Shown here piece after piece: positions 1 to 64,000 of a stretch of 64,000 nt of DNA (position 1 is the stretch's first letter; the number at the start of each line of letters is the position of its first letter). The position numbers and the translations under genes are program-made. The stretch is from positions 1 to 64,000 of the forward strand of contig RHPI01000140.1 of the NCBI GenBank assembly GCA_009103225.1, given 5' to 3'. The notes beneath the pieces were generated by a model that saw only the letters and a list, made by a program, of their open reading frames with translations, made no database searches and was not told where the DNA came from. The DNA comes from Chlorokybus atmophyticus. Lineage: Eukaryota > Plantae > Mesostigma and Chlorokybus algae.

Positions 1-46
1 CTTGCATGCCAGAGGCGGGAAACTTGGCCGCCAGTCACTGGCTCCG

Positions 47-237
47 TCGTACCATTATAATGGTACGAACGAGCCATTGCACGTCTAGGGTGAGTCTCTG
101 GATATTTTTATATACATATATTCTGATTGAACCGTTTCAATGGTACGAAGATGCCTTTGCCAAAAGGTCTAGGCAATGTACAAAGGTACCATTGAAATGG
201 TACCTTTGTACAATGGCAATGGCAGTTCGTACCATTG
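47..237. repeat. Cluster of GTACCATT/AATGGTAC motifs in alternating orientation, forming two palindromes
   Basis: Perfect 22-bp palindrome at 47-68; 17-bp arms with a 2-nt spacer at 177-212; 12-bp inverted pair at 138-149/226-237. Six copies of the 8-mer in total. Confidence 0.85.
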
Positions 238-2051
238 ACAACTCTGGCAATGTCAGTCCCCCTGCGCATGAAAACACCATTGATAGCTCCGCCAAGCTAT
301 GCCCTTACAGGGGCGTGATGCCGAGGGTATGTGGCGTTTGGAAGATCGTTGGCGGCGCTGCCAGGGGCGTAGTGGGCATTGTGGTCGAGGTCCGGGATGA
401 ATTCCATGTTCGCACAGGGCGGGCAGGGTGCCGGAGGGGTGTCCTCGGTGTCAAACCCCACCAAGACTACCAAGGGCACATCCAATGACAACAGTGACTC
501 GGGCGATATCTTACAGGGCTCCCCCTCCGAGTGGGCAAAGGCACACCACAATACTGCCTCTAAGAAAATCCGACCCACCAGCAGCTGCGACCACGGCGAC
601 ATGATTGAAGGGACCAAACAAGACTGGCATAACCAAGGTGGGTTACGATGCACTGTCAATGCCACATGCTAGGGTTCTTTTATCTTGCACATGCACAGCC
701 TCAAGTATCTTGCACTTGACATACATTGTCAATACGACATGCACACCCTCATGCACAACCTCCAGTGTCATGCACATGAACAGCATGACCAATCTCGCAA
801 ATGCACAGCCTATTTCTACTTGCGGGAGCTCACAAGTCGCAAAAGAGAAGCTGCGGAGTCAAACGAACGGGTAATCTATGACCTAGTTTAATGTTTCCAG
901 CGGTAATTAAGCAGTATGCTTGCAGATTGCCATGTTGGTCAGAGTGAACCAAGAGCAGCGCGGCAGGCTGACTGTCTGCCTGGCGGAGTGCAACAAAGCG
1001 GAAGACGAGGTAAGCGTGTGTATGCTGATGGGCTAGTCCTCTGGCAGCACGCCACTCTTACAGCATTACCAAATGCAGGTGGTCACTCTCAAAGCGACCA
1101 TCAAGCGCATGCGCGTGCACGGCGAGGCGCTGACATTCAAGCTGAAGGACGAAGTAGCCGCTGTACTGTCAGCGAGCGAGGCAGCGGATGAAGATGACTC
1201 CGGCGTTGAAGCAGAAGACTCGTCGGAGGAGGAACAGGAGGAGGGGGTTTGAGGAGGAGTTCTGAGGCAGGCACCACGGGTTGACAAGCTGCGCATGAGT
1301 CAAGCAGCTAGACTCAATATTATAGGATAGTTTCATGCGCAAGTCGGCTGCTCAGTTGTAAGTGGACATACTCTCACCACTGCCCGTACATTGTATATAT
1401 TGTGGGCTTTTAGGTGCAAGACCAAACAATCAGTCCAAGGTTTGTACAAGCTGCATGGCATGTTAGTGTTGGCTTACGGCAAGAATTGCCAACTTTTGTC
1501 AAATGGCAAGGGTCACATATTAACAGCAGTGCAACGGCAAAGAAACTGCCGGCTATTGCTGTCAGCTGTCCGTAACTACCGGTCAACGGCCGTCTGTGCA
1601 CATCGACCAAAGGGTAACTGGTTGACAACTTTCGGCCGGTTAGTGCCACTGACAACCACTTTCGGCCCGCGGCCGTCTACGTCAGTCCACTTAAGCCAAC
1701 GGCAAACCCAACAGTCCAAAAGTAATATTTCAGGCAGGCTCAGGCAGGCTCAGGCACCAGTCAGTCCCTCAGTCCTTAGTCAGTCACCGTGTAAAATTTG
1801 CGACGATCAAACCGTACAACGTGTGCAGTATGGTCATGAGGTGCGGTTCATGTTACGCGACCTGGTCCATTATCGTCCAACATGGAACCATATAATGCAA
1901 TGTGGTGCAACATCGTTTATACATGCTTAAACATCAAATGATATGCATTGATATCAACAACGTTGTGCAAAATCGTACATCATTGCAAAAGTGATGCACA
2001 ATACATGTCACACCACTGCGCAACAGTAACTGGACTTACCGGTTATCAACA

Positions 2052-4547
2052 TTAATCCCCAAACACGGGCGTCATCTCTTCAGGGCGCGGCAAACGCGTC
2101 AACCGTAAATAGGCCCTGTTTGTCACACGTGACAACCCCATATACCACAGTCCAGGAGCAAAAGCTTCTTGCATGTGAACAACAGCAGTTGAATGTAGCG
2201 ATGCACCTTGAGACTTGCACTGTCATTGCGTACGCTAGCTGCAAAGGAAACACAGTTTTGTAGTACATTTTGCGTTGAAATGTTGATGTTTATTGTATTC
2301 GACGCATCCACATGAATTCTACCAAGTGATGAAATGTAACTTGTATACTACTCACATTACCTTTATTATATCCAAACCGCGTCACTGTTCCCAAAGACCC
2401 ATTGGCGATTGCAGGTAATAAGTTGGATTAAGGCTTGTAAATCCAGTTGTACAGTTCGGGCACATTCACTGCATTAAAAGTAATTTGTATTGGCACAATA
2501 GTATCTGCTGCAAAACGTTGTCGCACAATCATATTATTAAAGCCAGTATGTATTGTACATATGAACACAATATGGTTGCATCACTTGATAACTGCAATAA
2601 GTACTCCGAAGTGACCAGACACCAACCTAACGCATCTGCGGTCTCTGTTGAATTGGGTATACCAGAACGAATCATAAATTGAGTAAACAAAGGGTCTGAA
2701 GCACGACGCACTGAAACAGAGAGAACATGTTACCTACTTGATGGCCACCTCTGCGATGCACAAATATGGCATTGTTAATAAACCTGCGATGTGTCTTGGA
2801 CTTTGTGTCCACAAACCGCTGGCAGTTGCTTGTGGTCACCAACCAATACAACGCCAATTGTTTGTAGAAAATGTGGTCCATGAACTTGCTGTCAGCGCAG
2901 CATCACTAAGTCAAACAACCGCAATGTCATCATGGAAAACTCGTCAATAATAAATACTCGACCATGGTGTAGCAGCTGGTATGCATCATTTATAGCAGTT
3001 AAAAAATGGCGTTGCTGACCGTTGACAGGTATTGCGAAGTTGCAATGTACAACTGAAGCTGATGAGCTCAGCCGCAGAGCCGCAGCGCCAATGTTAGCAC
3101 TGAGTAAAACAGGTATCTCAGCAACGCGCAACTTGTGAGTGATGGATTTGGTCAAAAATGTTATGCCTGCTCCTGGACAACTAGATATTACATGTAGACC
3201 AACCGGTGCTGCAATAATACCACTTGCGGTCCGTTTTTGCTGGTTCGCCTACTGATAAATTGTTCACAAATGCAAACTCCGCAACATTCAATGTACCTTG
3301 AAACATAGGAGGTGATACATCTTAGTTCGTTGTCACAGTTGAAGTTGGAGATGCAGGATTGGATGATGTTGCTGTTGGATACTGCGTGGTAGGTTCGAGT
3401 GCAGTTTGGTTGTCTACTGGACCAGCAGCAGCCATAGACAAGGCATCGATTGCATAACCAGTGGTCTGCACCATGGCGTTCATCATATGGTAAATCTTAA
3501 CATCATTATATAGATGACGTTCAGCATAGCGCGTGACGTGGGTCAACAAATTGCGGTTGGTGTTGTTAATGAAACCCCGCAACACACATTCTTCATGGTA
3601 AGTGCGTGATTGGTTGTTTAAAGAAATCAACTAAAGTTCTGAACGAAAAGTAACCCGCTGAAGAAGTAAATTTGAACAAAACCCCTCAATGTTGTGTACG
3701 GGATGGTAATCCGTAAATTTGATAATGCACGAGACAGCTAACTCATAAACGAATGCATTCAATCTGTCTCTTGAAGTACGCACAGTGTTATGTGGAACAA
3801 TGTGTCCATCTCGGTGCATGTACTGTCGAAAGTAGTTGTACATTGTTACTCTTTCCACCTCATCGAGCCTAACACAATAACAATGAATGGGATGCACAAT
3901 TACTGTCCGTGCACAGCTGTTCACTACGCGGAAACGATTATTAAGCAAACGCGTGTTAAGATATGTTACATTGGACGTCCATTGCATGATGGGGATATCC
4001 ATACGTATAAAAGTAGCTTCAGCTGGAGCAATGGGTTTGGACAAGTATATTGTGTTTAACATGTGCAATTAGGTGATAGTCAATCCTTGCAAACTGAGTG
4101 CATTGTCGTTTAATGTAATTATCGACAATGCCACAAGGTTCCATTTTGGTTGTATGTTTGGTTGTACTAAATACTTGCTCTAATGACTGTCAGTGACTTG
4201 CAACACATTGCAATGAGCACCCCACAACAGTAACAGCACTGGATGTTTGGGAACAACATTGCGGTCACAGGTGCGTGGTCTATAATAGTCGTACCTGCGC
4301 GTTTCTGTGTTGAACTAAGGTCGACAATTTGCTTGTACGGGATACGGAAAGACCATGTCGCACTTGTAGTGAAATGCTTTGCATCCATTGCCAACATTAA
4401 AACACTTGTGCATTTGCTTGCGTAAAACATATGCATAAAGGACTCGCAATTTAAAATCAGTTGGTACAATCATTTGCTGATTGCATAGTCAAAATCTTCG
4501 GGGATAAACGCAGTGATTTCATTGCAAACTCGTTGAATATCATTTGG
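2052..4547 (-). pseudogene. RepHel C-terminal part with PIF1-family helicase (stops and frameshifts)
   Basis: Degenerate Walker A (CPGAGITFLTK, ~3150-3180), Walker B IIDEFSMM, NGSLGTV, FPLQLAYAMTV, and motif VI AFAPGLWYMGLSRV. Stop at 2052-2054. Confidence 0.85.
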
Positions 4548-4883
4548 TGTTAAAGGTATTTTATTAGGCGCCTTAGCTAAACTTCTACGATCATCTTCAC
4601 CTTGGGAGTTACGGTTACTTGTCGCTATGGGAGTTATAGTCCACCATGGTCAATATTGACTTTGACCTTTTACTTTGACTTCAACTATGACCATTAACTT
4701 TGACTTTGACCATTGACTAATATTGACTAGTGTTGACTTTAACTAGCGTTGACTAGCTTTGACCAGCACTCACTAGTGTACTATATAAGATACTGTATGT
4801 TGTGCAATACAGTAAGGTCCACTCTGCTCTATTGTCATTGCCACACTTGTGCTTGTCATTGTTGCTACTATACAATCTCAACA
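4548..4883 (+). repeat. Copia family-1 5' LTR
   Basis: Starts TGTTAAAGG and ends TCTCAACA; TATATAA at 4782-4788; followed by PBS GGTTACGTGCCC. Confidence 0.95.
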
Positions 4884-4974
4884 GGTTACGTGCCCACACT
4901 AGCGCTAGCATAGCCAGTACAAGTTTGTGTAGCTTGGGAAGGCGCCGTCTTCGTTGTATGCTAGAAAAGGAAGT

Positions 4975-7900
4975 ATGGCAACCAGCTATGACAAGGTCAA
5001 CATCGAGCTGCTGAACCTCGGCAACTATGGGACATGCAGCATGCGGATGCTACTCATGCACAAAGATCTATGGTCGGCGGTGGATCTCATAGAGCGCCTC
5101 CTTGACAAAAGACGCACCCACAAAGAAGAAGTCCGATCAGGAACTTGCGTCGATAGGATTGAATGTGGTACAGCATCACTTAGCGCTTGTTGCACGTTGC
5201 AAGTCTGCTAGAGAATTGTGGCAAAAGTTCTCTAAGGTTTATAAGGCTAAGAACAATGCTAGGAAGTTGCAGTTGACGAAGCAGATAAATGCTTTGATAA
5301 AGGATGTTTTGACCCTGTCATCAAGTTCATCATCTCACGAGCCAGGCAGCTGTGGGACGACTTGCCATTGAATATGAAATGAAGGAGGTGGAGGTGGTCT
5401 GGGTCATCTTTGCTAGCTTGCCCAAGGAGTTCGAGATGACTGACACCATCATGGAGTCAACCAGTGAGGAGCTCACCCTCGAGACCATCACCCCACGCAT
5501 ACTTCAAGTTGAGCAACGCGCATCCACTTCACGTCAGGACGAGGCTGAAGCTGTGGCATTTGCGGCACAATCCAATCCACGTATCAACAACAAAAACGGT
5601 GGTGGGAAGTTGAAGACGCGTACCTGCCACTATTGCGACAAGAAGGGACACCTGAAGAAGGACTGCCGAAAGTTAAAGCGCGATCAGCAACAGAAATAAA
5701 TTTCTGATCGGCAAGCTGTAGCACTTGCTGCTGGCACCACTGCTATTGAGAGCGCTTGGTTGCTCGATTTTGCGCGCACACAGCATATGACCCCACACAG
5801 ACATGATATCCACGAATATCATGGTCTGAGCGATGCTGCTGGTGTGAAAGTGAGCTTTAGCAACAAGCTGCACTTGCAAGCTGCAGGAGTGGGCACCATT
5901 ATCATATACCATGTGGTGGCGGGCGCTACACACGAAATGGCCCTGAAGGAGGTGATCCACGTGCCAGGATTAGCTTCAAGCCTGTTGTTCGCTCGAAGAG
6001 CTACAAGCGCAGGCGCCAAAGTTGACTTCACTGCTTAAACGTGGCAAGTTAAGGTGAACAACATTGTTGTTGTGGAGGGCACATTGCGACAGAGCTTGTA
6101 CTGCATCATACTGGATCGCCAAGATGCGTTGTCTGCGACAGTCACTGCATCGGACACAGCTCATTATTGGCACCAAAGACTTGGACATTTTGGATGGGAC
6201 AACCTAGCACCGAAGACTGGTAGCGGAGGATATGGCGGAAGGGATCAACATAAAAGCGGAGGACATGAAGGCAGTGCAAGTTGATATACACGAGACGTGC
6301 GTGCTGAGCAACATGCCTAGGCAGCCTTTTCCTACCTCTTCTCGCATCAGTACAGCACACTTGCAGCTCGTGCACATGGATGTGTGCGGTCCCATGCCAG
6401 CGTCCACAGGACGGAGTTGGTACGTTGCCACTTTCTTAGATGACTTCAGCAAACTGTATGCTATCATTCCAGTTGCTGCGAAGTCGGATGTTGCTGCTAT
6501 GGTCAAGAGGACACTCACTCAGCTAGCTACACTAGCAAAGACAAAGTTGTTGGCGTTGAGAAGTGATCGAGGCTTTGAGTACCTCAACCACACCTTGAAC
6601 AACTACCTGGATGAGCACGTCATCAAGCATGAGACTGCTGCACCCTACACCCCTGAGCAAAACGGTGCTGCAGAGCGTCTTAATTGCACGCTTGTGGAGC
6701 GCGTGCGTGCCATGCTTACAAACGCAAAGCTGGACAAAGCTTTGTGGGCTGAGGCGTTTATTATGGCCAACTACATTCGCAATAGGTCACCTACAAGCAA
6801 CAAAGTCAAGACCACGTGGAAGTTGTTCAACGGTGAGAAGCCTGATGTGCCGCACATGCGTGTGTTTGGAGCCAAGGCGTATCCACACATCCCCAAGCTA
6901 TCGAGGACAAAGCTTGAGAATGTGAGGGAGACAGGCATCTTCGTGGGGTACGAGCCAAACTCCAAGGCATACATGATCTTGCTTGAGGATAGCAAGATGA
7001 TCGTGGTTCGAAGGGATGTTGTCTTCAACGAGAAGATGGTGGCGACTTCACCAACAACACCTTCTGCAACCATGGGCATTGACATTGCTGATGAGCCAGA
7101 TGTCATCACCGCACCACTAGGTAATGTGGAGATTGCTGTCGATTCGCCACATCTTGAGGAGGACAAGATTGCACATGTGGATGAGCAGGAGAGGCGCTAC
7201 CCTGTGAGAAACAGAGCGCCACTACAATTTTACCAAAGGTTTCAGGCCATGAGTGCAAAAACCACTGAAGAGAAGGAGCCAAGCACCTACCATGAGGTCA
7301 TTACAGCTTCAAATGCAGAGTTGTGGTGTAAGGCCATGGATGACGAGATTGCTTCGCTTCACGCCAACAAGACTTGGGCAATTGAGCATGTTCCACAAGG
7401 TGTGAAGCCTATACCTGTCAAGTCGGTGTTCAAGATCAAGCATGACGGCAAGGGCAACATTGAGCGCAATAAGGCGCGACTTGTGGCAAAGGGATTCCTT
7501 CAACAGGACGGAGTTGACCACAAGGAGGTATTTGCACCAGCCAGCAAGCACACAACTTTTAGAGCATTACTCGCCAAGGTTGCTGTGGAGGACTTGGAGC
7601 TGCATCACCTAGATGTGAAGACTGCCTTCCTCTATGGAGAGTTGGAGGAACAAATCTTCGTGCAGCAACCTTAAGGGTACAAAGAGGGAGACACAGGCAA
7701 GGCATGCTTGTTATATAAGGCTTTGTATGGGCTTACACAGGCACCACGTGTCTGGCACATTTGACTCAGCAAAGAGCTGGAGAAGATGGGCGTACAACAG
7801 TCTGCAGCAGACCCCGGGCTCTTTATCAGTGAAGACGAACAAGTCTGGTTACTTGTGTATGTTGACGACATTATCCTGGCATCTGTGGATATTGCTGCAA

Positions 7901-8790
7901 TGACCTGAATCAAGATGACACTGCAATCTGCGTTCGCGATTCGCGATCTTGGAGATGCACACTTGTTCCTCGGTATAGTCATCACCAGGAACAGAGATGC
8001 AAAGACCATCAAGATCATAAAGAAGCAGATGGTGCTGGACTGACTCAAGAAGTTCAAGGTATAGGATGCAAAGGGCAAGGCAACACCACTGAGCGTGGGA
8101 GTACAGCTACTGTAGGCACGGGACACTACTTTTGTTCTCGACAAGACTGTCACCCCTACGATGAGCCAGTAGGAAGTCTCATCTACTTGTCCATTGCTAC
8201 AAGACCTGACATCGCGCAAGCCGTGGAAGTCTTGGCGAGGTACATGTCAGCACCCATCATGAAGCACTAGAAGGCGGCAAAAGGAGTTCTTTGCTACCTT
8301 GGCAGCACTGCGAACATGGGTATCATCTTTGAAAAGACGAAAGACATCACATTACATGGCTACTGTGATGCAGACTATGCTGGAGACCTCGACACGAGGA
8401 GGTCTACCACAGGTTACACTTTCTTGATGGGAGGAGGCGTCGTCAATTGGAACAGTTGATTACAACCAACTGTTGCTGCATCCACTACTGAGGCCAAGTA
8501 TATTTGCGGTGAAGGAAGCATTGTGGCTTCGCAAGTTGATCATCGACCTTGGGCATGCAGCGAGCTGTGTCACCATTTTATGTGACAATCAAGGAGCACT
8601 CACGTTTAGCATGCACCCCATCACATCCGCCAGGTCGAAGCATACTGACATGATGCACCATTTGGTGAGAGAGAGAGTTGCACGTGGGGAAGTGGAGTTC
8701 AAGTACTGCAGCACTGAGGACATGCTCGCTGACTGCATGACAAAACCACTACCACCAACCAAGTTCCATACATGCTGCATGGAGCTATGA
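4975..8790 (+). pseudogene. Copia gag-pol (gag, CCHC knuckle, protease, integrase, RT, RNase H) with stops and frameshifts
   Basis: CHYCDKKGHLKKDC knuckle; integrase HMDVCGP..FLDDFSK..LRSDRGFEY..PEQNGAAERLN; RT HLDVKTAFL and YVDDI; RNase H GYCDADYAGDLDTRRSTTGY. The INT-RT-RH order is that of copia. Confidence 0.95.
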
Positions 8791-8818
8791 GTTGAAGGTT
8801 AAGTTGGTCGCGTGCAAG

Positions 8819-9149
8819 TGTTAAAGGTACCTATGTAGGTGGCGCTTTAGCTAAACTTCTACGATCAACTTTCTTCGGGAGTTACGGGAGTTATAGTCAA
8901 CGGCCGTTATGGGAGTTACGGGAGTTACAGTCAACCCGAGTCAACGTTGACTTTGACTTTGACCATTGACTTTGACTTTGACTAATGTTGACTAGTGTTG
9001 ACTTTGACTAGAGTTGACTAGTGTTGACTAGCACTCACTAGTGTACTATATAAGACACTGTCTGTTGCGTAATACAGTAAGATCTGCTCTTCACTTGTTG
9101 GCGCCACATTTGTGCGTGTGCATTGTTGCTATTGTGCAATCTCTCAATA
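8819..9149 (+). repeat. Copia family-1 LTR (middle, divergent subfamily copy)
   Basis: Homologous to 4548-4883 but with a different U3 repeat layout; ends TCTCAATA. Confidence 0.9.
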
Positions 9150-9217
9150 CCACCAACCAAGTTCCAAACTTGTTGCTTGGGGCTCGGAGTTGAAAGCTAA
9201 AGATTCTCGTGTGGGAG

Positions 9218-10023
9218 TGTTAAAGGTACTTTGTTAGGCGTCTTAGCTAAACTTCTACGATCATCTTCACCTTGGGAGTTACGGTCAGTTGTCGTTATTG
9301 GAGTTACAGTCCACTATGGTCAATGTGGACTTTGACCTTGGACTTTAACTTTAACCGTTAACCAATGTTGACTAGTGTTGACTTTGACTAGCGTTGACTA
9401 GTGTTGACTAGCACTCACTAGTGTACTATATAACTCACACGAACTATGTGCAACATACACCTCATGCTGGGGGGTCGCTGTGGGTCCATAGATCGGTGGC
9501 TATGCTCAGCACCCAAGTGCATTACAATACAAACGTACGTAAGTGTATAAATACAGGCTGCTCACAAGTCTGCATCACGGTGCTAGGCTACAACTATGGG
9601 AACTATTTCTTCACATCCGGTGCAAAAGTCACGCGCTTTTGGGGTCTTCTTGACTTGGTGACGGCGCCATTGCTGCTGATGCAGAGGTTGAAGCCTAAGA
9701 AGCCTGTACACTTGCAAAGTAAACCACACTCGCCACCCACGCCAAGGATGGCGCCGCCGTGCTAGGGTTTCAAGCGACTAGGTAAGAAGCTTGAGACTCA
9801 CAACTCACGCCAGGTGAGTGCTTGTGCCCCCAAGTGCCCCAGGCACTAGGGGCACAAAAGTCTCGTAACTCATTAACGAGGTCTCGAGTTCATGGGCGCG
9901 CATTTCATGCGCTTCATAAACTCATATAAGATAGCATATGTTGTGCAATACAGTAAGATCCACGCTGCTCTATTGTCAAAGCCCACTTGTGCTTGTTATT
10001 GTTGCTACTGTGCAACCTCAAAA
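9218..10023 (+). repeat. Copia family-1 3' LTR interrupted at its TATA box by a solo DIRS terminal unit
   Basis: LTR homology runs 9218-9433 and resumes at ~9924 (TATAAGATAGC...) to 10023. Confidence 0.9.
9432..9923 (-). mobile_element. Solo terminal unit (A-M-B, ~490 bp) of the DIRS/PAT-like element
   Basis: Reverse complement is homologous over its full length to 18803-19302 and 39558-40036; begins GAGTT and ends GTGTGAGTT. Confidence 0.9.
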
Positions 10024-10933
10024 TCGGGGTGTAACCACAACATAACATGTACATGCAAAGATCCACGATGTTGTGTTTCATACCTAATCACATAGTGCAT
10101 CACACGTCAAGAATATCCTTTTGCATGCTATATTCCTCAAAGAAGGTGCTGAATCGATGATGAAACAAACGTGCGCACTCCACAGGGGCATCATAATGAT
10201 CGCGCCAACTGAGTTGCGTGGAGACGTTGTGGAGAACATTCTGCAAATCAATGATTTTGGAGGATTTGGAATTAGACACTTCATTTGCAGTCATGGTGAC
10301 AAAGAGATGAGGCATACCCCAATGTTCAACCAAACACAGCAGCTCACTCAACTTTTGGCGATACCAACTCGGAGCTCTAATGATGTCACTAAGGACACAA
10401 AATCCGTGTTTGATGGCATCGTTAATTGTGGCAGTAGGTTGTTATTTGAGGATCTTGTCAATAGCATCCACAGCAACTTCGTGGCACTTTCAGACTGTGA
10501 GCAGTGATCGACGCATTTGGTACATCAACAGCAAATAAGGCTTGTGCAATGTGAAAACTAAGAACGAATGTGTGAGACGAAACTTGACATAATATGACAG
10601 TCTGCTGTACACATTACCATTAAAGAACCTACGATTGTGCGGAAACAATATGGCAAATAGAGCAGACTCACTAGTTAAACCAGGGATGTTGTACGCACCA
10701 TGTATATCCATGTGTATCAAAAGAGGAACACAAGGCTCATGCTGCGACATATGTCCAATGCGCAACATGGTGTCCATTATGACTTCGATTGTGCTGCACG
10801 AAAGAAGTGGCAATAAAGTGGTTAAAACGTATGTGTATGCTGATTCATTAGCAATGTTCAAAGGATTACAATTATGTGCTCGAGACACAATGCTACAACT
10901 AGTAGAGTAACCAACATTGACAATGCCATTCAA
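10024..10933 (-). pseudogene. RepHel N-terminal part with HUH Rep motifs
   Basis: WGMPHLFVTMTANE and DAPVECARLFHHRF (Helitron-like N region), then RYETQHRGSLHVHVMLWLHPD (HUH motif) directly against the copia junction. Confidence 0.85.
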
Positions 10934-12725
10934 ACCAAATGGTTGTTGTCTGCCAAGGTCTGATATGTAATAAGAGAGTGTTGAACGATAATAGCTCGCT
11001 CAACAACTACAGCAACAAGGTGGCATGTTGGCTTTGCTGTGTAAAATTATCCCAAGTAATAAACGGACCATTAATCATAGTTAACTACTGAAATTGGTCA
11101 GAAGTAAAACTGTACGAGTTGTATAAGTCGCGAAGCACCATGGACGTGTTGATAAGGCACAACATCTGCACTGCCATGGGATGTGCCTCCAACAACTGTG
11201 ACAGTACACTGCGCTGTGTAACATAATGTAACTGGAACGCTTCGACCCATGACTACATCAATGGCGTTGGTAGTGATGACTATTACACTTGGTACTAGGG
11301 ACATGAAAAAATTAGCCAAATCATATGGTGCGATAGTGGATACAAATAGTCGATACATCGGACAATAAATAGCAGCAAGATAGTTAAACTGTACATGCCG
11401 CACATAGAACAACATTGCATTTGCATGACAACCTTACATTGTGCATCTTGCCCTTTGGAGAGCATATCATTGCAGTTGTCCCACAAGTTGCAATACTGGG
11501 ACAAATCGCAGTGTTGCTCGTGAGTCATGGCGGATGACATAACATTACCAATTGGAACGCATCAACCGACCTGGCATTTGTCGCCATATAAAAGAACCAT
11601 CTCGACAGAGTCTAGCAATTAGGGATTGCACTGAAGCATAGTCCACATGCACAGTATTTTTAATGTGTTGCACAATAAAGCACATATGTTGCAGTGTGAA
11701 GCACATATGCTGCAATGATGTGCAATGTATGGCGAGCAACCTGCAGTTAAGTGTTACAAAATTTAGTATTTAACGTAACATTCACGCCACGGTACATGAT
11801 AAGATATTCAGCAAGTAATGCCAAGGTTACAACCATCAAAATAATGCTAACCTAAATTAACTTAACGTTAAACTTCAACTTAATGAAAATCCGCATCGTT
11901 AGGCCACCAATTGGTTACATGTAAATTGAATTAAATGGGTAACGTAATAGTGACAACAGCCGTTGCTGAAAAAGGCAGCGAATTGGCCAATCATTGCAAA
12001 GATACATAAAAGATGCTGAAAACTATTTTGGCCGCAATTGCTTGCAGATGGCAACCCAAAATTGTTAGCGGTTCGGTGCAATTGCAGCACAGTCAGTGGT
12101 TGAAACGGCCCCATTGTTGGCGGTACGAGGTCGGGGCAAGCCCCATCCCGTAAAGACATACCGCCACTACTCACCCTCATTCTAACTGATCCACTCGACC
12201 ATTTAACGCTGAATGATTACACGCTATAGTGCTTGCGTCATCAAACATGGTCACCAGCCAAATCAATGCACTTTATGTATTGTAATGCTCCCTACTAGCA
12301 TCGATTGTTTTACACGGAGTGCAATAGTTAATATAAAGACGAAAATTTGCCTCATATGAAACGGTAGACCAAAAGTTTATTACTATGAAAGGGTGTCGCA
12401 ACAACAAGAGTTGTAACGAGTATACTGTACCAGGCTGAATCCTGCTATTACCGTAGTGTTCTGAAATGTTCATAAAAAGTTTTACTTTTTTTATTAAAAA
12501 GTTTTACTTTTTTTATTAAAACCCGCCAACCTATCTATTCTAATGAATTATCGTTTGAATGTACAAGTTGAGCCGCTGGAGAGTCAATTCAAATATTGTA
12601 AAGTGCAATCTTGAAGTTATTATTTTCTTAACGAAGATTTCGTGGCACTACGGTATATATGAAAGCGGCTGCATAGCGACTCGCCATGCAACCATTGTTC
12701 GCGAATAGGTGTCTAATAGAGTGTA

Positions 12726-12857
12726 CCCTCAATTTCAGCACAGCGCAGGTTATCATCCTTTTGTGCTCACAACAAGCTGTAACACCTTTAATTTAAGCCC
12801 ATTGTGACGATCGCAAGTTTATCTAATTTCAAGCACATCCGGTGCTAAAATTGAGGG
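12726..12857. mobile_element. Possible small MITE (132 bp)
   Basis: 16-bp terminal inverted repeats with 15/16 match (CCCTCAATTTCAGCAC / GTGCTAAAATTGAGGG); no clear TSD. Confidence 0.4.
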
Positions 12858-13188
12858 AATATACTAAAACACTACACATATTCATGTGTGCGTGTATATA
12901 TATATATATATATGTATGTGCATACGCCTGTATTTATGCGTAGATACTTATCTCTGCAAGTGGTTAATCATTGATGTGCTGCCCTGCTCTACCAGTTTCC
13001 ACCTTATTTAAGGGTCCAGATGTTCATAAAATTTAAGTAGTTTGTACACAGCTCTACCTTGGCCCCCACCTAATCTATTACTGCCTGCTTGCTTGTGGTT
13101 TGTGACTTGTGCCATGCATTGGTCTGCAACACATCTGGCCCCTTTCCACTGGAGCATGCTTCCTAGCAGCTTGTTTGCAACTTATGTG

Positions 13189-13190
<2 letters not shown>

Positions 13191-13256
<66 letters not shown>
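13191..13256. repeat. (GA)33 microsatellite
   Basis: Seen directly in the sequence. Confidence 0.98.
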
Positions 13257-13257
<1 letters not shown>

Positions 13258-15009
13258 GTGCATGCAAAAGTGCAGGATAATAAATGTATGTGCATATGTG
13301 GGCGTCCTCTTCCTCCTTAGTGTGAAGCTACTGAGCTGCTTAGCATGAGAGTCTCGTGCCGGCGGTACTTGGCACACAAGTTGTGTTACTGAACTTCCTC
13401 TTAGCTGGAGTTGCAAGTGATTGCATTTGTGCATCAGTGTGCGGCGTCCACAAGCAAACAAGTTTGTGTAAAATGGTTACATCAATTTTGCCGCGATGCT
13501 ATGCTCGCATGTATTCATTTGCGTGTGCACCAGCTTCATTGTGCATGCATGGGATTAAATGCTTACATGCATGGCGTGGCACTGTCTCATGCTACTATTG
13601 CCTATTCTTGGGATGCTCGGGTTGCTTCCCAGCATTGTGCATGTGATTGTATAGTAGGTGTGGCCGGGCCTTCATGCACGCTTGGAGTGCGTAAAGTGCA
13701 TTTGGTGTTTATAAGCACACGTATTCGCTTGTTGTTATGCTTGCTGCAAGTGTGCGCGCTTAAGCGCTTGCGTGTGCATCTACTATTGCGATCACATCGT
13801 GTGGTGGTGGTTCAACATATGGAGGGATGGTTGAGCAGCACCGTGCCGCACATGAAGAGGTCTCTTTGAGAAATGATTTAGCTAAGACCACCCGACAGCT
13901 CACCACTTTGGCAGCCATTTTGGGTGAGCACGTGACAGCGATGCAGCAACAACACTGTCACGTGCTAGAAAGGCAAGGCTTTACTCGTATTATGAACTGT
14001 TTTTTATAGCATAGCTTAACAATTGGCTGCAGACGGATACTTCTTTCATGTGTGTGTACATTACACAGTGCATTATTGTTTGCAATCAGCCTTGAAGCTT
14101 AAGGGTCTTAGGTAAGAGATTGTACAAATGCTGAGAGGATCCAGCACGGGGCCAATCATTACATAGTCTCATGTTTTGATGTGACATGCTCTGTTGCCTC
14201 ATGTAAAAACAACCCCGCGTTGGTATCATCCGCGTAAGGGTGCTCTGCTAAGACCAGCATGCATTGAGCAGTCAAATGATGTGTTTGAATGTTAGCTTTG
14301 CAGCCTAAGGTGGCGGAGCACATTATTGAGGTTAGCACAGCGTGGTAAGGAGGGCCAACTGGCTCAGAAGGTGCACCTCTGCTGCTAACATGTGGCCAAG
14401 TAGGAAGGCAGCAGATAGGGTAGATAAGGAGATTGCTAGCGATGTTAAGACAACCAAGTGTGGGACTTCTTATGCTCACTATTGGCTGAGGGGTGCTTGG
14501 CGGTAGCTGTATAAGGGGCCTTCCCCCTGCTCTATAGTTGGGTAGGCTGTGAGCTGTGTATTGAGAATGGTCATTGTATTGAGAACGGTGTGCGAAGGAA
14601 GATTGGACGACAGCCTTCATTAGGGGTGTGTCTTTGGGTGCCGACTCTGAGAGAAGGATTGAGGACATCCCCTGCTGTGACGGTTTTGCTTAAAGACTGC
14701 GTAGTTCTATCTTGCATACACTGTTGTATGACTGATAATGTATGCACGTATATGCTAGTGCTCAGCTGCAAAAGCTAGATGAGTTGTAGAAAAAAGAACT
14801 ATCCTTGAGCGGTCAGCCTTACATGGAGTATCGGTGCCTCATATATGTCCGGCATATGCATAGCACAAGTGCTGCTACTGCACAGTATAGCCAGTGAGCG
14901 TGCGTTGTAATATCACACCCACTAGTTGGTCTGATGACATTGGCATTACTTTGTGCTGTGTGTCACACTTCCATAGTGCGACCATGTTTGGGTTACTTGC
15001 TAATGGCCT

Positions 15010-18000
15010 GTGTCCAAGCAGACAATGGTCAACAATACTGATGTACTCGACCCAGTTGCATTGACGGCTTACCTTGCTGCCGTGTGCAAGGAGATGGAAG
15101 CTTTGCAAGTGCGTCATGCTATGGAGCTTACCAGAATGGCATGCACACAGTTAACAACTCGCTGCCTCGCCTGCAATAATCTCTTGTCTCCACTGACAGT
15201 AAAGGCAAGGACGTTGGCACGCAGTTGCATGGCTGGCTGTTCAATAGCAAGCGCGCTCTTTGTGTAAGTGGCATGTAGCTCGCAAACGAAGTAGGTGCAG
15301 TGACTTTGTTGTCACTGTAACCGGGACGGACTGCAGCCCGCATGTGGGAGGGCGCAGAACAAAGGCTGTAGGCCAAGGGGGAGGATGCTACCATGTTGGC
15401 AGTGTTTGAACAAGCACTCACCCATTAGCATTGGAAGGTGTCAACCCTTTTTTAAAGGCACGTCACGAGTTGGCTACCCTGCAAATGCGCCCCAATCAGT
15501 TGGAGGACTTTCACCTCTTTTTCAGCTTGTTGCCGAGATTATCACTAACATACCCATGCTGAAGGCCGAAAACATGGACAAAGGCTCTCTATGCGCATGA
15601 CTGTGCAAGAGCAGCTTATTTCCACGCCTGGTGTACATGGGCTTAAGGTGTTCACAAATAAGGACTATGACGTGATGGTGGGGACTGTCATTGAGTTTGA
15701 CACCCGGCAGCGTATGCTTGCTAAGATAAGACTGGCAAAATGTCTGTGGATGCGTGTCCATCCTGCTCAAGGAGCAAAGCGCAATGCCCGTGTACCTTAT
15801 GTGATGGGCACGAGTAAGGTGAAGGCTCATGTGACCATGAGAAGCATTAATGCAAAGAGACCGCTAGCATATACTCTTAGCATCTCAATGGATGTTAAGA
15901 ACAAGCGCTTTAAAGCTAGAGTGTGTCTCAAGTGTGGACAGAAGGGTCGTCTAGTGGCGCAGTGTAGCTACCCGTTTGAGTCGAGAAACTCTGCTATAGA
16001 AATGTGGGGTGGAGAACCTTGGCTTACCCTTTTTCGCTAGCACTATACCATTAGCAACTGCTGTTCGGTTTTACAGTTGTAAGCTTTCCCTTTCTTGTAT
16101 GACAATGCTGGTCTTCCTGCCATGTTGCAGAGTATGATAATGATTCTTGGGTGACTATTAGCAATGACTTTTTGCTACACACACGTGTGGGAAAGTGTGT
16201 GCTTCCCAATGCGCCAGTTGACCAATTGGATGAATGTCTTAAGCATTTAGTTACGCGCAAACTAAATAGTAAAAGTGACACCAGTGGGTATGTGCTTGCC
16301 CAAGTGCTCTGGACCATAAACATACTACCTTAAGGGTATGCAAGTAATTGTTGAGGTCAATAAGCGAGGGAAGCACTCTCAATCAATGAGAATCATGGAT
16401 TATCCACCAAATCTTCACCGAGTCTCAAATCCAAAACTGGCGTAAATATTTAAAGGTACAATTGCCAAGGCACCTGCTATTGTTATGTATGATTTAGGCA
16501 CTCTCGTTGGTTTTATTAGTGAGACCGTGGTGCAAAAACTAAATGTCCTTGTTAGCCATCACCGCGAATATGTTGTATCACTGGATGAACATAAGATCCC
16601 AGTGCGTGGGCCAGTGATGTTATCACTGCATATACAAGGCACCATGCCCAGCTTCACTTCTTAATGATCCTCATGACTATACCCGGTGTGGATGTCATGG
16701 TTGGTGCTAAGTGGGAGAGGCTTATTAGCATATGCACAGATGCTGACATTAGACATTGCAATGTGCGCGAAGGCAAAGAACGAGTTGTCCTTCAGGCCTA
16801 GAGGCCTCATGTACCTGATGGTGATGCTGCCCGCTCCAAAAATATCCTACCACTTGTGTCGAGTATTATGCAGGTGAAAAGAGAGGTGATAAAGGAGCTA
16901 AGCGCCTACTGGTCCTGGAACGTGAAGCTCACCCGCTGCAGCCACAGACACCTCTCCACCAATAAGTAAGATTGTGAGCACAGTCGAGCTGACAATGCAG
17001 CCAATCTTAAATGAGTACGCTGATGTATCAAAGCCTGCTTGAATTGCCACCTGAGAGCAGTGTATGGCATACTATCCCTCTTGTGCAAGATGCACAACTT
17101 CCATACAAACCAGTTAACAGGCTGAACCTTACTAAATATTTAAACATGAAAAGGCAACATAAGGAGTTATTAGCAAAGGGATTGATTGAGCCAAGCAGGG
17201 CTCCCTTTGGTGCTCATATTCTCATTGTTTCAAATAAAAATGGCAAACCATGCCTGTGTATAGATTACCGGGTTCTGAACAAGCTGACCAATACAAACAG
17301 GTACCCGCTGCGTAAAATACATAACTTGTTGGATTACTTGCAAGGTGCACCTGTGTTAAGCTTGTTGGACTTGACTGCAGGGTACCACTAAATCCATATC
17401 ACACCCAATAATGTGCTAACAATAGCGTTTAAAACGCCTATTGGCCATTTCTAGTACAAGGTCTGCCATACGGGTTGACAAATGCTCCTGCAAGCTATGA
17501 CGAACCAGGTATTCAACAAGTTAATTGGCACAACAGTCCTCGTATACTTGCATGATATCCTAATATTCAGCAAAGACAAGCAAGCGCATGTGCGTGAAGT
17601 ATTGGATACACTGCGTATGTGTAAGTTCTATGTGGTAATTGAAAAATGTAGAGCTGAAGAGTCTGCGCTAGAATTCCTGGGCCACATTGCGAGCACAGAA
17701 GGTATCCGTGTGGATCCCAAAAAGGTTGTTGCAGTCAAGGACTGGCCAGTACTAAATGTGCATAAGCTACGTTCATTCCTTAATCTAGGCAACTATTCTT
17801 GAAAATTCATTTTAGGGTACTCGACAAGAGTAGGCCCTCATTGACCTTACATGTGATAAGATACAGTGGCAATAGACTGTGAGGCAGCAGTCTGCCTTTT
17901 AATCAAGGAAAGATGCTTGATTACAAGCACTAGTCTTGCGCTTGCCAAATCACACAAAGCACTTTGCACTGATCGATGATGCAAGTAGCTTTTGGTATGG

Positions 18001-19570
18001 GAGCTGTGTTGCTGCAAGAGGGGCATCCGTTAGCCTAATATGCAAGATTTGTATTTCAGCTGAGAATAAGTATACCACAGTAGATTAAGAGCTCTTAGTA
18101 TAAGCCACGCGCAAATGGAATGGCTGCTACCTAAAGTGTGGAAATCGGTTTTTCAGTTGTCACCGACCATGACCCACTTACTTTCTTTCGGACTCAACCA
18201 ACTTTATTTAAAGGCCAAGCACGGTGGACTGAGTTCATGTCAAGTTTTTACTTCAACAAGATTTATAGGCCTGGAAGAGTTAACATGGCAGGCCCTTTGC
18301 AAAGATTATCTTTGCTGCTGGCAGCAGCGACCTGAAAGGTGAACCCTAAGGAAGGGAGCAAAACCCTGTTGATGGGAGCTACAACCAGATCCCAGAGACA
18401 GAGCCTTTTTAGGATACTCAACCAAGTGGGGAGGTATCAACCAGCTAGTAAAGCATGGTAGCAGAAGGCTAAGACCCAAGTGAGAAGGACCTTCACATGT
18501 CAAATGACATAAATGTGTAAGATGATGTCCCTAATATGATAGACAAGTTGTTTTGTGCATGCTTACTGAAGTCCCAAGGTTGCGCAGCTTACTGAGACAA
18601 ACTGACTCAAATTTTGTGTCTAATATTGTGGTATATGAAAAGTAAGATGGTCGTGCCTGACATGTTCGCCATGTGACAGGAGTCTATGTATGAGGCCCAC
18701 AACACAATGTACAGCGGACACCTAGGCGCGCGCAACATTAGCACGCAACTTCAGAGGTTGTAACGGTGGCCAAGTATGGCAGCTGATACAGCAAGACAAT
18801 ATGAGTTCATGAAGCGCATGAAATGCGCGCCCATGAACTCAAGAACTCGTTAATGAGTTATGAGACTCTTGTGCCCCTAGTGCCTCGGGCACTAGGGGGC
18901 ACAAGCACTCACTAGGCGTGAGTGTGAGCCACAAGCTCCTTATCTAGTCGCTTGAAACCCTAGCACGGCGGCGCCATCCTTGGCGAGGGTGGCGAGTATG
19001 GTATACTTTGCAGGTGTACAGGCTTCTCAAGCTTCGACCTCGGCATCGGCAGCAATGACGCCCTCAACAAGTCGAAGACCGAAGAAGCGCGTGACATTCG
19101 CACATGACGTGAAGAAGCAGTAGTTCTCATAGTTGTAGCCTAGCACCTTAGTGCAGACCTTGTGTATAGATCAGCGTGTATCTGTATACTTGTACATTTG
19201 TATTGTAATGCACTTGGGTGCTGGACGTAGCCACCGTGCTATCGACCCTTGCGACCCCCCAGCATGAGCTGTATGTGTCGCATATAACTCGTGTGTGAGT
19301 TCGTAGGTCCCTATAATATGTGATAGCACACAGAAGCTTCACATAAAACAGGCTGCTGCATTGATGAAGCCATTGCAGTCACTAGTGTATCAATGGCCAA
19401 ATGTCAGCATGGATCTGATCACTAAGCCATTTGTGACTTAAAAAGGTTACAATGCAGTCATCATCTTTGTGGACAGGCTGACAAAGATGGTGAGGTTGAG
19501 CCCTGCCGCACTGATATAGATACCAGAGAGTTTGCTTTTTAATTTATAAACTTAGTGTTCAAGTCCCATA
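15010..19570 (+). mobile_element. Ty3/gypsy retrotransposon remnant 1 (chromovirus-like RT/INT), 3'-truncated
   Basis: Degenerate knuckle CLKCGQKGRLVAQC; RT LIEPSRAPFGA..CIDYRVLNK..RYPL and VYLHDILIFSK; RNase H VVTDHDPL; integrase GHLGARN..WPSMA and VSMDLIT..VDRLTKMV. The order is RT-RH-INT. Confidence 0.9.
18803..19302 (+). mobile_element. Solo terminal unit (A-M-B, 500 bp) of the DIRS/PAT-like element inserted in the gypsy integrase
   Basis: GAGTTC at both ends (18803-18808 and 19297-19302); removing the unit restores gypsy ...CAATATGAGTTCGTA (QYEFV). Confidence 0.92.
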
Positions 19571-20164
19571 GGGTGTGTTGGATTGTGCGGGGTAAAGCGC
19601 TGTGCTGAGATTCGGACAAGCTACCATACATGCACATGGATCTAGTGCAAACACTGAGACACACATGCTACATCCTGAGCATACACACATGCACAACAAC
19701 TGCCTCACAAGAGCATGCACACGCAACATTGTATTCTCTATAAGCTTAGATTACCATGAGTTCACGGGCTTTTGCCCCATCAGTCTGTACGCACGTTTAC
19801 TCTAGCAAGCACCATGTAAGCTATACCGAGCTAAACGCGACGATGTATGTCTTGCCACATAGCTAGCTTCACACATTTTCTAACAAGATATGCCACACGC
19901 CATACACGTAACTAAATGCAGAGTTCTTACCATGTTTTTGGGCTGCGCTAGCCTGCGCCAGACTCAGCCTAGTCCCGGGTCTTCGGGTTTGCTCACACTC
20001 CGCATCGCACACTATCCAGATATCTGCCACTAGACTCACAACTGCTCGATCAGTCCTTACACCATAACCACTAGTACTCCGGGAAGGACTTAGCCACTGT
20101 AGGCTGACCAAACTTGTCCATAATATGCACTCAACAATGCAATCATGCAAGACAACTTTTAACA

Positions 20165-21458
20165 CGCTGAACCGTCTTTAACAGCATCAGAGGGACTGTG
20201 CTATAGCAGAGGAAGCAGGGCACCGATGGTCTGCTTACTACTGCAATTGTGAGTAAAGGCCCCCCGTAGAACGTGTGCAGAAGAAGGAGGTGGCTATAAT
20301 GCTAATGATGAGGTAGAACGTGGGGAGTAACAATACTCAGCTACGAGTAGCTGTAAGTCAACAAGCCACTATTGAATGTAGCGTCATAACATCAGTACAT
20401 TTCATGAATGAAAATGGGTATTTCAATGGGCAAGTGAAGTGAATAAATGTAGCAACAAAGTGATGCCACACCCGGACGGTAACTGTTCACACCGTGCTTA
20501 TAATGCAACCAAGCTCACACACCAAGAGAAACAGTGCACACGCTGCAGATGCTGCACTCTTTAACAAGTATGAAGGCTTCTTGGCAATCGGGACGGCTTG
20601 CTGTGTGCAATTGCACCCCTTCACAACTATTTGTCTACGAGTTTTGTTCAACACATCACTCCCATGCAATAGCAAGCTTTAGGCTTTACATCATAAGCTG
20701 CAAGTACATGCTCATAAGTCTATGCGCTCATACTCACAGTTACACCAAGTATACAAGTAAATAATCTGTCAACTTACACTATTATATAAACACATGTAAA
20801 CCAGTAGTTCAGCAAGCTTAATCGGTCTAATCTGTAGTTTTAATAAATAGCTGCTCACTACTGAACTATCTATTCGAAATGGGCAAAAAGCGAGTCTGTT
20901 CACGGGCAGCGTAATGGACTCACACTAGACCAGCGAGCAGAAATCACTTGGTTGGAATCTCCAAAGTTTTGACTGGATTGCGAGGCTGAGTAGTTGTAAC
21001 TTTCAATGTATGGTTAGAAATTTGCAGGCGCGGAGTCGGAATGCCAACGTATCAGCTACGAGGGGTACCTACGAGAACAGTTTGCTGGCATTACTTAGTG
21101 GTGGTGGAGGTCTCATAATAGTATCGCGGGAGAGTCGCCATAGATGAAGGGCACTGATATGCTAGTAGCTCAAGAGGCAAATCGGATGTAGGCATAAGCG
21201 AGGAAAATGAGCCCTCTTGTATGGTAAGCATGACATTGGTCGGGATACGCAAGGTCGAGCGCTGAACCGTTTTGAACAGCATTAGAGGAACCGTAATGTG
21301 AATGAGGAAGCAGTGCAGCAATGGTCGTGCGCACTATAGTATTCTTGGGTGAGGGCACAAAAGTACCCCCTTGGGGGAGGTGGAAGAAGGTGACTATGAT
21401 GCTAAGTATGTGGAATGCGGGGAGTAAAAACTCAACTACGTATAGCTGTTAGTCAACA
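20165..21458 (-). repeat. Diverged ~200-bp repeat pair (20165-20363 and 21260-21458), probably LTR fragments of gypsy remnant 2
   Basis: Colinear similarity (CGCTGAACCG..GAGGAAGCAG..GGGGAGTAA..GTCAACA). On the minus strand the 21458 copy starts TG just after purine-rich AAAGGGGGTGGG. Confidence 0.6.
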
Positions 21459-22845
21459 AGCCCACCCCCTTTAAGCCTGTGAAAGTCCCCTACTACAGGA
21501 CTCAAGTTTTATTGGTCCGTGTTTATTGGTCTGTGTTATTTTACTTGTTATTGTATTGGTCCGTGTTATTGGTCCGTGGTTATTGTGATTTTAATGGTCC
21601 ACGGGTGCAACAGTCGTCGTACAGTAGGGTTCAAAGGGACCCTTATGTCGAGGAGGGTCCATGCAATAGCATTACATGTCGTTGTTGCATCCGTTGTACA
21701 CCATAATAAGGGCGTTGTCATCCGCACTACCACACTGCTCGCCACGCTTGCTGCGGAGAGGGCGTGGATGATGTTGAAGCCTGCCACTTGTGCAAGTTGA
21801 CATGCCGCGAAGTTGGTGACGTTGTCCTTGAGTCGCTCGCCATTGTTGCCGAGGAGATTAAGGAGTTTGGAGGGACATTCTTTCAAGACTTTGTAAATGA
21901 CGCATGTGTCCAGGGTGTTATATGTATGGGCCATGCGATATACAAAGTTAAGTGCTTCGAAGCGCCGGTTGCGCTGTTTGTAAAAGTCTGCGAGCACGTT
22001 TGTAATGCAGGGTGTCGTGGTGCTGAGCAATGCGCAAATTCCTCATGGCATTCCAGATGATAAAAGAGGTCGGCACGGGCTTTCATGTCAGAATGCATGA
22101 GGATTGGGTCCTCAAGGTTGTCTGGCACCCGTGGCGCTTTTTACTATGCACGGAAGGGGAGCAGAGGCTTGCGGCCAAATAGCTAAGTTGGTAAGGGCTG
22201 TACTTGTTGCGTGCGGCTTGCTTGGACAAGCGACAGCCAAATGCCAGCCAGGGGAGGTACTCATCCCAGGTGCGCTCGTCGTGCTCAATGGCGTATCTCC
22301 GTAGCGCCTTTATAATGGTCTGAACAGTGCATTTAGATAGGCCATCGGCCTGTGGGTGGTCTCGTGAAGTGTGCCGGTGGTCGATGTACATGTGATTGAG
22401 GAGATTATCGAACTCCTCATAGAACTTGGTGCCCTGGTCAGTCACCACTTCAGCGCACGAGCCGAAGCAATTAAAGACGTTTACGAAGATAGCGGTAAAG
22501 ACTCCTCTGCTGCTCTTGTCAGGAAGAGGAACCAATATGATTCACTGTGAGAAGTGCTCGATCATGATGAGGATGTACCTATTGCCGCGGGCGGAGGGGT
22601 TAAAGTCCCCGAGGGTGTTGAAGCCGAAACGGTGGAACATCCCAAATCTGGGTATTGGATGCAAGCTGGTGGTGCGCGTGTTGTGGCTGGCGCATAAGAG
22701 GTCAAAATGCGAGCAAGTGCTTACATAGGCACGCACTTGTGTATACATGCCATGCCACCAGTGCTGTGCGCATACCAAGCTAACGATGCGCTTGACACCG
22801 AAGTGTCCCAGCTCGGTATGGTTAGCGGCGATTGTAACGGAATGC
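21459..22845 (-). mobile_element. Ty3/gypsy remnant 2 (integrase and 3' end only)
   Basis: HTELGHFG..WWHGM..CSH zinc-binding region; RYILIMIEHFS; VVTDQG; HPQADGLS; YSPYQL; C-terminal RRFE..FVY segment. Confidence 0.85.
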
Positions 22846-23952
22846 TACCGCTATAGAGGTTTCACGCCCTTGGAACCCTTATTTAGGATTAAATAAGGAC
22901 CTCAATGGGTATACAGCCAATTAAGCCATGTTAGGGCCGTTAACCTAGTGTTATAGCCCAGTCTTGTCTTGCAGTCTTGGCGACGGCGGCAACTAGTGAT
23001 GTTGAACAGATAGTTGTGACTCGACTCAACTGGTCGATGTAACTTGGGCTGCTGCTGGCGGGCTCAACTTGCCTAGCCTAGTTTACTTTGCCTTGCCAAG
23101 CCTAGCCTATCTTGCCTGGTCCCGCCTAGCCTAGTTTGCTGTGAGGGGAGGCGGCCATTCAGGCAGTTTACTCCCCAAGTAATGCATCTCAGCACATAAC
23201 CTAGTGAATAACACATTTTGTTTCACATGTGTGTGCTTGCCACCATGTGGAACCGTGGTGGTGTGAAGGTGTAACGGGAAGGTACATTGTACAACCACAT
23301 ATCGACCATAAAGGCACCAAGTCTTCAATGGTAGAGTGGGCTGTGACATTGGTACTGGAGCTTGAAACCCGGGCTTGATTCCTGCTTTGCACACAAAATG
23401 CGATGTCATGGAATGTTGATCCAGTAACATTGTAAAAGGTCATTCATAAGTGTTGAATGTTATAGGTTGTAGAAAGTACATGTATAGGCGGCGCCTACAT
23501 GTAGTTGGTACGATCAGCTTAACCTTTATAGTTACGAGAGTTACGAGAGTTACGCGAGTTACGGGAGTTATGGCAGTTATGGTCAACTATGATCAACTTT
23601 GACTTTGACCATTGACTTTGACCATTAATTGGTGTTGACTTTTACCATTGTTGACTAGAGTTGACTAGTGCTTAGTAGCATAGTATATAAGACACTGTAT
23701 ACTGCTTAATATAGTGGGTCGCACATTGTCTCTATAGTGAGAGTGCTTGCTGCACTTGTCACAGGTGTGTGCACACTTGTATGTAAGAGGCAAATACACA
23801 CACACTAAGCGCATCACTAGTTCTCAACAGGTTATGGGCCCATACTCGCTTATGTGAGCGCTTGTGGTAGTGAAAGAAAGTGTTGAGCATAGGCGCCTAC
23901 TAGTAGAGTGTTATTGGGGAGAGGGTGAGTTGTACCAATTCTGTACCAAGCA

Positions 23953-24732
23953 ATGGCTGACATAGACAGGATGCCCATCGAGACCCTTGATCTGCACAAC
24001 TATGCTTCATGGTCGATGAAGATGAAGTTAGTGCTGATCCGCATGAAGCTTTGGAGCTTTATCAACCCCACCTCCTCCACATCATTGCGGCCAAGAACAG
24101 GTGACGCTTGTACCTGGACACAGAACTCACAATCAGCTTTTGCGCTGATAGGCTTGCACGTCAAAGATTTCCATCTCCCTCTTATTGCGGATTGCAAGAC
24201 TGGACGTGAGGCGTGGGAGGTCTTTGACACCCACTTCAAGGTCAATAGCAACTCGCACAAGTTGCAGCTGAAACGCAAGCTGATACTTCTGGAGATGGAG
24301 CGCAAAGAGCAAATCCAGAAGTACATCTCGCGTGCAAGGGAGCTTTGGCAAGACCTTGCGGCCGTGGGCCACGATGTAAAGAGGAGGTGATGTGGGCAAT
24401 CTTAGCTGGCTTAGCAAAAAGCTTTGCTACGCTAGTGACTGTGTTTAAGTCCTCAGATGTGGTTTTGAAGTTTGCTGATGTCGCGCCTAAGCTAGCTGTG
24501 GAAGGCAAGTTGGATGCTTAGGAGATAGAGAAATGGTGGAGAACCTCTCGCATTTGCTGCTTCATCTTCTAAACACACATAAAGCAGGAGCAAAGCAGGT
24601 GGTGGGAAGCCATCACGTGACAAAGAGTGTCACTACTGCAAGATGAAGGGCCACTTCATTCGCAAGTGCCAGAAGAGGATCCACGATGAGGCAACCAAGG
24701 AGGAGCACGCCACGATGGCAATTGCTTTCTAG
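23953..24732 (+). pseudogene. Copia-type gag with CCHC knuckle (disrupted)
   Basis: LDLHNYASWSMKMK..LW; YISRARELWQDLAAVG; CHYCKMKGHFIRKC; ends MAIAF-TAG at 24730-24732. Confidence 0.9.
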
Positions 24733-24796
24733 CATTGGTGAGGACCTTAAGGAGTTGCAGTGGATGGTGTTCGTCCGTCCTCTCCCACTGCAAGGG

Positions 24797-25176
24797 TGTT
24801 GAGAACTAGTGATGCGCCTAGTGTGTGTGTATTTGCCTCCTACATACAAGTGTGCACACACTAAAGACAAGTGCAACAAGCACGCCAACTATAGAGACAA
24901 TGTGCGACCCACTGTATTAAGCAGTATACAGTGTCTTATATACTATGCTACTAAGCACTAGTCAACTCTAGTCAACTCTGGTCAAAGTCAACACTAGTCA
25001 ACACTAGTCAATGGTCAAAGTCAACGGTCAAAGGCAAAGTTGACCATGGTTGACCATAACTGCCGTAACTCCCGTAACTCCCGTAACTCCCGTAACTATA
25101 AAGCTTAAGCTGATCGTACCAACTACATGTAGGCGCCGCCTATACATGTACTTTCAACAAGCTAAAACATTCAACA
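24797..25176 (-). repeat. Solo family-2 LTR inserted antisense into a family-2 element
   Basis: Perfect TSD AAGGG (24792-24796 / 25177-25181); the empty site CTGCAAGGGCGCG is present in the sister copy at ~42243-42255. Confidence 0.97.
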
Positions 25177-27254
25177 AAGGGCGCGTGAAGGACATGCGTA
25201 GACGGAGGTCGCAGATACAAAGGTCTGTGAGAGTTACTACTAGCCTACGAGTAGTTGCTGGTGTTGAGCTGCATACACTAGAGGTTGCATTGCTGTGGAG
25301 TTTTTTTATTGGTACACAGGTGTGCGGTACTGGTTAGCACACCTCACTTGATTGGCATGCAAGGACTAAGTTGTATAGCTAGCAAACAGGAGATGGGAGG
25401 GGTGCTTCCCTTGGTAGAAGGGTCTAATCAACCCTTGCACGGCCTACACTCTAGTACAGCATTGCTACAGTAGAGAACTCAGTGTAGTTTATAGCATAGT
25501 TTGCCATTGAGGGAGTCTTCGAAACCACCTGAGCAAGGTCAGGCGTGGCGTGGAACCAGCTGCGATGACTATGAGGAGGAAACAAGGAGTATTGAAACCT
25601 TGTAGTCCTCCTGGCAGCATGAGGAAAAAGATGGTGTCATGGAGACAAGCATCAAGTCCGTGGGAGCAACACATCAGTGGGAGTGTTGAAAGGAGTAAGT
25701 TGATGTGGGTAAGCTTGCAAGAAGATCTTAGAGTTAAAGGTCAAGCTGCTCGCGTGGGAGTGTTAAATGTTATAGGTTGTAGAAAGTACATGTATAGGCG
25801 GCGCCTACATGTAGTTGGTATAATCAGCTTAACCTTTATAGTTACAAGAGTTACGGGAGTTACGACAGTTACGGGAGTTACGGCAGTTATGGTCAATCAT
25901 GATCAACTTGGACTTTGACCGTTGACTTTGACCATTTACTAGTGTTGACTAGTGTTGACTTTGACCAGAGTTGATTAGAGTTGACTAGTGCTTAGTAGTA
26001 GCATAGTATAAAAGACACTGTATCTTGCTTAATACAATGGGTCGCGCATTCTCTATAGTTGGAGTGCTTGCTGCACTTGTCCTTGGTGTGTGCACACTTG
26101 TATGTAAGAGGCAAATACACACACACTAAGCGCATCACTAGTTCTCAACAATAAGTATCATCATCAATGATTCGCACTTTGCCAAATGGCGGCAGTCGTG
26201 TCGGCGTTTAGTCGGCGCGGCAGAACGCGACCTGTCTGTTGCAATGCGACCTATGGGGCCGGCAGCAGTGCGCTATGCGCGCATTGATTGGTATGGGCTT
26301 GAACTGGCCGGTCCTTGCCGTTGGACCAACCCCAACAAACCCCTCGAATGATTCCCCAGCTGAGCATGGGCTGCCAAGGACGTCAGCGTTTTGCGGTGGG
26401 GGAACTGTAACGGGAAGGTACATTGTATAACCACAAATTGACCATAACAGCACCAAGTCCTTTATGGTCGAATGGGCTGTAACAGAAGGGTTACATATTT
26501 GAAAATTAATATATGTTCCTTTGGGGCAGTCCGATAGCAACATTGGCTGCTCCGACCACCAGTAAACGCGGTGAGGTCGCCAGGGTCATTCTGAGCGGCC
26601 GATATCAAACTCGCAACTCACAACTACTTAATTTCGCACCCCATGTGTTAATTACAATGGTGAGTCAAGCTGGGTAGTACAAAGTGCAAACTTTGGGCAG
26701 CCATAGCTAGCTCGTACATTGTTGCGTGCATTCGCGTGCGGTTTGTTGCAGAGCAAGTGTCTAGTTGAGAGATGTGTGGAGAGCTCTTAGTTGGACTAAA
26801 TACCCCACGTTAACCCCTCGATACTTAATGCGACAAAATCACTAGCATATGCCAATTTTGCAGCGCACAATGTGTGTACTCGGGTATTTGCTGATGCAAA
26901 TCCTTGGCGGATGGCTTACCAAGGAGAGGGAGGTGACAAGTACTTCGCCAGCCATGTCTCATCATCATCATACCAACCATTGAGCATTGGCAAAGTGAGA
27001 GACTATGAGTGAGAGCTATAAACTCACTAATAAAGACAAGGAGGAAGCTGTGCAGGATAGCGAAACTTCTCCCAACCAGTCTACTTAAAGTGGACCAGCT
27101 ACCAGGGACACATAGAGTGACATTGGCGGGGCCATTAAACAGTATGCCTCAGACTGTAAGGCTCTGCTTGGTGCCCACCCTCACCTTCGCCAGGAAACGT
27201 GGGATGCATGGGCGCGGAGGATTTATAATGGGTCATACTGTGCAAACTTGCAAA

Positions 27255-27520
27255 TCACCTATCATGTTGCATCAAGTTCAAGATGCTGCGTACATCCTTA
27301 TACTTGAACGGCGTGTTCACCATGTAGGAGTTAACGTGGTGCAAGTTCATAATGAGGCGCAACTTGCGGCCATCATTAACCATATTAAATGGGCTCACCA
27401 CAAGGGGGGGGGTCACACACTCTTGTGCGGCCCCACAATGCACTAGGTTGGCAATGGTAGCTGCAGTGAAGCCTGCAAACTCGTGCACACCCTTGTGGTT
27501 GGCAAATGACTTGCTGCAAC
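27255..27520 (-). pseudogene. Fragment of DIRS-family reverse transcriptase
   Basis: ECVTPPLVVSPFNMVNDGRKLRLIMNL..VNTPFKYKD, nearly colinear with 35390-35620. Confidence 0.85.
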
Positions 27521-27648
27521 CTGAGATGGTGATCCGCATGCTTCAGTATGAGTTGAGGAACAACATCCCGCCACTTGTATGAGGTGATCCGAAAGTGGCT
27601 GCTCCAATGACCATGTACGTTAAGCCACTTTAATATGGAGCGAAGCGC

Positions 27649-30421
27649 ATGGCAATTGAGGCTTTGGCCAACTTGGCAGTAGAAATCTTAGAGCGTTGCA
27701 AGGACGTGTTTTCAAAATTAGGACTTGACTTAAGAAATTTGGAAAAAGAAAAATTAACAGCTCAAGTGAAGTTGGCAGCACGCCTCGATGATATGCAATT
27801 TGAGTTGGTAGCGCTGCGCCACCAGGTGGCGGGTGCTATTATAGCAGCTCGTGCATCAATGGGGCTGCCGATAATAGCGCTGAACAAAGCTAAACAGTTC
27901 AAGCCCGACGGCAGTGTCAGCATCTATAACTGAGTAGTCATCGTTGAGCACTACTTCATCGCACTGAAGCGCCCAGATGGTAAATATAGTGCTATTGTTG
28001 AGTTGCTCATGCCATTCAATGCTCTCGCCAAGTGGGCGAGGCAGGCAGAGGATGGTGCGACAAAGACGGTGGAAGCGCTATTTAGGTTCCTTGTGGAGTG
28101 CAATGGTGGCATGGATCCGGCTGCTTATGCTCGCAACATGCTTAACAAGTTGCGATAGCATGGTCGAGCGGCTTCTATCTATCTATAGAATTTCCAAGCA
28201 TTGGTGGGTCGCAAGAATCGAATTGTACAAGCGCGGCATGGATACGCGCGTACACGATCACCTGCAATACAACATGGCGATGGGAATGCCCAGGGTTCCT
28301 GAGGACTTGGCCAACCTACCAAAGTTGAGCGTGTATCTATGCAATGATGGCACAGTGCATGAGCAGACACATACGGCAACCGCGGCTAAGCTGCAGCCAA
28401 CGGGAGGAAAGCGTTACCCTCAGCCGAGTGCGCATATGGCAAAAAAGGCGAAGACATGCATGCCTTATACCGGTGGCACATCTGCAGGGTGTGCTACATT
28501 CTCTGCGGAGCTTAACACGTCTGTCATCACCCGAGCCATATACAAAGAATTACCGTACCAAGGCGAAGGGCAAGACCAAGAAGGTTGAATAAGATTACGC
28601 CGGAACAGGTGTAGATGTGGTTGATAGCCAGTTGCTTAAAATGCATACAGTAAACTGGTTTGATGCTCTGTCCAAAGTAATTTCACTGACACATGCATGG
28701 CAAGCACATGACAACCTGCCACTTTTTGATGTTGAAAAGGTGGAAAAGAAAGCTTGTGTGCTGGTATAGGTGGAATTCAATATGCTTATCAATGTGTTGC
28801 ATGCATTTACTAAGTTGCAAAAGAAGCACAACACTTTGAGTATAGTTGTGACGGTGCAAAAGAATTATGGCCCATGGTTAAAGCATACTCCGGGGGGGTA
28901 CTGTGCTGAAGCAATCAAGCAAGCGAGAAGCAGGGACAATACACTTATCAGCGACATTAATAAACCCTCGCGTCAGTCACGGACTCTTAGCTACAGTCTA
29001 GGAACGGGTGGTACCCCTGTTGTGGATATTGGGTGGCACAATGTAAGGTGTAAACAGCTCTTTCTTAGTTGACACTGGTGCAACACACATTTCTCTACAG
29101 GAACAATGGGTTGTGCGCAACAAGATAGTGTGTAAACCCTCAGCATTTTCAGCTGCCCTTGCGAGGGGTGCGTTGCTAGTGAAAGGGGAGATACAAATGT
29201 AAGCAAAGCGGATTTGATAGTTATGACGCCACTAGTACTTTCATAGTAATGTTCATTAACATGTTAGGTGTTAATGTGCTATTGGGACAGGTATGGCAGG
29301 AAAACGTGTAAATGACATTGGACACTGGCACACACTTGTGCACAGTAAAGAAAGGTCGTAAGCATGTAATATTGTCTGTAAAAGGGTTACATAGCTTGGA
29401 GCACAAGCAGCCCGATCCTGCATTGCTGCACTGCAAGTGAAACATGCTGTTGAGAACTAGTGATGCGCATAGTGTGTGTGTATTTGCCTCTTACATTTAA
29501 GTGTGCACACACTAAGGACAAGTGCAGCAAGCACGCCAACTATAGAGACAATGTGCGACCCACTGTATTAAGCAGTATATAGTGTCTTATATACCAAGCA
29601 CTAGTCAACTCTGGTCAACTCTGGTCAACGTCAACAGTAGTCAACACTAGTCAATGGTCAAAGTCAACGATTAAAGTCAAAGTTGACCATAACCGCCGTA
29701 ACTCCCGTAACTCTCATAACTCTTGTAACTATAATGGTTAAGATGATTGTAACAACTACATGTAGGCGCCGCCTATACATGTACTTTCTACAACCTATAA
29801 CATTTAACACATGCGGTGCGCAAAAACACACCGGCTTTGTGGTCCATTTGACATCGGTGAACGACTTTGTACGGGGCTATACATCATGTGTTGCAGACGT
29901 CATTGAGAATTACTTAAATGTGTTCTCAGATGAGTTGCGAGGCTTACCTCGTGGTTGAGGTGTTGTACCATTCATTCCTAATAGTGAGCCTGTGATTCGG
30001 CCTATACATAGGCTGAGCCCGCGTGAGAGGGGGGAATGGGAAATTCAGATCAAGGAATTCTTGAAAAAAGGGATTGATGGAACAAAGTTCTTCACCCTTT
30101 TGCGCGCCTACCTTATTTGTACTGAGAAGGAATGAAAAGCTGTTTATGTGTGTGGATGGATTATTGTGCCTTAAACAAGATCACGGTAATTCGTGGTAAC
30201 GGGTAAATCGATACTCGTTACCACGAATTGTTCATGTGTTTAATGAACTATCAGGAACTGCGTACGCTTGACTTGATAAATGGGTATCATCAAATCTGGA
30301 TGCATCCTTATCATGTCACAAGACAGCATTTAAAATATTTAAGGCCATAATCAGTACAAAATGTTACCAGTGTTATTGATTAACGCGCCCGCAGTGTCGA
30401 AGAAGGAAATGAATAAGATTT
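27649..30421 (+). mobile_element. Ty3/gypsy remnant 3 (gag, protease, 5' part of RT), truncated by a copia
   Basis: Retrotransposon-gag-like ARNMLNKLR..FQAL; aspartic protease FLVDTGATHISL at ~29063-29100; RT start IHRLSP..QIKEFLKKG, ALNKIT, NGYHQI. Confidence 0.85.
29448..29809 (-). repeat. Solo family-2 LTR
   Basis: Full-length LTR (TG..CA) with perfect TSD CATGC (29443-29447 / 29810-29814). Confidence 0.97.
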
Positions 30422-32805
30422 AATTAAAGGTACTTTACTAGGCGCTTTAGCTAAACTTCTACGATCATCTTCGCCTTATCACTTATGGTCAACTGCCATT
30501 ATGGCAGTTCCAGTCCACCATGGTCAATTTTGACTTTGACCTGTAACTTTGACCATCGACTTTGACTTTAACCATTGACATTGACATTGACTAGTGGTTA
30601 TTTGTGTTGACTAGCACTCACAAGTGTACAATATATGACACTGTATGTTGTGCAATACAGTAAGATCCACCTTGCTCAACTTGTTAGTGCCATACTTGTG
30701 CGTATGCATTGTTACTATTGTGCAAACTTCATAAGTTATGGGCTCACACTAGCGCCAGCATAGCACACACGAGTTGGTGTAGCTTTTACAGGCGCCGTCT
30801 TCATTGCGAACTTACAAGGGAAGCATGGCAACCACCTATAATGAGGTCAACGTCGAGCCGCTGGAGCTCGACAACCATGGGACATGGAGCATCCGGATGC
30901 AGATGCTACTCACGCACAAAGACCTATGGTCAGTGGTGGTTTCTGATGAGAGTGCTCCCAATATGGCGGACGCGAACCTCAACAAGAAATTTAATTAGGC
31001 ACTTGCATAGCTAAAATTGAATGTCGTTCAGCATCACTTAGCACTTATTGCATGTTGCAAGACTGCTAAAGAGTTGTGGCAGAAGTTTGCAAATGTGTAT
31101 AAGGCTAAGAACGAAATAATGCTAGGAAATTGCAGGTGAGGAAGCAGTTACATGCTTTGAGGAAAGATATTGCTGCACATGTCCTCAAGTTCATCTCGCG
31201 AGCTAGGCAGTAATGGGATAATTCGTTCGCTATGGGTCATGAAGTGAAGGAGGTGGAGGTCGTTTAGGCTATTTCCGCCGGCCTACCCAAGGAGTTCGAG
31301 ATGACTGTCATCATTATGGAGTCATCCCATGAGGAGCTCACCCTTGAAATTTTCACCCCACGCCTGTTGCAAGTCGAGCAACGGGTATTCACTTCATGCC
31401 ACGATGAAGCCGAAGCTATGACATTTGATGCACACTCTAACCCACGAGGCAACCATGGTGGAAAAACGCAAACGAAGACGCGCATTTGCAACCACTGTAC
31501 CAAGAAAGGGCATTTTAAAAAGGATCACAAGAAGTTGAAGCGCGATTAACAAGAAAAACAGGGTTTTCATAGGCAGGCTATAGCACTTGCTGCAAGCACC
31601 ATTGCTATCAAGAGCGTGTTGTTGTTCTATTCTGCGTGCACACAATATATGACCCCAGGAATATCATGCTCTGAGTAATGCTGCTTGTGTGAATGTGAGC
31701 CTTGGCAACAAGCTACACTTGAGAGCTGTGGGAGTAGGCACCGTCATCCTACACACTATGGTGGCGGGTACTACACATAAATTTGTCGTGAAGGAGGTAA
31801 TTCAAGTGCCGGGATTAGCCTCCAGCCTGTTCTCTATCCGAAGAGCTACAAGTGCAGGCACCGAGGTTGACGTCACTACCCAAAGGGGTCGAGTTAGGGT
31901 GAACAACATTGTTGTTGCAGAAGGCACATTGCGGGAGAGTGTGTACTGCATCACACTAAAGTAATAGTATGCAGTGTCTGCGACAGTCACTGCATCGGCT
32001 ACAATTCATCTTTGGCGTCGAAGATTGGGACATCTTGGGTGGGACAACCTGGCAAGACTAGTTGCTAAGGACATAGTGGAAGGGATTGGCATTAAGGAGA
32101 AAGACATCAAGGCAGCAAAAGGTGTCTGTGCGAGATGTGCGTGTTAAGCAAGACCTAGGCAGCCTTTTCCTGCCTCTACCCGTATTACTTGAGCACCCTT
32201 GCAGCTTGTGCACATGGATGTGTGCGGTCTCATGCCAATTGCATTCATTAGAGGAAGTTGGTACATTGCCACTGTTGTAGATGACTTCAGCAAGTTGTCA
32301 GCCACTATTGCAGTTGCTACCATGTTGGACATTGCCGCTGCTGTGGAAAAGATGCTCACCTTTTTTGCAACATAAGCAAAGACAAAGGTATAGCATGGAG
32401 GAGTGATAGGGGTTTCGAGTACCTTAACTATACCTTGAAGAGCTACTCGGAGGAGCACAGCATCAAGCATGAGACCACGGCACCTTACACACCTGAGCAA
32501 ACCGGTGCTATCAAGGGCCTCAACCGCACACTTGTGGAGATGCCATGCTCACTAACGCAGAGCTTGACAAAGCCTTATAGGCTGAGGCATTTGTGACGGC
32601 CGGTTACTTTCGCAATAGGTCACCGGCGAGCAATAAAGCCAAGACCCCGTGGGAGTTGTTTCATAGTGAGAAGCCTGACGTAATGCACATGCGTGTATTT
32701 AGAGCCAAGGCGTATCCACACATCCTTAGGCACTTTAGGAGAAAGCTCGAGCATGTGAGGAAGACAAGTGTCTTCGTTGGATACGAGCCCAACTTCAAGG
32801 CATAT
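30422..32805 (+). mobile_element. Copia family-1 element, 5' half only (LTR, gag, protease, integrase), cut by the DIRS element
   Basis: LTR ~30422-30733; PBS AGTTATGGGCTC at 30734-30745; gag ATG at 30825; colinear with 4548-6970 up to YEPNFKAY. Confidence 0.92.
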
Positions 32806-33407
32806 GAGTTCATGAAGCGCATGACATGCGCGCCCATGAACTCAAGAACTCATTGATGAGTTATGAGACTCTTGTGCCCCTAGTGCCTTTGGCACTTGGG
32901 GGCACAAGCACTCACTAGGCGTGAGTTGTGAGTTTCACGCTCCTGAACTAGTCGCTTCAAACCCTAGCACAACGGCGACATCCTTGGCGTGGGTGGCGGG
33001 TGTGGTTAGGAGGTACGGGAGGGTCGGCCTTCCACCATGCCTCAAACCCTGGCGTAAGCAAGTGCCCTTGACGATGGATTAGGCATGGCCGCCACGGCCG
33101 CGGCGGCTAGGCTTGCCGTTAATAGGTTGGCGCGGGCTACAAGTCCGCATCGACACACCTTGAGTGAGGAGGAGGAGAGGACAGCGGCGAGGGAGGAGGA
33201 AGTGGCCCCCCCCCCCCCCCCCCCNGGCGAGCGGCGAGGGAGGAGGGAGAGGTCCCCCCCCCCGTGGGGAGGGGAGAGGAGGAGGTAAACAAGGAGGGTA
33301 ATGGTGGCGGCAAGGAGGAGGAGGAGGACGATGAGGACCCGCCCTTCATCACTTACAAGCGTTAGAAGAGGGAGGCGAGCCCGCTCTCCATCGCTTCCAC
33401 CCCGTCC

Positions 33408-34778
<1,371 letters not shown>

Positions 34779-35215
34779 TTGGTAGCACAGCTCTGTAGCT
34801 GTCGCGACAGCCTAGTAGATGTACACTTGCACTCGTTGATGCTATAGCTCAGTGGGGCACTTATTTGTGTTTGCAATTGCTGCTTTAATAAGTTAAATTG
34901 CGAGCTTGGCGAATAAAATTGTTGAATTCGTGATCCACTACTTGCAGAATCGCTATTTTGCTTGTAACTTTTGCTAGGGGTCTTAAAACACACCCGAATG
35001 GGCCGATATATTATGATCATTGCAATGACGCTGAGAGCGTTGTGCTAAGCAAAACAAAACCCAATTCAAACACTGTTTGCACAAGTTGTGGCCGTTGCAC
35101 GGCCGACATGCCGTTGAGGCTCTTGCTGGGCTCCGTTGTTAAGGAAACTTTGTGATCGTGTGTAGTGGCCTATACTAGCACGGAGGAGGACCTTTTTCAT
35201 GACTAGATGAAGTAC

Positions 35216-37030
35216 CATGAGTTTGCTTGCGTCACGGCCAACCTTACTGTTGAGGGGCCCTACATGTCATCGACTGCGTGATGCCCTGCCAGCATGGCAT
35301 GAAATTTGTGAGTCAAATATGGTGCTCTCATTGGTGGAGTACGGGTACAAGCTACCATGGACTCAAGACCCACCACCACCATGGGCATTCACCAGCCACA
35401 AGGATGTGCACTAGTTTGCAGGCTTCACTGCAGCTGCCATTGCCAACCTAGTGCATAGTGGGGGCGCACAAGAGTGTGTGACACCCCCCCTCGTGGTGAG
35501 CCCACTCAATGTAGCCGACGATGGCCGCAAGTTGCGCCTCATTATGGACTTGCGCTATGTTAATCCCTGTATAGTGAACACGCCGTTCAAGAATGAGGAT
35601 ATATGCAGCATCCCGAACTTGCTGCAACTTGAGGACTGGTTGTTTCTCTACGGACTTGAATTCCGGCTATCATTATGTGAACATCCACCCCGCCCTTTGG
35701 GGCTACTTGGGGTTCTCGTTTGCGGGCAAAGTGTTCAACTTTTGCTCATTGCCATTTGGGTTGAGCACGGCTTGCTTCGTGTTTACAAAGGTTATGAAGC
35801 AATTGAAGCACCGTTGGCGTGTGTAGGGCATTCGCATATTGCCGTACATCGACGACTTCTTATTTGCTGCTCGCTCCAACGCGCAGCATGCTTCCACCCT
35901 GTCCGTGGTGCAAGCGGATGCAACATGGTGCAAGCGGATGCAACATGGTGCAAGCTGGTGATCAACACCAAGGCGCAGATTGTGCTCAGCAGAGTCATCA
36001 TCTTCCTCGGCTTTGTGTGGGGTACACACGCTGGCACTATTCATGTCCCCGGCGAAAAGCGTGATGGTTTACTCAAAGACTTGCAACGCGCATTTGGTGA
36101 AAGGCGCCTTGTGCCAGTAAAGTTGCTGGCCCGCATCTATGGCAAGCTACAATCCATGCTCCTGGTGTCGGGTCCTGCCGTAAAACTCATGATTTGGCAT
36201 ACACACTGCTCGATTGAAACCCGCCGCTCATGGAGCTCTCACATGGTGCTACGCTAACCGCAGCATACAGAGTTAATATGGTTTAAAGACCACTTTGAGC
36301 AGCTTAACATGGCAATCATTTGGCCTACTGTGCAGCCAGACGTAGTGCAATTTGTGGACGCTAGCGGCACTGGTTGAGGACTAGTGCGCCATGGATGTGC
36401 CCATCGCCACAGCTACCGCCGTGGCGAAGGGCACATTCACACCGTATGAGTGCTTGACTTCATCAACACATTGCGAGTTATTGGGACTTGAGCGTGCCCT
36501 GCTCACTGTCGAGGAAGAGCTACATGGACGCACGGTGATGTGCTATGGCAATGCCCGCCAAGTGTACTACATTATGTGCAAAGGGGGGCAGTGCGGCCGA
36601 GCGCTTGCAGCAAGTGGCATGCCGTATTTTCTTACATTGCCACCGGCATCCGCTTGCATGTGGCGTGGTTACCACTTGAACTCGATGAGGAGGCGGACGC
36701 GCTCTTTAAAGCACCAAATTGGATCGGTTGGACCTTGCAAACCCCATGGGTCCGCTTGCTTGCACGCAAGTGGGGCCCCTTTATTGTGGACCGCTTCGCG
36801 ACGGATGCCAACACCGCGTGTGTGGCCTTCAACTCGTGGTTGCCATGTCCAGGCTTACTCGGCAATGCCTTTCACTGTGACTTGAGTGGTTGCAACAACT
36901 GGTGCCATTCCCCACCCCACCGGGTTGGCACTATACTGCGTCGTGCCCGCGAATGCAAGGCTCGCATTTGCCTCATTGTATGCGAGTGGACAACCCAAAC
37001 TTGGTGGCTAGGATGCGAATTGACTTACAT
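35216..37030 (+). pseudogene. DIRS pol: reverse transcriptase, RNase H and methyltransferase-like (MT) domain
   Basis: SPLNVADDGRKLRLIMDLRYVN; STDLNSGYHYV; PFGLSTACFVFTKVM; LPYIDDFL; RNase H QFVDASGTG and SSTHCELLGL; MT WGPFIVDRFATDAN..WCHSPP..LIVCEWTTQTWW. Confidence 0.92.
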
Positions 37031-37749
37031 CCTAGCCACTAACACATGCTATGTGCAGATGCTATTGAGCCTAGCCAACAGTCGCTTATGCCCAACGTCC
37101 CTAAAGACTATGAGATTGAGCGCCTGCACACCTGATGCCCGGCAGTGGCAGCGGCGTCACGTGCTGTTAGCACCCTTTGAGGCCATGAGGGCTAATGGCG
37201 TCGCTTTGTAGAGCTCTGCACGCCTTGTGGTTGGGCTGCCTTGCCAGCAAATCCCGGCACAATGGCTTTCCATCGACCCATAGCGACCCCCAGCACAAGC
37301 TGTATGTTGCATATAACTCGTGTGTGAGGCGGACACGAATTGCTGCACACGGTCAGCGCAAAATCAATGGTGACAAGACACATCGCGCAGCAGCCTCACA
37401 CACCCACTTGAGGCGGACATGACTGCAGTTGCACATGCATTCGGTGCAACACATGCTCATGGCGGACACCAATGCAGCTGCACACGCACCCATGTTGAAT
37501 CAATATCGACAACGCACAATGCTGCAGCTGTGCATATATGCTTGGAATGGACACAAATGTAGCCATACAAACACGCATGTTCAATTAATTGTAACATGAC
37601 GCATGACGCAGCTGCAAGCATATGCTGCAAGCGGACACGAATGCTGCTACACGTGCACACATATCAACATGCATACAAACACAGATGCGCACACGAGCAT
37701 GCGCCTTAGCCCACAGCCACGTGCGTCGCAACAGGCCCAACCGTTTGCT

Positions 37750-38820
37750 AGGCCTTTAAGACACTTCTTGCAACAAGCCTAATGCCTGGGAGGCACAGCA
37801 CGCCACAAATGCGTACACCTGTGACCACACCTTTGTTGCTCGGGAGGGAGGTCTCGCATGTAGGTCTGAAGTTGCTCACTACATAAGGTATCAAGTTGCG
37901 CAACGAGCTTGCACTCTTTGACCAGCTTGTCCACCTTAGCCCTGCCAAACATGCTTGCGGCCACACTGTGAAACATACTAGCATACTTGGGACCGCACGA
38001 ATGCTGCAGCATCATTTGATATGGCTCAATTAGTGTCCACGATAAAGGGGGGTAACCATGAAACAGGATACCCTGCATGTCGTCCAGTAGGTGCTTATTC
38101 CTGAAGTTCAAGTTATTGCCACGAGCTTAAATTCATGAGCATATTAGCGCGAGTCAAGCGTGAATTTGCGGATGCGGCCATGCATGGCCACAATGACGTC
38201 ATCAACAACACAATTTAGGGCGACGTCAAGTAGAGGTGGCGCCTCATTAGTGTCATTACCGATGTCTTTCGCACGGTGCAAATCTTGAGCAAATGTCCCT
38301 CAGCATCAGCAACAGAGCGAGTGGCAATAAGAGCAGCATCCGGAACCCATGTGAGCATGGACTTTATAGCCAAACACATGCCATACTCACCCTTAGGAGG
38401 ATGCAAAACATAAATGCCCCAGACAAGGGAACGGTTATGCGTTATGGGCACGAGCATTGACTCTACTTACCTTTACCTCCACCCATCCCGTGTCTCTGCC
38501 TGTACAGAGCAAATGCGATCTCACGGCCAGCTGAACGTGGAGCTCTTGTACAAGGCGAGCTTATTTTGGAGCGTGAGAGAATTCACAATGCGGCCAGATG
38601 GTGGGGTAACATGCTCAGCGGCTTGTCAAAGCTTGAGCATGGCGCCTTCTGCTGTGCGGGGCCTGGTGAGGACAGGGCCTCCCATAAGCGTCGCTAAAAT
38701 GCTTGCAGCTGGCGCTATAGTTGGTGTTGCTGAATGCGCAGCAAGTTTAGGAGTGGTAGCAAGTGCGGACGGGCCCTGCTTTGGGGCTGCCTGTGCTCCA
38801 GCACCTCTCTAAACTTCACC
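37750..38820 (-). pseudogene. Unidentified degenerate antisense ORF with splice donors between B1 and A2
   Basis: Protein-like minus-strand frames with occasional stops; GTAAGT/GTGAGT donors at ~38470 and ~38390; Cys cluster at the C-terminus. Tyrosine-recombinase motifs are not convincing. Confidence 0.35.
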
Positions 38821-39557
38821 ACCATCCCCCTCTTCCCCCATAGTCGTGTATGCAGTCTCATGCAACTCCTAATAATGTTGATTGTACAGCTAACAGCAAA
38901 ATACACCTCAACACTCTCACAAACAATAAGCTCAGCGCCGCCGGCCCTGCTGCTTTGCTCAAGTACAAAAACAACCTAAATCGATGCAAGGTTGCAAACC
39001 CCTAATGGTCAAAGCTGCATCCTTGCACACAATGCGACATGGCAACATGGTGCGCACAATGGTCCACAATGATGTTAAGGTAATCTGATATATGCCATTT
39101 TTGACAATCTGCGATAGCACAGTGTTGCAATTGTCTCACACGAAGCATTTATTACATGGGTCCAGCGCCCCGTCCCACTACTTACTTGCACAAACCCGTG
39201 CTGAAATGGGCACGAAAACTTTGTGCCAGTCCGAGCAATTGTAAAAGACTTGTGCAAGTATCACAATAAACCGCGCCAATGTTGTTCTGTACATTACAGA
39301 CCAGTAATGGCCCGCATGTTGTGCTAGCAATGGCATGAGATAAACAACCCATGCCATTACGGGCATAAACTTGAACCAATACAGGTCTTAATAATCTGTG
39401 CTATTAGTATTTTAATGTATCATTGCCATTATTGGCACACATGACGTAAATCATCCCAACACTGGCTAAAACTCGAAGGCCTTTCTAATGCGGTATTAAA
39501 CCCGATGAAAGCTTCCATTGTGCAGAACCGAAAGACCCGGGTAATCGCTGAGTACAT

Positions 39558-40036
39558 GAGTTCATTAAGCGCACAAAATGCGCGCACAAGAACTCATAAA
39601 TGCATTATGAGACTCTTATGCCCCTAGTGCCCTAGGCACTTGGCGGCACAAGCACTCGTTGGAGTGAGTTGTGAGTCATAAGCTCCTTATCCAGTCACTT
39701 TAAACCCTAACACGGTGGCGCCATCCTTGGTGTGGGTGAAGCGTGTGATTTGCTTCACAAGTGTATAGGCTTTCTATAGCTTTAACCTCTACGTTAGCAG
39801 CCATATCGCCATCGATAAGTCGAAGTAACTAAAGAAGCGCGTAACTTTCGCACATAATGTGAAGAAGTAGTAGTTTCTATAGTTGTAGCCTAGCACCATA
39901 GTGCAGACTTTTGTATCTATTACACTTATACATCTATATCATGCTGCACTCAAGTGCTGGGCATAGCCACCATATTATTGACCAAAAATGACCCTTAGCA
40001 TGAGCCGCGGGTCGCATATAACTCGTGTGTGAGTTC
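39558..40036 (+). repeat. A2-M-B2 terminal unit of the DIRS/PAT element
   Basis: Homologous to the solo units at 9432-9923 and 18803-19302; GAGTTC at both ends. Confidence 0.9.
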
Positions 40037-40928
40037 ACTCAGCACTTGTCTAAGTATTGAGTGAGTCAGTAGTCGTCAGAAACCGTTCCCATCATTTACT
40101 TATGGGTTAGCCCATTATGACTGTCTGGTATTGAATCACTCAGTCGGCGTGTATAGCTAGTATATTAAATAGATCAATGCGGTTATTGGTGTTAATGTAC
40201 CACAGGTATTTTAACTACTCACTCCACCCAGATTTGAGCCGACAGTTTATGACTTTTTTATATATTTCTTGCCCCGTCGGAATGCAGCAAGCGTGCAAGC
40301 TCAAGCTAAGCGGGTAGTTAGGCGTGGCGTAAGCGGGCGGGCGGGCGAGCAGGATGGCGGGCTTTGTACATTAACAGTGCAAGCGGCAGCTGGCTTGCAT
40401 CAAGTTCCCAGAAAGCTTGCATGCGGGCTACCATGAGCTGATTGTCGGCCTAAATGTGAAGGGTATGCTGGTCTACCCTGCAATTGCGCTGCTCTACTGC
40501 ATCCGCCCTGCAATATGTTGTAAGTTATGAGAGATGTGGCTGAGTACTTGCTACAGTTGCTGCCCCTCTTACCATCAAGCTGCTTACTGTGTGCATATGC
40601 AATGCAGCTGGTGCATGCACGAGCTCGTAGAGTGTGTGTGCTAAGTTGACCCCAACATTTCATGCTACCCCCGTGTGAAAGGAGCGGCGACATCATGTGA
40701 AGCATGCTTTAGAGTGGGCGTTGCCACATGACGACGATTCTACATGAAAACCATTAAAACTCACAGCTTGAAGACTTGGTTTGCTGCAAAGACCACCCAG
40801 TGGTCTTTACTTAATAGTGGAAGCTTTAGCTTTTCTTTAAGGGGCCCTTGTGGTGTGTGTGCTTTTACGCTAAGCAATGCCTTCCACCTTCATGCAAGAT
40901 GCTCTGCGCATGTTCATGTGGATATGTA

Positions 40929-43202
40929 TGTTAAATGTTCTAGCTTGTTGAAAGTACATGTATAGGCGGCGCCTACATGTAGTTGGTACGACCAGCTTAA
41001 CCTTTATAGTTACGGGAGTTGCGAGAGTTACGGGAGTTATGGCAGTTATGGTCCACTATGATCGACTTTGACTTTGACCATTGAGTAATGTTGACTAGTG
41101 TTGACTTTGACTAGAGTTGACTAGTGCTTGCGAGCATAGTATACAAGACATTGTATACTGCTTAACACAGTGGGTCGCACATTGTCTATAATTGGCGTGC
41201 TTGCTGCACTTGTCCTTAGTGTGTGCACACTTGTATGTAAGCGGCAAATGCACACACTAGGCGCATCACTGGTTCTCAACAGGTTATGGGCCCACACTCG
41301 CTTGTGTGATCGCTTATGCTAGTGAGAGAAAGTGTTGAGCATAGGCACCTACTAGTAGAGTGTTATTGGGGAGAGGGTGAGATGTACAATTGTGTAGCAA
41401 GCAATGGCTGACACAGATAGGATGCCCATTGAGTCCCTTGATCTGCACAACTATGCTTTATAGTCGTTGAAGATAAAGTTGGTGCTGATCCGCAAGAAGC
41501 TCTGGAGTTTTGTCGACCCCACCTCCTCCTCATCATTGCGGCCCAGAACAGGTGACGCTGGTACCTGAACAGAGAACTCACAATCAGCTTTTGCGCTGAT
41601 AGGCTTGCATTTTAAAGACTTCCATCTCCCTCTTATTGCGGATTGCAAGACTGGACGTGACGCGTGGGAGGTCTTCGACACCCTCTTCAGTGCTAACAGC
41701 AACTCGCGCATATTGCAGCTGAGACGCAAGCTGACACTTTTGAAGATGGAGCACAAAGAGCCAATCCAAAAGTTCATCTCGCGTGCAAGGGAGCTTTGGC
41801 AAGACCTTGCAGCAGTGGGCCACGATGTGAAGGAAGAGGAGGTGATGTGGGCATATTTAGCTGGCTTAGGAAAGAGCTTTGCTATGCTGGTGATTGTGGT
41901 GGAGTCCAGATGTGATTTTGAATTTGCTGATGTAGTGCCTAAGCTGCTAGCTGTGGAAGGCGAGTTGGATGTTGAGGAGATAGAGAATGGTGGAGAACAT
42001 ATCGCACTTGCTGCCTCATCTTCTCAACACACACGAAACAGGAGCAAAGCAGGTGGTGGGAAGCCATCACGTGATAAAGAGTGACACCACTGCAAGATAA
42101 AGGGCCACTTCATTCGCGAGTGCCAAAAGAGGATCCACGATGAGGCAACCAAGGAGGAGCACGCCACGATGGCCATTGCTTTCTAGCATTCGTGAGGACC
42201 TCAAGGAGTTGCAGTGGATGGTGTTCGTCCGTCATCTCCCACTGCAAGGGCGCGTGAAGGACATGCGTAGACGGAGGTCGCAGACGCAAAGGTCTATGAG
42301 AGTTACTGCTAGCCTATGAGTAGTTGCTGGTGATGAGCTGCATACACTAGAGTTTGCATTGCTGTGGAGTTGTTTTTAGTAGCACACAGGTGTGCGATAC
42401 TGGTTGGATCACTTCAGTTAATTGGCATGCAAGGACTAGGTTGTATAGCTAGCTAACAGAAGATGAGAGGGGTGCTTTCCTTGGTAGAAGGGTCTGATCA
42501 ACCCTTGCACGGCCTACACTCTGGTACAGCATTGCTAAGGTAGAGAACTCAGTGTAGGTTATAGCATACTTTGCCATTGAGGGAGTCTTTGAAATCACCT
42601 AAGCAAGGTCGGGCGTGGCGTGGTGGAATCTGATGCGACAACTATGAGGAGGAAACAAGGAGTATAGGAACCTTGTAGTCCTATTGGCAGCACAAGGAGA
42701 AGGATGGTGTCATGGAGAGACAAGCATCAAGGCCGTGGGAGCAACACATCGGTGGGAGTATTAAATGAAGTAAGTTAATGTGGGTAAGCTTGCGAGAAGA
42801 ACTTGGAGTTCAAGGTCAAGCTGCTCGCGTGGGAGTGTTAAATGTTATAGGTTGTTGAAAGTACATGTATAGGCGGCGCCTACGTGTAGTTGGTACAATC
42901 AGCTTAACCTTTATAGTTACGGGAGTTACGAGAGTTGCGGGAGTTATGGCATTTATGTTTAACCATGATCAACTTTGACCATGGACTTTAAACATCGACT
43001 AATGTTGACTAGTGCTAACTTTGACTAGAGTTGACGAGAGTTGACTAGTAACATAGTATATAAGACACTATATATTGCTTAATATAGTGGGTCGCACATT
43101 GTCTCTATAATTGGCGTGCTTGCTGCACTTGTCCTTAGTGTGTGCACACTTGTATGTCAGAGGCAAATACACACACACTAGGCGCATCACTAGTTCCCAA
43201 CA
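40929..43202 (+). mobile_element. Gag-only non-autonomous copia-type LTR element (family 2), copy 2
   Basis: LTRs 40929-41281 and 42836-43202; TSD ATGTA/GTGTA; PBS GGTTATGGGCCC at 41282-41293; gag 41404-42186 ending at the same TAG as copy 1; internal region colinear with copy 1. Confidence 0.95.
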
Positions 43203-45885
43203 GTGTATGTGGCATTTCACATGTGGGTGGGTGTGTGGTGAAGTTGGTTTGTAGTTGTATTGGTACCAGGGGCATACCCATTAGATGCCACATGCCTACG
43301 CCATGCTGAGCGAGAGCTTCCACGAGTCTTGGTTCTTAGCTGTTGGCAGACTCTTCAAAGACAATGAACCTCCTTCGCAAAAGCAGCAACATGTGGCAAG
43401 CAGGTGCAATTGTCATATAAGTGCTAGTCTAAGTACTCAGCACATTGGTTTATACATTTGTAATTGGCAGAGCGTCTCTTTACATGGATGTATTGCTATC
43501 AATGCTTTTTTGCTTTGCTTCTAACTGCTTTGTGATTTTCACAATATTTGTAATTATAGCTGCAGAGTATAACAGGTGAACATCGCAAGCTATTGCTTCC
43601 ACCATCTGCCATTGCAATAGCATAATTGGTGCTGCACAACCCATGCATGTCTTGTGCTACTTTCATTGCACTGTTGCAAGTGTATAATAATACGTGTTGG
43701 TGTCACAATGCCCAGGTCTACTGGTTCAAGCTCACAACTTGTTTGTTGGCCATAGCCCGGACTCGACTGTGCACATGCGCAAAGCGAGTAAGCAGTAGTG
43801 GGGTGAACATCGTTGATATGTATTTGCTTGCTGCATGCTTAAACTCATGTGTAGCATCTCATTTATACAGTTGTCACCCTGCATGCTATTATTGCAACAT
43901 GTGCGCGTGTACTAAAAGCACATGTGCGCTCACTTAATGCTAGTCAAACTACTGTGCAAGCCAAGTGCACATGTGCACGCGCGTCCGTGTGCTAAAAGTA
44001 CGTGTGTGCGTGTGCTGCTGTACTGACAATCTCGGGCTGATCCGTGTGCTGGTCTCAAGCTAACCAATATGCAGGGCTATGTGCATATGTGTGCGCGCGC
44101 ATTCTTAAAGCACTTGTGTAGGTGCGCACTAACATGCGTGCGCTGGTTGCTAAACTGCTGTGTTGTTTTACGAGTCTGCAAGTATATGCGCATGTGCTTG
44201 CAGCATGTGTGGATGTGGATATTGGCATGCATGGGCATGCGCAGGTTTGTTATCAAGCTGAAGTTATGCCACCGGTCTACTAGTCTATTCTGGAGCTGAA
44301 GCAGGGGCCAAGCGTGCAAAGCTCGGACAAAGCTGCCACTAGAGCTATTGCAACATTTGTATGTTGCCAGCGTTGTTGCATAGAGTGTAATGGAGTCTTG
44401 TCCATACTAGCTATATTAATAGTACATTTTCATGGCTTGCTTGATTCATATGGTTGTGTTATATCAATGCAACATGTGATCTCTTGACTATGGGCATGTC
44501 AAAACCATGCTAGTGTCAGCATACCCATTGTTTACGTCACACGCCACTGGCACGTGTAGATTACCTTGCTGTTCGCTGGCACAAGATTCCCTTACTGGTT
44601 GCACAAGTGATTTTGTGCACTAATAAGGGAAATGACCCGATTATCGACACTTATGTTTGACAAGCTACAGCTGTCGTTTTGATTAGTGTTTTGTACAGGG
44701 GCAGCAACCATAGTGCTCCTTTTAAAGTGTCTATAGCGGAATGTATATCACTTTGTTTAAATTGACTGAGCTTGACACAATAAGCCACAAGTAAGCACCA
44801 TGTGTAAATCTTGTCAATTATGAGAGCTGTGCTTAATTAGAGTCCGATACTATACATGGTTGGTATAAGTAGTTTGGCGGTCAATTAATATTGTAAACAT
44901 GATTATGCTTCAAGCATGGTCTATTGGCTATAACTACAGGGGGTGGCGCCGGTTGTGTTTATGTTTTAAGGCTTCTCGTGCACCACTCTCATAAGCCAGG
45001 TGCTGTTTGGCGGCGCCTTAAGCACCTACCATGAAAAGTTGAATAACTAAAAGCTAACAGCATAAAGTTAATTGGGACTTGCGGTTAGTAAAATGAGACA
45101 TCACACAACACTCAATTCCCTAACTTGGGCGCTAGCAACATGTGTAAATGGTGCGATGTAGACCTGTAGACCCGATGTAGACCTAGACGTGTCGCTAATC
45201 CGAGTCATTTCCTTGAAAGGAATTACGATTTATAAGTGGCACCAGCCGCTTTGTGCCAGTTTTGAGGGGTCTTAAGTCCGGATTCAGCAGGCAGGTGCAT
45301 GTATATATCTGCACAAACGGTTTTGTGCCACAACTGGCGCAGCCTGCAGGCCCCATGTGTATGCATTATTGCTCTGCATATAGTATGATAAATGCGGATA
45401 GAGAGCATTTACACCGGCTTATTTACTCCCATTGGTGTTTATTGTGTAGGCCTCAATTCACCCTCAAATCTATTGTATTAACTGCAATGACGCATTGTGC
45501 ATGCAAAATGTGCCACATAAGGTGCGTCGCCGTAATCATTTACAGACAAGTGCAGCACCGCAGATACAACCAATGCAAGCAATGCTTTAAATCCATGTGC
45601 AAAGGTAAAGTCGCATGCAAGGGGGGCACGCCTAGAGAAAAGTGCACTCCGGAAACAGAGGTATGTGGTGAACTTGCATAGCATAGCTAGCATGGTATGC
45701 TGGTTATACTGCTACTAAGCATACCTGTGTAGCAAGCACACACCCACCGCTGCTACAGCCAACAAGCGCGTGCATGTGACTAAAGTTTAATTGTGCGGTT
45801 GTCCGTCACATATTTTTTTAATAAGCTCTTTAACCAAGCTGTAAATGGTCAACAGCGCGATATCTGTAGTGACAATGCACTACAA

Positions 45886-45927
45886 CAAGATAACTATATG
45901 CAATACATCATGCATATAGTTATCTTG
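45886..45927. repeat. Perfect 17-bp inverted repeat with 8-nt spacer
   Basis: CAAGATAACTATATGCA-atacatca-TGCATATAGTTATCTTG. Confidence 0.9.
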
Positions 45928-46692
45928 CTCATTACATGCATACAAGCAATACATGTTTGCTGATTACCAGTGTGTAGTAATTGCATAACTACTAAAGGTG
46001 CCACTTTAGTCGTACCAGGCTGAAAAACTATTCCAACACTCTCATGTAAATGCTTTGGTTAACCTTCATCTCGTGCTCGACATGCCCACGCTCGCATGCT
46101 TGTTGTCCAGCTCCTCCGCTTCCAATTGCTTCCACACTTTCGCGTATGCCACCACGCTGTTGATATGCTCCCACTATCGTGCATGCTCTCACATGTTCAT
46201 GTTGATGTTGCCATTTGCTACTGCTATATGCATATGCATATGCAAATTGCTCAAGATATGCCTACAAGCAATACATGTCTGCCTATTATAAGTGTGTAAT
46301 TATGGCATAACTAATCAAGCCAACTGAACTAGGCTACATGCCGGCTTTCATTAATATGCCGCCTTGGTTGCATAATGGTCACGGAACTCACCAGCGCTTC
46401 AGTCACCCACCGCCGCCATTGTGCAATGTAAGCAGTTAAAAAGGCACTGGCAACAGAGATAATAAGGCGGTGCACACGGCATCGTCATTCATGCACACCG
46501 GTGTGAACAATGTCTGCCAATGATTTGCAGACAACCATCACTGCGTTTGGAAGACATTCAAAGCTAACCGCAATTGATGTCAAGAGTGACAGATTAATAA
46601 CATATCGAGATGAAAAGGTGAACAACATAGAGTTACGATTCCAAGATTGTTGGCACCATCTGTTATGGAGTAATATATTCTCATGATAAGCT

Positions 46693-46933
46693 AAATGACG
46701 TGTTGGCCAGTTACGAGCGGCCGTAAACATTCAAGGCTGGGATGCGTGATTGACAGTTTGTTGACGTGAAGCATGTGACGAGGATTGCCGAATGCTAGAC
46801 AACAAACTTAACGTAAGTCAAATGACGTTTTGGCCAGTTACAAGCGGCTTTTAAAACTCCAGGCTGGAATGTGTGATTGTTGATTTTTTAATGTGAAGCT
46901 TTGGATGAGGATTCCCAATCGTAAGACAACAAA
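46693..46933. repeat. Diverged tandem duplication, period 127 bp
   Basis: AAATGACG..GGCCAGTTAC..GGCTGG..GTGATTG..GTGAAGC..GAGGATT..GACAACAAA occurs twice (from 46693 and 46820). Confidence 0.85.
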
Positions 46934-48586
46934 TTGTGAAGATAGCGACTTTAAAAAATGGATCATTCGATTTTATCGAATACTTACGCAGATGTTCTTG
47001 AACTATATAGGATGCCACATATACAGTGCATAGATAATCCATTTACACAACATGAGCCGAGTTCTTCACCAAACACAGGACACACAACATGGATATTTGG
47101 GTCGGAAAGGGAGTTGCCGTGTTGGACCACTTAGAAACGGTAATTGAAGCGAAAAGAGCGAAAAAAACATCAATGTGTATGCGATGAACATCTTACAACG
47201 ATGACTGGACTCTGCTGCTGCCTGTATTGACATAGTAGGGCAGCTTGGAACGATCAAGCTGGTGGACGGCTGGAGGTACCGATGCAGTTTACGCCCATTA
47301 TACCAATGTGACATCGGCGTATAAACCACCAGGCTACGGCAGCAATCGTTGCGGCCTTGAAAGGAACCACATGCAAATAATACATCTCTCATAAGCATGT
47401 ACGTGACAAATGACCTTACTCGTCATACATGTATTCCATTAACGCATATATTCTATCGACAAATTTACTTCCTTGGTGGTTGCGATTTTTAGAAAATCTA
47501 TTACATTATACATAATGGCATTCTTTGGTAGCCTCGAACCACATCATCACATGTAACGTAGCTCTTACGTACAAGTGTGTTATATATATATATATATATT
47601 TATATATGTATATATATTGTAACCTGTATATATGCGTATGTACTTAGTCTATGTTCAAAATATGTATTATCGTATCGAATTATGCTCCTAGCGAGGTACC
47701 CCCCTCCCCTCCCCCCCGGTTACAAAACTGGGCCCCTTGCACGGGCCACCGCATAAGCGACATTTTTATCTCCAGCGCACCGCGTGCACACGGCGCGGCT
47801 TGCGCTAACCGGCTGTTAAACGTTTTGGTCGAGGCCGCGGGGCTTTCAGTTCAACCTAATATATCTCAGACCGGCAAAGCGTAACACCACAAAGGTCAGA
47901 GGTAAGTCACACTGGTTCAATTGAACCTCAATGCAACTGAAGTCATACCATTTACGCCGTTCTGTTTTTGGTTTTCTATTTCACCAATACATCGCATCGA
48001 CTTAGGGACTGGTTATTTTGCGGCGAACAGGCAATCAGCCGGTTCACAGCTCTCAGGCCGGCGACAGCCGGCTGAACGGTAAGCCTCTGCTGTTCCCAGG
48101 CGTTAGATGCGTGAACAGCAGGCACTAAACACTATGACCTCCTACGTAAGCTGCGCCGTTTGACGTCAATGCAGAGCTTGACGAATGGGCGCGCAGAGTC
48201 CTCGCTCGCGCTAACGTAGAAAGCGAGCTTCGGAGTGCGCCACGTCGCGTTGTCGCCAGCAGAGCAGGCGGCGGCTAACCGTACGCTCGCGGTTAAGTGC
48301 TCCGAAACTGACTAGAGGTTGGTTGCGGGCACACACTTAGCCTGATAGCAGTTAGGCTAGCGGGCTTGTGCCCGCCAAAGAGAACCGAGGTTAGCTCTGG
48401 GACGGGTTCAAAGGTAACCACGGTCGGCTACTTTGGCGGCAGTGCGACGGGGACAACCTTAACGCAACAAGGGCGTCTGGGTGCTGCCTGGGTGCAGCTT
48501 AACACTGGTAAATCACAGTGCGCATGCCTGCTCTGAACTGCTCAAGCTATCCGCAATAGGGCAGGCAGTGCGTGGTGTGGGCGGCA

Positions 48587-50964
48587 ATGGCGGCGGCGGC
48601 GGCAATGGCGGCGGCGGCGAGCTGCGCGCGACTGTCGTCGGCATCGCTGTCAGCTCAGAGGGCCAGGAGCAGCAAACTCGCGTATCACGCAAGGGGTTTG
48701 CCTGCGTTGAGGCCCAGAAAGTCGCCTGGCAATGGAGGTGTACGACTCCTCGGCAGCCGCCTGCAGCGCAAGCCCGTTGCCATGGTTGCAGTGCCCCCAG
48801 CCGTGCCATTGCACGAGGAGTTTGAAGACCGACGCAATTCCATGTTTGACGCACAAAACCCCGCGCAGGTAGCTGAGAATTGTGCATGGTGCGATGAGTT
48901 TGCTTTCCTTGGCTGTCGTTGTCGCGCTGCAGACAGTGCTCATTACGAGCTTCTGCACAAGCCGTCGTGCAGATGTTCAACGTCACAGCGTCAGAGGTCA
49001 GAGGACTGGACGTTTGGTGGTGTAACTTGTTGAGTTGAGATAGTCGTCTTGTTACAGCACTTGTCGTTCGTACAAAACGATTGGCACTCCTCGTCCTGTT
49101 CGGTAAATGCCGCAGTCCGCGCTGCAGGCAGTTCTTCAAACTATTTTAGAGTTGCTCCTTATGTCTGTGCATTCTGTTTGTCTTCAAGTCTTACATAGTA
49201 TGCCTCAGTCGTGCTGAGACAAGTTTCTCAGGAGCCCGAAGGTTTCGACCCTGGCGCTGCTCCTCCCTTCGGCCTCACAGACTTGCGCAAAGCGATTCCC
49301 GAAGCATGCTGGCAGAAGGACACAACAAAATCCATGCTGCATATGTTCCGCGACGTTGCCATTGTAGGTGCACTAGCTGCTGCAGCTGCCTTCATCAACA
49401 GCTGGTGGGTGTGGCCCGCGTACTGGATTGCGCAAGGCACCATGTTCTGGGCGCTGTTTGTCGTAGGACACGACTGGTAAGTGTATGATGCCGTGCCAAT
49501 CATGGGCGCTTGTCCCATAAGGATCTTGCAAGCTGCGCTCTTGTGCCGCTGGTAGTGTGGCAATTGCTGAGAGCTTTGTTCTGGTTGCAGTGGCCATGGC
49601 AGCTTCTCTAACAATAAGGCATTGAACAACTTCATCGGGCACTTGACACACTCGTCCATCCTTGTACCATTCCATGGCTGGTAAGTACTGCATAAGTGCC
49701 TCCATAGAATTTCTCAACGCCTTACCTCAACACGCCTCACCTCAACACGCCTCACCTCAACAAGTATTGCATGCACTGACGAATCCATGCACAGGCGCAT
49801 CAGCCATCGCACACACCATGCCAACCATGGCCACGTGGAGAACGACGAGTCGTGGACCCCGGTCAGTCACGGCTGTGCTGCGGACTTGGTAGCATTGTAG
49901 TGCAACTGGCTGGTGCTCATGTTGGGCTCTTGTGACAGATTGCCAAGTCACAGTATCAGAATATGGATGCGTGGGCCAAGGCTGGTCGATTGGCGCTCCC
50001 CTGGTCATTGTTTGTATATCCTTTCTACCTGGTATGTGCAAGCCTGTTGTGCAACAGCAACACCACACATCGCATTGTATCGCAAGGCTTTAGTGTCACT
50101 GACTGATGTGTGTTGTTGCACAGTTTGTTGGCTCCGTTGAGCAGGCAGGCTCGCATTTTGACCCCAACTACAAGCTGTTTGCCAAGAACGAGCGCAATGA
50201 CATTATCGAGTCCAGGAACTGGGTGATTGGTATGGGAGTGATCCTGGCTGCTCTTGCCTTCCTGGAGGGACCTGCCATGCTGTTCAAGACATACATTGTA
50301 CCCTACTGGGTGAGTTGTTGTGTTGCAACGGGGGCTGCAAGCCGTCACATGTTGTGGGCTAGACTGTTTGTGGCAAACATGTCGTAGTAACACAGCTTTA
50401 CTTGACAGAGGTCTGTATTGCTGACGCTGTGTGCGCAGATCAATGTCATGTGGCTTGATGCCGTTACCTACTTGCATCACCATGGACCTGAGGATAACAC
50501 GCCTAGAGTCCCGTGGTACCGTGGTGAGGAGTGGAGCTATCTGCGCGGTGGGCTTTCGACCATTGACCGCGACTATGGCCTCTTCAACAACATCCACCAT
50601 GACATTGGCACGCATGTGGTTCATCACATCTTCCCGCAGATCCCCCATTACAACTTGCTGGACGCGGTAAGCTCGCATGCACAATGCCTGCCATTGCCAC
50701 CTGATAGAAGCAGTTTTTCGCTGCAATTCAAGGAAGTGGCCATGTTTGACTGTGGTTGTTGGTGTGCAGACCAAGGGCGCCAAGACAGTCATGGGCGAGT
50801 ATTACCGCGAGCCAAAGCCATCGCCCGGGCCGCTGCCATTGCACTTGCTCCAGCCTCTCGTTAGGAGCTTCTCCGAGGATCATTATGTTGATGACCACGG
50901 AGATGTGGTGTACTACAAGAAGGACCCCAACTTCAACATCATGAAGCGTGCGATAGTTGACTAA
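48587..50964 (+). CDS. FAD7: Plastid omega-3 fatty acid desaturase (FAD7/FAD8-like), ~461 aa, 8 exons
   Basis: Exons 48587-48868, 49232-49476, 49591-49680, 49795-49861, 49939-50031, 50124-50309, 50439-50666, 50770-50964. All introns GT-AG and in frame. His boxes HDCGH, HRTHH, HVVHH; Ala/Ser/Arg-rich transit-peptide-like N-terminus. Confidence 0.95.
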
Positions 50965-53414
50965 GTTGTGCATAGGCTAACCCTCAAACAGCACCAGCAC
51001 TGTCTGCGCCAGAAGTGATATGCTCGGCGTCATGCCGCTTGCGCTCCTGACTTCCCACCAGAGTTCTTATCAACAGCGCTCTCAGGCCATGCGCACATTG
51101 GCGCTGTAACGGCCTGCAAGGCCTGTTCATTATTTCCTGCTTCATTAGGGATGGTGGTTTTCCTATTGTTTCGGAATTGTTGTTTAGTTCGTATCGGAGG
51201 AATCAATAAATAGAGATTATGTGTGCGTGTATCGGTATTGCAGCTGTAGAGTACTGTTTGTACACGCGCACCATTGGAAGCAAACACTGGCCTCTCGTAC
51301 TGTGATTTGACACACATTTGAGGTACAAGAGCATTGTCATGCAGCTTACTCGCAATGATGAAGTAGCTTGCTTCTTGAGAGGGCTTGCAATATGCATGTA
51401 GTCCTCGGCATATGTCAACCTTTTATCCTACAGTCGTCTATTTGTTGTACAAACAGTGCTGACTGGTAGTTTCAATGCCTCATTGACAAACAGCTGGGTA
51501 CAGCAAGTGCAACCAGCGCTGACAGCAGTAAGCAGCAAATGTTTAGTGAGATGAAAGTGTGTGAAAGTGTGTTACATCAACTACAAGATCACGCGATTCA
51601 GCTGCAGGCAGCAGTCTACTGGAGGGTTGTCCTGATCTCGCATGTGATGTATGTGTGTGCGTGCGCTAGTGCGCTACTGTAGGCAATGCTGGTTGTGTGG
51701 TTGTTAGGACTGACAGCTCACTGGACCCTTGCCCATGTTTCTCCTTAATGTACTAGTTGTTACTCCTCACAACCCGGACGCGAGACTACTCTGTCTGGAG
51801 ACTCGTGCTCTCTTGACACACCCCGCTGACCAGTGTTGGTTTGTGCACAGTAAACAAGTGGACAACAGCCAGCTGTGCACAGGAAAAGCACTCAGGTTTT
51901 CAACTCACAAGCAACTGAACAGCGCCAAATGCTGCCACAGTTAAGGATGAGGCGTTCTGTGCCCAGCATGCCCAGGATCGAGGACGGCATGAATGTTAGT
52001 GTCCACGTGCCGGGGTAGTTGTCCATCTGCAAACAACAACGACATGAGCACTCCACACATTACTTATAAACATGAACATGTATGTGCTTGCCTGTAATAT
52101 GTCTGTTGGTTCCCCGCCCGACACAAGACATCACAATAATGGTGCGTGCACATGTGTGCGCGCGAGCGCGCGCGTGTATGTCCGTGTGCAGGTGTGCGTG
52201 CGTGCGTAAAGCTTAAGAGTGCAAAGGTGTGCGCGTGTGTGCGTGGGCGTGTACGTGTGTGGGCACATGTTTCAGTAAAACTGAACCACATACTGCTGGT
52301 GCATGCGAAGTGGGCAGCCGCGGGATGCAACGTCTCGAACGCCCTCGGCGACCGCACTGTAGTGCATCCGCGCTGTGGACACAAGCAACATCGGTCGACT
52401 GTTGCAAAAGTTGTTGCAGAAGTTGTATACCAGCTTGTGGCGTTGTCAAGGTGCATGTATGCGTGTCGTATATTTACATTCAAGATTGTGTTGTACAGGA
52501 GTGGGCTTCTCGCAGGGGCGGCTCACAGACACACACAACGCTGACACGCTCACAGGGGCTGATGAGAAGGGGTGGGGGTGGGGGGCACGTCAATGAAACG
52601 AACTTGATGACAATGTCACCCCCGACTTCACGACTGTGTCAAACTGCCAAGGCCCAATGTGTGTGTGCATGAGTGTACGTGCACGCATGTGCAGCTCTAT
52701 GTGTGCGTGCATGTATGCGTGTGCATATGCGCGCATGCGTGTGCATGTGTGCACATGCTTATGTGCGCACATGTGTATGTGAAAAACTGAAGAATTTGAC
52801 TGATGTATTCTATGCAATACGTGTTCTGCTTTCCGCTCCATGCTTTGCTCTTGTGCAAGGATGTGACGTCATGTCTCTTGCTGTCTGACACAACCTTCAG
52901 TGACAGTATATATATGACATTTTGGAAGACACAGGTGAGTGTAACTAGGTTGTGTAAGCTCTACCTTGGCCCTCACTTGATGTTGTCCTTGTTTTTGCTG
53001 CCTTGCCTTGTGAATGCTGTTGGCATATTCCCCCACCTATGGGGCCACACGCCTCTCGAGCTTGCCTTGAGCGGCTCTTCAAGAGTTATATTTCAGTTGC
53101 AACTGAGCATCCCGCCATGTGAATCAAGATGTTTATTTAAATGCAAAATCTTTTGCAGTGTCGTTGTGACACCACTTGGCGAAATTATTCTGAACAGACA
53201 ATTGTCGCCAGGCAAGGAGATGTTAGAAACGATTTTGACAACAAATCACAGCACTCACTATTTTACAACAACGTTTTACTAGAAAACATACCAATTGAAA
53301 CATAAACAAAGCGGAAGACAGTCATACAGGATGTACAGGGAAGCGAATACATGGCTCCAAGCTTGGCAACTCTCGGCGTGCCATGACCCATACACGGATA
53401 CATCGAGATGCACC

Positions 53415-55336
53415 TCAAACCTCCACAGCTGTTACCAGTGTGTCCATGCCACACCTACAATAGCAAACAGACGTGCAGTTAGCTTCCTTCACATGTGCAT
53501 CACTTGAGATGCTTGCGTCACCATGCAGCATGACGCTTGCCAGGTGGCAGCAATCATGTACACACAAAGGAGAATGCCCAGGGCTTACATGTCGATGCCG
53601 CGGCAAACTTTGAAGAAACCCTGCTCAGCCCAGTTCTTGCCCCAGGAGTTCTTGATAATCCAGTATGGCTTCTTTGTGAAGCGAGCAGGCGCATAGCCCT
53701 CCGTGCCATAACCAACGAGCAGGACTCCATGGTTGAGATGGGACTTGGCGCAGATGAGTGGGCAATGCACACCACCAATGTATGTCTGTTCCACGACACG
53801 CATAAGAAATCAACGTCACAAGGGACAGCTGCAGCAAATGTAGTGTGTTGTGCTGCACAGCGAGAACTCACCTGCAACCAACTTGCGTTGATGCCAATAG
53901 AAAGCGGACCTCGCTTGACCAGATTTGCGGCAATCTGGCCCTCATCTCGCGGGATGAATGTGAAGTTTTTGATGGTTGCCGCGGCCTTCATGCCATCAGA
54001 TCTGCAGCGACCATCTTTGCCTGCACCGCACACCGCCAAGGTTGACATTCGTGGCCTCATGTTTGGGCATGCACACAACCGAGTGCCACATCCTTTGGGC
54101 AGTCCACATGTACGCATGTGTCCTCTCACCCGTATATGGGTAGTCTGCCTCCGACACAATGCCATGCTCCAGGATGTACTCAAACGCATTGCTGGCCGCA
54201 AGCAACAAGCCACGCCAGTACGCTCGATGAGAACACACATAACCATCACAACAGTGCGCATCAGGTGAACATGACAAAGGGAGAGGCACCTTGGAAGGCC
54301 GCCAGCGCAGCCCGAGTCACAGACTTCCTTCTCATCGGGATCGCAGTCGTGGTCGCAGTCCACAAGCTGCTGCTCAGACAGCGACACCATATTGCCGGTC
54401 TTGAGGAAGTGCGCTCCCTCGACTACGCCCGTCGCGGAGAATGCCCAGCACGACCCGCACATGGCCTGGTTCTTCACCTCGCCAACGGCCCCACGCTCAC
54501 GCCAGTCAAAGGTTTCGGGTAGGCCCTGTGTGGGAAGCAGCGGCGCCATGCGCTCTTCATGCGAAGGGAAGTCGCTCGCTGAAAACGCCATGCCCAGATG
54601 CTGAGAAGCAAACTCCTCCTCTGTCAGGTCCATGAACGGGCTCACGCCGTGCACAGCTGAAGGGTCCAGCAGCTGCGTACACATGTACATGTCAGCGCCA
54701 CTGCGTGGTGGGTGTCTACACATGGCAACGAACATCCAAACCACGCAGCATCATGGTCACATCTGTTTTGCTAATATGTCAACACTCCACCAAAGCTGAG
54801 ACACAGACATGAATACCCTTGTAGAAAATGGAATACGGCACACCTGCACAAACATGCACAAGTGCACAATGCTCAAGCACGCACGGGGCACATGGTGGCT
54901 GGCTGCACGGTGCAGGCAGGCACTACATGCACATGGACAACACTAACAACTAACAAGATAGCTGTTGCTGCTATGTCACCAAATCCAATCACATAGACGG
55001 AAAAGCGTGCCAAAAGGCAATTAATCACGCGTGCGCATGTGCTTATTTGTGGGGCACCTGACGCTCATGGGCCTTGGCGATGTTCTCAGCGAAAATGGCG
55101 AGGCGTCGGACGTACTCCACGCCCTCGTGCTTGCGGCCGTGTACCTCCATGAATGTGGCAAACTGCGCCTCCATGTTCCATGTTGCGCCGCCCAGAATGC
55201 TGCCCCCAACTCTGACCACGCCGTCCACGCCATCCGACACGGCGCCACCGTCCTCCAGAGGCCGAGCGGCTGCCGCAACGGCCGCCGCCAGGGCAAGGAA
55301 CAGCCCGGCGGCCCAAACACCACCACCCGCAGCCAT
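53415..55336 (-). CDS. RD19: Papain-family (C1A) cysteine protease, RD19-like, ~369 aa, 6 exons
   Basis: Exons 55058-55336, 54290-54672, 54130-54191, 53872-54020, 53589-53785, 53415-53454. Signal peptide; ERFNAQ-type prodomain ([20 protein letters not shown]); [18 protein letters not shown]; RD19-type [19 protein letters not shown]. Confidence 0.95.
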
Positions 55337-55835
55337 GGCTGCGAGACAACCTCCTCGCACCCTTCACCGCCTGCCTTCCACACTGTCCCTGCCGCCGCCG
55401 CCGCCGCCACTACCGCCGCCGCTCGACTGCCCTCCAAAATCCACGTCACCAAAACCCTCGTGCACGCGCACGCGCGCTCGATATCGCACCGATGCGCATA
55501 ATCCACTGCGTCTGTTGATAGGTAGCTAGATAGATACCTTGTTCTTACGTCGCGTGTGTGTGTTTGTCAGCAGCCAGTTCTGTGTCATCACGTGACGTCG
55601 TCGTCGCGTTGACTGGGGGCCCCGTTTGCCGTTCAGTCGATGAGACGAGGAGGCGGCGGCACCCGTCACTCAGCGTCGTTGAACGGCGAGCGCTTCGCGC
55701 AACCGCCCGTTAGACCCAACTCTACTAACTTGCCTACAGTGCCGAGCCAGGCCAGGCCAGGCCGGGCCAGCCCAGGCTAGGCCGAGCGGCAGGCGGAGGA
55801 GGAGCACGCTAGGCTTTCCCTCCGTTGGGAAGCCG
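55337..55835. promoter_or_regulatory. ~500-bp divergent intergenic region, probable bidirectional promoter
   Basis: Start codons at 55336 (-) and 55836 (+) face away from each other; overlapping CACGTG/TGACGT at 55589-55598; function inferred. Confidence 0.55.
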
Positions 55836-58769
55836 ATGGACGAGGATGGCGTGCTGGCGGAGAGCGCCGCCAGAGGGCTGCACATCGACGTGCCGGCGGC
55901 GGCGGCGGAGTCAGATCCGCCCGACGACGAGCACGACGAGCTGTCGCCTGCAAGCCCTGGTGTCCCTGAGGTGAGAAAGCCATCCTTCCGCTCATGCTAG
56001 AAGCAGGGTGTACGGGGAGACGCGTGCCTTGCGGCCGATCTGAACATGGGTTCGGATGTAACCACCAATCCAACAAGTGTGAGTGCGTATCCGTTCCCGT
56101 GAGCGTGTTCAAGTGCGACCAAGAGACCAAAAGAGACATCGTGAGGGAAATGTGTCTTGGCTTTGTTTGCGCCTGACCGTGTGCATCAGAGCGTGGGGTT
56201 GTGTTCTCTCTGTCTCTCCCTCCCTGCTTGCTTTATCTCTCGTGCATGAGGAAGGCAGCAGGCATCAGAAAGTATGTGTGCGTGCGCAGTCAGATGCTTT
56301 GCTGGCAGAGGCGGTCAGAGCCCCTGAGGCTATGATGATTTCCGCACAGGACGAACTCACCGACAAAGGGCTCGCCACCACAGCCGCACAGGTGAGGAGA
56401 TAACCGGATCATGCTCGGTGTAAAACAAACAAGCATTCGCACAAAGATGCATATACACGCACGCGCGCATGCACACGCATACCACAACAACATCAACACA
56501 AACAGAAGCACGCACATGCGCTTGCACGCACGCACGCACGCACATGCTCGCGCACGCTCATGGTACACCTACGAACCCAGGGTCTCCCCGAGGATGTCGA
56601 GTCGGCCGTCCGCAGCGCCTTCACGCGGTTTGACGTCAGCGGTGAGGGTTGGATCGCGGGCTACGAGGCGGGCGCGGCGCTGGCTGCAGCGGGCATCGCC
56701 GACTGCCCGCCCGTCGAGGAGTTGGGCGCCCTCATCGCTGCCGTCGCCCCCGACAACGTGTAAGAGACGGTGATGTACTGTGGGTGTTTGATACCACTCG
56801 CAAGGAATCGATACATATTCCGTTTGCATGCAGGGATCGGTTGAAGTACCCGCAGTTTGTTCAGCTGGTGCAGTACTTGATGTACCGCACATCCAATGCA
56901 CAGCAACCCTCCCCAAGGTTAGGTCCCCACGTGTGTTGGATCTCTTCATTGTTAATCAGCACTCCACTCCTGTTTGAGATATACTGATTCTTACAATGGG
57001 TGTGTTCTTATGCTGGGTGTCCCAACAGTGAGGTAGCTGCCAGGCCTGATGAGCGGCAGCATTCGCCTGGGTACAGCAGCAGCAGCAGCAGCATTATTGG
57101 CGCGGGCATTGCTGCGAAGGTGCGCGTGGCTCGTCTTCAGAAGATCCCTGCTTTCCCGGAGTTCAACCCGGTGGTGTTGGAACATCTGAGGGTGAGAGAG
57201 ACGGTTGCATGATGGCTCTGCTCTATCACCAGCATGCACAGTGCATGAGATGCAAGGGTGTGCACGCGCGCACGCTTGCTTACCTGCGTGAGCGTGCACG
57301 TCGATATTCATGCTTGTGTGTGCCTGCGTGTGAATGTTGCGCATGCTTGTGTGCCCAATCCTGTGTTCGTGCGTGTCTCTGCTGACATGCCTGTGACTGC
57401 AGCACTTGGATGAGCACCGGCACTCCTGCGAGCGGGATGGCAGGTACATGGAGGCACGCACGGCAGCCAAGCGCATGCACGACTTGAAGGCGAGTACAGC
57501 TACCGGAAGGCGCATATTCACTATACACATCATGAGCGATGGGTGCTAATCAGCAGCTCTCACCTGTGGCAGATGCATGAGGAGGAGCGCGTGCGGGCGG
57601 AGATGCGCGCCAGGCATGAGCGCGAGGTGTTGGAGGTGCAGAACGCCCACCGCAACGAACAGATGGACCACCAAAAGGTTGAGATAACGCATGCGTTTTT
57701 GTCGAGGTGACTCTCCCAATTGTAGACCGTGAGAGATTGATTGGAGGTGTGTGTTGCAGATGTGGGATGCGAAGGAGATGGAGTTTCAAGAGAGCGTCGC
57801 TCGCGCACTTGAAAGCATGCAGGTGAGAATGAAACATGCATATACACACATACATGTACATGCCCACACACGTGCGTGCGTACGCACGCATGTGCGCACA
57901 TCCACGACGAACACCCCACAGGTGCACACAGGGAAACAGACAGACATGCACGCATACATGCACATACAGACGGACGCATGCGCGCGTGCACAGATACGAG
58001 CGTTCACGCACGCACGCATATGTACACAAACATGCCCCCCCCCTTGCAGGCTCGTCACGAGTCCAAGGTCCGTTCCTTCTACGACGCCTCCCTCTCCCGT
58101 TCCCCGACCCGCGCCCAGTGTTCCTCCGACCTCCTCAACGCCCGCGCCATCCAGTCCCACCTCGCCAAGCAGTCCATGTACCTGCGCGCCCAGCACGTCA
58201 AGGCCATGGCGGACAGGCGGGAGAGGGAGGAGCTGCACGACAACAGGGAGAAGCACGAGGCGGAGACCACGAGGAGGGTGGAGAGGATGAGGGAGAGGCA
58301 AGCGGTCGAGCAGCAGGCGCTGTTGCAGAGAGGTGCGAGGGGGAGGGAGGAGATGCGGCGCATGCGCTCTGCCCACGAAGCCAGACAGATGCAGAGGTTC
58401 AAGAATCTGGTGGCGGAGCTCGCGACGCTGCATTGCATGGAGGCGGCGCAGCTGGGGTTCTTTCTCGAGAAACAGACCGTCGCGGGGAAGAGGCCGCTGC
58501 CGGACCTGGTGGACGACCAGGAGAAGGTCAAGACGGAACTCAGGAAACCGGGACTGGATAGGTTCTCGCAGTCGTTCAACATGGTGAGGGTGTTCATGTA
58601 CCCGTCAATCAGTATGCGTGCGTGCGTGTTGTGTCGTGCTTGCATTGGATTGACTGCACTTGAACTACGCTTATACGCGCGCCACTTCTTTCTTCAGGAC
58701 ACAGCCACGGACGTGTCTCCGATTCCCTCGCCAAATCACGCGCCAAAGGCCCACAGTTTTCAACTATAG
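55836..58769 (+). CDS. EF-hand-like plus coiled-coil protein of unknown function, ~470 aa, 10 exons
   Basis: Exons 55836-55970, 56350-56391, 56581-56759, 56834-56881, 57044-57191, 57403-57489, 57573-57677, 57760-57822, 58050-58583, 58698-58769 join in frame (one GC donor at 57490). EF-hand-like AFTRFDVSGEGWI; E/R/Q-rich helical C-terminal half. N-terminal exons are least certain. Confidence 0.8.
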
Positions 58770-59050
58770 CTCTCTCGCATCATAAACAGTACGATTGATA
58801 ATAACATTAGTTTTAGAGACTGCTTGAGCACAAGGCGCATATGCCTGCTGGTGCAGGCTGCACTTGGCTCGGCTATTACAACAAGTATACATAAATCGCG
58901 GAAACAAGCCGTAACCTATCGCACACGCTTGAGGATTACCCAACATGCATGCACCCTCTCTCATGCAACTTGATGTGTAATGCTGTCTAAGCGCATCGTT
59001 GTCAGCGGCCAGCAGAGTCTCTCTCTCTCGTACGCGTGAGATGCTGGCTG

Positions 59051-62000
59051 CTACAGGCTGAAGCGACGGGGCTTCCTGGCTTTGGTGACGCTGATGCTGT
59101 TGACTGCAGGCTTGACCTGCATCCAACCGCACAGATCAAGAACACTCATCCATGTAGTTGCAACACGTGTCATAGCTGACGAACTCTAGAACACAAACAC
59201 ATGCGAAATGTCCTCTCACCCTCTCCTGCAGCGACATGCGGCGCGGCCGGGCAGTTTGCAATGCGAACTCGAACACTCCCGCTGCGCTTGTGGACGCATC
59301 ACTGTCACCCACACTCTGTGGCAGTGTGTACACGTATCAGTGATCGATTACCTACCAGGGACATACACGAAGAGGGTGAGTGAAAACCAGCACGCACCTG
59401 ATGCATTGGTGGAGACGCTATAGGCGGTGACATGGCGCGCGAATCGATGCTGTCTCTGGCTGCGAGCCACTCGTCAATGTGGACGTCGCGGACCACGCCG
59501 TTGGTGTCGAGGGACCAGCGCACCATGGGCCTGTGCACACCCGACGCCGAGTAGAGCTCGTCGTCATCATCTTCGTATCCGTCCTCCTCCCACAAATCAT
59601 CCGGCAACAACTGTGTGCATTGCTGTTCGTAGTCGAGTTTGAACAACTTGTTTCAAACAGGGCAAACAGGACAACGGACAGAGATACACACACGCACCCC
59701 CACCCACCCACCCACCTTCATCAGCGCCTGCACGACTTGTGACATGTTGGGTCTCTTCTCCGGGTCCGCACGTACACACTCCCTGACCACCTCCATCACT
59801 CCCCTCACCTCCTCCTCCTTCGGCCTCTCCGGTATCCCTGGGTCCAGCGTGCCCACCGCCACCGGCTCCCTCACGAACCTCTCCTCCACAAGCTCTTCCA
59901 GGGACTGAGTCTGTCTGATCCCAGGGTGGAAGAGACCCACCACGAGTTGGAGTAACACTACGCCGAAGCTGTAGACGTCGCTGGCGGTGGTGGCGTGGCC
60001 GGATGCGCGGTAGGAAGGGCAGATGTAACCCTCCGTGCCGAGGATGCGGCCCCCCGTGGAGGTGGAGGACGGGGAGAGGGTGGAGGAGTCGTCTCCTGTA
60101 AGCTTGGCGAAGCCGAAGTCGGAGATCTTGGGGGTCATGGTCTCGTCAAGCAGGATGTTGCTAGGCTGAACAGTGGAAGACGGATAAGGAGTTTGAAGTC
60201 AAGCGACAGGTGGCATGCGTGTGCCATGTGTGTATGTGTTTGTGCGCACGCGTGCTGGGATGTGTTTTTTGTATGTTTGCAATGCTTGCCTTGATGTCGC
60301 GGTGGAGTACGGGTGGGCACATCCCGTGGTGCAGATACGCAAGGCCACTTGCCGCTCCGAACGCAATCTTCAATCTCTGCACGCAGGGGACAGCGTTTGT
60401 TGCCTCGTGCTCGAGCGCATACACGTGCGTGTGCACCGACGCACAGACAGTAGCATCTGCAGAAATGCATACGTGCATGCGCACACTTGCAACATTGACG
60501 GTGTCGCACCTCTTCCCATGGCAGGCCTGGGATCTGTCGCAAGTGGTGCGAAAGGCTGCCACTAGACGCCAGCTCCAGCACCAGCAGGATGCGATTGCCA
60601 TCAACACAGAACCTGCACCGCAACACATGTACGCAAGTGTCAACCCACTTGTCCTCCCGAATGCTGGAAACACTCCCACACGCGCGTACCCGAGCATGTT
60701 GACCAGGTTAGGGTGGCGTATGCGGCTGAGTATCTTCAATTCCGACACAAACTCTTGCAACCCCACTTGCACCACATCCCCACTATCTCTCGTCCCGCGC
60801 GCGAACCCACTTTTCCCTCCTTCCAGTCGCTTCACTGCTGCCGTGAAGCCGTTGCCGAAGGTGGCCCTGTACACCTGCGCAAGGAGAAGGGTCTCAGTGC
60901 GTGTGTGATGTCATGTGTGTTTGTGTTGCGTTGGGGTGAAACGTGAGACGTAAAACGGTGTTTGGTACGTACGCCGCCAAAGCCGCCGTGGCCGAGAAGG
61001 CGGTCGGCGGAGAAGGTGTCGGTGGCGCGCATCAGGTCCGCGTAAGTGTAGTTGCATTGCTGCCAGTGAGTAGATACCTCTGTTACAATGAATGCACAAC
61101 AACAACGGCAACCAGCACAACAACCATTGTCTGCGTGCGTGTGCGTGTGCGTGTGCGTGTGCGCGCGTGCGTGTGTCTGTGCGTGCACTGCGCACCAGGT
61201 CCCTGGCGAGGACATCAATGACGTGGTCCGGCACGAGTGGCTCCAGCCCCTTGACAACGTCATCCATATCCGGCCTCACCCTCGGGTCCTCCTGCAAGCA
61301 CTCTGCCGCCAGCATCGCCACCCGTCTCACCGCATCCGCTGGCGGGGGCGGTATGCGCGTGTCCACAAAGGTGTTATTGCTACCAGCAATGGTGTCGAGT
61401 CTCTCGAGCACCCATTCGCGTAAGCGGTGCTCGGCGGCCGCGCGGCTCATGTCGGGAGAGGCACGTCCCGCCATGAGTTCAAGAATTACGACACCGAAGC
61501 TGTACACGTCTGATGCGAAGGAGATGTGGCCCGTCGACTCGTACTCGGGGGCGAGGTAACCAAGCGTGCCGAGCTGAAACGTGTCACAAGGTTGGATGCG
61601 TTGTTTATTGCGTTGTACGTTGTGTGAGATGCAAAAGTTGCGGATTGCCATGTTGAGGGCCAAACGCACGCACGCACACCTGCACCCACGCACTCACACG
61701 CGCACTCTCCCACCCATGAGCGCGCGCACGCACGCGCGCATGCACATGCGCACGCAACCACGCACAGCACGCACTGTGCACGTACCACGCGCGTTGTCTT
61801 ATCAACGGCGTTGGAGTCGTACAACTTCGCCAACCCAAAGTCCGCCAACTGTCAACAAGATGCATTTGATCGCGTGTGCCAAGATCTCGGTTTACAGCAA
61901 CGCCAGCAAAACACCCACAGCACACACTGCAAAGCCTCCCCACCTTAGCCTGGAAGTTGCTGCTGAGCCTGCCATACGACAACACACAAAACTCACAGAC

Positions 62001-63574
62001 GCAGTAAGAATCCACTCACCCTCAACCACAAACATAGCACCAAACCAACATCAGAGGCATCTGAGGGGCATCAGCACCCAGCAAATCATCACTCACAGTA
62101 TGTTGCTCGGTTTGACGTCCCTGTGCACCACCCCCGGCCTCGCTTCCCTATGCAGATACCTCAACCCTCTCGCCGCCCCGACCGCCACTCTGATCCTCTT
62201 CTCCCAACTCATACTCTCCCCGCTCTCGTACAACACGCGCGCCAGACACCCGCCGGGACACAACTCCAGCACGAGCAACACACGCCCGGGTTTATCGGCA
62301 CACATGCCGTGGAGAGAGATGAGGTTGGAGTGGCGGAGACGGGTGAGCACACGCAACTCAGTAAGGAACTCAGACAATGCTGTGTCAGTGTTGGGGTTAG
62401 TATCATTTGTCTCGAGGCGTTTGACTGCGGCGGTGCTGCCGTCCGGGAAGGTAGCTGTGTACACGGCGCCAAAGTGGCCTCTCCCTATCAGATTGTGTGC
62501 GCTGAAGTTGTTTGTGGCGGATTGGAGTTGGGCGTAGGTGTACATCACTTGGCCCTCCTGGCGGTAGAGGTAGCTGGGGCGGGGTGCGGTGATGTCGGTG
62601 GTGTGGAGGTGGGAAGCGTCCTGAGTGGAGGAGGAGCGACGGCGGCGGGCGGGACCCAACATGCCGCGGGAGAAGTCGTTGTGTTGTGGGTTGGGGCTGG
62701 GGGGGGTGTCGTCATCGTTGGCAACATGACTCTGTTTGTTGCCTCCGGCCATGCGTTGGTAACCGCCACGCCTCGCCATGTAGAAAATCAAAGCACCTGT
62801 GTGCGTGTGTGCATTAATGCATGCGTGTGCACGTGTGTGAGTGTGCGTGTACACTCACCGACGAGCACCAAGGTAAGCACTCCCCCGGCAGTCGTCCCAA
62901 CAATGACTCCAACATGGGAGCCACTGTCGTCTTTTCCATCCGCCGGGCACGGGCTGCCGAGGCCCGTGACTGTGGTGCCCCCGGTGAGCACCAACCCGGC
63001 GGGCACGGGACCACACAGCCCCGAGTTCTTGGCCACCGAACTGCAGCCGGACACACACACACATGCGTGGGCACAGGCACATGCCAACACACACGTGCAC
63101 GAGATTGCACGCAGGCACGTACGCACGTATGCTCGCTCGCACCACCGTATGCACGCACGTGCACATGCGCTCAATACCAACATGAACTGTGCAACAACAA
63201 CCGACTCTCGGACTTACATCACCGTGAGGTTCTTCAGCCTCGCAATGGACTCCGGTATCTCCCCTTCCAGCCTGTTCCCCTCTAATTCCATCCTCCTCAA
63301 TCCCTCGCACCCCTCCCCGAGTCCGGGCGGGATGGTTCCTGTTAACACATTATCGCCGAGGTCGAGGACTTCCAGTCTGGCGAGGGATGCCAGCTCCGGG
63401 GGGATGGGACCGGAGAAGGCGTTGTCGGAGAGGAGGAGGGAGAGGAGGACAGGGAGGTGGGAGAGGGAAGGGGGGAGGGGACCGGACGGGAAGTTGTCGG
63501 ACAGGTTGCTGGAGGGGGGAGGGGGATGAGGGGCAGGGCGCTTGTTAGCATGCGCCCACACACACACACGCGCG

Positions 63575-63643
<69 letters not shown>

Positions 63644-64000
63644 GGGCACGCACATACACACGCATATGCAAAGTGCGCATCATGCTGCAAACACGAATCC
63701 ATTGTTGCCGCTTGCATCTCTTGTAGCTGCGTGAGATTGCCAATCACCGGGTCGAGTGTCCCTCTCAGCCCCGCTCCCTCCATCACCCTATCACCGCCAC
63801 ACCCCACCACCATCACTCACCATCCACCGTACTACTCCAAAACAGCACCACTCACAGCCTGTTGACGCGGCCGTCGGCGTCGCACCCGACCCCGCTCCAC
63901 GCGGAACAGGCGTCGACGGCGCTGCTGTCGCGCCAGGTACCGAGCGCGGCAGTGAGGAGGTCGGAGGAGGACCACGCATCGCGCAGAGAACGGAGCGCTG
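59051..64000 (-). CDS. LRR receptor-like kinase (RLK/Pelle) with two tandem kinase domains; 5' end outside the window; >=1058 aa
   Basis: Exons 63856-64000, 63716-63787, 63218-63508, 62859-63040, 62097-62796, 61944-61968, 61786-61848, 61196-61573, 60973-61059, 60690-60874, 60510-60612, 60290-60376, 59716-60165, 59398-59646, 59220-59315, 59051-59116. LRRNT (W..C..WSGVGC), ~5 LRRs, NSGLCG cap, TM, kinase 1 and kinase 2. The join between kinases depends on acceptor choice. Confidence 0.85.
63579..63638. repeat. (CA)30 microsatellite in an RLK intron
   Basis: Seen directly; CA/GT- and CACG-rich tracts mark most introns in this window. Confidence 0.95.

Follow-up and report, generated by a model that had tools for sequence, protein, structure and literature searches.

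A predicted LRR receptor kinase with two kinase domains in one reading path in the alga Chlorokybus atmophyticus

The window that we analysed, a 64,000-nt stretch of DNA, comes from Chlorokybus atmophyticus (a preliminary description of the sequence had spoken of an apparent alga, correctly) and carries on its minus strand, at 63998-59054, a gene for which we derive 16 exons whose phases are consistent by frame and phase arithmetic (Table 1). An in-frame splice path with canonical sites runs through all 16 exons, and the domain order read from its translation is an LRR N-terminal cap, five plant-type LRRs, one membrane helix, a first kinase (K1), a second kinase (K2) and a tail of 123-135 residues. 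The N-terminus and the signal peptide region lie beyond position 64000, outside the window, and are absent from the public gene model too. Over the whole gene, GC3 per exon is 0.68-0.87, versus 0.47-0.59 for intron GC; two introns have GC donors (GCAAGC), and others include lengths of 62-69 nt. No further kinase genes were found in the 64,000-nt window. For Pfam and PDB sequence searches the exons were queried one by one; the sole contiguous K1-K2 sequence used in searches was that of the public model, P0001.

Table 1. Predicted exons of the gene and the intron between its two kinases
Feature	Positions	Strand	Content and basis
Exon 1 (partial)	63856..63998	-	LRR N-terminal cap, ...CSAWSGVGCDADGRVNRL; Pfam LRRNT_2, E 4e-5
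Exon 2	63716..63787	-	LRR 1 (VMEGAGLRGTLDPVIGNLTQLQE); frame and phase arithmetic
Exon 3	63218..63508	-	LRRs 2-5, plant-specific 24-residue type; Pfam LRR_1 and LRR_8
Exon 4	62859..63040	-	C-terminal LRR cap (NSGLCGPVP...SPCP) and helix residues 1-19 (HVGVIVGTTAGGVLTLVLV)
Exon 5	62097..62796	-	Helix remainder ALIFYM, RR stop-transfer, ~80-aa juxtamembrane region, K1 N-lobe to HRDVKPSNI; Pfam Pkinase 2.9e-24
Exon 6	61944..61968	-	25-nt mini-exon (LSSNFQAK) that brings the frame back; phase arithmetic; present in public model
Exon 7	61786..61848	-	K1 DFG exon (LADFGLAKLYDSNAVDKTTRV), 63 nt; translation; skipped in public model
Exon 8	61196..61573	-	K1 C-lobe (GYLAPEY ... RPDM), end ...DVLARDL; Pfam Pkinase
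Intron 8 (K1-K2 joint)	61060..61195	-	Phase 0, 136 nt, donor GTGCGC, acceptor GGCAG
Exon 9	60973..61059	-	K2 start (QCNYTYADLMRATDTFSADRLLGHGGFGG); 57% identity to corresponding K1 stretch; public model shares acceptor
Exon 10	60690..60874	-	K2 beta3 lysine (AAVKRL), alphaC (QEFVSELKIL); 45% identity to K1; tblastn cross-match
Exon 11	60510..60612	-	K2 hinge region (FCVDGNRILLVLEL...PWEE); alignment to K1
Exon 12	60290..60376	-	K2 alphaE to HRDIK; 55% identity to K1
Exon 13	59716..60165	-	K2 C-lobe with DFG, RPNM; Pfam Pkinase 1.2e-15 (profile positions 126-259)
Exon 14	59398..59610	-	Tail, acidic patch (LLPDDLWEEDGYEDDDDE...); no Pfam match; GC3 0.73
Exon 15	59220..59315	-	Tail (...RPRRMSLQER); frame, GC3 0.69
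Exon 16	59054..59116	-	Tail end (...KARKPRRFSL) and stop codon; translation

The Pfam LRRNT_2 match covers 63998-63858 and the LRR_1/LRR_8 matches cover 63507-63220, while the best PDB sequence matches of exon 3 are the ectodomains of plant LRR receptor kinases, e.g., GSO1, FLS2 and PEPR1; an N-terminal LRR cap and plant-specific LRRs, both features of LRR-RLKs, are thus in place. Exon 1 ends at a GTGAGT donor (63855), and exon 2 is followed by a GC-AG intron (donor GCAAGC at 63715). A (CA)n microsatellite lies inside that intron, with a tandem repeat at 63557-63661. Across intron 4, a hydrophobic stretch of 19 + 1 + 6 residues is assembled (mean Kyte-Doolittle hydropathy 1.89 for the part in exon 4, and 2.25 beyond the intron) and is then followed by RR. 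This intron is 62 nt long, has a strong GTGAGT donor (62858) and a CAG acceptor, splits a GGT codon and interrupts the membrane helix; given that it is spliced as predicted, a single helix stands between the LRRs and the kinase, as in LRR-RLKs. The segment before the helix (GSPCPADGKDDSGS) is not Ser-Pro rich.

Direct translation of K1 reads IGRGHFGAV, AAVKRL, HRDVKPSN, DFG and APE, and its catalytic motif set is full (GxGxxG, VAIK Lys, alphaC Glu, HRD, DFG, APE and the subdomain XI Arg). Pfam Pkinase matches K1 at 62794-62099 (profile positions 3-129) and 61573-61196 (159-259). Its N-lobe best matches, in the PDB, the CARK1-like 5xd6, BAK1, LYK3, FERONIA and Pto, then IRAK1/4, and its C-lobe BIK1 and RIPK. 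K2 reads LGHGGFGGV, AAVKRL, HRDIKPSN and DFG, the contiguous HRDIK|PSN being produced by a join at the GC donor that ends exon 12 (GCAAGC at 60289); the G-loop, VAVK lysine, alphaC Glu, HRD, DFG and subdomain XI Arg are kept, and APE is replaced by CPS. RIPK, BIK1, SymRK and IRAK4 are the best PDB matches of the K2 C-lobe, so that for both kinases the best matches are plant RLKs or RLCKs together with IRAK, a similarity of the RLK/Pelle (IRAK) type. The candidate division into a receptor-type K1 and an RLCK-type K2 was rejected, since both C-lobes match BIK1 and RIPK best. The activation loop of K2 is Ser/Thr-rich and six residues longer than that of K1. Because the two kinases are ~45% identical and have no intron position in common, K2 is old.

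Pfam and translation therefore recover, on one strand, the parts listed in the preliminary description (LRRNT, about five LRRs, one TM helix and the motifs of both kinases), with the LRR and both kinase profiles matched on single exons. Its phrase ‘two complete RLK/Pelle kinase domains’ holds for K1, in which all motifs are found; for K2, with CPS in the APE position, ‘complete’ is slightly too strong. This replacement makes the activity of K2 uncertain; as judged from its residues, the near-complete catalytic set would be more in line with K2 as an additional active kinase than with a decoy that has decayed.

The reading frame of K1 reaches the exon 8 donor without a stop codon, and splicing of the phase-0 intron at 61195-61060 joins ...DVLARDL to QCNYTYADL... 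in frame, as had been proposed at the outset and as frame and phase arithmetic bears out. The 136 nt between the kinases in the DNA become a linker of ~15 residues in the predicted protein. A conserved pre-kinase motif, YTYAxL..AT..FSA, precedes both K1 and K2, and the first exon of K2 begins there. A GTGCGT repeat lies within intron 8. The intron also contains two rival acceptors, at 61131 and 61080, either of which leads to a stop after 15 codons; translation agrees with the earlier prediction that use of 61131 gives TMVVVLVAVVVVHSL-stop after K1, and the stop-leading acceptor at 61080 is additional to that prediction. With a weight matrix trained on the gene's 14 other introns (a small sample), which discriminates among donors but not among the three acceptors, the donor at 61195 scores 4.87, the remaining phase-0 GT sites nearby at most -1.29, and the acceptors 6.45 (61131), 7.59 (61080) and 5.2 (61060). 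Word-index protein searches and exact contig look-ups found no transcript-derived protein or contig over the joint: the last exon of K1 had no match among word-index candidates of 69-220 aa, nor, within its stop-free ORF, among those of 143-455 aa; exact look-ups with the public model and two genomic ORFs gave no contig; and a 27-nt pattern at the end of exon 8 had no exact occurrence in metagenome contigs. These blank searches carry no information on expression of the gene.

Exon 14 is likelier to start at 59610 than at the weaker acceptor 59646, which would add 12 residues. The tail had been described as acidic and ~135 aa long; the length is consistent with our 123-135 residues, but the acidic character extends only over the first ~20, two basic RRxS motifs stand at the end, and the net charge is ~-6 over 124 aa. 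Pfam gave no match to the tail and the ESM Atlas only sub-threshold hits of 0.86; this segment of ~125 residues looks disordered. The 3' flank of the gene is AT-richer for several hundred bases, with a TGTAA ~170 nt downstream of exon 16.

The public model of this gene, Chrsp387S05503 (P0001; 804 aa), joins K1 to K2 via the acceptor at 61060. It starts at an internal Met (62779), hence the LRRs and the membrane helix are missing; it skips the K1 DFG exon, and at the GC-AG intron it loses VLHRDIK, so that K2 is left without its HRD motif. The model is evidently computational, as it uses GT-only donors, skips the DFG exon and partly retains an intron, and its agreement on the K1-K2 join is therefore weak support; its truncation is explained by the GC-AG intron 2 upstream, at which a GT-only gene finder would fail. 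Surveys that use this model would record a cytoplasmic tandem kinase without DFG/HRD instead of a receptor, and the published count of 11 RLKs for C. atmophyticus, as quoted in PMC10868138, may omit the receptor at 63998-59054. In a search with the 804-aa model, only the model itself matched above ~40% identity; protein searches found no ortholog or paralog that shares the layout, the next-best matches being land-plant proteins that are ~30-40% identical. A search of a representative library listed mostly angiosperm multi-kinase proteins, since scores add over domains; none of them is an orthologue.

The best reading of the locus, to which we assign a probability of roughly 0.6, is one fused gene that would encode an LRR receptor with two kinases. 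This estimate applies jointly to its parts: a predicted receptor kinase that crosses the membrane once, its short ectodomain made up of an LRR N-cap, five LRRs and a Cys cap, and a cytosolic portion that would comprise a juxtamembrane region of ~80 residues, two RLK/Pelle (IRAK-type) RD kinase domains and the tail. One fused gene is favoured because K1 lacks its own stop codon, because only 136 nt lie between the kinases, and because the eight exons of K2 and the tail look coding (frames intact, stop-free, GC3 0.68-0.86). All exons are most likely spliced into one mRNA, as far as predicted splice sites can tell. The one-polypeptide receptor of the preliminary description thus stands as the most economical gene model, with which the public join agrees, but its splicing is a prediction and the rival acceptors are equal to the one it uses.

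Those acceptors underlie an unlikely but credible alternative, in which the main product is a one-kinase LRR receptor (...ARDL plus 15 residues), and K2 with the tail forms an independently expressed cytoplasmic kinase, RLCK-like and starting from the Met in ...ADLMRATD..., that arises either through an internal promoter or as a minor isoform. Both acceptors score at least as high as 61060, introns of 62-69 nt are found elsewhere in the gene, an in-frame ATG lies 15 codons upstream of the K2 glycine loop, and a TGTAA motif overlaps the stop of the 61131 reading. However, a promoter and 5' UTR would need to fit in the last exon of K1 or in 136 nt that are unlike the gene's actual, AT-richer 3' flank, an out-of-frame ATG precedes the K2 ATG, and the public model likewise fuses both kinases. 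A stop codon ahead of downstream spliced introns normally marks an mRNA for nonsense-mediated decay, and here the stop would be followed by seven of them. The ~55 nt from the stop of the 61131 reading to the K2 ATG would also suit a bicistronic mRNA, in which ORF1 (receptor and K1) ends via the 61131 acceptor and the one RNA also serves for translation of ORF2 (K2). In green algae, bicistronic translation is known to depend on leaky scanning, with a first ORF that is short; here ORF1 would have more than 600 codons with many AUGs, and the out-of-frame AUG stands upstream of that of K2, which makes this the least probable of all the readings that we weighed.

It is improbable, too, that the public start is correct, with Met 62779 as the first residue of a cytoplasmic tandem kinase protein and the LRR exons in a separate gene for a receptor-like protein. 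P0001 does begin there, and with intron 4 retained the LRR reading meets a stop inside the intron; but a mere 8 nt separate this stop (62790-62788) from the ATG downstream, and two genes cannot fit. Moreover, the helix runs across intron 4 and into RR as in ordinary receptor kinases, the splice sites of that intron are good, and the GC-AG intron 2 accounts for the short model. We give still less weight to the idea of K2 as an internal duplicate in decay, or an exonised remnant, from which no working domain is translated: CPS in the APE position would be in keeping with it, as would the failure of protein searches to find an ortholog that demonstrates conservation, yet the eight exons are open, with coding-like GC3, every other catalytic residue listed above is retained, and in a copy this old stops would have accumulated had it been unconstrained.

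If the two-kinase receptor is real, a K1-to-K2 relay inside one receptor chain can be proposed as a tentative mechanism in which we have little confidence. Clustering driven by a ligand or partner would switch on the membrane-proximal K1, which would then phosphorylate K2, in cis or in trans, on its Ser/Thr-rich activation loop; the arrangement, with K2 as a downstream kinase built into the receptor, would resemble the land-plant receptor-to-RLCK step or the two-kinase relay within animal RSK; and the acidic patch and terminal RRxS motifs of the tail may be regulatory or docking sites. The combined proposition, that the fused protein is real and is a self-contained receptor module in which K1 activates a built-in K2 that replaces the separate cytoplasmic kinase of land plants, is a shade more doubtful again.

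Tandem kinase proteins (TKPs), e.g., barley RPG1 and wheat WTK1/Yr15, are cytoplasmic and are defined as having no other conserved domain or membrane anchor (Klymiuk et al. 2018; PMC6170490, PMC8761531). They originated by duplication or fusion of RLK-family kinases; the survey of the family sampled land plants only, and in most of its members one kinase is combined with a pseudokinase that is clearly degenerate (PMC6170490, PMC8761531). Like the cereal TKPs, the Chlorokybus protein is predicted to have two RLK/Pelle-type kinases in one chain, with a short linker; a single polypeptide is what an in-frame splice with canonical sites would give, in agreement with the public model, with splicing predicted and two acceptors competing. 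Unlike them, it has an LRR ectodomain and an N-terminal membrane helix, which lie upstream in the same reading path, and an RD catalytic core in both kinases; with only APE altered in K2, it does not show the usual pairing with a degenerate pseudokinase. WTK7-TM/Pm36 is likewise a membrane-associated tandem kinase, and its activity required both kinases (PMC11006675); it differs in that it is a tail-anchored non-receptor, with a single C-terminal helix and no ectodomain.

Single-pass LRR receptors normally carry one kinase, as the preliminary description stated, but the ectodomain-TM-kinase-kinase architecture already has predicted precedents in Sphagnum, Impatiens and legumes. Sphagnum balticum P0167 is predicted to have malectin-like and LRR domains, a TM helix and two kinases, and Impatiens P0168 a malectin-like domain, a TM helix and two kinases; LRR-RLK catalogues list two-kinase members in Medicago (Medtr5g087360, Medtr1g040615) and soybean (Glyma.03G026800, 07G047200, 13G228300) (PMC7555646, PMC4776374). 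These land-plant receptors share the order of parts (ectodomain, helix, two full kinases) and differ in that their ectodomains are of other types or their LRR arrays much longer; at only ~28-30% identity to the public model they are not orthologues, and some may be merged tandem genes. In the literature searched, we found no functional study of any two-kinase receptor kinase.

An N-cap followed by five LRRs is also the arrangement of the SERK/BAK1-type (LRR-II) co-receptors, and the K1 N-lobe has BAK1 among its best PDB matches. A figure legend in Ngou et al. (PMC10834447) gives n = 0 SERKs for green algae. In this comparison of domain layout and PDB matches, the Chlorokybus protein differs in having no Ser-Pro-rich hinge before the helix, and SERKs have one kinase. 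In animals, RSK and MSK contain two active kinases in relay and JAK a pseudokinase and a kinase, one domain controlling the other within the chain; these would be functional analogies alone, from unrelated kinase families that have no ectodomain, and do not imply common origin. In crops, tandem kinase proteins have only recently been recognised as a class of resistance proteins, and the way in which their paired kinases work together is unclear. If our reading is true, tandem RLK/Pelle kinases reach the earliest-diverging streptophyte lineage, there in a receptor at the cell surface and not in a cytoplasmic resistance protein, and the tandem layout dates further back; with a small ectodomain and two competent-looking kinases, this predicted receptor could provide a simple system in which to distinguish relay, regulator and decoy roles.

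On the minus strand, three-frame translation with splice-motif mapping traced a path of 16 exons that runs to a stop codon (see table), and phase arithmetic indicates that a single reading frame is kept across all of the exon lengths; the N-terminus of this receptor gene lies beyond the window end. Pfam scans, run exon by exon and not on the joined spliced protein, together with the translation bear out the part list of the preliminary description: an LRRNT, about five LRRs, one transmembrane helix, a membrane-proximal kinase (K1) and a second kinase (K2). Counted by eye, five plant-type LRRs of 24 residues each extend from an N-cap to a Cys-containing cap, and a PDB sequence search with exon 3 hits plant LRR receptor kinase ectodomains. 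The membrane helix is interrupted by a 62-nt intron: HVGVIVGTTAGGVLTLVLV, a split Gly codon, ALIFYM, then ARRGG. The juxtamembrane region carries RRRRSSS, a possible basophilic-kinase site.

Coordinates of the receptor gene, its parts and neighbouring features
Feature	Position	Strand	Basis
Gene path, 16 exons	63998-59054	-	translation, splice motifs
LRRNT_2	exon 1	-	Pfam
LRR_1 and LRR_8	exon 3	-	Pfam
Pkinase, profile positions 3-129	exon 5	-	Pfam
Pkinase, profile positions 159-259	exon 8	-	Pfam
Pkinase, profile positions 126-259	exon 13	-	Pfam
K1 DFG exon, 63 nt	61848-61786	-	
GC donors, both GCAAGC	63715, 60289	-	
Microsatellites, introns 2, 7, 8	63557-63661, 61664-61774, 61135-61185		
RRxS motifs RPRRMSL, KPRRFSL	59315-59220, 59116-59054	-	
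Public model Chrsp387S05503	62779-59054	-	mapping
Convergent neighbour	57876-58769	+	
Papain-family (C1) motif ORF	53554-54744	-	
Desaturase-like motif ORF	50418-50864	+	

K1 (exons 5-8) retains IGRGHFGAV, AAVKRL, EFLTEL, HRDVKPSN, DFG, APE and RPDM, its DFG lying in an exon of its own downstream of a 25-nt mini-exon. K2 (exons 9-13) has LGHGGFGGV, AAVKRL, EFVSEL, HRDIKPSN, DFG and RPNM; the earlier claim of two complete kinases thus holds for every K1 motif but needs qualifying for K2, which reads CPS at the APE position. The K2 activation loop is Ser/Thr-rich and six residues longer than that of K1. Both domains can be placed in the RLK/Pelle family because their best matches in a PDB sequence search are plant RLK/RLCK and animal IRAK structures. 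A division into a ‘receptor type’ and a ‘cytoplasmic type’ was dropped, BIK1 and RIPK being top matches for both C-lobes. Exon-by-exon comparison puts the identity of K1 and K2 at 40-57%; the two domains have in common the unusual strings YTYAxL, TAAVKRLE and LLVLEL, and share no intron position. Judged by sequence, they are old paralogues and not a recent tandem duplication.

The tail (exons 14-16), described previously as acidic and of ~135 residues, is indeed present at 123-135 residues, but its acidity is confined to the first ~20. It gave no Pfam match and no convincing Atlas match. Two basic RRxS motifs, possible basophilic-kinase sites, end it.

An exon 5 query against 1.84 billion representative proteins retrieved an 804-residue protein with exons identical to the window: EukProt EP00898, Chlorokybus atmophyticus, JGI Chlat1 model Chrsp387S05503. 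This public model is mis-built. It starts at a Met inside the membrane helix and so contains neither LRR nor helix; it omits the DFG exon, leaving an annotated K1 without DFG; it splices from the weak donor 61222; and, by retaining a piece of intron 11, it gains 30 residues to which nothing in K1 corresponds. It also loses VLHRDIK, and with it the HRD motif of K2, since the genuine donor at that point, 60289, is a GC one. That donor, one of two in the locus that define GC-AG introns, is correct by homology: it renders HRDIK/PSN contiguous, matching HRDVKPSN of K1. Genes with such introns in the Chlorokybus genome will be mis-modelled by GT-only gene finders. The microsatellites in three introns are of CA/GT and ACGC/GTGCGT types; translated, they yield Cys/Val- or His/Thr-rich pseudo-ORFs on both strands.

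Whether K1 and K2 form one product turns on intron 8. We consider it probable (roughly 0.6), from predicted splicing, that the two are fused. There is no stop in the K1 frame ahead of donor 61195, the only good donor nearby (4.87, versus -1.29 for 61222, on a weight matrix built from the 14 other introns of the locus); unspliced, this frame would run through 94 further low-complexity codons, overlapping the first exon of K2 in a different frame. Splicing to acceptor 61060 removes 136 nt, and K2's first exon then begins precisely at a conserved pre-kinase motif found ahead of K1 as well. These 136 nt are all that lies between the two kinases; the true 3' flank of the locus, by contrast, is longer and AT-richer. 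The join proposed earlier is in frame and uses the same acceptor as Chrsp387S05503, although the features of that model point to a computational, GT-only construction, so that its agreement is weak independent support. Two rival acceptors, 61131 (6.45) and 61080 (7.59), score no lower than 61060 (5.2), and either leads to a stop 15 codons on; a one-kinase receptor, with K2 made separately or as a minor isoform, is a credible but unlikely alternative. Protein and contig look-ups found no transcript-derived sequence across the join, a result that is silent on expression, and representative-protein searches found no orthologue or paralogue of the same layout by which conservation of the join might be shown, the next-best matches being land-plant proteins 30-40% identical.

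K2 is under coding constraint, since all eight exons of K2 and tail have intact frames and a GC3 (0.68-0.86) above intron GC (0.47-0.59); that K2 is an untranslated remnant strikes us as highly improbable, and fusion is the simplest route to its translation. A bicistronic mRNA for the K1 receptor and K2 is the least probable arrangement of all. Were the public start correct, the LRR protein would be separate, which is improbable: the LRR reading would stop just 8 nt short of the ATG, with the membrane helix split in two.

If fused, the product would be a receptor whose ectodomain is small and whose two RD kinases lie in series. The mechanism that we prefer, tentatively and at well below even odds, is a built-in relay, by analogy with known receptor-to-RLCK and RSK-type relays and from the anatomy: receptor clustering would activate K1, K1 would phosphorylate the activation loop of K2, and K2 would pass the signal onward, with the tail as a putative regulatory or docking segment. 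The decoy role also raised for K2 fits less well because its catalytic core is kept.

The window holds no other kinase gene. The convergent neighbour, a long Glu/Arg-rich, coiled-coil-like ORF, ends within a few hundred bases of the receptor stop. Further away, the ORF with a papain-family cysteine protease active-site motif is probably part of an intron-containing cathepsin-like gene, and another has a motif resembling the third histidine box of membrane fatty-acid desaturases.

Cereal tandem kinase proteins have the same two-kinase layout; by definition they possess neither a further domain nor a membrane anchor (PMC6170490), and most include a degenerate pseudokinase, whereas the Chlorokybus locus adds an LRR ectodomain and a helix. 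In WTK7-TM the helix is C-terminal and an ectodomain is absent (PMC11006675). A receptor joined to two kinases is predicted elsewhere too: a Sphagnum protein combines a malectin-like and an LRR part with a single helix and two complete kinases, and a FERONIA-like protein of Impatiens shares the layout. LRR-RLK catalogues list two-kinase members too: 2 of 329 in Medicago and three proteins in soybean (PMC7555646, PMC4776374). In the literature searched, we found no functional study of the land-plant proteins and no report of a receptor with two kinase domains in algae. The receptor-plus-two-kinases layout is an uncharacterised kind already known among predicted proteins, and the interest of the Chlorokybus locus lies chiefly in its phylogenetic position and corrected gene model.
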